NCBI GenBank assembly: GCA_963669175.1
Contig: OY769902.1
Coordinates: forward strand, 320,001-384,000
From: a bacterium
GTDB lineage: Bacteria > Electryoneota > Electryoneia > Electryoneales > Electryoneaceae
Direction of reading: 5' to 3'
DNA: 64,000 bases
The notes below the pieces were generated by a model. The model was not told the origin of the DNA and searched no databases. It was given only the letters and a program-made list of their open reading frames with translations. Both the position numbers and the translations under genes were made by a program. This document shows positions 1-64,000 of this stretch, piece by piece (within the stretch, counting starts at the first letter, position 1; the number at the start of each line of letters is the position of its first letter).

Positions 1-2405
1 GTCCAGCTTGCAGCTTGCAGCGAAATCTTATGATGTCCGGCATGCATCGGCTGGTTCACGAGGGTTGCTACACGTTGTCCCAATACGTTGAAAACGGACA
101 AGCGCAATGTGCCTTCTGAAGGCAGCGCAACAACCAGGCTTGTGGTTGAGTTAAACGGGTTCGGATAAATGGTCTCTATGGCAAAGTCAGTCGGCAGGCT
201 ACCAGTGTCCCAATCATCAACCGCCCCACCATCCCAATCGATGGTAAGCGAATCAAGTCCTTCTGCAATGACTTCTTCATCATCGATGTCGTAAACCGCG
301 GATACTGTGTAGAGATACGTTCCGGCTGTCGGCATGGTATCGGTCAATGTGGAATCCGTAGCTGTGCCGATTTCCTCGCCGTTGCGATAGACGACAAATT
401 CAATGAATTCATCCAACTCGTTATCCGGGCCGATTTCGGCCAGGACTTCATCACCGTAATCCACGATAGCGCGGATCATGACAGTTGTACCAAAAGCTGT
501 CCAGCCACCACCTGTATCGAAATACGCCCTGTCATTATTTGCACCGGCGTTGTACCCGATACCGACATCAGCGGAAAGCATGCTCATGACAGCCATAAAA
601 TCTCCCTCGACTGCCACGGGTGTGTCGAGCGTGACTTCAATCCATCCTTCATTCACGGACGTAGCTGTCTGGGAAACCAATTCCGTTGTTCCCGGAGCGC
701 CATCATCCCAGTTGTACACCGTCGCGTTGAAGGTATTATCATTGCCACTGGGCAGGGTGAAATACTTCAACCCAATCACATCACATGGCCCGGTCGGCGA
801 CATCTTCACCCCCACCAGGGTGCCATTCCCGTTGGCATAATACCCGGTAACATTCCCATTGTCATAGGACAGTTCATCAACCCCGCTACCGCCTGATGCA
901 TGCCGTGACCAGATCAGGTCCACGATACCCAGGGCAGAGTCAATTTCCGCGCCAAGGTTGTATGGCGGCAATACCATCTCCACCCAGAATGTCCACACAC
1001 CGGCGCTCCAGCGACCATTGGTGTTCGTGTCACATGCGCGAACTTTCCAGAAATACAACGAACCGTCAATCAGGTTGGAAACCGTCAGACATGTCGTGTC
1101 TACCTGGGCGCTGTCAACATTTTCCGAGAAACTGGAATTCGTTGCCCACCAGACCATGTAGTGTGTCAAAGAATCGCCATCATCCGGATCGGTGGTCGCC
1201 TGCCAGACCAGGATGGTATCCGTGCCCGTAACCGTGCATCCGATTCTGGGGCTCATCAGGTTAAAGGTGTTTGGCGGACGCCAGCCGGAATCCAGGTCAC
1301 TTTCCAACCAGACAATCTGGTTACCCCGTCGGGCCGCGCACATGATATCCAGATCGCCATCCAAATCCATATCAACAGCCTCGACACAACGAAGACCATC
1401 AAGGGTTCCCGGAATCTGGTGCGCAACCCATTCCTCTTCGCCCCCTTCCCACCAGATCGCAAAATCTCCGTCCCAGGCAGCCGCAATCACGTCCAGATCA
1501 CCATCCAGGTCTAAATCTGCCGCATCGATTCCGTATGCTCCTGTCACTCCCGTCGCAATAGAATGCTCAGTGAAGTTGGCTTCACCATCATTCTCATACC
1601 ATTGGGCTTCTCCGGCCGTATAGTTGGCCGCGATGATGTCGATGTCGCCATCCCCGTCCAGGTCAACTGTCTTGGTCGTCTTCTGGTCCAGGCTGTTATT
1701 CTGATCAATGATCGTTTCAGTGAAACCACCTTCACCGTCATTCTCATACCAGGAGATGATACCATTGGGGCTTGTGCCGCCGGCGCCGATGATATCCAGG
1801 TCGTCATCACCATCCACATCACCATACCAGGCAAACCGCACTCCCGTATGCGCATCTGTTACTACCAGAGGAGTGAAATTCTCGTCTCCGTCATTGACGT
1901 AAATCTTGATCGTGTCTGTGTTCTTGGCGCAGGCCAGCAAATCCAGGTCATCATCCCCGTCATACTGGAAGGCGGTAATCATTTGCGCGCCATCCATTTC
2001 GCTGTCCAGAAGATGATAGGTGAACACTTCGCTCCCATTGTTATCCCACCAGGCTACCATATCTCCATCTTCCGCAGCGCCCAGCACGTCGAGATCACCA
2101 TCGCCATCCACGTCGACCAGTTCCACATACCACGCGCCGTTAAAGTCATTATGGATAATGTGCTCGGTGAATTCCATATCGCCGTCATTCTCATACCAGC
2201 ACACATCGTCATCTTCAAAGGCGCAACCAATAAAATCAATGTCGCCATCACCGTCTATATCGGCGGCATCAACCCAGTCTGCTCCCATAAAACTGGACAC
2301 AAGAATATTGGCAGTGAAATCAGGTTGTGCCTGAAGAATACCGAAAAGAGCAACCACAGAAATAACAGCAAAAACAAACCGAACAGCATGACCCCTGGCA
2401 AACAT
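1..2405 (-). CDS. Secreted FG-GAP/VCBS-repeat beta-propeller protein with C-terminal sorting-type (T9SS-A/FlgD-like) domain; 3' end runs off the window
   Basis: Not in the ORF track (no stop in the window). ATG at 2405 follows GGAGG. It reads MFARGHAVRFVFAVISVVALFGILQAQPDF..., then repeated DxDGDGDxD...WYENDG units, and ends ...IYPNPFNSTTSLVVALPSEGTLRLSVFNVLGQRV... Confidence 0.88.
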   Translation of the reverse strand, partial: MFARGHAVRFVFAVISVVALFGILQAQPDFTANILVSSFMGADWVDAADIDGDGDIDFIGCAFEDDDVCWYENDGDMEFTEHIIHNDFNGAWYVELVDVDGDGDLDVLGAAEDGDMVAWWDNNGSEVFTYHLLDSEMDGAQMITAFQYDGDDDLDLLACAKNTDTIKIYVNDGDENFTPLVVTDAHTGVRFAWYGDVDGDDDLDIIGAGGTSPNGIISWYENDGEGGFTETIIDQNNSLDQKTTKTVDLDGDGDIDIIAANYTAGEAQWYENDGEANFTEHSIATGVTGAYGIDAADLDLDGDLDVIAAAWDGDFAIWWEGGEEEWVAHQIPGTLDGLRCVEAVDMDLDGDLDIMCAARRGNQIVWLESDLDSGWRPPNTFNLMSPRIGCTVTGTDTILVWQATTDPDDGDSLTHYMVWWATNSSFSENVDSAQVDTTCLTVSNLIDGSLYFWKVRACDTNTNGRWSAGVWTFWVEMVLPPYNLGAEIDSALGIVDLIWSRHASGGSGVDELSYDNGNVTGYYANGNGTLVGVKMSPTGPCDVIGLKYFTLPSGNDNTFNATVYNWDDGAPGTTELVSQTATSVNEGWIEVTLDTPVAVEGDFMAVMSMLSADVGIGYNAGANNDRAYFDTGGGWTAFGTTVMIRAIVDYGDEVLAEIGPDNELDEFIEFVVYRNGEEIGTATDSTLTDTMPTAGTYLYTVSAVYDIDDEEVIAEGLDSLTIDWDGGAVDDWDTGSLPTDFAIETIYPNPFNSTTSLVVALPSEGTLRLSVFNVLGQRVATLVNQPMHAGHHKISLQAASW

Positions 2406-2478
2406 GACACGCCTCCCGAGATGAGGATATGCATTGTTGTAAAATTACCAGCCTTGGCTGGACCGCGTTGTTACTAAA

Positions 2479-5064
2479 CTACCTTACTAAAATAACCTTT
2501 GAAACAGCTTGTGCTCCTGTGCTCTGTGAGATTTTCAAGAAGAACACCCCGGAGGACAGCCCGCCACCCGGTTGCCAGCAGATTTCCCTGTAGCCGGCTT
2601 CCATTTGCGAATACTGACGATGAAACACTTCCCTCCCGGTAATGTCGAACACCTGGAGCTTCACATCGTCCCGAACCGGCAGGGCGAGAGTGACGCGTAC
2701 CATGGAATTGAACGGATTGGGCCATGATGATACGATGTCAAACTGCTCTGGGAGCTCGCTGCTTCGCGTTTGCTGGTCCCCTACGGGCAAGGTTACATGG
2801 GCACGGAAACGTCCGGGCTGAAGGCAGCGAGTCTCCTCTGAGCCCAGCCACGCCGATACTTCCCACTCGGAAGCATACAAGCCTTCTTCCGGCAAGTACT
2901 GCAGTGTGTCTAAAAGGGAAAGTGTAAAGCTGGTATCCTGAAGCCCGTGATACTGGATAGTCTGAGCGTCGTGGTTCCGACCAACTGTGATGTACAGGGA
3001 ATAGGTGAACTCATCATTCGGATCTGCTAACGGCGGTTGATTCCAGCGGAATGTGACCGGCTGGTTGTGGTCCAGCAGCAACGTATCATAATCGGTCGGT
3101 TCCAGCAGGTTGAAAAAGCCAGGCGCTGCATCCCCTGTATACTCCATGGACAAAAGACTGCAAGTCGTAGCCAGCAGCCAGTCATTTTCATCCATAACTG
3201 TACTCACAACAGAAAGCCCGGCGGGCAAATCATAGCTGCCTGTAACTGCCCAGTTCTCCGACTGACTGACCGGACGATGGACAAGAAGATTCGCTCCGGC
3301 ATCCATGGTTATTACGGCAGAACTATTTTGCGCGATCTGGGATATAGGGAACTCTGCCCCCAAATAGTCAATCACACGGGCATACCCGTATTGAGGATAG
3401 GCGTTCATGTCCAGCACAGCCGCCACCCGGCTGTTCGTCTCCGCGATCATCAAACCGGAATTGACCGAGAAATCCCCGATCCGGTATCGGTTGTAAACCA
3501 GACCAAGGGGAGTGATATTCTCCGGGTCACTGATGTCAAACCCATACACACCATCAGCCCGAATGCTGAAATAGGCGATATCTCCATCCACAACAAACCG
3601 CGAATAATCCTCATCAAACCCCATATCCAGTGCATTGCACACACCCAACAACTGCGGTGATTCCGGATCAGTCAGATCGTAGGAAAGCAGCGCATTATTC
3701 CAGGGTTGCAGACTGAGAAACATTACATACAATATGGAGTTTTGGATTTGAGGCTTGAAAAACGTGCCAGAACTGGGATAGGTTACCTGGCCGACAAGAG
3801 CGGGCGTATCGGGTTCAGAAACATCAATAATATACATCACACCTTCATCATTGGTGGCGTAGACTGTGTTGCCTTCTCCTGTTATACCGATAGTATTTCC
3901 GGGGATATCCAGTCTGCCAAGATACACTGGCTGCTCCGGGTCAGCCCTATCGACAATCCAGACACCGTCACAACCATTCGCAATATATACCCGGCGATCC
4001 ATCCCCCAGACATCCTGAATTTGCCCCGTATGCGTTACACGTTCAGTCCAGTATGCTTCTGCCGGGTTTTCGAGGTTCAACTCTTTCAGTCCCAGGCTTT
4101 TCCAGTTACTGTTTACACCAGCGATCACCGTGTTCTGGTAGCCAACCATGGCACGGATATCATACGTACGTGGCAAATCGCATAATCTGTGTGGATGCCT
4201 GGGATCAGCAAACGAGGTTATGCCAATACCATCTGTTGTCTGGTGTATCGCCAGCGTATCGTGAAGGACAATCAAGTTCCTTGTGGATGAACTGGAATAC
4301 GCTGAAAAGGATCCGTCAAAATTCACAGATAAATCATCATTTACTGAATAAATAGATATGATACTTCTGTTTCCTGTATAATAATACAAAATATCATTAA
4401 ACACAAACATATAGCTTACATAGCCTATATCATAGTCAATCCCAAGAACGTTTGGCTGCTCAAGGTCGGATAAATCAATAACACCAACCCTGGAGTTGCG
4501 GCGATAGAACAGGCCATGACGAGCGACCCTGATCGAATTGATAGTCCCATTGACGCCTGTTGTTGATAACAGGTTGATATTCTGGGGGTTGTCCACATTG
4601 TATATCAGAACCTGGCTGCTGTCCGACACTTGACTCATGGTATACATGACAATCAGATGGTCATCATACTTGTTCACTTCGAGAGTCTGGCTTCCCGTAA
4701 ATGGTATCTGGCCAAGGACTTCAGGCTGGGCCGGATCCCCCACATCCACCATGATTACTCCCTCTCCCGGGACCGGCAGATACACAACCGACTGAATTTG
4801 AAGCAGGGTGGTGATATCTCGGTGAAGATCAAGGCTGGCGACTTCAGTAAAACAGGAGGGATCTGCCATATCGTAAATCAGCAGACCACTCCAACCGCTG
4901 GCGATATACATATAGTCGCCATCAGCAAGAATATCGGTGCAGTCATCCCAGTTGATTTTGAGCGTACTGATACAGCTTACATTCAAACTATCCTGCGAAA
5001 AAACTGTACCTGTCGTGAGAACAGAGAGAATGACCAGGATGGGAAGCAAACGGATCGGTTTCAT
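2479..5064 (-). CDS. Secreted LVIVD-repeat protein with C-terminal sorting-type domain
   Basis: Start MKPIRLL at 5064 after GGAGG; signal peptide; LVIVD-like repeats (GLLIYDMADP, GVWIVDRADP, GVYGFDISDP); ends WPNPFN...SSGVFFLKI. Confidence 0.85.
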   Translation of the reverse strand: MKPIRLLPILVILSVLTTGTVFSQDSLNVSCISTLKINWDDCTDILADGDYMYIASGWSGLLIYDMADPSCFTEVASLDLHRDITTLLQIQSVVYLPVPGEGVIMVDVGDPAQPEVLGQIPFTGSQTLEVNKYDDHLIVMYTMSQVSDSSQVLIYNVDNPQNINLLSTTGVNGTINSIRVARHGLFYRRNSRVGVIDLSDLEQPNVLGIDYDIGYVSYMFVFNDILYYYTGNRSIISIYSVNDDLSVNFDGSFSAYSSSSTRNLIVLHDTLAIHQTTDGIGITSFADPRHPHRLCDLPRTYDIRAMVGYQNTVIAGVNSNWKSLGLKELNLENPAEAYWTERVTHTGQIQDVWGMDRRVYIANGCDGVWIVDRADPEQPVYLGRLDIPGNTIGITGEGNTVYATNDEGVMYIIDVSEPDTPALVGQVTYPSSGTFFKPQIQNSILYVMFLSLQPWNNALLSYDLTDPESPQLLGVCNALDMGFDEDYSRFVVDGDIAYFSIRADGVYGFDISDPENITPLGLVYNRYRIGDFSVNSGLMIAETNSRVAAVLDMNAYPQYGYARVIDYLGAEFPISQIAQNSSAVITMDAGANLLVHRPVSQSENWAVTGSYDLPAGLSVVSTVMDENDWLLATTCSLLSMEYTGDAAPGFFNLLEPTDYDTLLLDHNQPVTFRWNQPPLADPNDEFTYSLYITVGRNHDAQTIQYHGLQDTSFTLSLLDTLQYLPEEGLYASEWEVSAWLGSEETRCLQPGRFRAHVTLPVGDQQTRSSELPEQFDIVSSWPNPFNSMVRVTLALPVRDDVKLQVFDITGREVFHRQYSQMEAGYREICWQPGGGLSSGVFFLKISQSTGAQAVSKVILVR

Positions 5065-5198
5065 GAATCCTCCCTTGGCGTGCAGGCAACCGTACGTGAA
5101 ATCAATAAGAGTACAACTTGATACGTATATGAGAGTATACACTCAGAAGAGTGAACAGAAAAGATTTGCTCACGAAAAAGTGCAAAAAAATCAGGCTG

Positions 5199-5514
5199 CT
5201 CACAAGAATTTGTGCATATTATCGACGAGCACGTTTCGTCAGGTCTTGACGTGATGCCTTGTTCTTCTCCGCAATTTCAGACACCTGTCCGACTTCACAG
5301 CTGCTATTTCGCATGATAGATCGTCATCAGGCATCATGTTGTGACCTGACGACAGCGAGAGTGCTGATACCGGTGGCAGGTCATAACGCGACAATAACAG
5401 GACGAGAAGTGGTTTCAGTATCATGTGCATTCAGAAATACATTGCGAAAACCGAAAACAGAATGTCGCGTCAAGACCTGCCACAACATTGCCCTGATGCA
5501 CAAATTCTTGTGAG
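5199..5514. mobile_element. MITE-like element, family A (316 bp)
   Basis: Perfect 19-bp terminal inverted repeats CTCACAAGAATTTGTGCAT (5199-5217) and ATGCACAAATTCTTGTGAG (5496-5514); a diverged inverted copy lies at about 50628-50925. Confidence 0.8.
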
Positions 5515-5663
5515 GAACCAAAAATCATATTCCTTTTGCTGTTTCCGGCTGAAACGGAGCATGTGTTTCCGGCTCGCCGGTTCAGTTCCACGTATTTTCT
5601 GGATAGTTCATTGTACCCGCCTTATATTATCGCTTCAGATCTACTTCAGGAGTTAGATTTCTC

Positions 5664-7163
5664 ATGAAACAAAGACTCGCCCAGCTTGCGTTACCGGCTT
5701 CCCTGAACTACCTGCACGCGGCAGTCGAGTTCATTCGTTCACTCGCGGATACCGTTGGCCTGCAAAAGGATGAGATTGATGACCTTCATCTCGCTTTCGA
5801 AGAGGTGATGGTCAACATCATTCGTCATGGTCTGGAAGAAAATCCTGATGATAGTGTAGAACTGGAGTGTTTACGTCTGCCGACCGGGCTGCAAGTCACG
5901 CTGCGTGACAAGGGAAATCCCTTCGACCCCGATTTGATGCCCCAGTATTCTCCACAGGCGCCTGACGAGAACACCATGGACAGCCTGGGCGCCTACCTCG
6001 CGGAAAAAGTACTCGACGAACTCGAATACCACCATCTTGGCAGGCATGGCAACCTGACCATCCTGGTCAAACATGGCAGAGCCTACCGAATTGACGCGAC
6101 CAATCCTGAGTTGACACAGGAAACATCGTCACCAAAAGAGTTAAAACCTGTTCCGGATAATATCACCATACGTCCCCTGCGTACCAATGAAGCGGTGGAA
6201 GTGTCGCGTACTGCGTATCGCACATATGGCTACACCTATGAACCGTTCATCTATTTCCCGGACCGTGTCGTCCACATGAACCGTACCGGCAAGCTGGATT
6301 CCCTGGTTGCTGTTGACAACGATGGCGTTATCCTCGGCCATATCGCGCTGAAGCATCCCTTCAGCTCGGCACATATCGCCGAAATGGGGGTTACTTTTGT
6401 CAATCCCGATTACGAAAGCGCCCCTATCCTGAACATGCTGGCAAAAGCAGCGCTTGAACTGGCTGAGAACCAGGACTTGCGCGGTGTTTATGCGAAATTA
6501 CCTTGCCAGACTTCTTATAGCATGAGTGGCTTGCTGAAACACGGTTTCCATACTACAGCCCTGCTGGCCGGGCTCTTCCCGGTAGACAGCAAATCTCCTG
6601 AAATCAGCAGGCCGATCACACGCAAGTCTGGTGGCATTCTGCTATACAAACCCCTGGTAACCAAACGTATCCGGCTGCTATTCCCGCCGTGGGATCACAC
6701 CAGACGGTTGCAGAAGATCTATGATGAAAGTGGCATCTCTTTTAAATTCCAGGCCCCGGATGCCCAGTTCAACCCCGACCCCTGGAGCGATACGGTTGTA
6801 AGGTCGGTTACTACACCGTTCTTCAATATCGCCGACATGTACATCGAAAAGGTCGGGGCAAACTGGGAACAGACGATAAGGGTTCACTGGCGTCACCTGC
6901 TGCTGGAGAAGAAGGACGCTATCTATATTCACCTCGACCTGGAGAACCCGGCGACACCCTTCATCTGCAAACGTTGCGAAGACTGGGGATTTGTGTTTGC
7001 GGGAATATTGCCCAACGCGAACAACGGTCATGATGCTCTGGTACTGCAATACATCAACAATGTCCAGCTCGAAATGTGTCACCTGAATACCGATGACGCA
7101 GTCGCGCAGAGCCTGTTCAATGACCTGAAAGAAAACGAGACAATCCGTGAACTCGGCGCTTGA
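5664..7163 (+). CDS. Anti-sigma-factor-type ATPase (HATPase_c_2/RsbW-like) fused to a GNAT-like domain
   Basis: N-terminal LAFEEVMVNIIRHG...LRDKGNPFDP; central GNAT-like segment (ITIRPL...GHIAL...AEMGVTFVNPDY). Confidence 0.75.
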   Translation: MKQRLAQLALPASLNYLHAAVEFIRSLADTVGLQKDEIDDLHLAFEEVMVNIIRHGLEENPDDSVELECLRLPTGLQVTLRDKGNPFDPDLMPQYSPQAPDENTMDSLGAYLAEKVLDELEYHHLGRHGNLTILVKHGRAYRIDATNPELTQETSSPKELKPVPDNITIRPLRTNEAVEVSRTAYRTYGYTYEPFIYFPDRVVHMNRTGKLDSLVAVDNDGVILGHIALKHPFSSAHIAEMGVTFVNPDYESAPILNMLAKAALELAENQDLRGVYAKLPCQTSYSMSGLLKHGFHTTALLAGLFPVDSKSPEISRPITRKSGGILLYKPLVTKRIRLLFPPWDHTRRLQKIYDESGISFKFQAPDAQFNPDPWSDTVVRSVTTPFFNIADMYIEKVGANWEQTIRVHWRHLLLEKKDAIYIHLDLENPATPFICKRCEDWGFVFAGILPNANNGHDALVLQYINNVQLEMCHLNTDDAVAQSLFNDLKENETIRELGA

Positions 7164-7175
7164 GGAATCAGTCCG

Positions 7176-7844
7176 CTAGTTTTCAACATTCGCGCTTGTG
7201 TCGGGCGCTAGCCATCGGAAACTGGAAACGCATGCCATAAACATATCCTGGTAGTTTTCAAAATCACGCTGTAACGCATGTGCGATGATGAAAACCATCT
7301 GCTCCTCTTTCAATAAAACAAATACTCGGGTACGTGTCATCTCACCATAAATGATCTGATCATAGATCAGCCAGAGAACCTGGTCCTCGTTTTGCTGAAA
7401 TTCGCCTTTTTCCACGATTAGTGAGTTATACCGGATCGACTCACCCATTTCAGCAAACATGGAATCAGGGGAAATGCCTGCCGGAAGTTCACGTGAGCTG
7501 ACAGCGATATTGGGGGGGAGATCCTGGATCTGACGAACGTCTTCGAAATCAAAGGAATGCTCCAGTGCTACGATGTCCTGGTTCTCCGGGTATCGTGTCG
7601 TCCAACCGGCCGGAAAAGTGATCTCATAGCCCTCTGTCCGGTTGGAAAAGTACACTCGACCATCTTCCAGGGTTTCTACGCTTACCTCATCCGGTTTTTC
7701 CAGCCATGCCTGCACAGTGTTAAGAATGGTCGGCCCGAACGCGAAGGCGGCAAACACCAGCAATAACCCACCCCAGATCAGGAGGTTTTTTACGGATAAC
7801 GCCTTGGGGTCAGATTTCGGTTCGGGATTGGTGTACAAGCTCAC
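7176..7844 (-). CDS. Membrane-anchored PsbP/DcrB-like domain protein
   Basis: One N-terminal TM helix; GYEITFPAGW motif; C-terminal 'FMACVSSFRW' typical of PsbP-like folds. Confidence 0.55.
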   Translation of the reverse strand: MSLYTNPEPKSDPKALSVKNLLIWGGLLLVFAAFAFGPTILNTVQAWLEKPDEVSVETLEDGRVYFSNRTEGYEITFPAGWTTRYPENQDIVALEHSFDFEDVRQIQDLPPNIAVSSRELPAGISPDSMFAEMGESIRYNSLIVEKGEFQQNEDQVLWLIYDQIIYGEMTRTRVFVLLKEEQMVFIIAHALQRDFENYQDMFMACVSSFRWLAPDTSANVEN

Positions 7845-8089
7845 GCTCTAGTCCTTTTGGTTCTTTGCATCAGCTACAAGGGGACTTCTCTCTTCTTACC
7901 GGATCAATATACATCTGAACTGACCCCACAGAGATATGCCATTCCCGAAATTAAACCGACATCACGCAATCTTCAGGATGACTCACTGAAAGGTCGGCAG
8001 AAAATGGTTGGCAAAAAGGGATTGTAAAAGTATTTTCAGTAAAAAGGGACCGCATAAATTCTGCAGCAAAAGGGACCGTATAAATTCTG

Positions 8090-8318
8090 TAGCAAAAGGG
8101 GACTGTTTCCTTTTCGTCGCGCGGAGATAAAATACTTCGTGACAAAGGGAATCGAAAAGGTGGCTGTACCCTTTTGCCTGTGACGAGGAACAACACTCTA
8201 TTCAGCCCCATGAGATCAGATTCCACCACTGCGAAAAGGGTACAGTTTCCTTTTCCATAAAATCAGCGTAATTGTGCAGTATATGGCGCGGAGAAAAGGA
8301 TCCCGTCCCCTTTTCGTG
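8090..8318 (-). repeat. Four-hairpin palindromic repeat, family C (AAAAGG-loop-CCTTTT units)
   Basis: Inverted copy of the cassette at 24031-24246/25722-25733 and 58560-58751, with hairpins in the same order; preceded by short tandem AAAAGGGAC units from about 8014. Confidence 0.75.
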
Positions 8319-8369
8319 GCAGTTCCTCCCCTGTCACGATGACGGAATATATTCGGGAACAGCTTTTAT

Positions 8370-9188
8370 CTACCCGGCCACCGCCCTCAGCGAATAGGTC
8401 AACGGCAGCTTGCCTTCAAATCCGGGGAGAGTCCAGCGTCCGGTTTCCACCTCTTCCATATTGGGCAGCGCCTTATAAAACGACCAGGGTAATTCGTGCA
8501 GAAATTCAATTCGCAGTCCTGCTTTGACCAGTGCGTTAATCACATCCCCCAGCGACCAGCCCCATTCCCAGGTTTGCGACTTGGGATAAAAGGTTTCATC
8601 GGCATAATCCGGGTCGCCTGATTCGCACAGAAGCGGTTCATTCGAGTGAAAATAAGGCTCGACGATGGCAGGCCTCCCTTTTTCATCCAGGTCAAGCGTG
8701 AACAGGAAAGGATGAATTTCCATTAGGTAGAAAATCCCGCCCGGTTTCAGAAAATGCCGGATAATTTCCGCCCAGCGTTCGATATTGTCCAGCCAGTTCA
8801 GCACCCCACGGCTGGTATAGACAACATCAAATTGTCCATCAAGGTTGAAGGGCAGTTCATACAGGTCAGACTGGATGAAATGAGCTGTCAACGCGGCCCG
8901 CTCCGCCAGTTTTTGAGCCGTCTGAATCGCTTCTTCCGAGAAATCGATCCCGGTAACCGTAGCCCCTTCACGCGCCCAGGAAAGCGTATCCAGCCCGAAG
9001 TGACATTGCAGATGCAACAGGCTTTTCCCGGAAACAGGCCCGATTTCGTCTATTTCCAGTGGATCAAGGGCAGTCCGGCCAGACAGAAACTCCTCCACAC
9101 CGACAAAATGCGTCCCGTAGGATTTTACATGTACGGGCGTCACTTCATTCCACCAACGGAGGTTGTCTTTCCTGTGTTGTTCGTTCAT
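8370..9188 (-). CDS. Class I SAM-dependent methyltransferase
   Basis: LLHLQCHFGLDT motif I variant, VTGIDFS, FDVVYTS, LKPGG. Confidence 0.88.
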   Translation of the reverse strand: MNEQHRKDNLRWWNEVTPVHVKSYGTHFVGVEEFLSGRTALDPLEIDEIGPVSGKSLLHLQCHFGLDTLSWAREGATVTGIDFSEEAIQTAQKLAERAALTAHFIQSDLYELPFNLDGQFDVVYTSRGVLNWLDNIERWAEIIRHFLKPGGIFYLMEIHPFLFTLDLDEKGRPAIVEPYFHSNEPLLCESGDPDYADETFYPKSQTWEWGWSLGDVINALVKAGLRIEFLHELPWSFYKALPNMEEVETGRWTLPGFEGKLPLTYSLRAVAG

Positions 9189-9608
9189 TCTGGTCCCTTT
9201 TTTCCTTCAGCTTCTCCCATCCAATATGCATAATCAGATCGTCTGATATCAAAGCTTGAGGCAATCTAGTGGACCGGATCACATGAATCGATGGATACTG
9301 AGCTGCGCATCATCGTTCAGGACAAGGCGCATTCCTGAAGTCATAGCGGGTTATTTCAAAGGAATGGAACGACGTCATGAACAATGAGGCGCGCTCCCTT
9401 CGGGCTTGTCACGAGGCGGCTGTCTGCTGCGTTTATTTCATTTACAGTAACCCGCTACACCTGCATGAAATCGCCTTGCACCCAACTCGCCCGTGACGAG
9501 CAGAACTCCTCGATTCACGTGATTCGGTCCACTTGCCTGGATCTAAACGGAGCGCGTGTTGTCAGAACAGAGTTGCTATCCCGGTGTAAAGTAAGCACTT
9601 TTTCGTGC

Positions 9609-10904
9609 ATGCGTGCTGAAGACAGACAACCAATCGCCCCATCCGGCGCCTGGAGCGTATTAAAACGGTCCCGTGAAGCCAGAGCCCTGTTCCTGTATGG
9701 CGCCCTTGGTGGTGTTCTGTATGGCGCGATCCAGTTCGCTGAAGTCATCGCACGCAAGTCCCTCGGTGTGTCCGCCCTTGAGATTACCCTCTTCACCATG
9801 ATCATGCCCGTGGTCAGCCTGACATCCATCTGGTGGGGACGCATTCTGATGGGACGTGATCAGCGTGCCCTGATCCTCGTGACCGGTTTCATCGGCATGG
9901 GGGCTTTATTAAGCGGGTACTGGCTGGTTTCCATGATACACTTGTATATCCTGGCGATCCTCTATTTCATGGCTTACGCTATCCAGGCCCCGGCTCAGAA
10001 TCGAGTTTTCCAGCAATACATCCCCTCGAAAGCTACCGGCGGCCTTTTCGGTCTCGGACAGGGTGTCCGCATGGTCTTTGTGGGAGCGACATCCGCTATG
10101 GCCGGGTGGTGGCTGGACAGGGCCGAACAGGGCTGGCAACATGTTTTCCTGATTGCAGGTCTGACGGGTTTTGTATCGATTGTAGCCCTGGGGGTGGTTC
10201 GCACACAAAAACAGCATGATGCGCTTCCGATCCGGTTCAACATTATCCTCGGTCCGCTTCGTGATGCCTGGAGACTCCTGAAACGCAGACCCGATTTCAT
10301 GCGTTTCGAAGGCTCCTTTATGGTGTACGGCGTCGCTTTTATGATGACACTCCCGGTTCTTCCCATTTATCTCGTGGATGACCTGATGCTGGACTATGGG
10401 CAGATCGGCCTTGCTCGCGGCACGGTCTATTCTATCATCATGATTGCTGGCGTTCCCTTGTTCGGACGCTGGTTTGACAAGACGACACCGCACCGGTTCG
10501 GCGCAATCAGCTTTGGCATTTTGACAGGTTTCCCGCTGTTGTTGATCGGCGCTTATTACCTGGAGGGAAGTCCGAAGTTGTTCCTGGTCATTGCCGCCTT
10601 TGTCCTCTTCGGCATCGGGATGAGCGGGGTGATGATACTGTGGAACCTGGGCTCCATGCGTTTTGCCGGGGCCAGGGAGGACGCGGGCCATTACCAGGCG
10701 CTTCATCTCGCGGCTACAGGAATACGTGGCCTCTTCGCCCCCCTGCTTGGCTATGTGGTGATGGAAATGCTGGGCACACGTTTCGCCCTTGCCTGCGCGG
10801 CTGCCATCTGGGCATTATCCGCAGTGTCGATGCTGCTGGCGCGTGTGGTCGATATCCGTTCCGGTATTGCTACACCACTGCGAGCGCTTGACACGGAAGA
10901 ATAA
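9609..10904 (+). CDS. MFS transporter
   Basis: About 12 hydrophobic helices in two halves; probable start ATG 9609 (the ORF track extends to 9384). Confidence 0.8.
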   Translation: MRAEDRQPIAPSGAWSVLKRSREARALFLYGALGGVLYGAIQFAEVIARKSLGVSALEITLFTMIMPVVSLTSIWWGRILMGRDQRALILVTGFIGMGALLSGYWLVSMIHLYILAILYFMAYAIQAPAQNRVFQQYIPSKATGGLFGLGQGVRMVFVGATSAMAGWWLDRAEQGWQHVFLIAGLTGFVSIVALGVVRTQKQHDALPIRFNIILGPLRDAWRLLKRRPDFMRFEGSFMVYGVAFMMTLPVLPIYLVDDLMLDYGQIGLARGTVYSIIMIAGVPLFGRWFDKTTPHRFGAISFGILTGFPLLLIGAYYLEGSPKLFLVIAAFVLFGIGMSGVMILWNLGSMRFAGAREDAGHYQALHLAATGIRGLFAPLLGYVVMEMLGTRFALACAAAIWALSAVSMLLARVVDIRSGIATPLRALDTEE

Positions 10905-11481
10905 CGCCCTCAAAATCATGAATAGGCCAGGGGATGATCAGTCTGCTACTATTTCACTCAATTTCCACTAGAGGATCGATAGGGATCCAGACAAGTATCG
11001 ACAATACAACAAGTAGCACATATAAACGGCTCTCAATGTACCGCGCTTCCTGAGAATACTTAACATCTTGTAATATCGCAACATGACTGGATATACGGCT
11101 GTCCCAAACAGACGGGACACCGCAAGCTTCGGTTCCTATCCCCCACTACTGCTTTTGGAGACAGGCTTTTCCTATCGAAATACCCGTTCTTTCCTGCCAG
11201 GGAGAGCCCTGGAGCACAAATTCTGTAAGCACAGATAAAAACGCATACGAAAGAGCTTTCCCGGCAGAAAAATTTAGCTTATATAATAACAGCTCCTTAG
11301 AGGGCTGGTAACGAAATACTAAAGTTAAATGTAAGCTGTATTACTGACACTATATTAAAATTTCACCTTCACTCCACTGACAATTCCTCTAAGAGTGTGG
11401 TTGATAATATTGCTTTTCGGCACGAACCCCTCTAGCTTTCCGCTCGAAGTAAACCTACAACGAAAGTTTAGTCACAGTAAA

Positions 11482-12024
11482 ATGGTTGACCTTGAAGAAC
11501 TGGGCGGTCGTATTCGACGGTTAAGATTAGCCGCTGAAATGACTCAGGAAGAATTGGCGGAGCGCAGCGACTTGACTGCGGGCTTCATCAGCCAGGTGGA
11601 GAGGGGAAAAACCTCCATTTCCATCGACAGCCTGATGATGATCCTCGAGACGCTCAACGTGCATATCTCGGACTTCTTCCGTCCTACGGAAGAACGGATT
11701 GTATTCACCGATGAGGACACGATTGATCTTGAGCGTGAAGGGGTCAGTCACTTCCTCTCGCTGGTTCCGGGTGCAGCCAGCCGAACCATGGAACCGGTGA
11801 AGGTGACATTGGCGCCGGGAGAACGGGCACGGCTTGATCCATTCAGTGGCGAACAGTTCGGCTATGTGTTGAAGGGTGAGATCAATATTGCTTACGGTGG
11901 CCAGAAGACATCGGCCAAAAAGGGTGAATCGTTTTACAGCGCAGGCATGCACGAGATAAAAATTACGGGCGCAGGTAGAAACGACTCTGAATATTTATGG
12001 ATAACCAGTCCACCTTATTTCTAA
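11482..12024 (+). CDS. XRE-family HTH plus cupin transcriptional regulator (PuuR-like)
   Basis: LGGRIRRLR...TQEELAERSDLTAGFISQVERG HTH; C-terminal cupin (GEQFGYVLKGEI...YLWITSPPYF); directly upstream of polyamine genes. Confidence 0.88.
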   Translation: MVDLEELGGRIRRLRLAAEMTQEELAERSDLTAGFISQVERGKTSISIDSLMMILETLNVHISDFFRPTEERIVFTDEDTIDLEREGVSHFLSLVPGAASRTMEPVKVTLAPGERARLDPFSGEQFGYVLKGEINIAYGGQKTSAKKGESFYSAGMHEIKITGAGRNDSEYLWITSPPYF

Positions 12025-12050
12025 AGGGCGAACCTGACATAGAAGCAGAC

Positions 12051-12081
12051 GCCCGTTGAAGAGAACGGGCTTTTTCATTTT
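12051..12081 (+). terminator. Intrinsic terminator-like hairpin between the regulator and speD
   Basis: GCCCGTT-gaagag-AACGGGC followed by TTTTTCATTTT. Confidence 0.65.
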
Positions 12082-12143
12082 CAAGGCAAAAAACCACAAG
12101 CAGGATTTGTACATACGGCCGGAGGACCGGCAGGAGAACCGCA

Positions 12144-12557
12144 TTGGAAACAAAGGCATTGGGCCGTCAATTGATGGTTGAGTTTTACGGATGCCACACT
12201 GACATCCTCAATGACGTGGAAGGCATCGACAAAGCCATGACACAGGCAGCCCGTGAAAGCGGCGCCACTATCGTGGAATCGGTCTTTCATCATTTTAATC
12301 CTTATGGGGTTAGTGGTGTTGTTGTAATTGCCGAATCCCATCTCGCCATTCATACCTGGCCGGAATACGGGTACGCAGCAGTTGATCTGTTCACCTGTGG
12401 CGAAGAAGTTGACCCGTACAAGGGGTTCGAATACCTCAAGCAGGTATTGGGATCAACCAATCTTTCCGTGAGCGAGATGAAGCGTGGCATGCTGGCCGAT
12501 CCGACCGGACGTGCGCTGCATAAGCCCCAGATGAACGTCGAAGCGCGGGTAGCTTAA
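12144..12557 (+). CDS. speD: S-adenosylmethionine decarboxylase proenzyme (short, SpeH type)
   Basis: [38 protein letters not shown]; TTG start after AGGAG. Confidence 0.95.
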
Positions 12558-12558
12558 C

Positions 12559-13038
12559 ATGAGCGCGCTGCAATCGATTCCAACGCCCACCCGTTATTTC
12601 CTGGCTGCGGGTGCTTCCGAGGGGAAAACTCCTCTGAACGCGTTTGATTGTGCTCTGTTGGATGCAGGTGTAGGTGATTGCAACCTGGTCAAGCTTTCCA
12701 GTATCCTGCCGCCGCATTGTGAACGTGTAGAACCATTCAAGCCGACTCCCGGTTCATTGACGCCGGTAGCGTATGCTCACATGAGCGCCACCCTTCCCGG
12801 TGAAGTGATCGCTGCGGCTGTTGCCTGCGGTGTTCCGGAAAATCCGGATGAACCCGGCGTAATCATGGAATACAGCGCCCGTGGCAGTGCAGAAAACGCC
12901 GAAGCCATTGTGCGCGACATGGTCGCGTACGCTTTTGAAGCCCGTAATCGTAAACTCAAAGAGATTCAATCGATCTCAGTTGAACACCGCGTTGAACAGC
13001 TTTGCTCTGTGTTCGCGGCTGTTGTGATGGGCTATTAA
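12559..13038 (+). CDS. pdaD: Pyruvoyl-dependent arginine decarboxylase
   Basis: LNAFDCALLDAGVGDCNLVKLS/SILP self-cleavage motif; GVIMEY. Confidence 0.9.
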   Translation: MSALQSIPTPTRYFLAAGASEGKTPLNAFDCALLDAGVGDCNLVKLSSILPPHCERVEPFKPTPGSLTPVAYAHMSATLPGEVIAAAVACGVPENPDEPGVIMEYSARGSAENAEAIVRDMVAYAFEARNRKLKEIQSISVEHRVEQLCSVFAAVVMGY

Positions 13039-13050
13039 CGCCTTTTCCTC

Positions 13051-13162
13051 TGTGATTTTCGTGTCGGGTCACAATCCGCATCGCGTTTCAAGACCCGACA
13101 CAACACGTTTCGTCAGGTCTTGCACATACGGTTTTCATGCGTGTGACCTGACGATAATCACA
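13051..13162. repeat. Double-hairpin REP-like element related to family A
   Basis: 10-bp stems GTGTCGGGTC/GACCCGACAC and TCGTCAGGTC/GACCTGACGA; ACGTTTCGTCAGGTCTTG is identical to 5231-5248; ends TGTGATT..AATCACA are inverted. Confidence 0.65.
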
Positions 13163-13207
13163 AACTGAACAGGAATAGGCACAAACCTTAAAACAACACT
13201 TTTTTTC

Positions 13208-14083
13208 ATGGATTATCCCTTGACAGAACCGACAGTATCCGAGACAAATTTCACCGAGTGGAGCAGTGAGGGCGCGGGCATGACCTGGAAGGTCAGCCGC
13301 ATCATTGAAGCCGTAGACACTCCATTCCAGCACATCGAGTTGTTCGAGACTCCGTCTGAAGGCAAGCTGCTCGTCCATGACGGCGCGGTTATGCTGACGG
13401 AACGGTTCGAGAACACCTACCATGAGATGCTGGTTCACCCGGCGTTGATTTCACATCCGAACCCGCGCCGTATCCTGGTGGTGGGCGGCGGTGACGGCGG
13501 TACGCTTCGTGAAGTGGTCAAGCACGACACTGTCAAGCTGGCCCGTCAATATGAGATTGATGGCGAAGTGGTGCGTATCGCGAAAGAGCACATGCCGGAA
13601 TTGGCAGTAGCTTACGACCATCCGAAGGTTGACCTCCGGATTGATGACGGTGTCCGTGCCGTCAACGAAGCCGACAAGGGTGAATACGATGTCGTGCTGG
13701 TTGATTCCACTGATCCTGTCGGCCCGGCGGAAGTGCTGTTCGAGGAACCGTTCTATCGTGGTATTTTCGACGCCCTTGGCGAAGACGGCATGCTGGTAAC
13801 CCAGGTGGCGACCTACGCCTATCACCTGGACCACATGGTGGAGATCGCCCAACGGCTGCGGAAGATTTTCCCGCTGGTGCGTGTTTACCAGACCGCCATC
13901 CCGATGTATCCCTCGGGAACCTGGTGCTTCATCCTGGCCAGCAAAGGACCGGACCCGATGACCGATGAAGGCGATGCCGAACGTGACAGCAAGTTGCAGG
14001 AACAGACGATCATCTGGAACCGTGCGTTTCACCGTGCCGCCTTCGCCCTGCCGACCTACGTCAACAAGGCCCTGGCAGAGTGA
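13208..14083 (+). CDS. speE: Polyamine aminopropyltransferase (spermidine synthase)
   Basis: YHEMLVHP, ILVVGGGDGGTLREV, YEIDGEV, DVVLVDSTDPVGPA. Confidence 0.95.
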   Translation: MDYPLTEPTVSETNFTEWSSEGAGMTWKVSRIIEAVDTPFQHIELFETPSEGKLLVHDGAVMLTERFENTYHEMLVHPALISHPNPRRILVVGGGDGGTLREVVKHDTVKLARQYEIDGEVVRIAKEHMPELAVAYDHPKVDLRIDDGVRAVNEADKGEYDVVLVDSTDPVGPAEVLFEEPFYRGIFDALGEDGMLVTQVATYAYHLDHMVEIAQRLRKIFPLVRVYQTAIPMYPSGTWCFILASKGPDPMTDEGDAERDSKLQEQTIIWNRAFHRAAFALPTYVNKALAE

Positions 14084-14330
14084 TTGATTCACAAATTGAT
14101 TCACAAGATGAGCAAGATTTTTTATGATCAACAAGATGAACTTTTAATGACTCACAGGATGGTAGGATAATAGGATATCAAGGATAATTATTTAGAATTT
14201 ACAGGATTTAAAAGATGATAAGGATATACAGGATAAGAGAATAACTCATTTCTTATTGTTTCCTTTTTTCTTATGTTTTTTCTTTCTTTGCGCCTTTGCG
14301 TCTTTGCGTGAAACATTTTGCATTATAAGA
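14084..14330. repeat. AT-rich intergenic with AGGAT micro-repeats and CTTTGCG repeats
   Basis: GACTCACAGGATGGTAGGATAATAGGATATCAAGGATAA resembles 62571-62609; CTTTGCGCCTTTGCGTCTTTGCGTG near 14286-14310. Confidence 0.55.
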
Positions 14331-14386
14331 GATTCAAAGTCGCGTGGCCCGGTGTGCTTGCACCCGGGCGCTTTCAGGAGCATGCC

Positions 14387-15238
14387 ATGCAGTTCACCCG
14401 GTTGGGATACCTGGATGCGGTGCAGGATGTTGAGGGTGCGGATGTCATCGTCGTAGGGATGCCGTATGACCGTACCGCATCATTCCGCGCGGGCTCACGT
14501 TTTGCCACCGATGCTATCCGTCGCGCCGCTGCGGACGGGATCGAAGAATATGACCCCATCCTGAAGCTGGATCTTGGTGATGTGACTTACGCCGATCCCG
14601 GTGACCTGTATGCCTATGCCAGCAATGGCCCCCGTCGGTATGTCGAAGCCGCCCTGGATGCCCTGGCTGAACTCCCTGCCGCAACACCCATTGTCGGGGT
14701 GGGTGGCGAGCATACGGTTTCCTATCCCCTGGTGCAACACGCCCTGAAAACATGGCCGGATCTGGGTGTGATCGTATTTGATGCCCATACCGACCTGCGT
14801 GAAGATTATGAAGGTTCGCGCTTTTCCCATGCCTGTGTAACTCGCCGGATTGCGGATTTGATCGGACCGAAACGTGTGGCCATGTTCGGCATCCGTAGCG
14901 GCCTGCAGGATGAGTTCGATTACGCCACACAAAATGGTTTATTGCACGACCTGACCCCGGAAGGATTCTCGGCAGCTCTCACAAAACTGGGAAACCGTCC
15001 ATTGTATATAACAGTCGATCTGGATGGCTTTGACCCTACGGAATGCCCCGGCACCGGCACACCGGAACCGGGCGGATTCTACTGGAAAGATTTCACCCGG
15101 GCCATAACGCAGTTGTTGGATTGCAAAGTGATCGGCGGTGATGTGGTTGAGCTGCTTCCGGAAAATGATCCTTCGCGACGCAGCGATGTGCTGGCCGCCC
15201 GGGTGGTGCGGATGCTGCTTCTGCTGGCTACGAAGTAG
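14387..15238 (+). CDS. speB: Agmatinase (ureohydrolase family)
   Basis: GGEHT, DAHTD, DLDGFDP, GTGTPEPGG; ATG 14387 after AGGAG. Confidence 0.93.
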   Translation: MQFTRLGYLDAVQDVEGADVIVVGMPYDRTASFRAGSRFATDAIRRAAADGIEEYDPILKLDLGDVTYADPGDLYAYASNGPRRYVEAALDALAELPAATPIVGVGGEHTVSYPLVQHALKTWPDLGVIVFDAHTDLREDYEGSRFSHACVTRRIADLIGPKRVAMFGIRSGLQDEFDYATQNGLLHDLTPEGFSAALTKLGNRPLYITVDLDGFDPTECPGTGTPEPGGFYWKDFTRAITQLLDCKVIGGDVVELLPENDPSRRSDVLAARVVRMLLLLATK

Positions 15239-15243
15239 ATTAG

Positions 15244-15714
15244 CCCGAATATTTCATGAACGTAACATGTATATTCATCTTAACACAGTTTATATCAGCA
15301 CAACACAACTGATTCACACAGCATTTTTCAGGATACAGTTTGCTCCGATATCCCTTTGCGTGTCTATTCCCTGTTTCGCTGGCCAACTGAGGCTGAGTAT
15401 CGGCAACCGCCCCGGCAGGGGCAACCTGTATTAGCCCAGGGCTGCCGCCGTCAGTTTGGCGGCTACCCTGGGAGATAATGCGCACCACATATTTACTCCG
15501 GAAGGAGTAACCTGATAATAATCACAAGTATACGGCGATAATATCTAGGCAACCCGCTGCCGGGGTTGGCAAGTAGCGTACATCCTATTCCCACCGTGAG
15601 CGCCAAACAGACGGCGCTGGACGGTGGGCTAATACAGAGAACCACTGCCGTGGTTCTTGTACTGGCCGTTCCATCAAATACCACATTTGAAATTGCATTG
15701 GTGAAATATTCGGG
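15244..15714. mobile_element. MITE-like element, family B, copy 1 (471 bp)
   Basis: TIRs CCCGAATATTTCA / TGAAATATTCGGG; 4-bp direct repeat TTAG at 15240-15243 and 15715-15718; internal GC-rich palindromes shared with 34513-34799 and 50928-51182. Confidence 0.85.
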
Positions 15715-15845
15715 TTAGTTATCACTCAACCCGACAGCAAGCACTTGGCCCCGTCGGCTTGAAGCATGCTGAAGCGAAGCGAAAGTAGCTGCCCGGCGGG
15801 GTTTATTCTAATTTATTTCAAGAGATTAGTCCTTCAGTTTTTAAT

Positions 15846-15873
15846 ACCCGACAGCAAGCAGTCGGGCCAAACG
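15846..15873 (+). repeat. Short REP-like palindrome, family D (ACCCGACAGCAAGCAGTCGGGCCAAACG)
   Basis: Further copies at 15729-15743 (partial), 23957-23984 (inverted) and 32394-32421. Confidence 0.7.
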
Positions 15874-15916
15874 GCCGCAGAAGAATACCCGGCCAGGCAT
15901 GGCCGGGCTACCTTTT

Positions 15917-17128
15917 TCACTGCCCACTTTTTTCACTTTTTTCACTTACGATCGCTTCCGGCCTTCGGATGATGTAGATAATCCCCACCACAATCGCCAG
16001 AACCGGTCCGATAATGGATAACGGGAATACCGCGTCAAAGCCGTAGGGTTCCAGTCCCGCCACCCAGCCGAACAGCATGGCAGTCAAAGCGTTGCCGCCA
16101 TCCATCATCCCGGTAACCAGGGCCACTCCGCTCCCCGCCATGGATTTCGGCGCGAGGTTAAATCCGAGTGTGGTCACCGCCGGAAATACGACACCGTGAG
16201 CGATCCCGGTAAATACTCCGGCAATAATGACAAGGGGCAAAGACTGGCTGAAAGCGAGCAGCAATAACCCGATGCCATACGCGGCATACCCGGGGATCAT
16301 GACACGCCTTACTCCGAACTTGTCGCCCCAGTGACTGCCGAAAAGACGGATGGTGATTCCTGCCGCAGAAAAAGCCGTAAAATAGAGCCCGAAATGGCTG
16401 ATATTCCTGAGCTTGGCAATCGGCGCGAGGAACGATGCCGGGGTTGAATAGCAGACGGCCAGCGCTAATGCAAAGAAGAAAGCGAGCAGCATTCCCGGCG
16501 ATTGGACTACTTTAACCATGTCGGACGGTTTCGGAAGCTGATTTGAATCACCCGGACGTCCCGCCGAACGGAGCAAGATGACGCAAATAAACGCACCAAT
16601 CCCAAACGCTGCTGTGATCAGGAAAAAGTAGTTCAGCCCGGCATCTTCGACCAGCCTTTCACCCATGTACGGTCCGATAAAATGTCCGACCATGCCGGAC
16701 ATGCCATACTTGGCAATGGCTTCGTTGCGTCGATTCGGCGGCGCTACAGCCCCGGCCATGGTGAAAAACGCGGTAAAGTGTGCGCCAAAACCAAAACCCT
16801 GTATCACCCTGAGCCCCCAGGCCAGCGGCGAGAGGCCATGTCCAAGAAGAAGGGCGAATCCAACCGGGGTTACGCTCATCAGGACGATGCCCATGATCCA
16901 GGTCGGCTTGATCCCCCACCGGTCGATCAGGTAGCCGATCAGGGGACGTCCAGCGACGGCGGAAAGAAAATAGACGCCCATGAACAGGCCGATTTCATGC
17001 GCCCCGCCCCCGGCGTCACGGACATAAAGCGGGTACATGGCGTTGTTGCTGAAATTCAGTGACAGCAGGAAGTTGGCCATAAAGGCCAGTATAAAAGTTG
17101 GAGTAAGAAGTTTTTCTTCCGCTTTCAC
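15917..17128 (-). CDS. MFS transporter
   Basis: GYLIDRWG and WGDKFGVRR motif-A-like loops; 12 TM pattern; probable GTG start at 17128. Confidence 0.88.
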   Translation of the reverse strand: MKAEEKLLTPTFILAFMANFLLSLNFSNNAMYPLYVRDAGGGAHEIGLFMGVYFLSAVAGRPLIGYLIDRWGIKPTWIMGIVLMSVTPVGFALLLGHGLSPLAWGLRVIQGFGFGAHFTAFFTMAGAVAPPNRRNEAIAKYGMSGMVGHFIGPYMGERLVEDAGLNYFFLITAAFGIGAFICVILLRSAGRPGDSNQLPKPSDMVKVVQSPGMLLAFFFALALAVCYSTPASFLAPIAKLRNISHFGLYFTAFSAAGITIRLFGSHWGDKFGVRRVMIPGYAAYGIGLLLLAFSQSLPLVIIAGVFTGIAHGVVFPAVTTLGFNLAPKSMAGSGVALVTGMMDGGNALTAMLFGWVAGLEPYGFDAVFPLSIIGPVLAIVVGIIYIIRRPEAIVSEKSEKSGQ

Positions 17129-17327
17129 CTTGCCCTCGCATGGAGTCTGAGTGGCTTGTAATATAAGCGATTCAATGTGTACAACCATGCCGACATTGTA
17201 AAGAAACCCGTCTCCCAAAAGGATACGCGTGATTATTAGAACTTTATCCATGCAACTTGCTTTTACCGGGGTCAAGAGTGCATGTTGGGTTTTTGTTTGG
17301 GAGGATTGATAATCAGGTGGGAGAAAG

Positions 17328-19070
17328 ATGGCGCGAAAAGAGACGATGTTGCGTGAAGACCGGGGAATATTCCCGCTTAGCGAGATCACGGCTCGTTGTG
17401 CGAAGGACTTCGGGGATTGTCCTGCCATGCGGAGCTGGAATGGCGAGAAGTATGTAGAGATTACATACAAAGAGCTTCATCATCGCGTAAAAGCCATCGC
17501 ACGCTGGTTGATACAGGAAGGTGTACAACCGGGTGACCACATCGCCGTCCTTGGTGACAACAGTCCACAATGGGAAATGGCTTACCTGGGCATACAGGTT
17601 GCCGGCGCAGTGTGTATTCCCATCGACCGTCTGCTCCCACCCGCAGGAATGCGTCATGTGCTGACCGATTCAGGCGCCACCATGCTCTTTGCCGGAAAGG
17701 CCTACCTGGAAGCGCTGGATGAAGTCGCAAAGATGAAATCATTGAAGCGGTTGATCTGCACGGATGCTGCCGGCCTGGAGGGCGCCATTGCCCTTACGGA
17801 GGTGATCAGCAAGGGCCGAAAGCTGAAAAGTGACCTGCCCAAACGAACCCTCGATGAACTGGCCGCCATCTTATACACGTCCGGCACAACAGGACACAGC
17901 AAAGGCGTGATGCTTACCCAGCGAAACCTGGTTTCCAACGCTGCAGCAGCCTATCGCATCTTCCCGATTGATGAAAACGATGTCTTTCTTTCCGTTCTTC
18001 CCGTTCACCATAGTTTTGAAGCCACAACCGGCTTTCTGCTTGCCTTGTATACCGGCGCTTCCATTACCTTCGCCATCAGCCTGAAAAGCAACGATATCAT
18101 CGGTGGGATTAAAGACACCAATGTTACGATCATGGTTGGTGTGCCGCTTCTTTATGAGAAGATGTCACAGGGCATTCAGCGTGGCGTCAGGAAAAGCGGC
18201 AAGGAAAAACTGGTCAACACCATGATGCGTGTGGTGATGGCCGGTGAGAGGTTCGGACTGAACCTGGGGGTCAAACTCTTTAAGGGCCTGCGGGAAAAAG
18301 CCGGGTTCGGTACGGTTCGTTTCTTCATTTCCGGTGGCGGTCCGCTTGATCCGGAAGTCGCACGCTATTTCAGCCGTCTGGGCATAACCATGATTCAGGG
18401 GTATGGCCTGACGGAAACTTCACCGGTTACCCATGCGAATCGTCCCGGCGTTATCGACAATGTTACGGTAGGTCCGCCCATCCCCGGCGTTAAACATAAA
18501 ATCCTTGATGCCAATGAACAGGGTATCGGCGAAATCTGTGTGAAGGGACCGAATATTTTCAAGGGCTATTACAAGAAGGATGAAGCCACACGTGAAGTAT
18601 TCACTGAGGACGGCTGGTTCATGACCGGCGACCTTGGTGTCATATACCCGAACAACTTCTTGCAGATTACCGGGCGGAAAAAAGCCATGCTGGTGACCGG
18701 TGGCGGTAAAAATGTCTACCCGGAAGAGATTGAATTCTACCTGAACCGCAGCCCTTTTATCGCTGAATCGGTAGTACTGGGTGTGCCACGCGCCAAGGGT
18801 CTGGGCGATGAGGTCGGCGCACTGATTCATCCGGACTACGAACAGGTGGATCTCCACTACGAGAAACAGGGTGTTGAAAACCCGACCCATGAAGATGTGT
18901 ACAAGCTGATCAAGCAGGAAATCCAGGAAGCTCAGAAGAACCTCGCGGATTACAAGCGCATCCGTACGTTCCGCATTTTCGAAGACGAGTTCCAGAAGAC
19001 GACCAAGCGGACGATCAAGCGGTTCCTGTATTCGCATGAAATGCTGGACGTCAACGGGGAGAAAGTCTGA
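17328..19070 (+). CDS. Long-chain fatty acid--CoA ligase (AMP-binding)
   Basis: YTSGTTGHSKG, GYGLTETSP, TGDLG, GGKNVYPEEIE. Confidence 0.92.
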   Translation: MARKETMLREDRGIFPLSEITARCAKDFGDCPAMRSWNGEKYVEITYKELHHRVKAIARWLIQEGVQPGDHIAVLGDNSPQWEMAYLGIQVAGAVCIPIDRLLPPAGMRHVLTDSGATMLFAGKAYLEALDEVAKMKSLKRLICTDAAGLEGAIALTEVISKGRKLKSDLPKRTLDELAAILYTSGTTGHSKGVMLTQRNLVSNAAAAYRIFPIDENDVFLSVLPVHHSFEATTGFLLALYTGASITFAISLKSNDIIGGIKDTNVTIMVGVPLLYEKMSQGIQRGVRKSGKEKLVNTMMRVVMAGERFGLNLGVKLFKGLREKAGFGTVRFFISGGGPLDPEVARYFSRLGITMIQGYGLTETSPVTHANRPGVIDNVTVGPPIPGVKHKILDANEQGIGEICVKGPNIFKGYYKKDEATREVFTEDGWFMTGDLGVIYPNNFLQITGRKKAMLVTGGGKNVYPEEIEFYLNRSPFIAESVVLGVPRAKGLGDEVGALIHPDYEQVDLHYEKQGVENPTHEDVYKLIKQEIQEAQKNLADYKRIRTFRIFEDEFQKTTKRTIKRFLYSHEMLDVNGEKV

Positions 19071-19870
19071 TGAAGAGCTGGGGGCGATGGATTTGCGCTA
19101 TTCTTGGCGCACTGCTGTTGGTAACTGTTGGCATGACTGCAACCGGCCGCCTGGACCCGGCCGAAGCGGATTCGCTGGCCGCACTGACCGATGACCCACT
19201 GGTCAAGGCCGACCTGTTCTGCGATTCATGGCAAAGTGAAAAAGCCATTGAAGTATTGGAAGCATCGGGACGCGAAGACGCGGAAACCCTGTGGCGGCTG
19301 GCGCGTTCACGCATCGACATCGCCGAGATGTATGGCGAAGACCGTGAAGACGCCGCCCTGCGTCTCTACGAACAGGCCAAAGAAGAAGCCGAAAAAGCTG
19401 TAGAACTGGAACCGAACAATGCCCTGGCGCAGCAGACTCTGGCCATCGCCTGCGGACGTGTGGCCCTGTTCAAAGGCGTTTTCTCCTCTATCGGCCTGGT
19501 CAAGCAAGTACGCCAAGCCTGCCTCACTGCCATTGCTACCGGCGATTCCATCCCGATTACGTTGTATGTATATGGACGTACCCATAAAAAACTGATCGAA
19601 AAGTCCGCTTTTGTGCGTGTCCCCATGGGACTGGGCTGGGCGAAAGATGACAGCGTGGAATACTATTTTGACCGCGCCCTCGAAGTCTCCGGCGGGAATA
19701 TGATTCAGTGCAAGGTTGAATACGCTGATTTCCTGCTCTCCGAAAAGAAGGACAAGGACAAAGCCCGCAAGATGCTGATGGAAGTGCAGCAGATGCCTTT
19801 ACGTGATGAGAATGACCCCAAAGCGGTCGAGTGGGCACGAGAGCTTATTGACGAGCATTTCAGCGAGTGA
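19070..19870 (+). CDS. Secreted TPR-like helical protein
   Basis: Signal peptide; AETLWRLARS...AEKAVELEPNNALA TPR-like repeats; start overlaps the ligase stop (TGATG). Confidence 0.65.
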   Translation: MKSWGRWICAILGALLLVTVGMTATGRLDPAEADSLAALTDDPLVKADLFCDSWQSEKAIEVLEASGREDAETLWRLARSRIDIAEMYGEDREDAALRLYEQAKEEAEKAVELEPNNALAQQTLAIACGRVALFKGVFSSIGLVKQVRQACLTAIATGDSIPITLYVYGRTHKKLIEKSAFVRVPMGLGWAKDDSVEYYFDRALEVSGGNMIQCKVEYADFLLSEKKDKDKARKMLMEVQQMPLRDENDPKAVEWARELIDEHFSE

Positions 19871-19890
19871 TCCGTTACATTCCTTAGTCG

Positions 19891-19931
19891 AAAAAACGGG
19901 ACAGACCACTTGGGGTCAGTCCCCGTTTTTC
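19891..19931. terminator. Bidirectional terminator-like hairpin
   Basis: AAAAAACGGGAC-AGACC...GGTC-AGTCCCCGTTTTT. Confidence 0.6.
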
Positions 19932-20293
19932 CTCTTTATTACAATCGACCTGGACGTAAGGATCTAATTCGATGGTAAATGGGGACTGCCACCCTTTTCG
20001 CCTGCGAATATACCAGGTATTGTTCACCATGTTTCATTTATACATAAAACATTGATCGCCAGGAAAACATGTTGCGAAAAGGTGGCTATCCCGGCATTTC
20101 CCAGCCAGGAACCATCTTACAGAGCAGGCGAAAAATCTGGTACAGTTACCTTTTCATTAATACTGGTTTGACTGTCCTGCATTCGAAAGCACGAAAAGGT
20201 AACAGTCCCATTTTTCGCCTTCTTACCCATCAAAGTAGCGAGGAACCAACAATTCCTTTTACTGTACCTTGTCAGTAGGGAGGCATAAAAAGC

Positions 20294-23143
20294 ATGAGTG
20301 ACAAGCCCGCCGAAGTGACGCCCGATCCCGAAAACATGACCCAGCTCGAGAAAGACCGGCAATGGGTCAAGGAAGTCTACCAGGGCAATATTCCCCAACT
20401 AACCGTACGCGCCATTATCACCGGTCTGTTGCTAGGCTGGGTCATGGCGTTGGCGAACCTGTACGTCGGATTAAAATCCGGCTGGGGCATCGGGGTGGAA
20501 GTAACCTCGGTTATCCTGGCATTTGCGATCTGGAAAGGCATCGAAGGTATCCGCCTGACCAAGCGTCCGCTTCACATGCTGGAAAACAACATCATCATGA
20601 CCTCAGCGGTCACCCCGAGTTACATCGTTTCCGCCGGGCTGGTTTCTTCTATTCCGGCCATGATGATGCTCGATCCGAATTTCTCGATCAAGTGGTGGCA
20701 GCTTGCCATCTTCCTGCAGGTGACCCTGTTGCTGGGTATGATTGTCGCGGTGCCGATCAAACGCCAGATCGTAAACTCCGGCGAGCTTCCCTTCCCGGCG
20801 GCAATTCCCACAGCAGAAACACTCAAGAGCATCTATTCCAAAGGCGCCGGAGCCATGCAGAAGGCTGCGTCCCTGTTCGTTGCAGCTTTAATCGGAGTTG
20901 CAGACCAGGTGCTGGTGAATGTCGGCATCATGACCGCCTTCATCACCAGCGGTGCGCTTCGTATCGGCAAGATCGGCATGTCCAAACTGACCCTCGGCAT
21001 GGACACCAGCCTGTTGTTTGTCGGTATCGGCGCGTTTATAGGCCCACGCATCGGCCTGACCATGCTGGTCGGCATGATCCTGAACTTTGCCGTGCTCGGC
21101 CCCTGGATGATTCACAAAAAGGAAATCGTCCACGACGCCCCGGCCCTGTCCAGCCAGACGATTCTCGAATTCCCGATGACCATCCCGGCGGGAAGCGAAC
21201 TGGCTTTCGAAACCGAAGAAGCGATTAACGGCCCGGAAATGCAGGACGGCACAGAGACCCTGCGTATCAGTAAATCCTGGGTAAATGACTATACCTATAC
21301 CAGTCTCGATGAACTACTGGCAGACCTGAACGGCCTGCTTATTCACCCGTCACAGATCGCCAACCCGATGGAGTTGGTCACCTGGCTGAACGCTGGTGAT
21401 GCACCACTGGCAGCCCACCTGAAAGCTCATCTGAGCGAAGCAACCCTGGCTGCCATGGAAGAAAACGATCCCGAATTCCCTCCGGGCGACGAGCTGATCC
21501 GTTCGATCACCACAGACTTGAATGCAACCCTGTTCGTACAGGGCTTGTACAATGCGAGCTGGTTCCCCTGTACGAGTCGTTTGCCGGAAACCACGCTTCT
21601 CCTTGAAACTCGCGCCGCATTGCTGGATACCAGCGAAGAAAAGGATCTCAACGGCCAGAACCTGATCACGATGAACCGTCTGCTGCTCGACGAAGGTCTG
21701 GCAGGAATGCTGACCGGGGCCAAAGACCTGGCACATGACAGCGAAAACTCGCTGCCAATGGTTCTGCATTTTGAGGCCGGCGACATGGGTGTGCAGACCG
21801 GCGAAAACCCGGTGCCACTACTGCCCGGCATCCCGGTCAAAAAAATTGATCCAATCGTTGAGAAGGCCAAGCAACTTCGTGTCAGCGCTCCGGAATTGAC
21901 CGGTTGGGAATCAAAATTAGCCGTAGTTACCTCGGCTGATAAGTTCGGTGAAGATTTTAATGCCAGTCTCGACGCAGCCAATTCAGACCTGTCGGCTTCC
22001 GGCGACTTTGTCATCACCCAGGAAGCGACTGCACTGGCGTTGAAGAAGCTGTATCCGGAAAACATGCCGGTTGCCTTGATGCTCGGCTTCCTGCCGGATG
22101 ACGCTCACGGCACCAGCATGCGAGTGGTCGGCGGCTACCGTAACATCGTAGCCTGGACCATGTGGCCCGCGGTTGGTATGATGGTTATGGCCGGTTTGCT
22201 GGCCTTTGCTTTCCAGTACAAGACCATCGCCCACACCTTCAAGGGCCTGTTTGCGAAGAAGCAAGCGTCGGCTGACGGTGAAGAAGAAGATCCGCTGGAC
22301 GGTATCGAAATTCCGATGAAATGGTTTGTGATCGGGTTCATCATCTTCGGCATCCTGGCTATCATTACCATGCTCTGGATCTTCGACATTCCGATCTGGA
22401 TGGGTATTATCGCCGTGATCATGAGTTTCTTCCTGGCGATGGTGGCGGTGCGTGCGTCCGGCGAAACGGGCATCATCCCCATCGGCGCCATGGGTAAAGT
22501 GACCCAGTTGACATTCGGTGTTCTGCATCCGGGAAGCATCAAGACCAACCTGATGACAGCCAGTGTGACCGCCGGAGCAGCGACTTCCGCCGGTGACATG
22601 TGCAACCAGCTCAAGGTCGGGCACCTGATCGGCGCAAAGGCGCGTCACCAGTTCATCGCCCAGATGATCGGTATTATCAGTTCTATCGCGGTTGTCCCGG
22701 TATTCTTCATCATGGTGCCGGATCGTACCGCCTTGGGAACGGCCGCATTGCCGGCGCCATCCGCTGTGGTCTGGGCCGGTGTGGCGCGTCTGCTAAGCCA
22801 GGGCATTGACACCTTGCCAAAATCGGCTGTCGTAGCGCTGGCGGTAGGTTCGCTGTTCGGTGTGGCGATTGCTTTCCTTGAAAAGCTGTATCCCAAATGC
22901 CGCCGTTGGGTTTGGCTACCCTCGCCTGCTGCGATGGGTATCGCCATGATCGTCCCGGCTCAGTATTCGCTGTCCATGTTCATAGGCGCTATGGCCGCAT
23001 TAATCCTGGAAAAGGTCGCGCCGAAGACCAACGACATGTACACCATCCCGGTAGCCAGCGGCTTTATCGCTGGTGAAGCCCTGACTGGCGTGGCGATCGC
23101 GATTATCGCTGTCCTCACTGGAGGCCTGTTTATCTTCGGATAA
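20294..23143 (+). CDS. OPT-family (oligopeptide/metal-chelate) transporter with a large internal soluble insertion
   Basis: QLTVRAIITG...NLYVGLKSGW, ENNII, LPFP, GETGIIPIGAMGKVTQL, ASGFIAGEAL; 949 aa because of a roughly 330-aa hydrophilic insert. Confidence 0.88.
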   Translation: MSDKPAEVTPDPENMTQLEKDRQWVKEVYQGNIPQLTVRAIITGLLLGWVMALANLYVGLKSGWGIGVEVTSVILAFAIWKGIEGIRLTKRPLHMLENNIIMTSAVTPSYIVSAGLVSSIPAMMMLDPNFSIKWWQLAIFLQVTLLLGMIVAVPIKRQIVNSGELPFPAAIPTAETLKSIYSKGAGAMQKAASLFVAALIGVADQVLVNVGIMTAFITSGALRIGKIGMSKLTLGMDTSLLFVGIGAFIGPRIGLTMLVGMILNFAVLGPWMIHKKEIVHDAPALSSQTILEFPMTIPAGSELAFETEEAINGPEMQDGTETLRISKSWVNDYTYTSLDELLADLNGLLIHPSQIANPMELVTWLNAGDAPLAAHLKAHLSEATLAAMEENDPEFPPGDELIRSITTDLNATLFVQGLYNASWFPCTSRLPETTLLLETRAALLDTSEEKDLNGQNLITMNRLLLDEGLAGMLTGAKDLAHDSENSLPMVLHFEAGDMGVQTGENPVPLLPGIPVKKIDPIVEKAKQLRVSAPELTGWESKLAVVTSADKFGEDFNASLDAANSDLSASGDFVITQEATALALKKLYPENMPVALMLGFLPDDAHGTSMRVVGGYRNIVAWTMWPAVGMMVMAGLLAFAFQYKTIAHTFKGLFAKKQASADGEEEDPLDGIEIPMKWFVIGFIIFGILAIITMLWIFDIPIWMGIIAVIMSFFLAMVAVRASGETGIIPIGAMGKVTQLTFGVLHPGSIKTNLMTASVTAGAATSAGDMCNQLKVGHLIGAKARHQFIAQMIGIISSIAVVPVFFIMVPDRTALGTAALPAPSAVVWAGVARLLSQGIDTLPKSAVVALAVGSLFGVAIAFLEKLYPKCRRWVWLPSPAAMGIAMIVPAQYSLSMFIGAMAALILEKVAPKTNDMYTIPVASGFIAGEALTGVAIAIIAVLTGGLFIFG

Positions 23144-23164
23144 AGCCCCAAGCCTGTTGATATC

Positions 23165-23197
23165 AAAGGGGAAGGCCTTATTGGCTTTCCCCTTTTG
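23165..23197 (+). terminator. Intrinsic terminator
   Basis: AAAGGGGAAGGCC-ttatt-GGCTTTCCCCTTTT after the OPT stop. Confidence 0.7.
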
Positions 23198-23291
23198 TAT
23201 GTACTCGCCGGACAGGAATCGCAATACCTGCGATATAGGGTAAACACCCCGTCACGCATATATTATCAGGTAAGAACGAAAGGATTCATGT

Positions 23292-23870
23292 ATGCGAATT
23301 CTAGCCTGTGATGACGACCATTTAATGCGTACGATTGTTGCGGATTGGCTAACGAACCTGGGACATGAAGTTGTTACTGCGGAAGATGGTTTACGTGCAT
23401 GGGTCCGTTACAATGAGGAACACTATCCTGTAATTATTTCCGACGTGATGATGCCCAACATGAACGGCTATGAACTCTGCAAAAAGGTTCGCGCCGCCAA
23501 CCATGAAAAATACACCTACATCATTGTCCTGACCGCCCTTGAAGGAAAAGACAGCTACCTGAAAGCACTGCATGCCGGGGCGGATGACTTCATCAACAAA
23601 CCCTTCGATGAAGCTATCCTGGAAGCACGTCTTGAAGTCGCCCAGCGTATCCTGAAATTACAGACTACAGTAAAACAGCTTGAGGGACTGCTGCCCGTCT
23701 GCTCTTACTGCAAACGCATCCGTAAAGACGATGAAGAGCATAACCACACCGAATGGGTTGCGATTGATTCGTATATCCAGGAAAAGGCGAATGTGGACTT
23801 TTCGCACGGCGTCTGCCCGGATTGTTACAACGCGATCATCCGTCCGCAGTTGGGGGACGAGGACGACTGA
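23292..23870 (+). CDS. Response regulator (REC) with C-terminal CxxC...HxxCxxC motif
   Basis: ACDDD, ISDVMMP, FINKPF; tail LPVCSYCKRIR...FSHGVCPDC. Confidence 0.88.
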   Translation: MRILACDDDHLMRTIVADWLTNLGHEVVTAEDGLRAWVRYNEEHYPVIISDVMMPNMNGYELCKKVRAANHEKYTYIIVLTALEGKDSYLKALHAGADDFINKPFDEAILEARLEVAQRILKLQTTVKQLEGLLPVCSYCKRIRKDDEEHNHTEWVAIDSYIQEKANVDFSHGVCPDCYNAIIRPQLGDEDD

Positions 23871-24030
23871 TTGAATCCGGAACGTATCTGTATTTGAAGC
23901 AAACCGCAGTGCATTGTTTCACACCCCGGCTTCGCGAGTGCTGAAATTCATTCGACCGTTTGGCTTGACTGCTTGCTGTCGGGTTTCAATCCGCGGCCAG
24001 ACTACTCCCATTGTCACAACGAGATGTTAC

Positions 24031-24246
24031 CACGAAAAGGGGACGGGATCCTTTTCCCCGCTTATTTGCCGAACACTCTCGCTGACCTTGCGGAAAAGGA
24101 AACTGTACCCTTTTCGCAGTGACAAAACCTTATCACAGGAAACAGAATAGAGCGTTGTACTTCTTCACAGGCAAAAGGGAACAGCCACCTTTTCAATTCA
24201 CCGCATCACACAGTATTGCATCGCTTCACAACGAAAAGGAAACTGT
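24031..24246 (+). repeat. Family C four-hairpin repeat, interrupted by the IS in its fourth hairpin (resumes at 25722-25733)
   Basis: GAAAAGGGGACGGGATCCTTTTC, GAAAAGGAAACTGTACCCTTTTC, AAAAGGGAACAGCCACCTTTTC, then GAAAAGGAAACTGT | IS | CCCCTTTTGC. Confidence 0.85.
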
Positions 24247-24356
24247 TATAATGCATAAGTAGAAGCAGCCAACCTCGACGCAGCACACATGTCGGGCTAA
24301 CTTGTGTTAAAGGCGTAACACGAGGTTACCCGTAGTACTTACACGAGGAGGTTGGC

Positions 24357-25403
24357 ATGCAGGCAGTATACTACATCGGTCTGGACGTACACAAGAAGAA
24401 GATTGCGTATTGTATTCAAACGTCGGCAGGTAAGATAGTTGACCAGGGCATGGTTGCATCCACCCGTCCTGCTCTTTCAAACTGGGTTGCGAAGTTACCG
24501 ACTCCCTGGGCGGCGGCGATGGAAGCGACGTTGTTTACAGGCTGGATTTATGATTTTCTGAAGCCGCATGCATCGGCACTGAAGGTGGCACACCCGGCGA
24601 TGCTGAAGGCGATTACGGCGGCGAAGAAAAAGAATGACAAGGATGACGCCAAACGTATCGCAGATCTGCTCCGTATCGACCTGTTGCCGGAATGTTACAT
24701 GGCACCATCAGATATCCGTGAGCTACGCCGTGTGCTGCGATTTCGCAACAAAATCGTCCGGCATGCCGTGAGCCTGAAGAACAAGACGGCCGGATTACTG
24801 ATGGAAGTGGGCGCTGAGTATTCGAAAAGGCGTCTACATGGCAAACGCTACTTCCATGAATTGCTCATTGAACTTGATACGCTGGATGAGATTCCGACCA
24901 CTGTGGTTGAGATGTTGCGAATGAATCGTGCCGGCCTTGAGCTGTTTGAGACGCTGCAACTTCAACTGGTTAAGGCGCTGGCTACGCATTCGCTGTTGGC
25001 AGATCGGGTGAAGTTGTTGATGACGATCCGTGGCATTGGTGTGATGACCGCGCTGACATGGGCGTTGGAAGTGGGTGAAGTGGAACGGTTTGCCAGTATT
25101 TCCAAGGCAATCAGTTACTGCGGTTTGTGTAGTGCGCAGCAGGAATCAGCGGGAAAAACGAAACGGGGACCGTTGTCCAAGAAACGAAACAAACATTTGC
25201 AGACGAAACTGATCGAAGCGGCGAAGCTGGCGCCACAGTGGCATCCAGAGCTGCAGATTGTGCATGACCGTGAACTGGCACGCAGCAATCCCAACCGGGC
25301 AACATTAGCGGTAGCACGAAAGCTGGTAGCTTATCTGATGGCGGTTGATCGACGGGGAACGCCGTTTGTTCAAGCCGACACGACAACAGAACTTGTAAAC
25401 TAA
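24357..25403 (+). CDS. IS110-family recombinase/transposase (DEDD RuvC-like plus Tnp20 domain)
   Basis: YIGLDVHK, AMEAT, KNDKDDA, RGIGVMTA, SYCGL...QQESAGK...LSKKRN. Confidence 0.95.
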   Translation: MQAVYYIGLDVHKKKIAYCIQTSAGKIVDQGMVASTRPALSNWVAKLPTPWAAAMEATLFTGWIYDFLKPHASALKVAHPAMLKAITAAKKKNDKDDAKRIADLLRIDLLPECYMAPSDIRELRRVLRFRNKIVRHAVSLKNKTAGLLMEVGAEYSKRRLHGKRYFHELLIELDTLDEIPTTVVEMLRMNRAGLELFETLQLQLVKALATHSLLADRVKLLMTIRGIGVMTALTWALEVGEVERFASISKAISYCGLCSAQQESAGKTKRGPLSKKRNKHLQTKLIEAAKLAPQWHPELQIVHDRELARSNPNRATLAVARKLVAYLMAVDRRGTPFVQADTTTELVN

Positions 25404-25434
25404 CATTCTATGCCACAACGCGTATTGTAAACCG

Positions 25435-25700
25435 GACCTGCCCGCCAGGCCTCACGAAACAGGGGACTATGCTTCGGGCATCCTTGAAACTGTTTAGAGG
25501 CTGGTCGGGTGATCCCTAACTTCATCTTCTGTGACGGGCCATATGGCCCCGAGACAGACCATGAATGTCTGGCCGTAAGGTCTGTTGGCGGCCCACGCGA
25601 GAGCGAGCAAAGGTCAGGAAAAACGCGTTGAGGAAGAGGTTAGGCATCGTCCTGGTTCAGAGATGAATCAAAGGACTCGGGAAAACTCCGTCTTCCCCTT
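25435..25700 (+). ncRNA. Putative bridge RNA/seekRNA of the IS1111-type element (ends approximate)
   Basis: Stem-bounded internal loop holding AGGGGAC (25461-25467, bottom-strand target match) and GAAACTGT (25486-25493, top-strand target match) around an ATGC-ttcgg-GCAT hairpin. Confidence 0.75.
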
Positions 25701-25831
25701 GACTCTACTTATCATGAAAGTCCCCTTTTGCTGCCAATATTGGCTCGAGAGCGTAGCGATCTACAAGAATTTCCGGCTTTCGAGCATGCTTCCACCTTGC
25801 GAGATCGTCCTTTCCGCGCCTATTCTGTAAC

Positions 25832-27859
25832 ATGACACGGAAAACGGGACGATCCATCTTACCGGCTTTGATTCAGACCCATCCCGCCTGGGTTCTCTTC
25901 GGGATTGCTTTGTTGCTCCGCATCGTCCAGCTCGTTTTCGTATATCGCCAACCCGGTTTCGATCTTCCGATTGTTGATGAAGTCCATTTTGACATCATGG
26001 CCCGCAACCTCGCGGACGGCACTACGATGCATGACGGTCCCTTCTTCCGTCCGCCGCTCTGGTCCATCCTGCTTGCCGGCCCCTACAAACTATTTGGTCA
26101 GCATTTCTTTCTGGCGAGGTTCCTGAACACCATTCTTGGTTCGCTTGCGGTAACGGCTTCCTTTCGCCTTGGCAAACGTCTGTTTCATCAGCGTGTCGCC
26201 TTTACCGGTGCATTGATCTTTGCCTGCCAGGGGTTCTTCATCCATAACAGCACAACCGGGCTGGCTTCCACCCTGCTGGTCTATCTCAGCCTGGAAGCGT
26301 TGCAGGTTACGTTGTATGCTCGCAATCAAAATCGCCTTCGATACTGGCTTATTGCCGGACTACTGTGGGGACTTGCTGCCATAGCCAAACCGGTCGTGCT
26401 GGTGCCGGTGGTTGTCATTCTCTGTGATACCTTGTTCCGTAAAACAGCAACCGCCGGGTATCGTCAAAAAACGGCCGCGCTGTTTGTGCTTGGGCTGTTG
26501 TTGCCCATTATGCCTGTGACCCTGCGAAACTCGATTTCCGGCGATGCCGTCCTGGTATCTTCCAATGGCGGAATAAATTTGTATATGGGCAACAACGAAC
26601 AGGCGAATGGCGTCATCGTGTTTCATCCTGTCCTTGGCGTGGGCTGGACCGAGACCAATGCGCACTCGTGGGCGGAATCGGAAACCGGATACATGATGAG
26701 TCCGTCCGAAGCTTCATCGTGGTACACACAACAGGCGGTGCAGTTCTGGTTCTATCAGCCCAAACGTGCCTTCAAGCTGATACTGGATAAAGCCTATTAC
26801 ACATTCTCCGGGTTGATCTTCACCAACAATGGGAATCTCGGCTTTTACGCAAAGAGCAATCTTCTTTTACGGTCACTGCTTCCCCTGGGTTGGGGCGCTG
26901 TTTTCCCATTCGCATTGGTCGGCATGGTTCTCGCCTTCCGCAGGTCCGGCAATCATCGCTTGACGATGCTGGTAGCTTTCAGTTACCTGGGAATCTGTAT
27001 TCTCTTTTTTGTGCTGGCCCGTTTCCGGCTTCCAGCGGAAGGTATCCTGGTTCATTTCGCGGCATACACCGGGTGGTTCCTGCTGGGGCGCGAAGAAGTA
27101 ACTCAACAGGCTTCCGGAAAAATTCGCCTGCTGATATCGCTGGTTGTTGTTCTCCTGGCTTTGCCGGTGAATATGAACCTGAAGGGGATGAGCCGTTCCA
27201 TTGATTATGCTCACAGTTATTACCTGAATGGTCAGCTCCTGGCTCGTGAACACCGTTACTCGGAAGCGGCCCAGGCATTTCGTGACGCTATCGCACTGAA
27301 TAAGCGTATCCCACTCAGCTACCTGTATCTCGGGCAGGTTATGATGAAAATGGACAGCACAGAGCAGGCCATAAATTATTTCAAGCATGAAATCGCCACC
27401 TTGCCGAAAACCCAGTATTTCTCTGACCTGGTACTAAATGCTCAAGCCAATCTTGGACGCGCGTATATGAAGGTCGGCGATAAAGCGGAAGCGGAGCGAA
27501 CTTTCCGGGAGGCGCGTCAAATCTATGGTGGTGATCCCGGGGTAAATAAATACCTTACCAGTCTCATACTGGAGCGTACACGTGAAAAGCTAGTGCAAGA
27601 CGACTGGAACACAGCGCTTGAGAACCTTGAAGAAGCTGCCACTATCAACCCAAATGAACCGGCGCTTGCGTTTGCTTTTGCGGTAGCACGGTTCCATACC
27701 GGAAGCCCTGAGCACGCGAACCACATTATGGCTATCATCCTGAAGCATCACCCGGATTACTCGCCAGCTCAACGATGGCGGGATCAGGAGTGGCGCCCCG
27801 ACAGCCATGATATCCAGGAGCTGTTGCTCCCCTTCCTGGATGATGGCGAAAAAAAGTGA
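25832..27859 (+). CDS. GT-C (PMT/ArnT-like) membrane glycosyltransferase with C-terminal TPRs
   Basis: PIVDEVHF, FFRPPL, SSNGGINLYMGNN, ARFRLP; multi-TM N-terminal two-thirds; TPR tail. Confidence 0.82.
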   Translation: MTRKTGRSILPALIQTHPAWVLFGIALLLRIVQLVFVYRQPGFDLPIVDEVHFDIMARNLADGTTMHDGPFFRPPLWSILLAGPYKLFGQHFFLARFLNTILGSLAVTASFRLGKRLFHQRVAFTGALIFACQGFFIHNSTTGLASTLLVYLSLEALQVTLYARNQNRLRYWLIAGLLWGLAAIAKPVVLVPVVVILCDTLFRKTATAGYRQKTAALFVLGLLLPIMPVTLRNSISGDAVLVSSNGGINLYMGNNEQANGVIVFHPVLGVGWTETNAHSWAESETGYMMSPSEASSWYTQQAVQFWFYQPKRAFKLILDKAYYTFSGLIFTNNGNLGFYAKSNLLLRSLLPLGWGAVFPFALVGMVLAFRRSGNHRLTMLVAFSYLGICILFFVLARFRLPAEGILVHFAAYTGWFLLGREEVTQQASGKIRLLISLVVVLLALPVNMNLKGMSRSIDYAHSYYLNGQLLAREHRYSEAAQAFRDAIALNKRIPLSYLYLGQVMMKMDSTEQAINYFKHEIATLPKTQYFSDLVLNAQANLGRAYMKVGDKAEAERTFREARQIYGGDPGVNKYLTSLILERTREKLVQDDWNTALENLEEAATINPNEPALAFAFAVARFHTGSPEHANHIMAIILKHHPDYSPAQRWRDQEWRPDSHDIQELLLPFLDDGEKK

Positions 27860-27955
27860 AAACTTGCGGATCAGGATTGTGCAGCCAGCTTTACCACACG
27901 TAGTTTCCTTTTTTCCAGAGTCGGAATTCTTAAACAGTTAAACCGGGAGGCAGCC

Positions 27956-29995
27956 ATGATCAAACGGCTACTGATGGGTACCCTGGCAGTGGGACTGCTT
28001 GCAGGATCGCTTTACGCATTTCCGAGGAAAATCCTCATTGAAGAATTCAACGGGCATGGCTGAGGCAGTTGCAATCCAGCATCGGTGATGCTGCACGATT
28101 TTGTAACGAATGAGGATTATGCCGATCATGTCACGACCGTCGTTTACCATGCCTACTCTGACCCCTGGTACAACATTAACGGCGATGATCATGATACCCG
28201 CTTCCAGTATTATAGTGTAACCGGGATTCCTTCGGTTCGACTTGACGGTATCCTCGGTAACTACCTGCTGAGCGCTTCAGACCTGACAACCCCTTACGGA
28301 CAACGCTACAATGTGGAGAGTCCACTTTCCATTAGCATCATGTCCATCAACAATGAAGATGAGATTAATGTAACCGCTCTGGTCACCAGTGGAGACGAAG
28401 AAGTACCTGCCAACCTGAAGATCCGAATGGCGCTGGTCAGCCTGTTTTACGACAACTTCACCGGCAACAACGGGCAGTCTGAATGGCATTGGGACATGCT
28501 GGACATGGCGCCCGATGCGGCAGGCCAGGACTTTGAAATCGGCCTGAACGAGACGGTTGAGTATTCCGCCACTTTCCCCTGGCCATTCACCCTGCAACAG
28601 GATGAGGTCGCTGAGGATAACGCCAAGATTGTGGTCTGGGTGCAGAACGATACCAACCACGAAGTGCTTCAGTCTGAATGGGCTGAGATTGGCGGTGGGT
28701 ACATGTTTGAAGCTGAACCCGGCCTGACCGAGAAACTGGTTGCGCCAGGGAGTGAAGCCGAGTTTTCCTTCGACATCACCAACACCGGTATGATGGAAGA
28801 TACTTACGATATCGCTATCACTTCCGGCCTGCTCGAGGATTGGTCCTATACTTACACAACTCCCGATGGCGAACAGAACGCTCCCGCCAGCATGACCCTC
28901 GCACCGGAAGCGACCTTTACGAGCACGGTTACCCTGTCCACAGCAGCCAATATACCGGCGTCTCAAGGCTCCATTACCATCACCATCACCTCGCAAAATA
29001 GCCCATTTATAAGTTGCGAGATGACATTTTACGCCATGGCCAACGGGCAGATCCTGGTGTTGAACGGGGACACCGAAGGACGCTATTCAGAGTACTACAC
29101 CAACGCCCTTCATGAAGTCACCCTGATTGAGGAGCTGAATGAAGATCTGAACTATTCGGTCTGGACTGCTGCCGAGCATCCTTTCCACGCTGGCGACCTG
29201 GACGAGGCAACGCCGGAACTGGTGATCTGGTACGTGGGCGGTGAGGGCAACATCACGGACGCTGATGAAACCGGCCTGATGAGTTACCTGGATGACGGCG
29301 GTTCGTTGTGGATCACAGGTTCATCAGCAGCCGTAGCCATGGACGGTGGCGACCTTATAGGGTATATGGGCGCCAGCTTCCAAGATCATTACTCCCGCGG
29401 TTATAACGTACATGGCGAAGAAGGCGATCTCTATTTTGACGGGTTGGAAACACCGATCATGGAAGGTGATGGCGCGGATAACCGAGGCGTCCCCAGCGCC
29501 CTGTACGCGACCGATGACGGCACAGTCTGCCTGATGTATTCAACAATCCGTGTCGCCGGGATTCGTCGCAGCGCCGATACATACAACACCCTGCTGTTCG
29601 GCTTCCCCTTCGAGGCTATCGCGTCACAGGAAGCCCGGACGACCTGTATGCTGGATGCGCTGCATTTCCTGATCGACTTTAACAATTTCCACGGCATCAC
29701 AGACACACCGGATCTGCTGCCGTCAGCTTTTAGCCTGCAACAGAACTACCCGAACCCGTTCAACCCGGAAACGGAGATCCGGTTCACGTTGCCTGAACGT
29801 GCGATGGTTCACCTCGCAGTCTTCGATATTACGGGGCGGGAAGTTGCCAGGTTGACAAATCGTCATTTCGAAGCGGGTCAACATTCTCTGCACTGGAACG
29901 CTGCCGACCAGGCCAGCGGTGTCTATTTCCTGCGCATGACTGCCATCGGAAACACACCGTTTGAGGCAACCAGGAAGATGGTGCTGGTGAAGTAA
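27956..29995 (+). CDS. Candidate secreted selenoprotein: Omp28/thioredoxin-like UxxC domain, Ig-like and alpha/beta domains, C-terminal sorting-type domain (679 aa with UGA readthrough)
   Basis: GGGAGG RBS, ATG 27956, MIKRLLMGTLAVGLLAGSLYA-FPRKILIEEFNGHG*GSCNP; TGA at 28061-28063 is in frame with the 28085..29995 ORF. Confidence 0.85.
28077..28093 (+). promoter_or_regulatory. SECIS-like hairpin
   Basis: CAGCATC-GGT-GATGCTG; 20 nt separate the in-frame TGA from the G-initial loop. Confidence 0.7.
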
Positions 29996-30234
29996 GGCTG
30001 TATAGATAATACTGGTGAAACACTATACTGCAACGGGACTGTCCCTTGGGATGGTCCCGTTGTTATAACAGGTTTTTACGGCCATACGTATGCGTCATTG
30101 TTGACATGGCGAGCAGCAAAACAACAAATATTTCAGAATTCCTTAAAAGGTTTGTCAGATATACTTTACTTACAACTCCCCCTGGTGTACATTGGAAAAA
30201 AATTCTACCATCAAGAAACCGTATGGAGTACAAA

Positions 30235-32376
30235 ATGCGAAAAACTCATATCGCTATATGTTTTGTAATCCTCTTTGGAAGTGTCGCTTTCTCCCAGGAG
30301 CAGGATACACTTTGGTCTCAAATCTGGGGAGTAGGGTTCTGCGATCATGCTAATGATGTTGACCAGACAATGGATGGAGGATTTATTGCATTTGGAAGCC
30401 ATTATAATGATCGGGAGGGTGTAATCGTCAAGTTTGACAGCCTTGGCGAAGCGGAATGGTATCAGGATTTTGTTGCCGGCACCGGTAACTGTGGCTTTCA
30501 ATCCGGTCAACAAACTTCCGACGGAGGCTTTATTTGTGCAGGAAGCATCTACGATCAAATATTATATTACGATTTCTGGCTGGTAAAAACAGATGATGAA
30601 GGCGTTCTGGAATGGGAACAAACTTATGGCACTAACACCAGTGAAGAGTGCAATTGTGTACAACAAACCACTGATGGTGGTTATGTCCTTGCGGGATACG
30701 TGGGATCGGCACATTCAGATTGGTGGCTGATAAAAACAGATGAAGACGGCGAAATAGAATGGGACCAGACATATGGAAACGAATCCACTGATAAGTCTTA
30801 TAGCGTCAAACAAACGAATGATGGCGGTTACATTCTTACAGGTTTTTCCTATATCACCGACGAATCTAATTGTAATCTCTGGCTGTTAAAAACGGATTCC
30901 GAGGGAAATCAGGAGTGGTTGAGTGAATTCGGGATATCTGCTGATGATGCTAATGATTATGGATACGATGTTATTCAGACCTCTGATGGAGGATATGCGG
31001 TTATTGGTGAAACCCGATCGTATGGCGCAGGCGGTAGTGATGCCTGGTTAATTAAAACAGATGAAGACGGCTTAGAGGAATGGAATCAGACATATGGTGG
31101 TGAAAGGACCGAAAGTGGGAATTCACTTCAACAAACATTAGATGGTGGTTTCATCATTGCCGGAGATGGGATGCCAGCCGATATCGGTGGCAGCGATTTC
31201 TGCGTCATTAAAACCAATATGGAAGGTGAAGAAGAATGGAGTCATTCTTACGGCGCAGGGCAAATTGAACGAGCACTTAGTGTTGAGCTTACCACCGATG
31301 GCGGATTTATCGTTTCCGGTTTTACCAATAGTTTTGGAGTTAATGGAAGTGATATGTGGTTGTTTCGTTATGAAGGATTGCTTTCGCCCACTCCTTTTCA
31401 TTTGCTGACTCCAACAGATGCTGAATGGCTAACGATTAATGATACTACTGAAATTCCGTTTTCCTGGGGAATTTCCTCAAGCCTGAACCCTGATGAAACT
31501 GTTGCATTTGATCTCCATATTCATGCTGGATATGGCGACATCGACAGTCTGACTTCTATCAGGGATATCGTGGAAACTGATACAGCCCTTACGGTGCAAC
31601 AGCTTCTTGGTTTGGAATACTGGGATTCGGCTATTAATTGTTCATGGTATGTTGAAGCGATTGCCGGGATGGATACAACTTCATCCATGGATACGTTCAG
31701 TTTCCGCATCATGCCTCACATTTTTGATTATCCGCCATCCGAGTTTACGCTGCTTTCCCCTGAAGATGACGCTTTGATTGAGGTTGACGAATCATTAGTC
31801 ATCGATTTCGCATGGCAGTCCTCAACAGATCCCAATCCGGACGACACAGTTGTATACGATGTCATCATTCACGGTTTAGGCAGTGGTATTGACAGCACAA
31901 CTTACCTTGAGGCTCAAACTGATACTACTCTATCACTTACGGTTACTGAACTCATGGGATTAATCAACTGGGAAACCACACTTGCTTTTGACTGGTCAGT
32001 TACGGCTGTTTCCAGTGAACTTTCGACCGCATGTACAGAAGATTTCACATTTAACATTGAAGCGCATAGTACTGTTGGTAACAATGCAACGGATGAACTG
32101 CCAACAGAGTTTGCAATAACCTCTATCTTCCCGAATCCGTTCAACCCGGAGACGGAAATCCGGTTCTCGCTGCCCGAACGTGCCACGGTTCACCTGGCGG
32201 TTTTCGATATCACCGGACGTGAAGTGGCAAACCTGGCAAACCAGCCTTTCCAAGCCGGACAACATGCCCTGCACTGGAATGCTGCAGACCAGGCCAGCGG
32301 TGTGTACTTCCTGCGTATGACTGCGACCGGGAATACACCGTTTGAAGCGACACGAAAGATGATGCTGGTGAAGTAG
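30235..32376 (+). CDS. Secreted beta-propeller repeat protein (QTxDGG...WLxKTD repeats) with C-terminal sorting-type domain
   Basis: Start MRKTHIA after GGAG; about 7 repeats of QQTxDGGY...WLIKTDEDG..EWxQTYG; two Ig-like linker domains; PNPFN tail. Confidence 0.85.
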   Translation: MRKTHIAICFVILFGSVAFSQEQDTLWSQIWGVGFCDHANDVDQTMDGGFIAFGSHYNDREGVIVKFDSLGEAEWYQDFVAGTGNCGFQSGQQTSDGGFICAGSIYDQILYYDFWLVKTDDEGVLEWEQTYGTNTSEECNCVQQTTDGGYVLAGYVGSAHSDWWLIKTDEDGEIEWDQTYGNESTDKSYSVKQTNDGGYILTGFSYITDESNCNLWLLKTDSEGNQEWLSEFGISADDANDYGYDVIQTSDGGYAVIGETRSYGAGGSDAWLIKTDEDGLEEWNQTYGGERTESGNSLQQTLDGGFIIAGDGMPADIGGSDFCVIKTNMEGEEEWSHSYGAGQIERALSVELTTDGGFIVSGFTNSFGVNGSDMWLFRYEGLLSPTPFHLLTPTDAEWLTINDTTEIPFSWGISSSLNPDETVAFDLHIHAGYGDIDSLTSIRDIVETDTALTVQQLLGLEYWDSAINCSWYVEAIAGMDTTSSMDTFSFRIMPHIFDYPPSEFTLLSPEDDALIEVDESLVIDFAWQSSTDPNPDDTVVYDVIIHGLGSGIDSTTYLEAQTDTTLSLTVTELMGLINWETTLAFDWSVTAVSSELSTACTEDFTFNIEAHSTVGNNATDELPTEFAITSIFPNPFNPETEIRFSLPERATVHLAVFDITGREVANLANQPFQAGQHALHWNAADQASGVYFLRMTATGNTPFEATRKMMLVK

Positions 32377-32484
32377 CCGTCATTGCCATACAAACCCGAC
32401 AGCAAGCAGTCGGGCCACACGACGTAAAACAAAAACGGGGACTGTCCTACATGGACAGTCCCCGATTATCTTGTACGAAAACGT

Positions 32485-33756
32485 TTATTTAATAAACGAC
32501 ATCTGCTTGATCTGCTGCTGGCCACTGGCCTTCAGGACGTAAAAGTAGGTGCCGGAAGACAACTCGCTGGCATTGAATTCAATGCTGTGGTTGCCGGATG
32601 ACTGGAAACCATTGACCAACTGGCCTACTACTTCACCGTTCACGTTAAACACAGTAAGGTTAACCAGACCCGCTTCGGGGATGGTGTAGCTGATGTTCGT
32701 GGTCGGGTTGAACGGATTCGGGAAGTTCTGGGCCAGGCTCAACTCGGTGGGCAGTGCGCTTAAGACGACATCGCCACTGCCTTCAGAATTCCGGCCACGA
32801 CCGTTGCCGCCTTTGCCTCCACCGGTAAAGCTGACGAAGTCTGAGCCTTCAATTTCGTACTCACCATCATTGGCGGTACCGGTAAGCCAGTACTCGGTCT
32901 CACTCAAATCGAAACCGATGTCCTGAGTCGGGAAATGAAGCATCAGGTCCACATCGCCGTCGTTGTCGACATCTTCGAAGTGACCGTCATGCGCTGTGCT
33001 GGCGCCATTTGGACCAAAGGACAGGGAAGCCACATCAATCGTGGTAGCATCAAACTCATCCGTAGTCAGGACAGCCACCGGAACAACACCGTTGTTGTTC
33101 GGATTCACACGATTGTTGTCGCTGTCCGGCTTGATGTCTACGAGGACCGAAGTCGGACCGGATTCGATCTCATCCGCTTCTTCCGGGGTGTAGATCGGAT
33201 CACTCAGATCTTCGGCCGAGGTCATGGTGACATCAATGCGGTAGTTCATACCCACAATGCCACCCCAGTCAATCAGGTGCAGACGAATTTCATTTACACC
33301 CGGCACTAACGCTTCTGCGATGACAGCATCACCGGCTGCGTAAGTAAAAGTACCCTCAACATGGGTAATGTAGGTATCATTGACCCAGACGTCGGCAGCA
33401 TTGTCAGCCTTGATTACAAAAACCATGGAAGGATCCGTGAAGTCTTCCGGTACGTAAAAACGGATTCGGAAGTCATGCTCACCATTGATACCAACCGCAT
33501 TGTTTGGATCAATGCTGATCCAGGAATTTGTACCGGAAGCGAAACCCCAGGGATGCCAACCGGTCAGGTAGGCTTCATGCCAGGTAACTCCGCCATCCGA
33601 CGAACAATCAGTGTAAGGATCCACATCACCAACACTACCATTGGCACCCAGAATAGTAAATGTCTGCTCTTTTGGCTGAGCAAAAACCATGGACGATACT
33701 ACCAAAAGCGCTGCAATACTCATCAGCAAACGTGAACCACTTTCCCTCTTACCCAT
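32485..33756 (-). CDS. Secreted protein with lectin/beta-sandwich-like N-terminal domain and C-terminal sorting-type domain
   Basis: Signal peptide; KADNAADVWVND; DIKP...DVDNDGDVDLMLHF; QNFPNPFNPTT...SSGTYFY. Confidence 0.8.
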   Translation of the reverse strand: MGKRESGSRLLMSIAALLVVSSMVFAQPKEQTFTILGANGSVGDVDPYTDCSSDGGVTWHEAYLTGWHPWGFASGTNSWISIDPNNAVGINGEHDFRIRFYVPEDFTDPSMVFVIKADNAADVWVNDTYITHVEGTFTYAAGDAVIAEALVPGVNEIRLHLIDWGGIVGMNYRIDVTMTSAEDLSDPIYTPEEADEIESGPTSVLVDIKPDSDNNRVNPNNNGVVPVAVLTTDEFDATTIDVASLSFGPNGASTAHDGHFEDVDNDGDVDLMLHFPTQDIGFDLSETEYWLTGTANDGEYEIEGSDFVSFTGGGKGGNGRGRNSEGSGDVVLSALPTELSLAQNFPNPFNPTTNISYTIPEAGLVNLTVFNVNGEVVGQLVNGFQSSGNHSIEFNASELSSGTYFYVLKASGQQQIKQMSFIK

Positions 33757-34029
33757 CTCCGACCTCCAAAAAATGTGAACTGTTGCGGCAAAACATACTT
33801 GTAGACTTATTAATCAACATTAGCAATAATTAGGATTGCCAAACTCTGGGAGTAAGGCTACTCTAACTCGCTGTATTAGACCATGATCACTGATAGAGAT
33901 GGAGGGCGTGAGTGGAGGGCTGTACTCTCTATGAGAATGGGAGTTCTTCTATCTTGCACCTTTTTCTTGACACAGAAACTGAACATATGTACATTTATCA
34001 TTACTACGATATAATAGGTGGGAGGCACC

Positions 34030-34512
34030 ATGCCGGTACAAGAATTCCTTCTGGAGGTTCACGAACGTGTTCAACATAGCTTCACCAAACTGCTTGAACA
34101 TTGCGCGTCTTTGACCGAAGAAGAGCTGAATCGTGAAATCGAGGGCTTTGGTTACCCTACGGTCCGTTTGCAACTTCATCACGTGATCGGCGCCCAGAAA
34201 TACTGGATCGGGGTGCTGGAAGGACGGATTGACGCGGACGAGGACGACCCCCTCTACCCCACAGTTGCATCGTTACAGCAATACCGTGAGCAAATCGACA
34301 CCTTGGCAACGCATTACCTGGAACATGTGTCCGACGACGAACTCGTAACCGCTCGTACCATGATGACCTGGGGGAACCATGAGAAGCTGCTAACGCCCGC
34401 GCACGTCTTTATGCGCACCTGTACCCATATTTATCACCACCAGGGCCAGGTACTCGCCATGTGCCGTCTTTTGGGAAAACCACAGAGCGGGCTGGAATAT
34501 CCGCTTGACTAG
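34030..34512 (+). CDS. DinB/YfiT-like family protein
   Basis: TVRLQLHHVIGA and HIYHHQGQV His motifs; ATG after GGAGG. Confidence 0.85.
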   Translation: MPVQEFLLEVHERVQHSFTKLLEHCASLTEEELNREIEGFGYPTVRLQLHHVIGAQKYWIGVLEGRIDADEDDPLYPTVASLQQYREQIDTLATHYLEHVSDDELVTARTMMTWGNHEKLLTPAHVFMRTCTHIYHHQGQVLAMCRLLGKPQSGLEYPLD

Positions 34513-34799
34513 CCCGAATATTTCACGAATAATAACGGGTAACCAATATAACATTTTTAATATCAATATAATATAAAATCGTTTTCTGAATAGTTCAGGG
34601 TACAGTTTACTCCAGCTCTATAAATAAACCTTAGGCAACCCGCTGCCGGGGTTGTGCATAAGGAAGACGCACTTTTCCCACCGTGAGCGCCAAACAGACG
34701 GCGCCGGACGGTGGGCTAATACAGGAAACCACTGCCGTGGTTTTCTTGATCGTCCCATCTGTAATCGCAAATCAGAACACCGCTCGTGAAATATCCGGG
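34513..34799. mobile_element. MITE-like element, family B, copy 2 (287 bp)
   Basis: TIRs CCCGAATATTTCACGA / TCGTGAAATATCCGGG; CTAG duplicated at 34509-34512 (includes the DinB stop codon) and 34800-34803. Confidence 0.85.
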
Positions 34800-34828
34800 C
34801 TAGCGGACCGATTCACATTGTAGCGCTG

Positions 34829-35908
34829 TCACCCCTGCTTGAATTTTAGCCCGAACAAGGGTCGAATCCACGGCATTCTGCGTACGGTCTCGTAGAATGC
34901 CAGGCTCCCGCCGAAGATACCCACCAGCAGGATGCTCAGTTTTGCGTAGGGCGAAATTTCCAGGGGAATCACGACATACGAGATCGCGTACTGGATGGGA
35001 AAATGAACGATGTACATGGGATAAACCGCACGACTCAAGTAGGTCAGCAGCCGTGAGGGGGAGTTCAGGTACTTCGCGCTGTATCCAAAAACAGCCAGCA
35101 TCCAGCAGAAGGATTCGAACGCGATAAGGAACCTGGGCGCACCGGATATGTCAAACACCAGCCACCGTACAAGAAACAACGTTACTCCCATGCCCAGGTT
35201 CAGCAGTCGTAGCCTTTGGATCGCATTCCAGAAAGCACCTTGCAGGTTCACGAAAAGCAGGCCGAGCACAAAGCACAGCGCTCCGTAAATGTGACCATGA
35301 AGCGAGGTATAGCTGACAAACTCCCTTGGATTTACCAGAACAGTCTCGAGAACCAGGGGGATGGACGCGGCATAGATCATCCAGGGACGGCGCAAAGCAT
35401 TTTTACAAACCTTAATCACCGGGTTGTCCGGGTATTCGCTGAAGGTCCACAGGATGCCGATCGTGTACAGTATGTACAACATAATGTTCATCAAGAACCA
35501 CAAATGCCCTTCATTCGGGTAATAGCCGTTCTCGAGCTTGTAGTAGGCGTGGTAACTGTAGACGGTCGCAGGACAAATCAGGAAAAAGCCGACCAGGTAG
35601 GGAATACCGATCCGAACGCCACGATCCAGCAGAAACTGTTTCCAGTTTCGGTGTTTCATGGCGAAACTGGCGCCCATTCCGGAAATCATGAAGAGGATGG
35701 GGATGCGCCAGACGTTGATCGCGGCCATGGGAATCCACAACCATTCGAGCAGATCAGCATTCTTGATGAAATGAATATTGTTCGCCCACGGCTGAAAACT
35801 GATGATAATGTGATAGATAATCAGCAACCCCAGGGCGAACGTCCGTGTCCAGTCAACATCATAGCGACGTTCCGAAGAGGTAGACGTGATGCTTTCACTG
35901 TTCGACAT
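34829..35908 (-). CDS. Acyltransferase-3 family membrane protein (OpgC/MdoC-like)
   Basis: RRYDVDWTR, WRIPILFMISG, GHLWFL, AVYPMYIVH. Confidence 0.88.
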   Translation of the reverse strand: MSNSESITSTSSERRYDVDWTRTFALGLLIIYHIIISFQPWANNIHFIKNADLLEWLWIPMAAINVWRIPILFMISGMGASFAMKHRNWKQFLLDRGVRIGIPYLVGFFLICPATVYSYHAYYKLENGYYPNEGHLWFLMNIMLYILYTIGILWTFSEYPDNPVIKVCKNALRRPWMIYAASIPLVLETVLVNPREFVSYTSLHGHIYGALCFVLGLLFVNLQGAFWNAIQRLRLLNLGMGVTLFLVRWLVFDISGAPRFLIAFESFCWMLAVFGYSAKYLNSPSRLLTYLSRAVYPMYIVHFPIQYAISYVVIPLEISPYAKLSILLVGIFGGSLAFYETVRRMPWIRPLFGLKFKQG

Positions 35909-36088
35909 CTTTCCTCATCTTGAAAGTCCAACCGGATTCGTACAATTCCCCAACACTCACATACAATTTAATTTGAATCATTTCAATAGGTAAATCAACC
36001 TGTTGAACGTCCCGTCAGTAACCGGATTCTATAACAATTCCTTGAAATCTTGTCCCATTCTGTAATCACCGAGCCGGACCTGTTTCAA

Positions 36089-36391
36089 GTCATCCCCGGC
36101 TTGACCGGGGATCTCGAAGTCATACGCGCTCATCTCCCACCCCATGTCATCCCAGGCTTGAACGGGGATCTCGAGGTCATACGCGCTCATCTCCTCCCAT
36201 GTCATCCCTGAGCATGACCTTTTTATATCATCCCGGCCTGAACGGGGATCTCGAGGTCATACGCGCTCATCTCCTCCCATGTCATCCCTGAGCATGACCT
36301 TATTATGTCATCCCAGGCTTGAACGGGGATCTCGAGGTCTTACGCGCTCATCTCCCACCCCATGTCATCCCTTCCACACGAATGCGGGGAT
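36089..36391 (+). repeat. Tandem array of GTCATCCC-initiated REP-like palindromes
   Basis: Four roughly 55-bp units GTCATCCC(C/A)GGCTTGA(C/A)CGGGGATCTCGAGGTCATACGCGCTCATCTCC..., two shorter GTCATCCCTGAGCATGACC units and a degenerate last unit. Confidence 0.8.
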
Positions 36392-36494
36392 TTACCGGGG
36401 ACTTTTGCGCCGAGGCGTATCTTGAGGTATTACACCACATTCACAACAAGAGAAAAAGGCCACGATTTTCACCGTAACCCTTTGGAAATACTAG

Positions 36495-36579
36495 CGGAGG
36501 ATGAGGGACTCGAACCCCCAAGGGACGTCAGTCCCGGCGGTTTTCAAGACCGCTGCCTTACCAATTAGGCTAATCCTCC
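36495..36579 (-). tRNA. tRNA-Ser (anticodon TGA), CCA not encoded
   Basis: Acceptor GGAGGAT/ATCCTCC-G; anticodon arm GCGGT-CTTGAAA-ACCGC; long variable arm GGGAC-TGAC-GTCCC; GGTTCGAGTCC. Confidence 0.95.
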
Positions 36580-36756
36580 AACTCCGCTATGCAGTATGTC
36601 GTCATTGCGTGCAGGTGTAAGGCTGGGTATCGATAGACCGCGTCAGTCGCCACAATTCCAAGCAACAGCCGTCCCAACCATCCTGCCTGCAATGAAAATC
36701 CCGGTTGCCCGGGAGTCGCCCCGACGGCACTCGTCCGTTGACCGCCGAGTGGAGTA

Positions 36757-36785
36757 AATATAGTGCGTTAAATTCGAGAGATCAA
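36757..36785 (-). promoter_or_regulatory. Putative sigma70 promoter upstream of a structured leader and tRNA-Ser
   Basis: On the minus strand, TTGATC-N17-TATATT. Confidence 0.5.
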
Positions 36786-37067
36786 ATCCCTGTTCTCGCT
36801 CCACGTGCAGGCTCGCACGTAGCGCATTGCTAACGCACCATCAGGTTGAAAACTGCACTATCCCGACTTGCTCTTGGGTTGCATGGGTTTAGAACGACCA
36901 TCATACATTGTCAACGCCTCAAAGACAGAAAGCGCACAACTCGCAAATCGGGCCATACCTTCCACGTGCAGGCTCGCACGCATCTTGGCGAAAGTGGATT
37001 TGATCCTGATGACACCCGGGAGTAAAATCCCGGGCCACCTTCCGCAAGATCCGGAATCGCGGAGTCT

Positions 37068-37772
37068 TTAGAAGTAATAGGAAAGCCCCAGCCTTACCTT
37101 ATACAATCGACAATAGAAGTCCGATGCTTCTATTTCACGTGACCTTTCATATTGATAATCCGTTTCCTCTTTATAGACATCATGATTGCTCTCTGAGCTG
37201 ATGTAGTAAGCACGACCGTAGTATTCGCCAACCACAGCGACACGTTGGAATACCCAATAACGAAGTCCGATCATGCCTTCTGCACCCAGGCTATAGGATT
37301 TATTCTCGTACCAGTCCCCGATATGAGTATCGAATTGTCCGTCCAGAATGTTCTCATCGGTTTGCCTGGAATAACCAAAATAGGGACCGATACCGCCATA
37401 CATCTCAATACGCTCGACTTTCCTGATCGGCCAGATTGTCAACAGGCTCAGGTTAATCTCCAGGTAGTCACTATCCATCTCAGCATCAAGGAAATAGTTC
37501 CCAGCCTGATCAGCCCATTGAGAATAGTCTCCTCTTCCAGTGTACTGGCTGATGGAGAGGTTGGTCCGCAACGACATTTCCCTGAACACCTTGTGCGAAT
37601 AAGCAAAATCCAGATTGGTAAAATTTTCTATCGAAGAAACAAACAGGTACGCGCCACCGGTATAATCGGGTGGTGTATACGCTGCGTTGTCTTCGGCGTA
37701 CAAGGGTAAAATGGTGAAAAGCATGCAAGCTGAAATCAGTACGTATTTGGAAGTATGTAAAATGCTGTTCAT
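37068..37772 (-). CDS. Outer-membrane beta-barrel protein (small, 8-stranded type)
   Basis: Signal peptide, amphipathic strands, C-terminal RLGLSYYF. Confidence 0.75.
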   Translation of the reverse strand: MNSILHTSKYVLISACMLFTILPLYAEDNAAYTPPDYTGGAYLFVSSIENFTNLDFAYSHKVFREMSLRTNLSISQYTGRGDYSQWADQAGNYFLDAEMDSDYLEINLSLLTIWPIRKVERIEMYGGIGPYFGYSRQTDENILDGQFDTHIGDWYENKSYSLGAEGMIGLRYWVFQRVAVVGEYYGRAYYISSESNHDVYKEETDYQYERSREIEASDFYCRLYKVRLGLSYYF

Positions 37773-37832
37773 GATCTGTTCCTTTCAAAACCGATGATGG
37801 TGCGTTAATAGTCTCGAAATAGACAGTCTCTT

Positions 37833-38537
37833 CTAGAGATAAAGCGACATACCTATTCGAAACAGTTTAAATTCAAAATAGTTGCTTTTGTCTTTACCTT
37901 GATATGTGGTAAAATAATTATTTCCTGTAGTTCCATCTTTTTCCTTTACAATTGTTTCACTAATTTGATAATAATCTTGCATGTAGCATTCCGTAACAAC
38001 AGCCACACGTGGTGACAGCCACCATCGGACTCCCCCCATGAGCTCGGCGCCCCACCTGTTCTGCTCGTCTTCTCTGCGTTCCACTTGTGTTTCGCCATTC
38101 ATCATTGACAGAGTCTCATTCGTATAGCTGCTGCTTCCGAATAATGGCCCGAATCCTCCATATACTTCGAACCTGTCCTTCTGCATGAAAGATCGAATGA
38201 ACAGGAAAGAAAAATCATAATGATAATCCCAATTCTTTCTTTCATCCTTATAGAGATCCCAGGTATCATCGCCAATCGGAAGATGTGAATCTTTGTTCTC
38301 ATTGTTGTGAATGTACAGGTCCATGTTTACCCTTAAATCTAATCCCCACCAGATTTTAGATCCACATGCGAAGCTAATGCTTGAATAATCCGTAAGGGAA
38401 TGAGTGAAAAAATACACACTTTGCTTATACTTCGCCGGTTTAAACCCTGTGGATTCTTCGGCGAATAAGGGAGTAGAAACAAGGAGGATCGAAAGGCTTA
38501 ACAGGAGGAATAAAAGCAACACATTTTTCTTGATCAT
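37833..38537 (-). CDS. Outer-membrane beta-barrel protein, tandem paralog
   Basis: Same length (234 aa); shared YGGxGPxFG and RVAVVxE; ends RIGMSLYL. Confidence 0.75.
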   Translation of the reverse strand: MIKKNVLLLFLLLSLSILLVSTPLFAEESTGFKPAKYKQSVYFFTHSLTDYSSISFACGSKIWWGLDLRVNMDLYIHNNENKDSHLPIGDDTWDLYKDERKNWDYHYDFSFLFIRSFMQKDRFEVYGGFGPLFGSSSYTNETLSMMNGETQVERREDEQNRWGAELMGGVRWWLSPRVAVVTECYMQDYYQISETIVKEKDGTTGNNYFTTYQGKDKSNYFEFKLFRIGMSLYL

Positions 38538-38814
38538 GACACGTCCTTTCTCTGACCAGGCAGGCTTCCGTGTTTCAGGGCGGTCTCTGCGGTTGAAGGC
38601 GCTAACATCCGCGATCAGACCACGCGTCTGTACTTCATTTCAAATTCCAAAATAGCACGTTTCTTTCCGAAAACAAACCCGCAAGCCTTTTCCCACAACA
38701 AAAATCCCCGTTTACCTGTCACACGATTTTGAACGGCTGCTCGAGAATCTCAAACAGCCATCAATTCCTGCGACAAGCAAACGGGGACATAAGTAACCGT
38801 TGCCTTCTGACATA

Positions 38815-40878
38815 CTATTTCATAAGGATCATCTTTCTGGTCGCCTCATGCGTGACCTTGTCTCCAAGGGCAGTCAGACGATAGAAATAGACGCCGCTGG
38901 CCAGGTGATCCGCCTGCCAGGCGATATTATGAGCGCCTGCAGCGTATTGACCTTCGGCCAGACGCGCCACTTCACGTCCCAGCATGTCAAACACAGTCAA
39001 CTCCACCATCGCCGCTTCCGGAAGACTGAACCGGATGTCTGTGGACGGGTTGAACGGGTTGGGGTGATTCTGCGCCAAGGCGAATTCCTGCGGCAGAATG
39101 TCGCTGCCAAAGCCATCAATAACACCGTTGTATTGGAAATCAGCCATCCAGACCATGATGTTCAGCATCAGGGCCGCACGATGTTCCTGGGTATCAATGG
39201 TTTCAAATGGGAATCCGAACAGCAGAGTACGGTAATTATCAGACATATTCCGTACCGCTGCCCCTAACTGGGTGCCGCCAAACTTGATACAGGTCGTACC
39301 TGCGTTACCCGCAACACTTACCGGGTTACGGTAGTTGTTGGCGCCATCACCACCATACAGGTTGACTTCAATGCCGTCCCCGATCGGGTCATCATCATAC
39401 CCCTGAATGGTGTAGAAATCACCGGCAGAACCAACATAAGTCCCCATCAGTGTTTCAAGCGTTGTACCCGCAACATAGTTCGGGGCATCCACACCGCTGA
39501 GGAACAAGTTGCCACCATTGTTGACATAAGCAGTCAAGCCAGCGATTTCAGACTCGGTCAACACACCAAAGTCGCCAAGGTACCACATCACCAGGCGCGG
39601 ATTTGCACTGGTCAGTTCTTCAAAAACCAGTGGGTAGCTCTCGTTCGGCCATACACCGAAAGTGACCTGCTCGTCCGAGTCCGTTTCGCCCAGCGCGTTT
39701 ACGGCATTGATGGCATCTGCGAAATAGTTGCCATACGCCCCGTTCGGATCACTGTTCACCACCAGCATTTCACCGGACGATTGCAGGAAGAAAGTAAACT
39801 CGGTAAAGTTGGCCGGTTGGTTCTGTGACGTGATCAGGAAGGTCAGCTCGAACGATTCGCCTGGGGTCGCACTTGGTGTCAGCGAGATAACCGCATCATG
39901 ATGCGAATCTGAAACCAGGGAAAGAGTAGCATCATCGGAATGATCGCCATCCGGGAGAGAATAGCTGAACCCCCAACCTTCCGGCACATCTTCTGCGTTG
40001 ACATCTATATCATAGCTGTCATCAGCAAGTCCGAGGTTGAAAATTCCCACGTCAAAGGTCGCAGTGACTTCTGTCGAACCCAGGTGATAAAACTCTTCGC
40101 AAGCGCCAAAGAACAGATAATCCGGGTACCCTTCCGGTGTTAGGCTACTGGAACGCGCCTGGAGGACTTCGCCGGTTTCATCGTCCTGTACAAACACCAC
40201 CAGCGTAACATCATCTTCACCCAGCTCCTCGCCTAACAGATCAACCGGCCAGTTGAATGTCGCTGAGTATTCTGCCGTTGTATAGGCGTCACAGGTGAAA
40301 TCCTGGCCATTGCCGTTGGGCCGCATCGCCAGCAGGTCATGTTCGAATTCGTCCTGCTCGTTGGATGCATCCCACTCCGCATAATTGGAAGTCAAGGCAA
40401 AATGGATGGTATGACCGCTTTCAATAGCAGAGCCTGCATTGAGGACTGTTGCTGTCACATCCATCGTGCTTTCTTCCATCTCAACGGCAAGGAAGATTTC
40501 TATGGGCGTTGGAATGTTCCTGCGTTCCGTTACAGGAGAAGAAATGTTAGCGCTGTTGATCGGCCAGATATCATACAGGCCGTCAATCAAGAGAGCTGGA
40601 ATGCCGGTTACACCGTAAAAATTCGCACGGGTATTTGCTGCCGATCCGGACGCCTGGTACCAGGGATCACCTGCCCCATTGTCATTCAGATGGTAGACAA
40701 TGGTAGCAACCACATCAGGATTGTTTTCAGCATAAGTCATCACCGCCTGCCCCGCAGACGGACAAGTGGGTCACCACTCTGTCTGGAATTCTTCCAGTAG
40801 AACTCGACGCTGGAAAGCATGGGACGAGCCTGCCAGCAGGCCGATAAGTACTACACCGGTGAACAAACGTCGAAACAT
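38815..40878 (-). CDS. Candidate secreted selenoprotein, paralog of 27956..29995 (687 aa with UGA readthrough)
   Basis: GAGGGAGG RBS, ATG 40878, MFRRLFTGVVLIGLLAGSSHA-FQRRVLLEEFQTEW*PTCP; TGA at 40773-40771 is in frame with the 38815..40743 ORF. Confidence 0.87.
40743..40761 (-). promoter_or_regulatory. SECIS-like hairpin
   Basis: Minus strand CCGTCTGC-GGG-GCAGGCGG (8 bp, one G-U pair); 17 nt separate the TGA from the loop. Confidence 0.7.
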
Positions 40879-41113
40879 GTGGCCTCCCTCTATACTTGTA
40901 GATCTACAGCTCCCTCTCGACTCTATCCAAATAAATTACGTTGACCCCGGGAAGGGTAACAAGCAGAAAAAGAAACATTGACAAGATTTTCACAGGTTTG
41001 GAGAGCCTACCAGGAGAACATGAAAACAGAAACGCTTTTCATGTTAAGTTTATAAATAACAGGATACACCAGAAAAAGTCCGGTTGATTTTCATTCCTGA
41101 TCACCCCTGTTCT

Positions 41114-42376
41114 TTACAGCATCGGGGGCAACCCGGGAGTGGGCTCTTCATAAAAGGAAGCCAGATCGGGACGAGCATTGGCATGTGGCGCCAGTCGAAC
41201 ACCAAGCCCAGTGACACCCGGCAGGTGGAGTGGTTTTTCACCAGGCAGCCCCATGTAGCGTGCAATGATCGGTTCAGCATAGTGAACAGGTTCCGGAGTG
41301 GTAAGCTCGCCGTCAGCAGCGCTCTCGATACCGGTAGTATTATCCTGATCTATCGAAAACAACGGATCACAGGACTCATGCAGTTGCTGGCGAATAAAGC
41401 CCTGGTCTGTTACTGTACCGTGAATCTCATCCTGCCGCCATGCCGCCTGCAACAGACGCAATCTTCGTCCTCGCCCCTGGTGAACACGCTTATACCACCG
41501 TCCACAATACTGGACAGATAACCCCGGTGCAGACTGTACCGCCTCCGCCAAAAGGCGCAGAGCTGCCATTTCTGATTCCCAGACCGCCATTTCAGGCTGA
41601 TGAAGGAAGGTGTACGGACGATCCAGGAAACGCTCGAGGTTATTGTTATTCACCGTGAGTTGATGAAGATGAACATGATCAACCCCTATATCCAGCAGTT
41701 GTGGAAGCAGGGCCGCTACGGTCAGTTCATCTTCCGGGATCGCCGGTATCTCGACAGTGACTTTCCAATCATGTTTCCGAGCTCGCAATAAAGGTTTCAG
41801 GCTATAGCGAATCGCACTGATATCAAACCTGATTTCATTCAGTCCCGTATCGGCCAGCGTTGCCAGGCGATAATCCGTGGCCAGAGCCCCGTTGGTGTAC
41901 ATCCACAGGTAGAAGGAATCGCCAAAACGATGGCGAATCGCATGTGTGAATTCTTTGACACGTTCCAAATTCAGCAATGGCTCGCCGCCACTGAAACCGA
42001 CCGCATTGAATCCCGCTTGTGACAGGAACTCCAAGTATGCTTCCGGGACAGGAAATTCAATGCCTAATGCCGTTGGTGGTGGGTCCAGCCGTTGAGTTGC
42101 CTCCATGGGGCAATAGAAACAATCCAGGTTGCACTTCTGGTTGATGAACAAGCAGGACCAGGTGCCCTTACCGCAAGCCTGACAACCGGGGGATAGTGTT
42201 CCGATATAGGGTTTGGTGCCGTTAAAGGCATACTTGACCATGCCTTCCAGCATAGCCAACAAGGTATCACGCTCTGCGTTGACCCGGACGATATCGTTTT
42301 CGTCGAGCCAGTTCACCTTGAAATATGACCAGCCCAGCTCCTGTTGGACACGGTCAACAGCGAATTCTCTATCCAC
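41114..42376 (-). CDS. Radical SAM protein
   Basis: CNLDCFYC motif preceded by LSPGCQAC; FSGGEPLL, MYTNG, EIRFDI. Confidence 0.9.
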   Translation of the reverse strand: MDREFAVDRVQQELGWSYFKVNWLDENDIVRVNAERDTLLAMLEGMVKYAFNGTKPYIGTLSPGCQACGKGTWSCLFINQKCNLDCFYCPMEATQRLDPPPTALGIEFPVPEAYLEFLSQAGFNAVGFSGGEPLLNLERVKEFTHAIRHRFGDSFYLWMYTNGALATDYRLATLADTGLNEIRFDISAIRYSLKPLLRARKHDWKVTVEIPAIPEDELTVAALLPQLLDIGVDHVHLHQLTVNNNNLERFLDRPYTFLHQPEMAVWESEMAALRLLAEAVQSAPGLSVQYCGRWYKRVHQGRGRRLRLLQAAWRQDEIHGTVTDQGFIRQQLHESCDPLFSIDQDNTTGIESAADGELTTPEPVHYAEPIIARYMGLPGEKPLHLPGVTGLGVRLAPHANARPDLASFYEEPTPGLPPML

Positions 42377-42685
42377 TGCTGTAAAGCCACTCCTGACCTG
42401 ATGGATTACAATGAAGGATTAGCCGCAACACTATGTGAACTATGAGTTCAGCGCAAATATAAGTCAAATACGTCAACTCAGTATCCCTTGAATGATGCAC
42501 GTGCTCTTTTGCCTTCCAGAGAGACCACAGGGAACAAGCTGAAAGCGATACACTTACAACAATCAATTGAATCTCTGGAGCTTAATTTTCAATCAGTTCG
42601 CCTTACCGTCCCGTGAGCACTTGCTCAAATGGTTTTTATGAGCCCATATTCAAGTTTCCTTCAGGTTTTGAACGGAGTGTGAATC

Positions 42686-45600
42686 GTGAGTCTGATTTCA
42701 GCAGACAATAGCAGCCCTTCGGACGGCACTCGCATCCATCGTTGGATCACCGTCGGAGTGTTTGTTATCGCCCTTATCATGTATGTGGCCTCAATGGCGC
42801 CAACCACGTCATTCTGGGATTGCGGTGAATTTATCGCCTGTTCGTATTCCCTGGGCGTGCCTCACCCCCCTGGCGCACCTTTCTTCCTGATGTTAGGACG
42901 TGTCTTTTCGATGCTGCCGTTCCATTCTGACATCGGATTCCGTGTCAACTTCATCAGTGTGCTCGTCAGTGCGTTGACTGTTATGTTCACGTACCTGACC
43001 ATCGTACGACTGGTGCGGAATTGGCGCGGCAAAGAGGAATCGGTCACTGATCAGGTCGTGCTTTACGGGTCCGGTGTCGTTGGCGCATTGGGATTCGCGT
43101 TTTCGCACAGTTTCTGGTTCAATGCTGTTGAAGCAGAAGTCTACGCTATCAGTATGTTTTTCACCGCGCTGGTTGTCTGGCTTGCGGTGAGATGGATGGA
43201 TCATGCGGAAAGACCCGATTCCACGAAGTATCTCCTGTTAATTTGCTATTTTGTGGGTGTGGCAACTGGCATCCACTTGTTGAACGTGCTGGCGTTGAGC
43301 CCAATAGTTTTGCTCATTTATTTCAAGAAATACAAGTTTAGCTGGCTGGGATTCGGCATTGCAGTTGTTCTTTCCGCTATTGCTATCCTGATAGTATATC
43401 CTGGTGTAGTCGCTGGTGTGCCCTATCTGCTTGAGATGGGTCCGTTCTGGCTCCTGCTGGTCGTTCTACTGGGTGTCGGAGTGTTATTCATTTCCATCCG
43501 CTCACGCATGTCGGTGGTGTCGCTGGTAACTGCAAGCATATTGCTGATCCTGATTGGTTATTCCAGTTACACCATGATTTATATCCGTTCCAACCTGAAA
43601 CCGGTCATCAACGAAAACCAGCCGGACACCATTCAACGGTTAATCAGCTATCTCAATCGCGAACAGTACGGCACCGCAGGTCCGGCTGAGATACAACCGC
43701 TGTCGCGTGAATACGAAGACTATCTCCGCGCCCAGGCTCGTGGCGCTCAGAACAAGTATTCGCAATTGATGACGCAAGCAAGATCTTTTGCCAAACAGGG
43801 ACGGTATGACCAGGCCGCTGCAAAAGAAAATGAAGCAGCAGCTTCCTATATGGCGACGCCGCGCATCATCCGTTTGAGCGCTAAAAATGTGTTGAGACTG
43901 AACCTGCTAGAACGTGCAGCTCCGTTCTGGAGTTACCAGATCAACAAGATGTACATCCGCTATATCAAATGGCAGTATTGGACCGGCGAACCTGATCTGG
44001 ACGGGTCAACAACCATCCTGTTGTTCCCGATGATCTTTGCCTTTATCGGCGCTTACTGGCATTTCCGGCGCGATCCCAAACGTGCGATCGTAATCCTGAT
44101 GCTGTTCCTCATGACCGGTCTTGCTATTGTGTTCTACCTGAACCAGCCGGACCCGCAACCTCGCGAACGTGATTACGCATACGTAGGCTCTTTCTGGGCC
44201 ATGGCGCTCTGGATCGGGATGGGTGTTGTAGCGCTTTACGAAGCTATCATTGAAGCCATCAAAAAGCCAAGTGGCCAGCAAAAGAAGATGATCGCCATTG
44301 CCACTATCGCTTTTGCCATCCTGGTTGTCCCGATCAGCATGGGCGCGCAGGGTTACCACACCCATGACCGTAGCGGCAATTTTGTGGCATGGGATTATTC
44401 CCACAATATGCTGGAAACCTGCGAACCGAACGGTATCATTTTCACCAACGGCGACAACGATACCTTCCCGCTCTGGTACTTGCAGGTGGTCGAAGGAATT
44501 CGTACCGACGTGCGTGTGGTGAACCTCAGTCTTCTGAATACGGACTGGTACATCAAACAGCTCCGTGACGAAGAGCCGAAGGTGCCGATTTCGCTTACGG
44601 ATGATTTCATTGATAATGTTCTGACTTCAATGACCCGTTCAACTGCGAAATTCCGCTATCTTCCTACGGGCAAGAAACACATGGAAGTGCCCACGCCTGA
44701 TGGAGGCTCGATTGAGTGGGATGCCCCGGCCACCATGTACGTGCCCTGGTCGGAAGATGACACTCCGGGAAAGAACAACTTCCTGAAGGTGCAGGATGTC
44801 ATGATTCTGCATATCATTCAGCAGAATCGCTGGGAAAAACCGATCTATTTTGCGGTTACCGTCTCCAACACCAACCTGATGGGATTAAGGCCTTACCTGA
44901 CCATGGAAGGGCTGGCTTTCAAGCTGAAAACAGAACGGGTTGGAAGAGTTGCCATCGACGAGAAGAAACTGCGTGAAAACCTGTTCGAGACTTATGCCGG
45001 GAACTACCGGAACCTTGACAACCCGGATGTTTACCTGTTCCCGAACGTCTTGAAATTGCTACAAAACTATCGCAGTGGTTTCCTCCAGTTGGTTTACGAA
45101 TATTACAACGACGCCCAGATGCGTCCAGGTGTCACCAGTAGCGGCATTCCTGAAGAAAACTGGGGTGAGAAGTTTGAGGATCTGACTTCACGCGAAAAGT
45201 CGCTGTATACGCTCAGGTTGATGGATCAATACATCCCTGAAACAACAGTCCCGATGACCAACCGTGAGATCCTGCTGCAACTGGGCCGTCTTTATGCGGA
45301 GTTGGGTGACAAGGAAGCTGCATCGGTCCGGTTCAGGAATGCCATGGAAGTGCCGGGAGTTACGGATTCAGACAACCTTGAAACCGCCCTGTACATGATG
45401 GAATTCACCCCGGAGATTGACCGTGAACGCGCCCGTGCCATCATTGCATCGGAACTCGGCGATAACCCGTCGGTAGAGCAAACGCTGAATGTTGCTTCCA
45501 TCTTTGATCGCGCGAAGATGCATGAAGAGCTGGTTGAGCTCCTTGATGGTATTTCTGATCGCACGGATTTGTCCAACTACCAGAAACAGGAAATCGCAAC

Positions 45601-45820
45601 TTTCTACCTGGGCGCCAAGCAGTATGATAAGGCGCGGGGCATCTACGAAGCGCTTCACCAGGAGAATCCGGCAGACGGTGGCGCTACGGGCGGTTTGTTG
45701 CAGGCTTACCTGGAGATGGGCGACACAACCAACGCGATAGAATTGCTTCAGGACTGGATTGAGATCAATCCACGTGATCGCAGCGCACAAAAACGCCTTG
45801 AAGAGTTGACAGCGAAATAA
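42686..45820 (+). CDS. DUF2723/TMEM260-like GT-C membrane protein with TPR tail
   Basis: SFWDCGEFIA, HPPGAP, AVEAEVY, YLNREQYG, RERDYAYVGS, FTNGDNDTFPLWY. Confidence 0.9.
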   Translation: MSLISADNSSPSDGTRIHRWITVGVFVIALIMYVASMAPTTSFWDCGEFIACSYSLGVPHPPGAPFFLMLGRVFSMLPFHSDIGFRVNFISVLVSALTVMFTYLTIVRLVRNWRGKEESVTDQVVLYGSGVVGALGFAFSHSFWFNAVEAEVYAISMFFTALVVWLAVRWMDHAERPDSTKYLLLICYFVGVATGIHLLNVLALSPIVLLIYFKKYKFSWLGFGIAVVLSAIAILIVYPGVVAGVPYLLEMGPFWLLLVVLLGVGVLFISIRSRMSVVSLVTASILLILIGYSSYTMIYIRSNLKPVINENQPDTIQRLISYLNREQYGTAGPAEIQPLSREYEDYLRAQARGAQNKYSQLMTQARSFAKQGRYDQAAAKENEAAASYMATPRIIRLSAKNVLRLNLLERAAPFWSYQINKMYIRYIKWQYWTGEPDLDGSTTILLFPMIFAFIGAYWHFRRDPKRAIVILMLFLMTGLAIVFYLNQPDPQPRERDYAYVGSFWAMALWIGMGVVALYEAIIEAIKKPSGQQKKMIAIATIAFAILVVPISMGAQGYHTHDRSGNFVAWDYSHNMLETCEPNGIIFTNGDNDTFPLWYLQVVEGIRTDVRVVNLSLLNTDWYIKQLRDEEPKVPISLTDDFIDNVLTSMTRSTAKFRYLPTGKKHMEVPTPDGGSIEWDAPATMYVPWSEDDTPGKNNFLKVQDVMILHIIQQNRWEKPIYFAVTVSNTNLMGLRPYLTMEGLAFKLKTERVGRVAIDEKKLRENLFETYAGNYRNLDNPDVYLFPNVLKLLQNYRSGFLQLVYEYYNDAQMRPGVTSSGIPEENWGEKFEDLTSREKSLYTLRLMDQYIPETTVPMTNREILLQLGRLYAELGDKEAASVRFRNAMEVPGVTDSDNLETALYMMEFTPEIDRERARAIIASELGDNPSVEQTLNVASIFDRAKMHEELVELLDGISDRTDLSNYQKQEIATFYLGAKQYDKARGIYEALHQENPADGGATGGLLQAYLEMGDTTNAIELLQDWIEINPRDRSAQKRLEELTAK

Positions 45821-45838
45821 ATCGGAGATTCGCAGCAC

Positions 45839-46885
45839 GTGACGCAGAAGAACAACATCCTGGTCTCCATTGTTATTCCGCACCTTCGCGGTACGGAATA
45901 CCTGCTGAACCTGCTTGATGACCTGAAGCAGGAAGCGATGGATGTCGGGCGAGTTGAAGTTTTACTGGTGGATAACGCTTCAACGGATGGTTCTTCTGCC
46001 CTGGCTGGCGAAATGCACCCCTGGATCAAGGTTTTACCTCTGAAGAAAAACCTTGGCTACGCGGGTGGATGCAACCACGGCATTCGTTCTTCCCGTGGGA
46101 AATGGATCTGGCTGATAAACGATGATATCCGCATTAAACCCGGCAGCCTGCGGGCGTGTCTTACTATTGCGGAAAGTGCGCCGGATATCGCTGCTGTGCA
46201 GCCCAAAATCCTTTCCCTGATTGAAGAAGGGAAGTTTGATTACGCTGGCGGCGCCGGTGGCATGATTGACAAGTATGGCTATCCCTTCGCGCTGGGCCGT
46301 ATCGGAGGCGCTTTGGAAACAGACGAAGGGCAATATGACAGCAGCAGGGAGATTTTCTGGGCTTCGGGCACAGCTTGTTTCTGGAAACGAAGCGTGCTGA
46401 AGAAAATCGGCCTGTTGGATGCTTTTTATTTCGCACATATGGAAGAAATTGATTTATCCTGGCGAGCCTGGACAGCGGGATATCGTATTTTATCTGCTCC
46501 AGAGGCAGTTGTTTATCACCTTGGCGGTGGTACATTGGGCTACGAATCGTGGATGAAGATGTACTTGAATCATCGCAATGCTCTCATCACCTTGGCAAAA
46601 AACCGTGACTTTATCTCCCTGTTGGGTTTACTACCCGCTCGGCTCGTTTTGGATCAGGGAATAGGGTTTGTAGAGTTTGTCTCTGGGAGGCCGAAACGCA
46701 TCTTTGCCATCTGGGCCGGATGGCTGGCTTTTCTTCGAGACACACCCCATTGGTTAAGAAGTCGAAAACGCTTACGGATTCAGAAGATTCGCCATACGAG
46801 CGATCTGGATCACATTGTTTATAACGGATGCATCCTGTTAGCCTATGTCAGGGGTGTTCACACAGCGTCAACACTTGCGAAGTGA
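45839..46885 (+). CDS. Glycosyltransferase family 2
   Basis: LVDNASTDGS, NLGYAGGCN, INDD, FAHMEEIDLSWR. Confidence 0.92.
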   Translation: MTQKNNILVSIVIPHLRGTEYLLNLLDDLKQEAMDVGRVEVLLVDNASTDGSSALAGEMHPWIKVLPLKKNLGYAGGCNHGIRSSRGKWIWLINDDIRIKPGSLRACLTIAESAPDIAAVQPKILSLIEEGKFDYAGGAGGMIDKYGYPFALGRIGGALETDEGQYDSSREIFWASGTACFWKRSVLKKIGLLDAFYFAHMEEIDLSWRAWTAGYRILSAPEAVVYHLGGGTLGYESWMKMYLNHRNALITLAKNRDFISLLGLLPARLVLDQGIGFVEFVSGRPKRIFAIWAGWLAFLRDTPHWLRSRKRLRIQKIRHTSDLDHIVYNGCILLAYVRGVHTASTLAK

Positions 46886-47037
46886 AGGCTGTGATTGTAC
46901 CTTGCCTAAGTTTCAGGAGGCATGGACGAAACGTGAGAAACCGAGGCATAAACAGCCTGTGCTTCAGGTTTCACGGTGTGGCCGCCGATATCGTTTCGTC
47001 CCCAGGTAACATCAAGGAACCAAGTGGGAGGCCATCC

Positions 47038-47799
47038 ATGTCACGTCGATTCGGGCTACTTGCCGGGATGATGCTAGTACTGTTACTCGTAGGGCAGGTA
47101 GCTGCCCAGGACGTGTCCGTATTTGAAAAGAAAGGCAAAGACCTTCCTCACAAGTACGGAATTCAGCTTACAGGCGGATTTGCCACGTACGGCATGTCGG
47201 ACATGAACGATTTCATCGCCGGCAGCAGCGCAGCAGGATTTTCTGTTGAAGATGAAGCGCAATCAGGCATTGGCTTTGGCATCGCGATTCTGTATCGCAG
47301 CCACGAGCATTTCCGCTGGTCAATTGGTTACAACCATCTCGGTCAGGACAAAGCGTACGCTACATGGACCAACGGCGGCGAGAAGGAAATTCTCGTCAGC
47401 GCTGGCGAATTTACCGTATTGGGCGCTTACCTGTTCCCGATCACTGACTGGTTCGCGCTGAACCTCACAGCCGGTCCGACCATCATCAACGCTGACATCA
47501 GTGTTGCTGACACAGGCGGCCCGGACATCTCCGATATCCATGGCCGTGCGCTTGGTTTCCTCGGCGGTATCGGCGCTGATCTCAACTTGGGTGACACTTG
47601 GGCCATCCATTTCCTCGGTGGCTATCGCGCTGGCAAAATCTCGGACCTGCTTTACACCGACACCAGTGACATCGAGCAAACCTGGTACTGGACAAGTTCC
47701 GGTGGCAATCGTACAGTCGTCGCAGATTATTCCGGCATCTTTGTTGAGCTTGGTCTGCGCATGTATTTCGGCCCAGGTACCAATTGGGTTGAGTTCTAA
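47038..47799 (+). CDS. Outer-membrane beta-barrel protein
   Basis: ATG after GGGAGG; signal peptide ending VAAQ; alternating beta-strand pattern; ELGLRMYF near the end. Confidence 0.7.
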   Translation: MSRRFGLLAGMMLVLLLVGQVAAQDVSVFEKKGKDLPHKYGIQLTGGFATYGMSDMNDFIAGSSAAGFSVEDEAQSGIGFGIAILYRSHEHFRWSIGYNHLGQDKAYATWTNGGEKEILVSAGEFTVLGAYLFPITDWFALNLTAGPTIINADISVADTGGPDISDIHGRALGFLGGIGADLNLGDTWAIHFLGGYRAGKISDLLYTDTSDIEQTWYWTSSGGNRTVVADYSGIFVELGLRMYFGPGTNWVEF

Positions 47800-47987
47800 A
47801 TCTCGAAAGAGGTTGGAAGTAATACTTTACTGTGACTGTTTTACGACCTTCCCAGGGTTGAACACTAAAAGTGTGCAAGTTCCCAGCCGCTCTCGCTTTG
47901 CGTGAGCGGCATTTTCTTTCTTGAAGATATAACTTGCGGTTATATAGAATCGGAAGCGCTTTCGCATTAACACGTGTTGAGGTGATC

Positions 47988-48995
47988 ATGTTGCGTTATA
48001 CATTGTCTGTTCTGCTTGCGTCTGTGGTTGTGCTGGCAGGATGCTCCTTCGATTTCAAGCCAAACGCGGTTGAAGGGGACACGGAACTGGCTGTCATTAT
48101 CGAAGGCGCCCATACGCAGGAAGCTACACCTCGCCTGCGTGAGGCTCTCGAGCAGATCATCCTTACGCCGCAGGAAGAAACGCAGTTTACCCTGCATTTT
48201 GCCGGGGATGACAGCCTTGCACGTTGGAGCCGCTGGGCAAATGTACTGCTGGTGGGATGCCTCGATTCAGATGATCCCGTTTCACAACGCATACGTGAAA
48301 TGCTCAAGGGAGAAGTATTGGAAGGTGTGCAGGCCGGGCGTTATAGCGTCTTTCGCAGAGAAAACGTCTGGGCGAAAAAGCAGACAGTCGTCTTCCTGGT
48401 GGCGCCGGATAAGGAACAGTTGAAAATCTGGTTGGCCGATAACGGCAGCGAATTGTATTCGATCTTCAATGAGGTGCGTGTTGCTCGAGTCACCAAAGCT
48501 CTCTACGCGCAACCACCGTTAAAAGATCTTTCGGATTCCCTGTTCACAGCTCATGGCTGGTGGCTGGACATCCCGCATGATTACAGTCTTGTGGCTTCCC
48601 ATCAGCATCCCGGTTTTATCCGGTTGGGACGTGAATATCCAGATCGTCTCTTGACGGTAGCCTGGCGGCAGGGTGAGCCGGAAGAAGTGCATCCGGACAC
48701 GCTGTTAAGGTGGCGAAATGAACTGGGGCATTTTTTTGCCGATTCGGTTCGAGTCAACCCTGTCTGGATTCGAACCAGCGATGTCATGATCGGGGATATT
48801 CCTGCTATCCAGGTTCGAGGATTATGGGAAACTTTCGGCAGTTTGGGTGGTGGACCTTTCGTAGCCTACATCCTGCATTCGGAGGGCACCCTGTTCCTGC
48901 TGGACGCCCAGGTTTTCGCTCCGGGAAAGATGAAAGTCCCCTACGTTCGCCAGATGGAGATTATTTTACGCAGTTTCAGAACATCAAAGCCTTGA
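47988..48995 (+). CDS. DUF4837-like lipoprotein
   Basis: Lipobox VLAG-C; TPQEE, NVWAKKQ, RGLWE...GGGPF...FAPG. Confidence 0.75.
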   Translation: MLRYTLSVLLASVVVLAGCSFDFKPNAVEGDTELAVIIEGAHTQEATPRLREALEQIILTPQEETQFTLHFAGDDSLARWSRWANVLLVGCLDSDDPVSQRIREMLKGEVLEGVQAGRYSVFRRENVWAKKQTVVFLVAPDKEQLKIWLADNGSELYSIFNEVRVARVTKALYAQPPLKDLSDSLFTAHGWWLDIPHDYSLVASHQHPGFIRLGREYPDRLLTVAWRQGEPEEVHPDTLLRWRNELGHFFADSVRVNPVWIRTSDVMIGDIPAIQVRGLWETFGSLGGGPFVAYILHSEGTLFLLDAQVFAPGKMKVPYVRQMEIILRSFRTSKP

Positions 48996-49131
48996 CATAC
49001 GAATACGGTAACAGGAGTAATCAGGTACTTCTTTCTTTCATTACAGGCATGTGAAAGCAACATTTGATGATTACATTGGATCAACTTGATGACAACAGAA
49101 CCAACACGATGTGGAGTCAGGTAAGGACAAC

Positions 49132-50604
49132 ATGACACAAGAACAGCCAGAAGCAACAAACAGCAGCGAACAGACAAAGAGTTTTCCGGACGCTACTTTT
49201 GATACCCTCCCAGTCAGAATGCAGCAGGCCTGCAATAATGCCGGCTGGGTTCAACTTATGCCGGTTCAGGCGAAGACGATTCCATACGTACTGAACGGCA
49301 AGGATTTGATGGTGCAATCCCGTACCGGTTCCGGTAAAACGGGCGCTTATGTACTACCCTTGCTGGAGCATCTGGACCCGTCACAGAAAGGCTGCCAGGC
49401 CCTGGTGCTGGTGCCCACACGTGAACTTGCACGACAGGTCACGACCCAGGTTGAGCTCCTGGGAAAAGACATTGGAGTTGAAAGCGCTGCTGTATACGGT
49501 GGCGTTGGGTATGGCCCGCAACGTGATGCCTTCAAACGTGGTGTGCCCATTATTGTTGGCACTCCGGGGCGTATTCTGGATCATCTCTTGAAACGATCCC
49601 TCACGCTTGATCAATTGAAGGTTCTTGTCTTTGACGAGGCCGACCGGATGTTGTCCATGGGATTTTTCCCTGACATGAAAGAAATTCAGAAATTCATGCC
49701 CCGGAAACGATTCAGCGTGTACATGTTTTCCGCCACGTTCCCGCCGAGGGTGAAAAGTCTGGCCAGGCTGTTCATGCACGACCCCGATTTCCTCAGCCTG
49801 AGCAGTGACAATATACTCGTGGCTGAAACGGAACATCACGTATACACGGTCCCGGGATTCGAAAAAGACCGGATCCTGGTCCGAATTATCGAGATGGACA
49901 ATCCCGAAGGCGCCCTGATCTTCTGCAATACCAGGGATAAAGTGCATTATGTCGCGACTGTCCTGAAGCGTTTCGGGTATGATGCAGATGAACTCAGCAG
50001 CGATCTAAGCCAGCACCAGCGTGAATTGGTCATGAACCGGATTCAGACAGGCCATCTCCGTTTCCTGGTTGCGACCGATGTCGCGGAACGTGGCATTGAC
50101 ATTCCCGACCTGCCTTATGTAATCCAGTATGAACCCCCGGATGATGCGGAAGTGTATGTCCATCGTGCGGGCCGGACGGGTAGAGCTGGAGCGGCCGGAA
50201 CTGTTGTGACTCTGGTAGCCGACCTCGAGAAGCTGACCATGGGCAAGATCGCACGCAAATTCGGTATCCCGATCCAGGACAAGCTGCCTCCCAGCGAAGA
50301 AGATGTCGCCCGAGTTGTCGCACAGCGTTTGACTGGACGATTGGAAGCAAAAGCGCGTGAACGTGACAACCTGAAGGTGGAACGCATGCAGCGCTTTATT
50401 CCCCTGGCCAATGAATTGATGGAGAGCAACGAAGGACAGGAGCTGGTCGCTATGGTGCTCGATGATATCTACCAGCGCTGGCTTCACATCCCACTCGAGG
50501 CTGAACAGACGCCTCCCGAGAGCGAACCGCAGCAACAACAAAAGCGAAGCAGTATAAAACGTCCCCCGAGGAAACGCAGCAGCTCAACAAGACGAAGAAG
50601 GTGA
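49132..50604 (+). CDS. DEAD-box RNA helicase
   Basis: TGSGKT, PTRELA, TPGR, DEAD, SAT, HRAGRTGRAG; basic C-terminal tail. Confidence 0.95.
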   Translation: MTQEQPEATNSSEQTKSFPDATFDTLPVRMQQACNNAGWVQLMPVQAKTIPYVLNGKDLMVQSRTGSGKTGAYVLPLLEHLDPSQKGCQALVLVPTRELARQVTTQVELLGKDIGVESAAVYGGVGYGPQRDAFKRGVPIIVGTPGRILDHLLKRSLTLDQLKVLVFDEADRMLSMGFFPDMKEIQKFMPRKRFSVYMFSATFPPRVKSLARLFMHDPDFLSLSSDNILVAETEHHVYTVPGFEKDRILVRIIEMDNPEGALIFCNTRDKVHYVATVLKRFGYDADELSSDLSQHQRELVMNRIQTGHLRFLVATDVAERGIDIPDLPYVIQYEPPDDAEVYVHRAGRTGRAGAAGTVVTLVADLEKLTMGKIARKFGIPIQDKLPPSEEDVARVVAQRLTGRLEAKARERDNLKVERMQRFIPLANELMESNEGQELVAMVLDDIYQRWLHIPLEAEQTPPESEPQQQQKRSSIKRPPRKRSSSTRRRR

Positions 50605-50627
50605 TAAGCGAAAACGAAGAGTTGGAT

Positions 50628-50925
50628 GTTCCTCACAAGAATTTGTGCATCCGGGCAATGTTGTGGCAGGTCTTGACGCGACATTCTGTCTTCGGCTTTA
50701 GCTGTGTTTTCCTGAATGTACGATGATACGGAAACCGCCTCTCGCCTTGTTATTGTCGCGTTGTGACCTGCCACCGATATCAGCATTCTCGCAATCGTCA
50801 GGTCACAACACGATGCCTGATGACGAACTATCTTGTAAAATTGCAGGTGTGAAGTCGGACAGGTGTCTGAAATTGCGGTGAAAAACAAGAAAAAGGCATC
50901 GCGTCAAGACCTGACGAAACGGGCT
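50628..50925. mobile_element. Family A MITE, inverted copy missing one end
   Basis: Begins GTTCCTCACAAGAATTTGTGCAT; colinear with the reverse complement of about 5229-5518. Confidence 0.8.
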
Positions 50926-50927
50926 AT

Positions 50928-51182
50928 CCCGAATATGTCACCAATGCAATCTCAAATGTGGTATTTGATGGGATGGCCAGTACAAGAACCACGACAGTGG
51001 TTCCCTGAATTAGCCCACCGTCCAGCGACGTCTGTTTGGCGCTCACGGTGGGAATAAGATGTACGCTGCTTGCCAACCCCGGCAGCGGGTTGCCTAAATA
51101 TTACCACTGTATGCTTATGATAATTAACAGGTTACTCCTTACGGAGTAATTATATGGTGCGCATTATCTCCCAGGGTAGCCG
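50928..51182. mobile_element. Family B MITE, inverted partial copy abutting family A
   Basis: Begins CCCGAATATGTCACCAATGC; colinear with the reverse complement of about 15460-15714. Confidence 0.8.
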
Positions 51183-51257
51183 ATTCTGATACAGTCTGGC
51201 AGGCGGAGACTTGTGCGCCGAGGCGTATCTACTCCGTTGGCCGCACCACCTTATGGG

Positions 51258-53843
51258 TCACAAGTTGTGATTAACATAAATAACACACTCACCGGAAAGA
51301 TTCTCAATCCCATTGATTTGCACACCTGTCAGAAAGCTGGCTGAATGATAAGAAACATCAGGAAAAGCTTCTTCGAAGGGTAGCGATAGAAAACGGTTGG
51401 CGCATCCATTCTCGTCGAGATCAATCAAGGGCGCACAATTATTGTGAGGCCCCGTGATCGCTACCGGATTAACATTCCCCAGGTTATCCACGATCCTGCC
51501 ACACTCTGAAGAGAAGGTCACCGATTGATCATTGATCCAATGATTGCAACCATCTACTATAAAGCAACTTAGCAGAAACGTCGCATCTTCTTCCATCTGG
51601 CTGTAGTTATAATTGCAAGGATCAACAAAGAAGCTGACCATACCATTCTGTAACGGCAGGTTGAAAAGCGTGGACGCAGATAGGAGTGCGCCATTCCGGT
51701 ACACATAGGGCACTGTCGCCGTTACCAATACAGTATCATTGGTATTCAGGCTGCGATAGGAAAGGAACGTATTGGCAATGTTACCATAAGATTGACCGTC
51801 CGGATTTTCATTGCCTGTTTGGGCGATTTGTCCGATACCTGCCGGACCTTCGATTGAAAACTCTACCGGTTTGCCTGTTGAAACCGGGTTATCCAGCTCA
51901 TCAAACAAGCTGGCGGCAACATTCAAAACGTACAACGCACCACCATCGTCCAAAGCTACAGGATCAATAGCAAGTTCCAGTTCTGCCGGTGGCCCGGCAA
52001 CCACACGAAGATCATTACAAAGTACCACAAGTGAATCTGAACGGTTTTCGTTCCGGTAGGTCCAGAATGTTACCTGTATTGCCCCCAACGCTCCGGAAGC
52101 GGAAACCTCAAACCTGGCGCGACCGTTGCTGATCGTAACGCTGTCAAAGGGGACATCATAAGGATTCCCGGGCGACGCGGGGCCGACATCGTTCAAGGTG
52201 GGTTGGGTGACCTGGGGATTATTCATTCCCGGGTAAATCGCCATCATCCCGTATATCACCGTCCCGTCGGCAGCAGGAGTATTCATGTCATCAAAAGCAT
52301 ATACGGTCAGCGTGGTTGTTGACTCCGCATCAGGAATATCTGCATGAACCAGCTCGTTTGATTCAACGTCCACGATCAAAGATAACAATCCCAGAGATCG
52401 CTCAACCTGGACGTCAACCGGATCAGTCGGAACATTGAAGCTGTTCTTGAAACGTGCATACACATGAGTGACATCTGCCTGGTTTTCAAAATCCAATGTC
52501 CAGTTTTCCACTCGGTTCCTGTATGCCTGCCATGTTGCCCCGGCAAACTCTGGATCATTGGAAACCTGCATGCTGTCGGCATGAGAACTGATCAGTTGCA
52601 GCGCCACAATATCTGTGGAAACCGTATTGCCCCCATACACCGTGATGGAACCTCGACCGGCATTCACCGCTGCAATACTGTCAATGGCTTCACCGATCAA
52701 CTGGAAGTCGTTTTTTACCTGGACGATGATCCGCTTATTTCCAAGCCCCTCCGTAACCTGCCATTCGATCTCGTCGGCATACGCCATCCAGTCTGGATCA
52801 TCAGGCATGGCACCGTTACCGATGGCGACATGTGTAGGATCACCAGTGGCGCTAAGGTTGAGTTTTACAAGTCTCGATATCGTATACTCACTGCTGTCAT
52901 TGATGGAAAATCCAACAGTCGGCGCTACCGGGTACACAGTCAGATTTGTCTGGGCTTCTATCTCGAATCCGTTGCGAACCTTGATGTGAATCATTTTGGG
53001 AGCCGGTCCCGGGAACAGTTCCCATTCGAAGGTCTGTTCAAACGGTACCCATTCCTCGTCTTCATCAAGCTCATTCAGGCTATCGGTATTGCTGACCACC
53101 ATTTCTGTCGCATTTCCCAGGGTTTGCAGGTCAATGGTCACGGATCGGAAGGATGTTGAATCTTCTCCGCCATTAGCCACAGCAGCCACCTCCGGAGCAA
53201 CGGGGTCAATGGTATCGAACAAACCTTTTACCGTATCGCCGGTTACCGTCAGATACTGGACATACACAGTTTTCGTGCCTTCTCCGGCAGGAAGAATCCA
53301 GGCGGCAACCGCCGACCAGGGCTCCCAATCCACCCACTCGAAATAATCTGTGTTGGACAATCGCATGGAATCGGCGTTTTCGGCTGGCAGGTAAATTCGG
53401 ACATGACGAATTTCGGTAGTTTCAGCGCCAAACTCAATGGAAATGTCATACCCCTCCATGATGCCATCCGCTCGAATCGATACCGGGGAGGTGTAATCGG
53501 AATACCCGGCTTCGTTATAGGCTCTCAACCTGTATGAATAATACACGCCCGGTAGTACATCCGTATCAATAAATTGGTTTTGCTGTACATCAATTCGTGA
53601 AAGCAGCATGAAAGACAGATCGCCCAGTTTCTGGCGTTCTATCGCATACTCTTCAGCATCCGCAGTGGTATCCGCCCAGGAAACCTGTATCCCTTCCTCC
53701 ACCGTTTCAATCTCCACATCGACAGGCGTTGATGGAGGGAGCAACACTGGAGTCACCGGATTGTCATCATCGTCTTTGTCACACCCAATCAGGAGGATGA
53801 ACACTCCCCAGAGGATCAGCGATAGTCGTAGTATTCGCCTCAT
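51258..53843 (-). CDS. Large surface lipoprotein with FN3 and repeated Ig-like domains
   Basis: Lipobox LIG-C; YSYRLRAYNEAGYSDY FN3; repeated W.L..GxGxK.(V/I) modules. Confidence 0.78.
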   Translation of the reverse strand: MRRILRLSLILWGVFILLIGCDKDDDDNPVTPVLLPPSTPVDVEIETVEEGIQVSWADTTADAEEYAIERQKLGDLSFMLLSRIDVQQNQFIDTDVLPGVYYSYRLRAYNEAGYSDYTSPVSIRADGIMEGYDISIEFGAETTEIRHVRIYLPAENADSMRLSNTDYFEWVDWEPWSAVAAWILPAGEGTKTVYVQYLTVTGDTVKGLFDTIDPVAPEVAAVANGGEDSTSFRSVTIDLQTLGNATEMVVSNTDSLNELDEDEEWVPFEQTFEWELFPGPAPKMIHIKVRNGFEIEAQTNLTVYPVAPTVGFSINDSSEYTISRLVKLNLSATGDPTHVAIGNGAMPDDPDWMAYADEIEWQVTEGLGNKRIIVQVKNDFQLIGEAIDSIAAVNAGRGSITVYGGNTVSTDIVALQLISSHADSMQVSNDPEFAGATWQAYRNRVENWTLDFENQADVTHVYARFKNSFNVPTDPVDVQVERSLGLLSLIVDVESNELVHADIPDAESTTTLTVYAFDDMNTPAADGTVIYGMMAIYPGMNNPQVTQPTLNDVGPASPGNPYDVPFDSVTISNGRARFEVSASGALGAIQVTFWTYRNENRSDSLVVLCNDLRVVAGPPAELELAIDPVALDDGGALYVLNVAASLFDELDNPVSTGKPVEFSIEGPAGIGQIAQTGNENPDGQSYGNIANTFLSYRSLNTNDTVLVTATVPYVYRNGALLSASTLFNLPLQNGMVSFFVDPCNYNYSQMEEDATFLLSCFIVDGCNHWINDQSVTFSSECGRIVDNLGNVNPVAITGPHNNCAPLIDLDENGCANRFLSLPFEEAFPDVSYHSASFLTGVQINGIENLSGECVIYVNHNL

Positions 53844-53904
53844 GCCAACTCCCAGTTCTTCAAACCTGACATTTGTTATAACAATAGTGCAATAGTCTGA
53901 ACCT

Positions 53905-56658
53905 CTAGTCGTATACTTGATGAGTAAGCGATATCGTAATGGGTTGTATGAACAGGCTATCGAATCCGATCACTCGCGCTTGAACCAGAACCTCAGATGC
54001 TGTAATTCTGGGATCCGGAAAAGCTTCGTAAAATGTCACGATCAGGTACCGCTGCGCGACTCCCGGGGCATCAGCATCATGGTAGGGCGCATAAAGATCT
54101 ACTGGTCCCGTCAATGCACTGTTGCCTGCATAAAATGGCAATGCGTTGCTGGTCCGATAGTAAACACCTGTGTTCGTATAGAATCGAACCTCTTGCCCGT
54201 TTATCGCTACTCCATGCCCATCGGTAAGACTGAGTTGAACATCAAAAGCCGGCTCAGTCATATCATCCCAAAATGTGAAGTTCTGAGGATCCGCGTTAAG
54301 TTGCACCGCCGGTTGCTGCAGGGGGAGTCTGATACTCTCCAACGTCCTGGTGACGGCTCCTCCATCATCCAATGTGATGTCTGCCCGGATGTTCACAGAG
54401 TCGTTGGTTGCCTCACTTGGGAAGGTCAATGTGGCAAAGGCCACCCCGGGGGTGCTGATTCCTTCAAAAGGACTGCTGTTCCCTACATAAGCTGATTCCG
54501 TAATAGAAGCGATTGCCGGTTCAATACTGAAGGTTACGAGAGTACCTTCCCGTGCCGGGCTCCCCGCAGCATCCAGCGCCAGCGCCGACACTTCCAGTGA
54601 CCACAAGGAACCGCCCGCATGAACACCTTCCATGCCAACAGACAGGGATAGTGATTCAGGAATACCGTTTAAAATGGAAATGTGCCTGGTCACAAGCACT
54701 GAATCGTCACATGTTTCAGGATCTGTATGCACCCACGCCCGCACCCTGGCCATACCCCCCACACTACCGGCGCTGAATGTCGCAGTACAGGTTCCCTGGT
54801 AGGTTTCCACGAACGTATAGGGCGCATGATAGGGATTATTTGTATCATCAATCCCGTTGATTGATGGAGAGCGAGTAGTGGCGTCATCCATACCGGGATA
54901 GTGATCGATCAGGAAATGGACCGGGAGATTTCCCGGGTAGGGTTCGCCATTCCATGATTCTATGCTTACCTGTAATTCGGTTTGATCCGGGTACTCCGGA
55001 GCAGCCGGCTGGCCTGGGTTGATGTTCACGTATACCGTATCCGATAACATGGTCAGCTCAAAACTGTCTTGAACATTATTGGCTACGATCACGGTTGTTT
55101 CGGATGTGCCTGAAATGGCTTGAAAACTGTTTTTGCAGCGCGCGAATACAGTTGCAGTCTGCGAAAGTGTGTCCACATCCAGGGGCCAGTTTTCGATATC
55201 GCCACGATAATCCCGCCAAACCGCGTCTGTAAACGATGCGTCATTCGACACCTGCACCGAATCGGTGTATGCAGCGATAATACGCAATGTCACCTGCGGG
55301 GTTGTCACATACTGCCCTTCCTCGGGCTCAAAAAGTTGAATCACAGACGGCATGGGACAGATGGTTACAGAATCTGTAGCCTCCAGCCCGAAACTGTTCC
55401 TGATTGTGACAGCTACCTTTTTTACTGACAGCCCTGCAAGCAGCATCCAATCCAATTGTGAAGCATACGGTTGCCATTCGTCCAGTTCATCCAGGTCATC
55501 AGAGCCAGCGCCTGGATGCTGCGCTTTGCTTTGTCTGCCCTTGTCGGATGTGGACGTTATCGGATCAGGAATGTTCCGGACCTGCATTTCCCTGGGTTCG
55601 CCACTGGATTGCAATGACAGCGTCACACGACGTTCATCCGTGGAATCAGCGCCATTATTAATCGTCATTTGAACAACAGGTGCGGCCGGTTCAATGCTTG
55701 CCGTGGCGGATGTAGCAATCAGAAAATCGTTGCGAACATGGACTTTGACAGTTTTCGTGCCTTCCCCTGAAGAAAGCACCCATTCTGCAAACGGGACAAA
55801 CGGCTCCCACTCTTCATCTTCATCGAGTTCTTTTGATTGTGCTGAAGATATCATGGTGTCATCTGTCGGCTTCTTTTGAGCCGTTTCCACAGAATCAATA
55901 TTCTCGATATACATTTCAGTCACTGCACCTGTGACCTGCAAAGAAAGACTGACCTCACGCGAATCTGTTTCACCGGCTCCACCATTGATAACAAAATCGA
56001 CGACTGGCATTTCGGGAATGATGGAATCTTCTACCGGATCAAGCGTATCCCCATCTGTGCTAATTACCTGAAGAAAAACCTGCTTTAGACCGGACCCCGT
56101 ATCCAAGGTCCAGTTTCGTATCATGACAAATGGTTCCCATTCGGATTCTGCAAACGCATCCTCATTGGAAAGGCGCATCTGGGTGACATTGTCTGCCTGG
56201 ATAAACAGCACCACATCACGACTGTTAGTGGTCAATGAACCGTAATTGATAAAAACCTGGGGGCTGGTGATTTCGCCGGTAGGAGTTGCGGATACTGTGC
56301 TTGAATAGTCGGAGAAACCTTTCAGATTTCCCGCTCGTACACGATACGAACAGGGCAACCCGGTCAGCAGGTTCTGATCTTTGTAATCCTCAACATCCGC
56401 GCCCAGTTGGGTTATCTGCTGAAAGGAATTATCGTCACCCATTGAGCGTTCGACATAGTAATAGTCCTCGTTATCGGCCACGTCATGCCAATGCAATACC
56501 AGTTCCTGGTCATCGCCGGGAGCTACGCTCAAGCTTTCAGGTGCGGCTGGAGATGTTACTACAACAGCATTGCCGGCAGGGGAATCATCATCTTCCGAAC
56601 AACTGAGTGCGAGAAAGAAAACACAACAAGCCATTGTCAAGGTAACGACCTGTTTCAT
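53905..56658 (-). CDS. Large surface lipoprotein, tandem paralog
   Basis: Lipobox ALS-C; SYRVRAGNLKGFSDY; same module order as the neighbour. Confidence 0.78.
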   Translation of the reverse strand: MKQVVTLTMACCVFFLALSCSEDDDSPAGNAVVVTSPAAPESLSVAPGDDQELVLHWHDVADNEDYYYVERSMGDDNSFQQITQLGADVEDYKDQNLLTGLPCSYRVRAGNLKGFSDYSSTVSATPTGEITSPQVFINYGSLTTNSRDVVLFIQADNVTQMRLSNEDAFAESEWEPFVMIRNWTLDTGSGLKQVFLQVISTDGDTLDPVEDSIIPEMPVVDFVINGGAGETDSREVSLSLQVTGAVTEMYIENIDSVETAQKKPTDDTMISSAQSKELDEDEEWEPFVPFAEWVLSSGEGTKTVKVHVRNDFLIATSATASIEPAAPVVQMTINNGADSTDERRVTLSLQSSGEPREMQVRNIPDPITSTSDKGRQSKAQHPGAGSDDLDELDEWQPYASQLDWMLLAGLSVKKVAVTIRNSFGLEATDSVTICPMPSVIQLFEPEEGQYVTTPQVTLRIIAAYTDSVQVSNDASFTDAVWRDYRGDIENWPLDVDTLSQTATVFARCKNSFQAISGTSETTVIVANNVQDSFELTMLSDTVYVNINPGQPAAPEYPDQTELQVSIESWNGEPYPGNLPVHFLIDHYPGMDDATTRSPSINGIDDTNNPYHAPYTFVETYQGTCTATFSAGSVGGMARVRAWVHTDPETCDDSVLVTRHISILNGIPESLSLSVGMEGVHAGGSLWSLEVSALALDAAGSPAREGTLVTFSIEPAIASITESAYVGNSSPFEGISTPGVAFATLTFPSEATNDSVNIRADITLDDGGAVTRTLESIRLPLQQPAVQLNADPQNFTFWDDMTEPAFDVQLSLTDGHGVAINGQEVRFYTNTGVYYRTSNALPFYAGNSALTGPVDLYAPYHDADAPGVAQRYLIVTFYEAFPDPRITASEVLVQARVIGFDSLFIQPITISLTHQVYD

Positions 56659-56925
56659 CCTTTATCCTCCGTAAGCAAATCAGCGTATTCAGTCCAGATA
56701 TCCTGTGAATGGGATATAGCAAGTTGGTTCACCCGAGCCAGGCTCAGGGGAAAATGCGGGGTGCGTTTTTGTATTCCTTCTCACACGGCCCTCCACCGTG
56801 TTCAGGAACTCGTGCGGCTCATACACCGATTCATGTGAATCGGTGCACAAGAATAAATATACCGGTTCTCTGTCATCTTCTTCAAGTTCAATACAACCAT
56901 CAAAGCAAAAACCTTCTCATCCTCC

Positions 56926-58461
56926 CTATGCTTTTTGTGGCCATGTTTCTATTCTATGACAAAGCTCTTTTATGGCTTTTTCTGACGATTCACTGCCCGC
57001 AAAAGAACATTCCGCAACTCGCAAGGGTTCAGACTTCGGAACAGCCAGCGCCTTCTCCAGAACACTCGCGTGATCCTCTGGATCCTCACAGATTATCATT
57101 ACACCTTCATCCACATATTCCCTGTATCGCTCACGACTCTCTTCCGACATCAGGATGCTGGTCAGACCGAAAGCTAAAGCTTCCACAGCACAGGTTGAAT
57201 ACCAGGTATAATGAATATCGCTGACGTTGAAAAGAGTATATAAAGGTATCTCTGTAGCTTCACGAACATTGACATTGTCGAATTCAGCGAATTGCCGTTC
57301 CACGTCGTCAATCGTCAATTCCATGCTTCGATGCAGCCGAATCAACCACAGCGTATCGTTGCCGCAGCTTTTAATGAAGGCTTTTACCTGGTCTTCGTAA
57401 GGAACACGATGCTGAAGTGTTATCAGGTGAACCTTACGATATCCGCTGCGAAGTTCTGACGCTTGCTTGAATTTCGAAACGGATTCCGGTATCAGGTTGG
57501 CCCGCCACTTGTTCAGCCACGCATTGCCGACCAGGTAGACATTATCGGATGGAACCAGGTTTTGATTCCTGTTCAGAAGGTTATCACGGTTTTCGCCACC
57601 CCAAACCAGGAACACATCCGGGATAATTTCCATCCGTGTGTCTTCTGGATTATGCCATTGGCTGTAGGCAACATGCTCGGCATGCTGGGAACCATGCTGC
57701 AGATCCATTGTGGGAATTCCGCATCGCTTCGCTGCAATACTGGCGGCTTGTGCGTATGGCGAGTACCATGTATCCACTACAATCGCTTTGAAGCCATGTG
57801 TCTTAATAAAACGCTCAAACCACTTACTGAACAACTTTTGAAATATTAACCTTTTCCGATAGTAACTCCAGGAAAAACGCTGCAGATCATGCATTCCGGC
57901 ATACTCATCCAACTCCTTAAACCATGGCGGTGGCGCGAGTTTCCGGGATCGGTATAAATAATACTTTGACAGTAAATCATAGGCGTTTATCATATAAAAC
58001 AAGTTCAACTTCGTATCATTTTGATTTATCTCCACATCATCAGTATAACAGCGCAGTACTTCACAATTATTATTTTCAAACAATTCAACAACAGGATCTA
58101 CTACATAATTATACTTGTTTCCATCTATTACCATCTCCCTGCTTCTGCTTGTCAAAACCAGGATTTTATTTCTTCCGGATTTTGATATTTCCCTGAGTGA
58201 TTTGTAGTTCGTGTTAAACGCAGCAATATTCCCGTTCGCCAACTTGATCAGTGTATTGATTTTGTGGAAAATACCACTTTTTGAACCTGCTTTCTGTACA
58301 CTATCTTTTTCTCCCAGGGACAGTGTTGTTTTGTTAAAATAGTAAAAAAAGGTGTCTACCTTTAACATTGGCCATACATGAATATTATTATACCTATATT
58401 CTTTCACATTATGGGTATTCTCATAATCATGAAATGCATCTAAAAGACTTTGCATATCCAT
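56926..58461 (-). CDS. GT-B-like surface polysaccharide biosynthesis protein
   Basis: IPTMDLQHGSQ, PDVFLVWG, IRLH, YSTCAVEALAFG; AT-rich 5' half. Confidence 0.6.
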   Translation of the reverse strand: MDMQSLLDAFHDYENTHNVKEYRYNNIHVWPMLKVDTFFYYFNKTTLSLGEKDSVQKAGSKSGIFHKINTLIKLANGNIAAFNTNYKSLREISKSGRNKILVLTSRSREMVIDGNKYNYVVDPVVELFENNNCEVLRCYTDDVEINQNDTKLNLFYMINAYDLLSKYYLYRSRKLAPPPWFKELDEYAGMHDLQRFSWSYYRKRLIFQKLFSKWFERFIKTHGFKAIVVDTWYSPYAQAASIAAKRCGIPTMDLQHGSQHAEHVAYSQWHNPEDTRMEIIPDVFLVWGGENRDNLLNRNQNLVPSDNVYLVGNAWLNKWRANLIPESVSKFKQASELRSGYRKVHLITLQHRVPYEDQVKAFIKSCGNDTLWLIRLHRSMELTIDDVERQFAEFDNVNVREATEIPLYTLFNVSDIHYTWYSTCAVEALAFGLTSILMSEESRERYREYVDEGVMIICEDPEDHASVLEKALAVPKSEPLRVAECSFAGSESSEKAIKELCHRIETWPQKA

Positions 58462-58559
58462 CGGTACAGTACCCTCTTGATGTTTCCCCAAGCACAGAAT
58501 GCGGTTCATCCTGTGTTTATTGCTGTTCTCGATTTTATTCCGACATAATAAAGATTGCC

Positions 58560-58751
58560 GGGAAAAGGGGACGGGATCCTTTTCCTCGCGCGCATATGAA
58601 ACACTCTCGCCGAACTTGTGGAAAAGGAAACTGTACCCTTTTCCGTGTACGTCCTGCCTGATCTCAAGAAAAAGGGTACAGCCACCTTTCCCGGTCCATG
58701 CTCACAGCGGGAAGGCTTTGCCCCAGGGAAAGGAAACTGTCCCCTTTTTCC
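58560..58751 (+). repeat. Family C four-hairpin repeat, uninterrupted; contains an empty IS target
   Basis: Same four hairpins as at 24031; the fourth is GGAAAGGAAACTGTCCCCTTTTTCC. Confidence 0.85.
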
Positions 58752-59069
58752 ATATCCTTATCCTTTATTCCAACCATATGGTTGACCTTTCACTGATCTG
58801 GCACATGACCACATGACGGAATAATAATGGGAATCGCTATATCGATGCAATATAAGGATCAGTTACCGGTTAGTGCTTCAATCAACTGCAATTTCGGAGT
58901 GGGATCACTCGGGAAACAGGCGCCCTGCCTATATCGAATTTGGATGTCGTTCACTCGTTTTTGACAAGTCGAAATACCCACTTCGGGCTAAAGTTTCGTC
59001 AGAATAAAACATGCGAACTTGCCAGAGTTCGCATGTACTGTATTCCCAATGCTGTATCTGAAATGTTGG

Positions 59070-59816
59070 TTATTCTGCCTCGTTTCCTTCCGCCACTTCC
59101 GCTTCCGCTTGCTGTTCTTCAAGGTACGCCAACGGATCACCGTTGAATTCATCCCCCTGTGGCGCTTTCGGGCTGGGTGGATTGGAGCCGCGCAGGGTAA
59201 ACGCATAGCTCGACACCTGCAAAAGCTGAGTGTCATCCATTTGGTTCTTCCAGGCGATCATCCCTTTGGCCGGAACACCAAACTTGATGGTGTGGTATTC
59301 TTCGGCGAATGTACCGCCATGAATCCAGAACTTGTCCGCCAGGTTTGGCCCGATATCACCAGCGCCGCCATTGGCATGACAGGACACACAATTCTCCACA
59401 AAAAGCGTTTCCCCCGCCGATAGCGATGCCTGATCGGTTAACGGCGCCATGGTCCAGTCCACCTTCGCCTCGCCATCACCCTTGATCACCTTGGAGAAAA
59501 TCTCCGCCTGGGTCGGTTCCGGGCGCTGGTTGTCATAGGGCGCGTGGAACGGTGGCAGCAGTATCTCCGCAAGTGTAGTCTCACGGTATTCCGGCAAGGC
59601 TTTGTAATTGACATCCACCGCTTTGTGATACTCTTCCACCTGCGTATCGCCAATCCCTAGAATTGTATAGAAAAACAGGTAGATAATCCCCATCACCACA
59701 GTAATCACAAAGAACCAGTTGTACCAGCGCGGCAGGTTGTTATCATATTCCCTGATTCCGTCATAATCATGATCCAGGAGAATATCGGTCTCGTCTTTTT
59801 TACGTTTCCCTACCAT
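59070..59816 (-). CDS. ccoP: cbb3-type cytochrome c oxidase subunit III (single heme)
   Basis: DHDYDGIREYDNNLPRW, one CVSCH, GPNLAD, KGMIAW. Confidence 0.92.
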   Translation of the reverse strand: MVGKRKKDETDILLDHDYDGIREYDNNLPRWYNWFFVITVVMGIIYLFFYTILGIGDTQVEEYHKAVDVNYKALPEYRETTLAEILLPPFHAPYDNQRPEPTQAEIFSKVIKGDGEAKVDWTMAPLTDQASLSAGETLFVENCVSCHANGGAGDIGPNLADKFWIHGGTFAEEYHTIKFGVPAKGMIAWKNQMDDTQLLQVSSYAFTLRGSNPPSPKAPQGDEFNGDPLAYLEEQQAEAEVAEGNEAE

Positions 59817-59822
59817 GGTCGG

Positions 59823-60002
59823 TCACCCTTCCTGTTCGGCTTCATCCGCCGAATCCAATGGCAAAGACGCACAATACTCACGGTCTTCTTTGTTCAGCAT
59901 CATGGCGCGTATGGATACCATGACAAACGTCAGGAAAAACAACGTCATGGAGACTACCGGCATCCAGCCGCCATCTACCAACCCCTTCAGCATTTCTCTC
60001 AT
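59823..60002 (-). CDS. ccoQ: cbb3 oxidase small subunit IV (59 aa, not in ORF track)
   Basis: MREMLKGLVDGGWMPVVSMTLFFLTFVMVSIRAMMLNKEDREYCASLPLD...; ATGA overlap with the ccoNO stop; one TM then LPL(D). Confidence 0.8.
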   Translation of the reverse strand: MREMLKGLVDGGWMPVVSMTLFFLTFVMVSIRAMMLNKEDREYCASLPLDSADEAEQEG

Positions 60003-62143
60003 CGGATCGGCACCTCGCCTTCAGGAACATTTTTGATATCTGTGCCGAGACGTTGCAGATAGGCTGTCAATGCCACGATATCACTGTCCCACGCTGCTTT
60101 CATACCGGATTCTTCAAGGGTACGGCTGATTACTTCCGCCTGGGATCGCATGTCATGCGGGGCGACATCTTCATACCCTTCCGGGTAAGGCACACCAAGC
60201 TTGCGCATCGCCTTGATCTTGCCCGGGATATCATCCACAGAATACTTGGTATCGATCAACCAGGGGAATGGCGGCATGATTGATCCCGGCGACATGCTGG
60301 GCGGATCCTTCATATGCCCGTAATGCCACGCATCCGGGTATTTGCCGCCTTCACGAGCCAGGTCCGGCCCGGTACGTTTCGAGCCCCACAGGAACGGGTG
60401 ATCATAAACAAATTCACCGGCCTTGGAATACTCGCCATAGCGTTCAACTTCATCCCGGAACGGGCGAATCTGCTGCGAATGGCACCCAAGACACCCTTCA
60501 CGGATGTATACATCTCGCCCTTCCAGCTCCAGCGGCGTATACGGTTTCACCGAACTGATGGTGGGAACATTGGACTTGATCGTCCACATCGGCACCAGCT
60601 CAATCATGGACCCGATAAGAATGGCTACCAACGCCAGTACAGTAAAGGTGATCGCACGGCTTTCCAGCGCGTAATGGAAATAGCCCTTCTTTGCTTCGGC
60701 ACGATACCCGGCAGGCGCTGTCATGGTTACATACTTCTCCAGCTTGCCCTTGTGCATGGTGAAGGCAAGGTTGAAGAACATGATGATCACACCGGTCAGG
60801 TACAGGATGCCACCGATGGCACGCACAACATGAAACGGTACAATTTGAAGCGTAATCTCAAGGAAATTCGGATAGGCCAGCACACCTTCCGGGGTGAACT
60901 GTTTCCACATCAGCCCCTGGGTCCAGGCGGCCACCCATAACGGCACCACGTAAAAGATGATTCCAAGCGTACCGATCCAGAAATGGACATTCGCCCACTT
61001 CTTCGATGCCAGCTCGGTTTTATAGATCTGTGGAATCAGCCAGTACAGCATGCCGAAGGTCAGGAAACCGTTCCAGCCCAAGGTTCCCACATGGACATGG
61101 GCAATGGTCCAGTCGGTGTAGTGACTGATAGAGTTGACAGTCTTCAGAGCAAGCGTCGGCCCTTCGAGGGTTGCCATCGCATAGGCCGTCACCGCTACAA
61201 CCATGAACCGCAGCTCCGGTTGTTCACGAAGTTTGTGCCACGCTCCCCGCAAAGTCAGCAATCCGTTTAACGCACCGCCCCACGACGGCGCGATCAGCAT
61301 AATCGAAAATACGGTACCCAATGATTGCAGCCAGGGCGGCAGCGAGGTGTATAGCAGATGATGCGGCCCGGCCCAGATATAAATGAAAATCAATGCCCAG
61401 AAATGAATGATGGATAGACGATAGCTGAAGACCGGACGATTGGCCGCTTTCGGCATGTAGTAATACATCAGGCCCAGGAAGGGGGTAGTCAGGAAAAACG
61501 CCACCGCATTGTGTCCGTACCACCATTGCACCAACGCATCCTGTACGCCCGGGAAAATGGTGTAGCTTTTCATCAGGCTGACCGGGAGCGCCAGGTTGTT
61601 GATGATATACAGCACCGCAACCGTGATCCATGTGGAGATGTAGAACCAGATCGCCACGTACAGGTGTTTCTCACGACGTTGCAGCAGGGTGCCCATCATA
61701 TTGACGCCGAAAATCACCCAGATGATAACGACGGCAATATCCAGCGGCCATTCCAGCTCGGCGTATTCATGGGTCTGCGTGTAACCCAGCAGGTAGGTGA
61801 TTGCGCCGATCAGGATGATCAACTGCCAGCCCCAGAAATGCACCAGGGCGAGGGTACGGCTATACAGTTCTGTACGGCAGAGGCGCGGCACCGAATGGTA
61901 GACACCCAGGAAAATGGCGTTACCGACAAACGCGAAAATCACCGCGTTGGTGTGGACCGGACGCATGCGGCCAAAGGTGGTCTGTGCAAGGCCGAGGTTG
62001 GCGCCGGGAATGAATATCTCAAGGGCAACCCAGATGCCCACAAACATTCCCACAATGCCCCAGAAAATCGTGGCCTTGGCGAACAGATCCACTATGCCGT
62101 TGTCGTACCGGTACGTTTCCAGCTTGTCCGTAAGTTCGGGCAT
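59999..62143 (-). CDS. ccoN: cbb3-type cytochrome c oxidase fused subunits I and II (CcoN-CcoO)
   Basis: RPVHTNAVIF, WWYGHNAV, WAGPHH, IAHVH; then EGCLGCHSQ and GSKRTGPDL; start 62143 after GGAG. Confidence 0.95.
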   Translation of the reverse strand: MPELTDKLETYRYDNGIVDLFAKATIFWGIVGMFVGIWVALEIFIPGANLGLAQTTFGRMRPVHTNAVIFAFVGNAIFLGVYHSVPRLCRTELYSRTLALVHFWGWQLIILIGAITYLLGYTQTHEYAELEWPLDIAVVIIWVIFGVNMMGTLLQRREKHLYVAIWFYISTWITVAVLYIINNLALPVSLMKSYTIFPGVQDALVQWWYGHNAVAFFLTTPFLGLMYYYMPKAANRPVFSYRLSIIHFWALIFIYIWAGPHHLLYTSLPPWLQSLGTVFSIMLIAPSWGGALNGLLTLRGAWHKLREQPELRFMVVAVTAYAMATLEGPTLALKTVNSISHYTDWTIAHVHVGTLGWNGFLTFGMLYWLIPQIYKTELASKKWANVHFWIGTLGIIFYVVPLWVAAWTQGLMWKQFTPEGVLAYPNFLEITLQIVPFHVVRAIGGILYLTGVIIMFFNLAFTMHKGKLEKYVTMTAPAGYRAEAKKGYFHYALESRAITFTVLALVAILIGSMIELVPMWTIKSNVPTISSVKPYTPLELEGRDVYIREGCLGCHSQQIRPFRDEVERYGEYSKAGEFVYDHPFLWGSKRTGPDLAREGGKYPDAWHYGHMKDPPSMSPGSIMPPFPWLIDTKYSVDDIPGKIKAMRKLGVPYPEGYEDVAPHDMRSQAEVISRTLEESGMKAAWDSDIVALTAYLQRLGTDIKNVPEGEVPIR

Positions 62144-62357
62144 GTATCTACTCCACAATGGCATCATCCATGATGCGCTTTGACTCTTTGCCTAACAGGA
62201 TAGCAACTTCTTACTAATTGCTTAACAGGATATTAGGATAAAAGGATATTAAGGATAACTTCTTACTTCTTTTATATGGATATTTTGCATAACTAATAAC
62301 AAATGCTTCTTTCTCATTAACTTTAAATCTTGTCAACTTGCAAACTTTCAACTTTTT

Positions 62358-62531
62358 TCACTTACTACTTTTTTCACTTTTTTCACTTCGATGATCCTCA
62401 TCGATCAACATTCGCATCGATGGCGTATAATCATCATCATACTGGCCGTTCCGGACAGCCCAGAAGAACGCCGCCAGGAACCCCAACGCCAGCAGTAAAC
62501 TGACCCCCAGTAATAGAACTATGATCTCCAC
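62358..62531 (-). CDS. ccoS: cbb3 oxidase maturation protein (57 aa, not in ORF track)
   Basis: GTG start; MEIIVLLLGVSLLLALGFLAAFFWAVRNGQYDDDYTPSMRMLID... Confidence 0.9.
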   Translation of the reverse strand: MEIIVLLLGVSLLLALGFLAAFFWAVRNGQYDDDYTPSMRMLIDEDHRSEKSEKSSK

Positions 62532-62710
62532 GCCTATCTTTACCTCGCTAAGAGCAACCTTACAACATCTGACTCACAGGATATTAGGATGATAGGATGA
62601 AAAGGATAAACACAAAAATATATTGAAGTTAAAGATTAAAATATTTCTTTTAGCTTTAAAGAAATCCTTTATCCTTGATATCCTTCTATCCTACTATCCT
62701 GTTAGGCCGT

Positions 62711-64000
62711 CTATGAAAGCCCGGAGCGCCGAGCCTGCCACTGTGTCATGAAGGTGGCGAAGGCAACAACCGTGATTGAGCTGAGCGGCATCAGGATCGC
62801 CGACACCAACGGCGACAATTGCCCCGCGACCGCGAAGCCCAATCCTACAAGGTTGTAAGAAAGCGACAGGCCGAAGCCCATCAGAATCACCCGGGTCGCA
62901 CGTTTCGAGAACCGTAGCACCGTATCCAGCTTTTCCAGGCTGTGTGCGTCCAGCAGGGCGTCGCTTGACGGTGAAAACGCCGTCACATCGTCCGTAATCG
63001 CGATCCCAACATCCCCCGCCTTCAACGCACCCGCATCATTCAACCCATCCCCAATCATCAGCACCGTACGTCCGGAATCACGCAACGCTTCAATGAATGT
63101 CAGCTTGTCCGTGGGCGATTGACGAAACCGCATTTGTGTATCGGACGGAAAAAACTGCGCCAACGCGTTCTTCTCACGGTCCGTATCGCCGGACAGCAAC
63201 GCCAACTTGACCAATCCCGCGAGTCGGTCAATCAATCCCTGCAAACCCGGTCGCCAGTGCGTATCAAGGTGAAAATGGCCACGCGGTACACCATCAATCC
63301 CGATAAAGGTCGTGGTATACGATCCCAGCTCATCCCGTTGTGGTTGTTCACGATCATCATCAAACACCCACTCCGCAGCTCCGATCCGGATATGGTGTCC
63401 GTCCACCATAGCTTCCAACCCTAGCCCTGGATACTCGCCAAATTCAGTGATTTCCAGCGTAGCTACTCCATGCAGGGCAGCAGTAAGTTGCACACTGACC
63501 GGATGAGTGGAATGCTGGGTTACGGAACGGATCATCGTTTTTTCACGTTCCGACAGCTCTTCCCCGTGGAATTCCACACGTTTGGCGTCTGCTCGGCTCA
63601 ACGTGCCCGTTTTGTCAAAGACCACGGTATCAATTCGGGCCAGACGTTCGACCACGCCCGCGTTTTTCAGGTACAACCCGGTCCGCCCCAGCAACCGCAT
63701 AGCTGTGCCCAGAGTGAACGGTGTCGTTAGCGCCAACGCACAGGGACAGGCGACAATCAGCACTGCGGTGAAAATCCGTACCGCGTGCCCTGCGCCTTGT
63801 GGAATCCAGTAGATCAATGCCGCCAGCGCTATCGCCAGCACCCCGAACACGAAATACTTGCTCGCCTTGTTCGCCAGGGTTTCGTAGATATTTTCACGGT
63901 CCCGCGCGAAAGCGTCATGGTTCCACAAGCGTGTCAAATAGCTGCGACTGACCTTCTCCACTACTTCCAGCTCGACGACACCCCCGAGCTGACGCCCCCC
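62711..64000 (-). CDS. ccoI: Heavy-metal P1B-type ATPase for cbb3 assembly (5' partial)
   Basis: ACPCAL, DKTGT, STHP, GDGLNDA; upstream of ccoS and ccoNO. Confidence 0.9.
   Translation of the reverse strand, partial: GGRQLGGVVELEVVEKVSRSYLTRLWNHDAFARDRENIYETLANKASKYFVFGVLAIALAALIYWIPQGAGHAVRIFTAVLIVACPCALALTTPFTLGTAMRLLGRTGLYLKNAGVVERLARIDTVVFDKTGTLSRADAKRVEFHGEELSEREKTMIRSVTQHSTHPVSVQLTAALHGVATLEITEFGEYPGLGLEAMVDGHHIRIGAAEWVFDDDREQPQRDELGSYTTTFIGIDGVPRGHFHLDTHWRPGLQGLIDRLAGLVKLALLSGDTDREKNALAQFFPSDTQMRFRQSPTDKLTFIEALRDSGRTVLMIGDGLNDAGALKAGDVGIAITDDVTAFSPSSDALLDAHSLEKLDTVLRFSKRATRVILMGFGLSLSYNLVGLGFAVAGQLSPLVSAILMPLSSITVVAFATFMTQWQARRSGLS

Follow-up and report, generated by a model that had tools for sequence, protein, structure and literature searches.

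The region under study holds one insertion sequence (IS), at 24247-25721 of the window, the whole 64,000-nt stretch of DNA that was analysed (Table 1). The element measures 1,475 bp when GT is counted once, and its noncoding sequence is unevenly placed, with 318 nt downstream of the transposase open reading frame (25404-25721), as an earlier note on this DNA had stated, compared to 110 nt upstream. The left junction reads GGAAACT-GT^TATAATG (in its longer form ...CGAAAAGGAAACT-GT^TATAATGCATAAGTAG, where ^ marks the border of element and core or of core and flank), and the right junction reads CATGAAA-GT^CCCCTTTT (longer form ...TTGACTCTACTTATCATGAAA-GT^CCCCTTTTGC). The orientation of the insertion is fixed, and its site is the loop of a REP-like palindrome.

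Table 1 Features of the insertion sequence and of its target, in positions of the window.
Feature	Position	Strand	Sequence, structure and evidence
REP-like target, left half	24233..24246	+	GAAAAGGAAACT and core GT (24245-24246); from sequence, the second copy and two truncated copies having the same left flank
IS left end	24247..24266	+	TATAAT (24247-52), putative -10 box of a circle-junction promoter; subterminal inverted repeat ATGCATAAGTAGA (24251-63)
Transposase gene, 348 aa	24357..25403	+	IS110-family DEDD recombinase with C-terminal Ser domain; from Pfam, NCBIfam and residue conservation
Target-binding domain of the predicted seekRNA/bridge RNA	25440..25510	+	Outer stems, 25440-25453 with 25497-25510; internal loop and small hairpin, 25469-25481
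Right-target guide (loop 5' side)	25457..25467	+	AAACAGGGGAC; complements the top strand GTCCCCT.TT (core and right flank), 7 contiguous and 9/11 overall
Left-target guide (loop 3' side)	25486..25493	+	GAAACTGT; identical to left flank and core, would pair with the bottom strand
Second (donor-side) domain	25511..25576	+	Stem UCUGU (25528-32) with ACAGA (25554-58), GC hairpin cap; candidate left-end guide UUCAUC (25521-26)
Right-end (left-donor) guide	25560..25568	+	CATGAATGT; 8/9 match to own right end and core CATGAAAGT
IS right end	25699..25721	+	TTGACT (25699-25704), putative -35 box; subterminal repeat TCTACTTATCAT (25704-15); terminus CATGAAA and core GT (25720-21)
REP-like target, right half	25722..25733	+	CCCCTTTTGCTG; from sequence and the consensus of empty sites

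Read by eye, the subterminal inverted repeats of the two ends (ATGCATAAGTAGA and TCTACTTAT-CAT) agree at 12/13 positions with a one-base gap; they were absent from the repeat-finder output at the settings used. By a count on the sequence, a circle junction would place 17 nt between TTGACT and TATAAT. The relatives described below keep TTGAC at the same distance from the end, and TATAAT was flagged as part of a promoter-like site. In the integrated copy, the flank gives TTCACA 16 nt 5' of TATAAT (11/12 positions match), and the window copy may be transcribable without excision through this pair of boxes.

The sequence of the encoded protein supports its assignment as an IS110-family RNA-guided transposase. 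It matches PF01548 (E 2.6e-20) and PF02371 (E 7.5e-17), corresponding to an N-terminal DEDD RuvC-like domain and a C-terminal Transposase_20 domain, and it scores 176.7 bits with the NCBIfam model NF033542, "IS110 family RNA-guided transposase", for which the cut-off is 140. Residues D10, E56, D94, D97 and S264 can be aligned with the ISCro4 transposase chain, and 73-74 of the 74 distinct family proteins keep them; from IS621, we take the D-E-D-D and Ser residues to be the catalytic ones. The nearest solved structures, ISCro4 (9t56) and IS621 (8wt6), show distant similarity (E ~1e-6). At 348 aa, the protein lies inside the 330-350 aa range of IS1111 transposases, and its C-terminal motif, GLCSAQQESAG (S for P, SA for SG), is invariant or nearly so among the 74 relatives.

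According to the earlier note, removal of the IS restores the target, and the rejoined 13-mer GAAACTGTCCCCT indeed occurs uninterrupted 82 times in the 5.45-Mb host genome, where ~0.16 occurrences would be expected; one of these empty sites lies within the window, at 58733. The consensus around the 82 sites is an imperfect, REP-like palindrome, GGAAAAGG-AAACTGTC-CCTTTTCC, with the insertion point in its loop (GGAAAAGG-AAACTGT^C-CCTTTTCC). The GT core, also proposed beforehand, is the norm of the family.

Two full copies and three truncated copies, the latter left-end fragments, are present in the genome. The second full copy sits in the same type of repeat (GAAACTGT^...^GTCCCATTTTT) and differs from the first at 5/1,475 bases, all in the transposase gene and causing one amino-acid change; the noncoding regions (NCRs) are identical. 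Both full copies have an open 348-aa frame in which every catalytic residue is kept. The three fragments start in GAA(A/G)CTGT repeats, as do all five left junctions in the genome. Copies at unrelated sequences had been named as a point to check, and 5/5 left and 2/2 right junctions in the host genome fit the expected site. A low-stringency blastn search of the host genome with the NCR, for orphan copies of the RNA gene, returned the two known copies only, and no joints indicative of a circle junction or of an empty allele at the window site were seen in the contigs of four sequencing runs. The public runs listed for this sequence include no RNA run.

The strings quoted in the earlier note from the 3' NCR (AGGGGAC, GAAACTGT, CATGAATGT, ATGC/GCAT and CCAGGCCTC/GAGGCTGG) were all located where it had placed them. 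AGGGGAC, at 25461-25467, is the contiguous part of the right-target guide, which has a mismatch at +8; the small hairpin is formed by ATGC (25469-72) and GCAT (25478-81), and the stem by CCAGGCCTC (25445-53) and GAGGCTGG (25497-25504). A repeat finder paired 25458-25468 with 25719-25729 (11 nt, 91% complementary). When the 318 nt were shuffled by mononucleotides, a top-strand 8-mer and a bottom-strand 7-mer, each spanning the core, co-occurred in 53/20,000 shuffles; this test of the window is suggestive, and the decisive evidence comes from relatives.

The target being a palindrome, the two guides directed at it are predicted to base-pair in the free RNA, and when the guides are held open, the outer stems and the hairpin persist in the prediction. 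An open loop is therefore assumed for the RNA bound by the protein. Scanning 23800-26000 with Rfam 15 (E up to 10) gave four chance-level hits, none of them on the plus strand in 25404-25721.

To place these words in a family context, relatives were gathered from two collections. A scan of genome contigs yielded 80 loci with 59-67% aa identity, mostly in Thermodesulfobacteriota-type MAGs, and a scan of metagenome contigs yielded 80 further loci; no relative above 67% aa identity was found in either collection. Within the host phylum, matches were present in 3 of the 79 species genomes of the collection searched, host included, the closest showing 61% and 71% (partial) aa identity. The 71% match, L008, was considered as a closer relative and set aside as a truncated relic without an NCR. 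L003, L006, L008 and L009, being fragments or duplicates of the window, were left out of the first-set counts. Parsing succeeded for 82/86 loci of the first set, L007, L010, L034 and L086 failing the loop-anchor pattern; L007 and L010 were inspected separately from the first-set scoring. The same code parsed 77/80 loci of the metagenome set, from which 13 with loops already in the first set were removed.

All share a family layout that runs, in order, from the left end, (GT)TTGAATGCATAAGTA, to a 3' region starting GATCTTCCCGCCGGNCCTYGC, a variable word ending AC, a variable hairpin, a variable word ending GT followed by TTYRAGGCYGGYGGG, a second domain ending AATGGATGTCTGGTCGC, and the right end CCCTTGACTTTACTTATCATGGATGT. 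The NCR of the window aligns to this family over 30 invariant columns, with the two guide words sharing one internal loop. From 65 sequences, RNAalifold gives a consensus in which two stems close the target loop, the small hairpin is present, and the second domain has a stem and hairpin. The 22 consensus pairs are 97.2% paired, compared to 89.0% in column shuffles and 33-45% when the partners are slid, and 16/22 show compensatory (both-side) changes; 0/500 shuffles reach any of the five measures. Helix 1 of the target-binding domain is 99.1% paired, with compensatory changes in 8/12 pairs, and the stem changes include G-U intermediates.

The covariation of guides and flanks, which the earlier note had put forward as a check, was scored as matches out of 12 between each guide and its own flanks or those of other elements, with one site per distinct guide. 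Left guides scored 7.94 with their cognate flanks in the first set (n = 52; permuted mean 5.89, maximum 6.54) and 7.88 in the metagenome set (n = 42; permuted mean 5.91, maximum 6.74). Right guides scored 8.14 (n = 44; permuted mean 6.91, maximum 7.66) and 7.97 (n = 38; permuted mean 7.01, maximum 7.76), respectively. In each of the four tests, 0/10,000 permutations reached the cognate score, counts that are not to be read as probabilities, the permutations ignoring kinship and relatives being able to share both guide and target. The contrast of the right guides is small (~8.0 vs 7.0) because many relatives use similar GT^CCCC targets.

Position by position, the specificity of the left guide covers -8 to -4 and the core, within a span (-8 to -1) equal to the 8-nt length of GAAACTGT, and that of the right guide appears at +6 and at +9/+10, with a dip at +7/+8. 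The 8-nt left and 7(+2)-nt right matches of the window agree with this profile. The reading of the two segments as guides to the element's own insertion site is supported by covariation in the relatives.

A coordinated rewriting of the guides was seen in L007 and L010, from a genome of the host's own family, with 61% aa identity to the window protein and a GG core at the junctions. Their right guide TGGTCGGGCC and the sequence GGCCCGACCA are exact reverse complements (10 nt in L007, 9 nt in L010), and their left guide ends GGTGG, as does the flank. At the right end they have CATGAATGG, copied internally as ATGAATGG; the candidate left-end guide, read by eye, contains the core-complement CC. 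A concerted change of core, guide words and right end has taken place, which, as read from these loci, is natural reprogramming.

The element in L073 breaks off at the internal ATGGATGT and borders directly on a flank that its right guide matches. In one contig of a seawater metagenome run (depth ~4), with ~95% identity to the window, a single base is deleted from the G run of the right guide, and the left guide is altered at two places. The shortened guide CAGGGAC matches the right flank of this contig, GTCCC^TGGATTTTCC, the only flank recovered, a hint of a further co-change of guide and flank that is weaker than the case of L007/L010.

The second domain appears to read the element's own right end. 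Its stem had been drawn as ACAGACC/GGTCTGT; this did not hold, the upstream UCUGU being both the family-conserved and the minimum-free-energy partner of ACAGA. The donor-like match CATGAATGT, described as weaker in the earlier note, proved to be a family-wide copy of the right end that covaries with it. Of 70 loci, 57 have an internal 8-mer identical to the terminal 8 nt of the right end, and 11 differ from it at one position; a single locus shows four mismatches, its end call being off by two bases. Three variants covary: ATAGATGT in 6 loci, ATGAATGG in 2, and ATGAATGT vs ATGAAAGT in the two copies of the window element. A mutual-information scan over 72 distinct rows ranked highest the pair of internal position 7 and right-end position -6 (G/G 63, A/A 9, discordant 0).

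The single mismatch of the right-end guide in the window is a T in the RNA vs an A at 25719, adjoining the core. The same difference occurs at the core-adjacent position in L067, L068 and L081; in L066, of the same genome and with the same element, the base is T. The mismatched position corresponds to the core-adjacent left-donor position of IS621, which is reported to be the most mismatch-tolerant one (PMC11208160).

Evidence for a left-end guide is found in the family and is not convincing in the window copy. In the mutual-information scan, one position of the second loop, on its 5' side, went with base 3 of the left end (C/G 63, U/A 6, U/G 2, C/T 1), and the family candidate ACUCAAUC matches the reverse complement of the left end, ATTCAAAC, at 6/8 positions, the second core base being mismatched family-wide. 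In the window element, the candidate ACUUCAUC matches ATTATAAC at 4/8 positions only, and TATAAT stands in place of the relatives' TTGAAT at the left end. Another candidate, CUAAC (25516-20; CAAAC in the family), was rejected because its variable position fails to track the left end (CTAAC with GTTTG in 10 loci, CAAAC with GTTAG in 5), and it was replaced when the scan pointed to the adjoining segment.

Known systems offer close parallels. In experiments, Siddiquee et al. 2024 (PMC11187229) showed that elements of the IS1111 type use a seekRNA, of ~82 and 154 nt, encoded downstream of the gene for the transposase, in which the match to the top strand lies 5' of the match to the bottom strand. 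That report describes IS1111 elements by a longer NCR downstream of tnp, subterminal inverted repeats of 7-17 bp, a protein of 330-350 aa and the motif GL-P----S(t)G, with an occasional TA mentioned. For 93.0% of IS1111 elements, Durrant et al. 2024 (PMC11208160) predicted that the right end holds a bridge RNA, with donor-binding nucleotides in many.

Like ISEc11, ISPa11 and ISKpn4 (PMC11187229), the window element combines a DEDD transposase in the 330-350 aa range, a long NCR downstream of tnp and subterminal inverted repeats, and it would, like them, form a promoter at the circle junction. Its guides stand in the published order of the IS1111 seekRNAs, and its predicted domains, ~70-80 nt and ~140-150 nt for both, resemble the published lengths of 82 and 154 nt (PMC11187229). 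ISPa11 also targets a REP (PMC11187229). The element differs from the IS1111 elements, as far as these are described in the same source, by its target, a GT core in GGAAAAGGAAACTGTCCCCTTTTCC, and by GLCSAQQESAG in place of GL-P----S(t)G.

With IS621, in the published account (PMC11208160), the predicted RNA of the element shares the core dinucleotide in each guide, the pairing of the left guide with the bottom strand and of the right guide with the top strand, and a second loop that reads the donor. Unlike in IS621, the right end and not the left would carry the RNA, each loop has its guides in reversed order, the inverted repeats are long, GT stands in place of CT as the core, and the protein is distant (E ~1e-6 to 8wt6 and 9t56). 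ISPpu9 and ISPpu10, IS110-family elements of Pseudomonas, are described as inserting into repetitive extragenic palindromes too, with a different host, repeat and sequence, and ISPpu9 has a small RNA gene downstream of its transposase gene, as in the layout predicted here. By its layout (NCR, repeats, 348 aa), the element can be called IS1111-like, and the locus fits the published IS1111 descriptions in the tested features, except for the C-terminal motif and the left-end guide.

The segment 24247-25721 is very probably an IS1111-type IS110 element inserted in the loop of a REP-like palindrome, with a 3' NCR that encodes a seekRNA/bridge RNA. Behind this reading stand the anatomy of the locus, the conserved structure, the covariation of guides with flanks and with ends, the abundant empty sites and the intact catalytic residues. 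In the first domain (~25440-25510), two stems would hold the internal loop open, and the two target pairings would overlap on the GT core, the place of strand exchange. By analogy with ISEc11 and IS621, excision would give a circle whose junction creates the promoter TTGACT-17-TATAAT; this promoter would drive the transposase and the RNA, and the RNA-bound DEDD/Ser recombinase would join the circle junction with an empty repeat, the two recombining at GT. By the same analogy, the RNA would be made, processed to ~80 and ~150 nt and bound by the protein, and the window copy would still be mobile.

Several proposals of the earlier note bear on this reading. Its RNA-guided IS110/IS1111-type recombinase agrees with the Pfam and NF033542 matches and with the IS1111-like layout. 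Its description of the system as intact and natural is correct at the sequence level, with the exception of the left-end guide, which, at a 4/8 match, does not convince in the window copy. A little-studied lineage, as it supposed, is plausible, the phylum being represented by the 79 species genomes mentioned above.

It is scarcely credible that the matches arose by chance, helped by a palindromic target with G/C runs. Such an origin could appeal to the window taken alone, where the joint match is moderately rare (53/20,000 shuffles), and it is effectively refuted by the family-wide covariation, which was replicated in the second set, and by the concerted change of core and guide in L007/L010; the retention of both words in the same internal loop across the family also argues against it. 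Very improbable, too, is a 3' region whose main role is that of DNA or of a cis-regulatory RNA (for instance to bind the transposase, to stabilise the mRNA or to attenuate), with target-like words captured from the target through imprecise recombination. No curated RNA family matches the region, and the right-end copy can act as a DNA end, as in L073, both of which would suit such a role. However, captured target DNA would be expected to be contiguous, and here the halves are separated by a hairpin and swapped in order on one strand; compensatory stem changes with G-U intermediates are typical of RNA, and the guides vary with the targets in two independent sets.

We consider it unlikely, though deserving of real weight, that the RNA-guided system is real for the family and the window element is an impaired or inactive copy, excising or inserting inefficiently if at all. 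The left end deviates from that of the family and pairs poorly with the candidate left-end guide, the right end mismatches its own guide beside the core, three copies are truncated, and there are only two full copies, with five differences, despite 82 perfect empty targets. On the other hand, both full copies have open frames with all catalytic residues and identical NCRs, the core-adjacent left-donor position is the most mismatch-tolerant in IS621 (PMC11208160), and for ISEc11 a short seekRNA with the target-matching part only was reported to be enough for movement (PMC11187229). The TATAAT left end is also common to both full copies; therefore, at least one movement or copying of the element took place with this end. 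The activity of the element, which we still regard as a probable RNA-guided one, may not be recent, given the 5/1,475 differences between the full copies and the truncation of the three others.

The shared TATAAT could also be read differently: the left end would have been remodelled to a perfect -10 box, with loss of left-end guide pairing, and the element would still have spread to a second site. We find this quite improbable. If it were true, elements of the IS1111 type would depend on RNA pairing only at the right end and the target, recognition of the left end would fall to the protein and the subterminal repeats, and ends could evolve as promoters independently of the guide, a logic of donor recognition unlike that of IS621.

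The mechanism was already published in 2024, and the locus adds one more member of an established type, going slightly beyond the textbook case only in the family-wide, naturally rewritten guides and in the odd left end. It is nevertheless a clean natural example from a small, little-sampled phylum, with a readable guide-target pair, a GT core and 82 empty sites in the genome. IS1111-type RNAs are structurally and biochemically less characterised than those of the IS621 type, and the well over 100 relatives with naturally rewritten guides make up a data set from which the pairing rules of the IS1111 type could be learned, among them the guide length, the tolerated dip at +7/+8 and the tolerance of mismatches beside the core. 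For annotation, the target of such an element would be legible from its own 3' end.

The IS1111-type element lies among REP-like repeats that recur throughout the host genome, with 82 exact copies of GAAACTGTCCCCT counted genome-wide and with variant classes that include GAAACTGTACCCT (31 copies), GAAACAGTCCCCT (30), and GAAGCTGTACCCT (21). The promoter-like site formed across the left junction by flank and element together is specific to the copy in the window; the flank of the second full-length copy in the host differs at the −35 position.

Repeats, junction features, and truncated copies of the element in the host genome (G000)
Feature	Position	Remarks
REP-like palindrome, uninterrupted copies or variants	window 24034-24057, 24094-24118, 24170-24195	intergenic, upstream of the IS
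Uninterrupted copy of the REP-like target	window 58733	
Hybrid promoter-like site	window 24225-24252	flank TTCACA + IS left end TG-n-TATAAT; 11/12 positions matched
L003, left-end IS fragment	G000:C1:1628752-1629068	
L004, truncated IS copy	G000:C1:2995185-2995414	equivalent to window 24240-24469
L005, left-end IS fragment	G000:C1:4172435-4172594	left flank GAGAAGCTGT

The right junctions of four related elements (L012, L017, L088, and L070) were compared with their predicted guides, and the second core base at this junction was found to track the right guide: guides ending in UC go with a GA core, and those ending in GC with a GC core. At the left junction the core remains GT. This difference between the two junctions suggests an exchange point, or a heteroduplex, inside the core dinucleotide. 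A relative ~95% identical to the element over window 24268-25724 was found in a seawater metagenome that is not the host's own sample; its changes are concentrated in both guide words, and its right flank differs (single contig, depth ~4).

The truncated copies all retain the left end. In L003 the first 317 query bases match perfectly, after which the sequence is unrelated, and L005 shows 91% identity across 161 bases. L004 keeps the leftmost ~220 bases, as far as an internal GTCC (window 24465-68), and the right half of a REP, (GT)CCCCTTTTCCGTG, follows immediately, so that the deletion junction reads GT then CC. This junction resembles the product of recombination between an internal pseudo-site and the true right flank, though simple microhomology would also account for it.

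A T/A difference recurs at the right-end base adjoining the core, both between L066 and L067/L068 and in L081 and the element in the window (position 25719). The former three belong to one genome and are otherwise identical, yet differ at this base, and the same difference was also seen in separate lineages. Where the right end varies in this way, its RNA copy always carries T at the corresponding position.

In the related element L073, the internal right-end copy (…GCAAATGGATGT) is where the element stops; directly after it comes CCCCGGAATTAC, which matches this element's own right guide, ATTCCGGGGAC. The DNA encoding the right-end guide can apparently take the place of the true right end or undergo recombination with it. 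An ending of the L073 type at the internal copy would entail the loss of the −35 box and of the subterminal inverted repeat.

Follow-up and report, generated by a model that had tools for sequence, protein, structure and literature searches.

The gene at positions 27956-29995 of the window, that is, of the whole stretch of 64,000 nucleotides analysed here, very probably encodes an exported selenoprotein of 679 residues with selenocysteine (Sec) at residue 36 (U36), which would be routed through type IX secretion (T9SS) and act as a thiol-disulfide (selenenylsulfide) oxidoreductase. Comparison and modelling show U36 as the predicted attacking residue of a U-x-x-C motif in a thioredoxin fold, and the protein is probably located at the cell surface; for both the redox activity and the surface location of this putative selenoprotein we rely on homology. 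The protein adds a new branch to a type of selenoprotein whose first prediction came from ocean metagenomes. Its features are as follows:

27945..27950, + strand: Shine-Dalgarno-like GGGAGG, 5 nt ahead of the start codon (direct sequence reading)
27956..29995, + strand: full selenoprotein coding sequence of 679 codons and a stop, containing a single in-frame TGA (translation with TGA read as U)
27956..28018, + strand: signal peptide of 21 residues (MIKRLLMGTLAVGLLAGSLYA), judged by eye; homologues similar
28019..28309, + strand: thioredoxin-fold domain (beta-alpha-beta-alpha-beta-beta-alpha) with the U36-G-S-C39 motif (AlphaFold pLDDT 94.7; fold and profile matches to thioredoxins and HBP35)
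28061..28063, + strand: TGA, selenocysteine codon (codon 36), aligned with Cys in paralogues and orthologues, in a column shared by 50 of 50 TGA-bearing homologues
28070..28072, + strand: TGC, second (resolving) Cys of U-x-x-C, invariant column C18 of the thioredoxin/Omp28 alignment A1
28077..28093, + strand: SECIS hairpin with a stem of 7 bp and its GGU loop at 28084-86 (folding, -8.5 kcal/mol alone; selD-like geometry; covariation in relatives)
28325..28687, + strand: Omp28-like beta-sandwich packed on the thioredoxin domain (AlphaFold, with its strands in mature residues 103-223; Pfam Omp28; fold matches to PDB 2r2c and 5y1a)
28691..29041, + strand: Ig-like beta-sandwich (AlphaFold of residues 246-600, pLDDT 89.3; weak Pfam Ig-like matches)
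29051..29671, + strand: alpha/beta domain of class-I glutamine-amidotransferase-like (flavodoxin-like) fold (2gk3 TMt 0.56, 2a9v 0.62, 8rp0 0.65)
29747..29992, + strand: T9SS type A C-terminal sorting domain (PF18962 31.1 bits, cut-off 27; TIGR04183 31 bits, cut-off 23)

A sequence-only reading of this DNA had proposed a strong ribosome-binding site and an ATG upstream of the start in the list of open reading frames, a 21-residue signal peptide, a TGA in place of the first Cys of a thioredoxin-like CxxC of Omp28 type, a SECIS-like hairpin and a surface-sorting C-terminal domain. All of its stated coordinates proved correct, the in-frame stretch ahead of the TGA was judged by eye to be a signal peptide, the TGA aligns with Cys in Cys-form paralogues and orthologues, and the sorting domain exceeds both curated cut-offs. 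Its broader proposal of a selenocysteine redox domain on an exported, multi-domain protein is now supported by the Sec machinery of the genome, a conserved TGA column, the SECIS element, the fold and the sorting domain.

Translation of the frame opened by ATG 27956, with TGA read as U, meets the TGA at codon 36 as its sole in-frame stop, merges into the listed frame beginning at GTG 28085, and terminates at 29993-95; the list covers only the 28085-29995 part. After the signal peptide the order is FPRKILIEEFNGHG, TGA 28061-63 and then GSC. Gene callers clip the start of the gene because its predicted active-site selenocysteine is encoded by an in-frame TGA, and the public record, as had been foreseen, is a truncated form of 635 residues that starts at GTG 28085. 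The public product of a paralogue within the window likewise begins just past the Sec codon, as do 14 of the 150 best database representatives of the family, and such products have therefore lost both signal peptide and active site. A reassignment of TGA of the code 4 or 25 type was considered and rejected: the gene upstream stops at TGA 27857-59, where TGA is an ordinary stop, and the Sec site alternates with Cys codons. A scan for promoters and terminators returned nothing exceeding the expectation from shuffled sequence.

The genome holds the complete set of genes that Sec insertion calls for, selA, selB, selC and selD having been named beforehand as the check to make: selA scores 452.6 bits, selB 347.8 bits against a cut-off of 242, selD 355.6 bits with one in-frame TGA inside it, and tRNA-Sec 64.7 bits with anticodon TCA (ARAGORN). 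Within the phylum, 74 of the 79 genomes covered have SelA. These 79 genomes were also scanned for relatives of the protein, TGA forms among the 150 homologue matches listed being counted by hand; a single-protein search of the genome contigs recovered no relative. A homologue is present in 72 of the 79 genomes, and exactly one TGA occurs in 50 of the 150 homologues listed. It had been suggested to look for homologues with Cys or UGA at position 36, and all 50 TGA forms do share this one column: 48 of them read UxxC, and the other two C-U-G-G-S and U-G-P-N-C. The Cys forms examined (19 rows, representing 18 distinct loci) are all CxxC. The 50 TGA loci come from 28 of the 79 genomes, with at most four Sec forms per genome among the matches listed, and each of the 48 Sec-form rows has that single stop in a domain of 219 codons, one row extending over only 125 codons where the contig ends. 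Across the rows of the family that were examined, the site alternates between TGA and Cys codons only, bar one Asp, and a family tree of 66 rows requires at least nine switches between Sec and Cys.

The same alternation is seen within the genome itself, where the gene belongs to a set of three Sec-form paralogues (EEFNGHG-U-GSC, ENFSADW-U-PYC and EEFQTEW-U-PTC) accompanied by two Cys forms (EDFTSTT-C-SPC and EDFTNIN-C-SPC); tandem pairs of Sec and Cys paralogues occur in the family. In all Sec and Cys homologues examined, the 35 codons upstream of the TGA, including the signal peptide and the motif FPRxVLxExF, are kept in frame, and among the matches listed all have an upstream in-frame Met followed by a hydrophobic stretch. 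The TGA at 28061-63 stands without a differing letter in contigs of four runs, covering three samples of one study, two of the runs possibly being the assembly's own source; the TGC or TGT that the sequence-only reading had named as evidence against Sec was thus found in none of them.

Seven Watson-Crick pairs (C28077-C28083 with G28087-G28093) form the stem of the hairpin, which lies 20 nt past the A of the TGA. In isolation it is a modest signal. Perfect hairpins of at least 7 bp with loops of 3-8 nt start at 48 of the 64,000 plus-strand positions of the window, giving a chance of ~1.6% of finding one in the 22 allowed positions, or 0.6% with a G in the first two loop bases, and 13 of the window's 1293 TGA triplets precede such a hairpin. 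The 71-nt stretch as a whole folds unremarkably (z = -0.08; 92 of 200 shuffles fold equally well or better), and an Rfam scan of 27900-28200 yielded two chance-level matches only (E 2.2 and 2.4), with no general bacterial SECIS family among them. The weight for a SECIS element lies in the comparison of genes, not in this single hairpin.

The hairpin fits the published model of bacterial SECIS elements, for which excerpts of a 2026 review give a loop of 3-9 nt, a stem of 4-16 bp, a spacing of 16-37 nt, a G in the first two loop bases and a minimum free energy of at most -7.5 (PMC13188914), the corresponding values here being a 3-nt GGU loop, a 7-bp stem, a 20-nt spacing and -8.5 kcal/mol. It also resembles the element in selD of the same genome, an 8-bp hairpin whose GGU loop begins at nt 24, counted from the first base of UGA, an equal distance; the two share a stem of 7-8 bp and a GGU triloop but are unrelated in stem sequence. 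Across the family, 48 Sec forms have a best downstream hairpin of -8.27 kcal/mol on average, and 19 Cys rows one of -4.11 (p = 1e-4 in a one-sided Mann-Whitney test, the rows being phylogenetically non-independent). A loop start within nt 20-24 is seen for 35 of 48 Sec forms and 5 of 17 Cys forms, and a G as first loop base for 25 of 48 and 1 of 17, respectively. Covariation was assessed in a tree-defined clade of 13 members, the query included, all of them Sec forms: 92.3% of cells pair, both sides have changed in five of eight pairs, and the covariation score of 0.53 (0.20 when shuffled) was reached by 0 of 500 shuffles, with pairing of at most 50% in slid registers. For example, covariation links column 18 (third position in a Pro/Ser codon) to column 26 (second position in a Leu/Gln/Pro/Arg codon). 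The query's own hairpin lies 3 nt downstream of that in its clade-mates (12 of 13), outside their register, and Sec-form subgroups further removed from the query have hairpins that are weaker or without the loop G. The earlier description of a SECIS-like hairpin 20 nt past the UGA holds up on all three counts of model, selD geometry and clade covariation.

Modelling bears out a thioredoxin-like redox domain of Omp28 type. In the AlphaFold model (strand 5-11, helix 18-29) U36xxC39 lies immediately ahead of helix 1 and in its first turn; the invariant columns of alignment A1 are E8, U/C15, C18, Y65, P71 and G169 (mature numbering), P71 being the conserved proline before strand 3. Thioredoxins superpose at an rmsd of 2.3-3 Å (Foldseek), and Foldseek ranks HBP35 of Porphyromonas gingivalis first (PDB 5y1a; E 8.6e-14, TMq 0.74), which also gives the best profile match (E 5.9e-8), its CGYC aligned with U36xxC39. 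The alpha/beta domain holds no invariant Cys or His; its invariant columns in alignment A4 are W180, E308, P344, P354 and N355. At the N-terminus, MIKRLLMGTLAVGLLAGSLYA shows by eye a positive n-region, a hydrophobic core and an LYA/F cleavage site, and this signal peptide is present only if the frame is extended through the TGA. Machinery for type IX secretion is encoded in the genome (PorU 688.8 bits, cut-off 420; SprA 799 bits, cut-off 200). The gene is preceded by a PMT_2/TPR glycosyltransferase gene and followed by two genes for T9SS cargo, and a scan of these three neighbouring genes turned up nothing that could supply electrons to a surface reductase.

Other readings of the TGA can be weighed against this evidence. 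Were it a true stop, the product would start at GTG 28085 and the upstream frame would be a short leader peptide or untranslated, as the gene caller's 635-residue form and the 14 database representatives with similar starts would have it. Such a product, however, would end in a T9SS sorting domain without having a signal peptide, and would miss both strand 1 and the CxxC from a thioredoxin fold modelled with confidence, while the 35 codons left upstream are those held in frame across all homologues examined; we regard this as highly unlikely. That the UGA is read through without Sec, by Cys mis-charged on tRNA-Sec at low selenium, by near-cognate Trp or Cys, or as a leaky or regulatory stop, would be in keeping with the two Cys-form paralogues, which show that Cys works at the position. 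Yet nothing is missing from the Sec machinery, the SECIS element is of canonical type with a geometry as in selD, and the alternation of TGA with Cys codons, broken among the rows examined by a single Asp, is what Sec sites usually show and counts against readthrough of this kind, which we consider very unlikely. A TGA is only one base away from TGC or TGT, as a pseudogene or an assembly error would require, but the codon recurs at one column in 50 loci of 28 genomes whose domains are otherwise open, contigs of three samples (one study, perhaps including the source of the assembly) agree on it, and the hairpin behind it shows compensatory changes, making this explanation scarcely credible.

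In the preferred reading, that of an exported selenoprotein, ribosomes would start at ATG 27956, as expected from the established bacterial mechanism, and the hairpin at 28077-93 with its GGU loop would recruit SelB carrying Sec-tRNA(Sec), leading to insertion of Sec at UGA 28061 in place of termination. In the SECIS of E. coli fdhF, G23/U24 in the loop contact SelB. The signal peptide would then carry the protein through the Sec pathway and the C-terminal domain would pass it to the type IX secretion system for release or surface attachment, where the selenol/thiol pair may act as a thiol-disulfide (selenenylsulfide) oxidoreductase.

Tentatively, and with more doubt than conviction, we suggest that these proteins could be the first family of selenoproteins to be recognised as type-IX-secreted and located at the cell surface: a phylum-wide expansion of HBP35-like selenol/thiol oxidoreductases with extracellular selenium chemistry, whose Sec and Cys paralogues might be switched by selenium supply and whose Sec forms are truncated in public sets. 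Many records would be put right by an annotation model built for this clade. Furthermore, the GOS_C/Omp28-related type, earlier without a functional anchor, is now tied by fold and profile to HBP35 and to type IX secretion, a tie that yields testable hypotheses on selenium-based redox chemistry at the cell surface, while the repeated Sec/Cys switches and tandem paralogues make this a useful family for studying Sec/Cys exchange.

Whether the family had been described was a question left by the sequence-only reading, and the answer is divided: a distantly related Omp28-type UxxC family, GOS_C, exists, but the query falls below its cut-off. GOS_C was reported by Zhang and Gladyshev in their 2008 GOS paper with 74 Sec and 312 Cys sequences, according to excerpts of that paper (PMC2398784), and Table 1 of the 2026 review, in the portion consulted, equates it with NF045500 and the motif UxxC (PMC13188914). 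Those portions of the two papers do not connect GOS_C with T9SS, with a signal peptide or with HBP35; the term 'signal peptide' occurs nowhere in the GOS paper (PMC2398784), and 'T9SS', 'Omp28' and 'cell surface' occur nowhere in the review (PMC13188914). A search of a library of open-access papers found none joining Omp28 and selenoproteins, and for selenocysteine or selenoprotein with T9SS or type IX secretion gave only co-mentions that, from their listing entries, appear unrelated; a mixed search of that library had no selenoprotein paper in the best 15 of 494. The UGSC-containing selenoprotein family, accessioned as NF041046 in the review (PMC13188914), was rejected as an identity for the query: it is not among the seven NCBIfam families matched at E <=1, and the motif differs from relative to relative (UPYC, UGFC, UGTC etc.). 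Possession of U-G-S-C does not by itself suffice for membership.

Compared through the NF045500 profile and the published description, the query shares with GOS_C, in the excerpted accounts a predicted bacterial selenoprotein with many Cys homologues, the single Sec in a UxxC of a thioredoxin-like fold. Among family-specific NCBIfam models NF045500 matches the N-terminal domain best (E 2.3e-9, with residues 24-245 aligned to profile positions 39-268), but the query reaches 37.1 bits where the cut-off is 200, leaves the last ~110 of 377 profile positions unmatched, and differs in being 679 residues long and carrying an Ig-like, an alpha/beta and a T9SS sorting domain. The cut-off is reached in none of the 79 phylum genomes (best score 76.9 bits), nor by any of the six matches from a profile search of near-length proteins. 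The Omp28 lipoproteins (PF11551, NF033782, PDB 2r2c) have a homologous beta-sandwich (Foldseek 2r2c E 7.5e-5) and weak sequence matches, PF11551 being named even in the precomputed Pfam list of the truncated public protein, but the query lies below both cut-offs (narrowly for PF11551, with 31.1 bits on residues 84-245 versus a gathering threshold of 34.9; 21.6 versus 150 bits for NF033782) and carries, by eye, a signal-peptidase-I-type signal peptide together with a T9SS domain, not a lipoprotein signal. HBP35 differs in having Cys instead of Sec, a length of 344 residues, no Ig-like or alpha/beta domain and a sequence identity to the query of ~14%, and hemin binding has been shown for HBP35 itself. 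It nevertheless combines a thioredoxin domain, its CxxC aligned with that of the query, and a beta-sandwich with a T9SS C-terminal domain and a cell-surface location, and, as excerpts of its description state, it reduces insulin in vitro, an activity abolished by C48S/C51S (PMC2907840).

The gene at 27956-29995 (+; 679 codons) is, as far as its sequence and that of its relatives can tell, a genuine selenoprotein gene, which the sequence-only reading both recognised and interpreted correctly. That reading had carried a listed open reading frame, which does start at 28085, upstream in the same frame to an ATG with its own ribosome-binding site, and the elements that it named, including the signal peptide, the TGA at codon 36 and the 7-bp hairpin, are all present in the window.

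Features of the gene and of a second, related gene in the window
27945-50, plus strand: Shine-Dalgarno-like GGGAGG, 5 nt before ATG 27956
27956, plus strand: start codon ATG, read in the window sequence
21 codons from ATG 27956, plus strand: putative signal peptide MIKRLLMGTLAVGLLAGSLYA, typical by eye
Between signal peptide and TGA, plus strand: FPRKILIEEFNGHG, then TGA, then GSC
28061-63, plus strand: TGA, codon 36, with GSC next
28077-83 paired with 28087-93, plus strand: hairpin stem, seven Watson-Crick pairs
20 nt after the TGA, plus strand: hairpin loop GGU, window sequence
28085, plus strand: mechanical ORF start GTG, same frame as ATG 27956
29993-95, plus strand: stop codon reached by the full frame from ATG 27956
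38815-40878, minus strand: second paralogue with an in-frame TGA (Sec form), 687 codons, TGA at 40773-40771

Neither TGC nor TGT was found at 28061: the TGA is invariant in contigs from four runs (three samples of one study, possibly including the assembly's own source). Elsewhere TGA is an ordinary stop, and the gene directly upstream terminates with one at 27857-59. Judged by its gene content, the organism is able to read UGA as selenocysteine (Sec), with all four of selA, selB, selC and selD found in its 5.45 Mb genome: selA at 452.6 bits, selB at 347.8 bits (cut-off 242), a Sec tRNA with anticodon TCA at 64.7 bits (genomic position 3241757), and selD at 355.6 bits with one in-frame TGA of its own. 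Of the phylum's 79 genomes, 74 encode SelA. A tRNA-Ser (anticodon TGA) within the window, at 36494-36579 on the minus strand, is not the Sec tRNA, scoring 46.8 bits on the Rfam tRNA-Sec model against a threshold of 47. The genome's SelD (C1:4678447) is itself a selenoprotein, reading FSRCVG-U-ASK.

Comparison with relatives confirms that the TGA occupies the first Cys position of a CxxC motif. The genome encodes five paralogues of the N-terminal domain, all with an upstream signal peptide, three with one TGA (GHG-U-GSC, ADW-U-PYC and TEW-U-PTC) and two without (STT-C-SPC and NIN-C-SPC), and the TGA aligns with the first Cys. Across the phylum a homologue is present in 72 of 79 genomes, the query genome included; among the 150 matches listed (four more lie beyond them), a hand count gives 50 with exactly one TGA and 100 with none. 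All TGA-bearing listed loci were fetched, and in 50/50 the TGA falls in the same column, reading U-x-x-C in 48; across the 219 codons of the domain (125 in one locus at a contig end) each of these 48 contains no stop but that TGA. The remaining two depart from the motif, one with a Cys-Sec dipeptide and no downstream Cys (C-U-G-G-S, L057), the other with a spacing of three residues (U-G-P-N-C, L080). C-x-x-C is found in all 19 Cys-form rows examined (18 distinct loci, one being a duplicate). One further locus has Asp at the site (D-D-A-C, L036), neither Sec nor Cys, and another (L091) had no match by tblastn. A maximum-likelihood tree was built from 48 Sec and 18 Cys rows (66 in all), leaving aside the duplicate, the three loci with odd motifs and some 80 Cys-form matches that had not been fetched. 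On it the label changes between Sec and Cys at least nine times, seven of them forced by well-supported branches, and the query lies inside an all-Sec clade of 13 (SH-aLRT 98). Such a pattern is what classically marks a Sec/Cys family, and it rules out a pseudogene as well as a sequencing error. The distribution of Sec forms is uneven: they occur, by hand count among the matches listed, in 10/16, 6/9, 4/4 and 6/6 genomes of families f1, f3, f4 and f6, and in 0/16 of f2 and 1/24 of f7, despite the presence of SelA in nearly all phylum genomes.

The hairpin alone proves little, since structures of its kind are uncommon, not rare, and the local fold around the query TGA shows no excess stability over shuffled sequences (z = -0.08). 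Such hairpins qualify at 48 loop-start positions in the 64 kb and accompany 13 of the window's 1293 TGA triplets; the chance of one within the permitted 22-nt range is ~1.6%, or 0.6% if a loop G is also required. The bacterial SECIS model, as given in a 2026 review (PMC13188914), has a loop of 3-9 nt with G among its first two bases, a stem of 4-16 bp, a spacing of 16-37 nt from the UGA, and an MFE of at most -7.5 kcal/mol; the query lies inside these limits on all four counts, with its GGU loop, a stem of 7 bp, a spacing of 20 nt and, taken bare, a hairpin energy of -8.5 kcal/mol. The SECIS of selD, whose stem has 8 bp and whose GGU loop begins at nt 24 counted from the U of UGA, is identical to the query hairpin in loop sequence and in UGA-loop distance and thus serves as an internal positive control.

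RNA structure downstream of the Sec/Cys site (number of rows in brackets)
Mean energy of best simple hairpin downstream: Sec forms -8.27 kcal/mol (48); Cys rows -4.11 kcal/mol (19)
Loop start at nt 20-24: Sec forms 35/48; Cys forms 5/17
G as first loop base: Sec forms 25/48; Cys forms 1/17
Mean 60-nt MFE: Sec forms -18.4 kcal/mol (17); non-Sec -13.1 kcal/mol (16)

By Mann-Whitney test the hairpin energies differ at p = 1e-4 and the 60-nt MFE at p = 9e-4, values that overstate the evidence because the rows are related. Covariation was counted in 15 sequences sharing the nt-21 register (94.2% of cells paired, double changes in 8/8 pairs) and, because that set had been picked by the very feature being counted, again on the tree-defined clade of 13. 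Here 92.3% of cells are paired and 5/8 pairs have changed on both sides (20 cells), slid registers pair at no more than 50%, and the covariation score is 0.53 against 0.20 in shuffles, none of 500 reaching it; two of the five measures are less extreme, being reached by 48/500 and 22/500 shuffles. Especially telling is column 18, the third base of a Pro/Ser codon, where changes are synonymous; it covaries with column 26, the second position of a Leu/Gln/Pro/Arg codon three codons on, through A-U, U-A, G-C, C-G and G-U. The query hairpin is displaced 3 nt downstream relative to its clade-mates, and distant Sec-form subgroups have other hairpins, some weak and some without the loop G. The proposed SECIS-like element is upheld by the published model, the selD hairpin and the clade covariation.

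The suggested thioredoxin-like, Omp28-type domain is likewise recovered in an AlphaFold model built on a 48-sequence alignment (pLDDT 94.7), in which strand 5-11, helix 18-29, strand 38-44, helix 49-64, strands 72-75 and 79-82 and helix 87-97 (numbered from the predicted mature N-terminus) are followed by a beta-sandwich. The U/C-x-x-C motif straddles the start of helix 1, lying just ahead of it and within its opening turn. Among the invariant columns (E8, U/C15, C18, Y65, P71 and G169), P71 immediately precedes strand 3, the position of the cis-proline in thioredoxins. Foldseek against the PDB ranks HBP35 of P. gingivalis highest (5y1a, E 8.6e-14, TMq 0.74), followed by 2axo, the Omp28 domain 2r2c and many thioredoxins, these last at 2.3-3 A rmsd; by sequence, too, the family profile matches HBP35 (E 5.9e-8), aligning FTAEWCGYC to the U-x-x-C motif. 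Residues 246-600 are modelled (pLDDT 89.3) as an Ig-like sandwich and an alpha/beta domain resembling class-I glutamine amidotransferases (2gk3, 2a9v and 8rp0, TMt 0.56-0.65); the alignment holds no invariant Cys or His in the latter, and a catalytic triad is therefore unlikely. The C-terminus is, as proposed, a surface-sorting domain, T9SS type A, above both curated cut-offs, and the genome also encodes PorU and SprA. Most relatives, Sec and Cys forms alike, share this layout at 670-690 aa; others (P0012 and P0013 among them) have two or three tandem thioredoxin/Omp28 modules in proteins of 800-3600 aa.

The second Sec-form gene in the window likewise runs from a signal peptide through EEFQTEW-U-PTC to a T9SS domain, with an 8-bp hairpin whose GGG loop starts at nt 21. 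Elsewhere in the genome a Sec form (1176636) and a Cys form (1179617) stand in tandem, their last 40 residues identical; directly after its TGT the Cys form has a perfect 9-bp hairpin (loop UUG from nt 20, near position 1567 of the fetched locus), which may be a fossil SECIS from a Sec-to-Cys change. The coexistence of Sec and Cys paralogues suggests, speculatively, a selenium-dependent backup. The query is flanked by a PMT_2/TPR glycosyltransferase gene upstream and two further T9SS cargo genes downstream, with no obvious redox partner among these three. Its sorting domain (29747-29992) is nearly identical to that of the next gene (32130-32373 within 30223-32376), the rest of the proteins being different, which suggests recent gene conversion or domain duplication.

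Codon and conservation, machinery, hairpin and covariation, fold and sorting signals are demonstrated here; if decoding takes the known bacterial route to Sec, SelB with its Sec-tRNA would bind the hairpin and decode UGA 28061. By homology, the product would be exported through the Sec translocon and then the T9SS, and would act as a selenol/thiol oxidoreductase at or beyond the outer membrane. Codon, machinery, fold and sorting signals favour the original interpretation of an exported, multi-domain selenocysteine redox protein. HBP35 itself is carried by the T9SS to the cell surface; as a recombinant protein it outpaces E. coli thioredoxin in reducing insulin, an activity abolished by C48S/C51S (PMC2907840).

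Whether the family had been described was left open by the sequence-only reading, and the answer is divided: a related UxxC kind is known, and the query lies far below its cut-off. The best family-specific match on the N-terminal domain is NF045500, the NCBIfam "Omp28-related selenoprotein", which scores 37.1 bits; its cut-off of 200 is reached by none of the 79 phylum genomes (best 76.9 bits). NF045500 corresponds to "Hypothetical protein GOS_C" (UxxC, one Sec) in the 2026 review (PMC13188914). In the 2008 GOS paper (PMC2398784) GOS_C makes its first appearance, as a family of 74 Sec and 312 Cys sequences with a Trx-like fold and no assigned function. With NF045500 curated and GOS_C in print, the Omp28/Trx-like UxxC selenoprotein had thus already been predicted as a kind; the query is outside NF045500 by score, yet would work like a member. 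Open-access main texts, to which the search was confined, yielded no paper linking selenoproteins with T9SS, Omp28 or HBP35. The truncation expected of automated pipelines is evident in public data: a profile search of the protein library returned 17,499 relatives at E <= 1e-3, and 14 of the best 150 have their first residue immediately past the Sec site (2-4 residues ahead of profile positions 17-41), among them the products of the query and of its in-window paralogue (P0100, 641 aa, beginning after the TGA). Three points appear new: a separate clade of 680-aa proteins that have a T9SS domain and are distributed across one phylum, the tie of an Omp28/Trx-like UxxC selenoprotein to HBP35, and the extent of truncation in public data. 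The gene matters chiefly for annotation and because it places selenoproteins of the GOS_C type in a functional and cellular setting.

Follow-up and report, generated by a model that had tools for sequence, protein, structure and literature searches.

A predicted selenocysteine codon in the active site of a putatively type IX-secreted, HBP35-like thioredoxin-fold protein of Electryoneota

In a 64,000-nt stretch of bacterial DNA from the phylum Electryoneota (the whole of which is referred to here as the window), the minus-strand gene at 40878-38815 was predicted with high confidence to encode a single selenoprotein of 687 aa, rather than two products, a peptide of 35 aa and a protein of 642 aa. 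Judging from the sequence and its relatives, the in-frame UGA of this gene very probably specifies selenocysteine (Sec) at the active site of a thioredoxin-like protein that is predicted to be secreted to the surface. The following features were assigned to the gene and its upstream region:

38815-40878, minus strand: complete predicted selenoprotein gene, with ATG at 40878, TGA as Sec codon 36 and a TAG stop at 38817-38815 (687 aa)
40883-40890, minus strand: Shine-Dalgarno-like sequence GAGGGAGG, 4 nt 5' of ATG 40878, read directly, with a presumed function
40816-40878, minus strand: predicted signal peptide, residues 1-21, MFRRLFTGVVLIGLLAGSSHA followed by F, assigned by inspection
40771-40773, minus strand: UGA predicted to be read as selenocysteine U36, first position of a UxxC active site, aligned to C48 of HBP35
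40762-40764, minus strand: codon of the putative resolving Cys39 (U-P-T-C), in a column kept in at least 90% of 93 homologs
40743-40761, minus strand: candidate bacterial SECIS hairpin, with an 8-bp stem (40761-40754 paired with 40750-40743) and a GGG loop at 40753-40751 (-11.9 kcal/mol)
40519-40815, minus strand: predicted thioredoxin-fold domain, residues 22-120 (AlphaFold; Foldseek match to HBP35, 5y1a; profile matches to PDB thioredoxins)
40129-40518, minus strand: predicted Omp28-like beta-sandwich, residues 121-250 (Pfam Omp28 at 85-247 with E 5.8e-4, below the cut-off; Foldseek match to 2r2c)
39109-40128, minus strand: middle region, residues 251-590, where the full-length model shows a further beta-sandwich at about 251-368, then an alpha/beta domain at about 369-590
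38818-39087, minus strand: predicted T9SS type A C-terminal sorting domain, residues 598-687 (PF18962, TIGR04183)

The ribosome-binding site and the ATG at 40878, proposed in an initial annotation of the window, were read directly from the sequence. The sole TGA in the frame of 687 codons is codon 36, located within VLLEEFQTEW-U-PTC, and the read-through N-terminus consists of MFRRLFTGVVLIGLLAGSSHA and, after the predicted cleavage point, FQRRVLLEEFQTEW-U-PTCP. The earlier placement of the UGA at codon 36, with a Cys at position 39, was thus visible in the read-through translation itself. When translation table 11 is applied, the TGA terminates a 35-aa ORF (40878-40771), and an ORF of 642 aa opens in the same frame, nine codons further on, at GTG 40743. 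A protein-database homologue search, which returned three proteins, showed that the stored product of this gene is an N-terminally truncated protein of 641 aa.

The structure of residues 22-250 was predicted with AlphaFold from an alignment of 93 sequences (pLDDT 96.3). In this model of the N-terminal 229 residues, which correspond to an HBP35-like core of a thioredoxin domain and a beta-sandwich, the U/C site is placed right before helix 1. Prediction of a thioredoxin fold had been suggested as a check of the initial annotation, and the combination of AlphaFold and Foldseek supported it: the top PDB match was HBP35 of Porphyromonas gingivalis (5y1a; Foldseek E 1.2e-14, TM 0.82, ~18% identity). 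The family profile also matched HBP35 (E 1.2e-7), with U36/C39 aligned to C48/C51, so that FTAEW-C-GY-C of HBP35 stands against FQTEW-U-PT-C of the window protein. Both proteins have the thioredoxin plus beta-sandwich layout and a T9SS C-terminal domain; HBP35 differs in carrying Cys instead of Sec, in its length of 344 aa and in having no extra middle domains.

The full-length model had a pLDDT of 86.7, with low confidence for residues 1-19. No Pfam match was obtained for the middle region. When the full-length model was searched with Foldseek, the matches were all to generic beta-sandwiches, and none of them identified the alpha/beta domain (369-590). The middle region is conserved in 21 full-length homologs, and the architecture of ~670-690 aa occurs in both Sec and Cys forms.

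The predicted signal peptide shows, by eye, an RR pair, a hydrophobic core and an SHA/F cleavage context, and a comparable hydrophobic N-terminus was present in every homolog examined. The C-terminal sorting domain scored 27.4 bits with PF18962 (cut-off 27) and 30.6 bits with TIGR04183 (cut-off 23). The genome encodes at least 150 T9SS sorting domains and a PorU sortase, the one T9SS component looked for (688.8 bits; cut-off 420). The predicted signal peptide, together with the T9SS sorting domain, suggests that the protein would first cross into the periplasm and from there reach the cell surface or the medium through the T9SS.

Homologs were sought in 79 genomes of the phylum using residues 1-250 as the query. 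A scan of related genomes to size the family had been proposed in the initial annotation; the search yielded 147 homologous N-terminal domains in 69 genomes. Exactly one in-frame stop was present in 50 of the 147 matches, and it was TGA every time; the remaining 97 were stop-free, and no TAA or TAG in-frame stop was found among the 147 domains. Every one of the 50 TGA-bearing matches had its TGA where the CxxC motif begins, at the first Cys (49 assigned by script and one, L104, by hand). Among the 55 stop-free matches examined, 53 had Cys at the site and two lacked the CxxC motif, so redox activity would not be universal in the family. It should be noted that all 50 TGA matches but only 55 of the 97 stop-free ones were collected, and the U:C ratio of the set is therefore not the natural one. 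A second, downstream in-frame TGA was absent from all 102 sequences. The coding homology spans both sides of the UGA, with the sequence 5' of it conserved in frame, and across the 93 aligned domains the site column does not vary.

The 50 Sec-form genes are distributed over 29 of the 79 genomes and seven of the nine taxonomic families; none was found among the 16 genomes of family f3. A separate search for related loci, started from a 12-sequence alignment, returned five loci. Four of these repeat contigs of the phylum genomes, and the remaining one, in a Hyphomicrobiales MAG, matches over 30 residues (E 1e-4).

An 8-bp hairpin with its GGG loop 17 nt downstream of the UGA had been described initially and was found as described: its sequence is CCGUCUGC-GGG-GCAGGCGG, and the stem begins 9 nt past the UGA. 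The bacterial SECIS model in the available part of a recent review (PMC13188914, Fig. 2) specifies a loop of 3-9 nt, a stem of 4-16 bp, a spacing of 16-37 nt, a G among the first two loop positions and an energy of at most -7.5 kcal/mol. As the model is set out there, the hairpin of this gene agrees with every constraint. Its stability alone is unexceptional (z +0.21 against dinucleotide shuffles; z -1.31 against synonymous recodings, 10.5% of which fold equally well or better). A rival 7-bp hairpin was even slightly favoured in the ensemble (~57% vs ~42% pair probability), but its spacing of 11 nt places it outside the published model.

Because folding of the single hairpin gave no significance, comparative tests were used instead. 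The covariation set comprised every Sec-type gene, 20 in total, from the family to which the organism belongs (f1); these genes were picked by taxonomy and codon, not by structure. Across these genes the helix at the hairpin position was 86.2% paired, compared to 27-47% for slid controls, and compensatory changes occurred in all eight helix pairs; the covariation score was reached by none of 500 shuffles. The covariation check proposed with the initial annotation thus came out in favour of the hairpin, and we regard this comparative evidence, drawn from related sequences, as decisive for a predicted hairpin that is more than chance. Phylum-wide, 23 of 49 Sec-type genes ranked in the best 5% when compared with their own synonymous recodings (mean folding z -1.73), whereas this applied to 7 of 53 Cys-type genes (mean z -0.17; Mann-Whitney p ~1e-6, for sequences that are related to one another). 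The strict bSECIS model, which admits perfect stems only, was passed by 20 of 49 Sec genes vs 2 of 53 Cys genes, and the spacing peaked at 17 nt.

The machinery for Sec insertion was searched for in the genome, a single contig of 5.45 Mb. A tRNA-Sec(tca) gene was detected (64.7 bits; cut-off 47), and selB (347.8 bits), selA (539.2 bits) and selD (355.6 bits) all scored above their curated cut-offs; selD carries its own in-frame TGA. With selA, selB, selC and selD all present, the machinery is complete. Across the phylum, selA was found in 74 of the 79 genomes and is so nearly universal that its co-occurrence with Sec forms is uninformative. It was not found in one Sec-form genome (G031), a 720-contig assembly.

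The complete machinery, the position of all 50 TGAs at the first residue of the CxxC motif, the Cys in 53 examined relatives, the covarying hairpin and the thioredoxin-like fold all support the original claim of programmed UGA recoding. The main alternative named in the initial annotation was that a mischarged SelC-like tRNA inserts Cys; Cys or Trp might also be incorporated by near-cognate read-through, and the product would then be an ordinary CxxC thioredoxin-like protein. Cys evidently works at this site in the 53 relatives. However, just one of the 48 tRNAs identified by ARAGORN is a tRNA-SeC, and a second selC-like gene was not found. Both selA and selD are intact, with scores far above their cut-offs, and it is specifically in the UGA forms that the SelB-type hairpin has been conserved. 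The proposal of a Cys-charged tRNA thus found no support, and decoding as Cys or Trp is very unlikely. A genome-wide use of TGA as a sense codon (code 4 or 25) has nothing in its favour beyond the open frame itself, and it can be given virtually no weight: TGA terminates 561 of the 1610 frames of at least 400 codons (35%), and each TGA-bearing homolog has a single TGA, always at the catalytic column. Stop-codon usage thus refutes the code 4/25 reading.

The same count shows that TGA is an ordinary stop in this genome, which agrees, as does the public gene call of 641 aa, with a TGA that truly terminates translation here, leaving either a short leader ORF followed by a 642-aa gene from GTG 40743, or a pseudogene or sequencing error. 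Nevertheless, translation from 40743 would yield a protein that retains the T9SS sorting domain but lacks the signal peptide, strand beta-1 of the thioredoxin fold and the active site; the stored 641-aa call is implausible on this account. Moreover, 50 genes from 29 genomes share a single TGA at this column, and the conservation in frame extends 5' of it. We therefore consider a true stop at codon 36 highly improbable, and a full-length protein with Sec at this position is the preferred reading.

The initial annotation had recognized a second gene of this type in the window, with the following features:

27956-29995, plus strand: paralog of 679 aa, with TGA as predicted Sec codon 36 (28061-28063) in U-G-S-C
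28077-28093, plus strand: candidate hairpin of the paralog, with a 7-bp stem and a GGU loop at a spacing of 20 nt (-7.8 kcal/mol)

The only TGA of the paralog is codon 36, within ILIEEFNGHG-U-GSC, and the motif lies at 28040-28072 on the plus strand. The motif pattern had two matches in the window, against 0.06 expected, and two or more matches were obtained in none of 100 shuffles. The two window proteins are 37% identical. Both were said to keep the UGA position, the resolving Cys39 and the stem-loop geometry, and the UGA is indeed at codon 36 in both; the hairpin geometry is similar but not the same, since that of the paralog is shifted by one codon. In the alignment of the f1 genes, the second paralog of the window lies one codon out of register and was counted among the unpaired cells. 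Genome-wide, five paralogs of the N-terminal domain were identified, three with UxxC (the 40878 gene, the window paralog and C1:1176633) and two with CxxC. With three Sec and two Cys members, "family", the word used in the initial annotation, is a fair term.

A maximum-likelihood tree of 93 domains was calculated from an alignment stripped of the motif columns. This tree requires at least 15 changes between Sec and Cys, compared to 31.4 on average, and never fewer than 23, for shuffled labels. The two window paralogs fell into a single clade made up mostly of Sec forms, in which one Cys form is nested; this argues that their UGA was inherited from a common Sec-containing ancestor and was not gained twice. 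This corrects the initial argument, which took the improbability of two independent nonsense mutations at one codon as internal replication; with a shared Sec ancestor, the paralogs are evidence of long-term retention of the UGA, not of a coincidence of two mutations.

As regards known systems, the best NCBIfam match for both window proteins was NF045500 ("Omp28-related selenoprotein"), with 44.5 bits for the 687-aa protein and 37.1 bits for the paralog. The curated cut-off of this model, which is 377 positions long, is 200 bits, and it was reached in none of 41 related genomes. NF045500 appears as "Hypothetical protein GOS_C", with a UxxC motif, in Table 1 of the 2026 review (PMC13188914, available in part). 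GOS_C was predicted in 2008 by Zhang and Gladyshev, whose paper, in its accessible part (PMC2398784), gives 74 Sec and 312 Cys sequences in the GOS data. As described in these portions of the literature, the GOS_C group shares with the window protein a thioredoxin-like fold, UxxC, many Cys homologs and a SECIS-like hairpin, a likeness judged by HMM score and family description. Unlike the 377-position model, the window protein is 687 aa long and carries two further domains as well as a T9SS tail. As the best match remains far below 200 bits, the window protein appears to be a divergent, uncurated cousin of the GOS_C group. The likeness to Omp28 is at the level of the fold only (2r2c domain, Foldseek E 1.1e-5), and the cut-offs of the Omp28 families were not reached (PF11551, 20.2 vs 34.9 bits; NF033782, 30.1 vs 150 bits).

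The Sec thioredoxin, glutaredoxin and DsbA-like UxxC proteins listed in Table 1 of the partly available review (PMC13188914) likewise have Sec in place of the N-terminal nucleophilic Cys of CxxC, at the start of helix 1. They differ from the window protein in being small, one-domain proteins, none of which is described in that table as T9SS cargo. A literature search of a limited collection gave nothing relevant on Omp28-linked or type IX-secreted selenoproteins.

The functional reading draws on HBP35, the best PDB match. In the accessible part of PMC2907840 it is described as a surface protein with a conserved C-terminal domain, whose C48S/C51S mutant loses insulin-reducing activity, and which binds hemin via residues 135-344. 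Its secretion depends on the Por system, according to the title of PMC3120885. From the parts present in the window and the genome, we propose that the 8-bp GGG-loop hairpin recruits SelB with Sec-tRNA(Sec), so that Sec would be inserted at codon 36. The predicted product would consist of a Sec-pathway signal peptide, an HBP35-like thioredoxin domain with U36-P-T-C39, a beta-sandwich, two more domains and a T9SS tail. By analogy with HBP35 and thioredoxin chemistry, Sec may attack the substrate disulfide and Cys39 may resolve the intermediate. The most likely role is that of a surface thiol/selenol-disulfide oxidoreductase, a catalytic function extrapolated from HBP35, which is only 18% identical.

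It is possible, but on balance doubtful, that these proteins form a distinct uncurated subfamily of T9SS-exported, HBP35-like surface seleno-oxidoreductases, in which at least 15 Sec/Cys switches within one phylum are coupled to the dipeptide of the active site, U-x-(Y/G/S/T)-C in Sec forms vs C-x-P-C in Cys forms. The Sec forms might then have a different redox chemistry and would not be merely faster versions of the Cys forms.

The protein is not new in kind, since it is a divergent relative of the GOS_C/NF045500 group predicted in 2008. The main value of the finding lies in annotation: the stored product lacks the signal peptide and the active site, and since the NF045500 model misses this branch, ~50 genes in 29 of the 79 phylum genomes are probably mis-called in the same way. 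For biology, its value is modest: a selenoprotein group on record since 2008 gains a large, multi-domain and putatively type IX-secreted branch. The numerous changes between Sec and Cys within this branch provide a natural comparison set for the benefit that selenocysteine may confer on an extracytoplasmic oxidoreductase.

The dipeptide between the redox residues of the main selenoprotein gene (motif U-P-T-C) was compared across an alignment of 93 homologous N-terminal domains from genomes of the phylum.

Window 40765-40770, minus strand: codons of the UxxC dipeptide of the main gene

Proline was rare at the second x position in the Sec forms (4/46), whereas the same position was occupied by proline in 43 of the 47 Cys forms (CPPC, CGPC). 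When the contrast was restricted to phylogenetically independent pairs (n = 7), the same trend was seen, with four pairs opposite and none the same, which is too few pairs for significance (p about 0.125). The difference between the Sec and Cys dipeptides could reflect redox tuning or a decoding constraint. Two Sec forms, at loci L084 (G009:C17) and L097 (G075:C227), carry unusual motifs: C-U-G-G-S, where a Cys precedes the Sec and the resolving Cys is absent, and U-G-P-N-C, with a one-residue insertion.

A Cys-type paralog of the source genome, G000, lies outside the window and adjoins the third Sec paralog.

G000:C1:1179581-1181596: Cys-type paralog L142

At the position of the SECIS, L142 retains a 9-bp hairpin (z = -2.87 against the synonymous-recoding control), perhaps a fossil SECIS that has outlasted a recent change from Sec to Cys. 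One tRNA that ARAGORN assigned to no definite type, calling only two letters for its anticodon, lies at G000:C1:1183706-1183776, roughly 2 kb away from the third and fourth paralogs.

Genes resembling membrane protein mannosyltransferases and carrying TPR tails were found near both Sec paralogs of the window, one of them directly beyond a radical SAM gene upstream of the main gene.

Window 25832-27859, plus strand: PMT_2 and TPR gene, ending 97 nt upstream of the paralog that starts at 27956
Window 41114-42376, minus strand: radical SAM protein gene (420 aa), 235 nt upstream of the main selenoprotein gene and on the same strand
Window 42686-45820, plus strand: TMEM260-like and TPR gene, divergent

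The window also contains a further gene for type IX secretion system (T9SS) cargo.

Window 30046-32376: T9SS cargo gene

In a whole-genome search of G000, which gave 340 first-look candidates, 150 matches to the sorting domain were scored and every one exceeded the cut-off, which puts the number of such domains at 150 or more. The T9SS cargo repertoire of this bacterium is very large.
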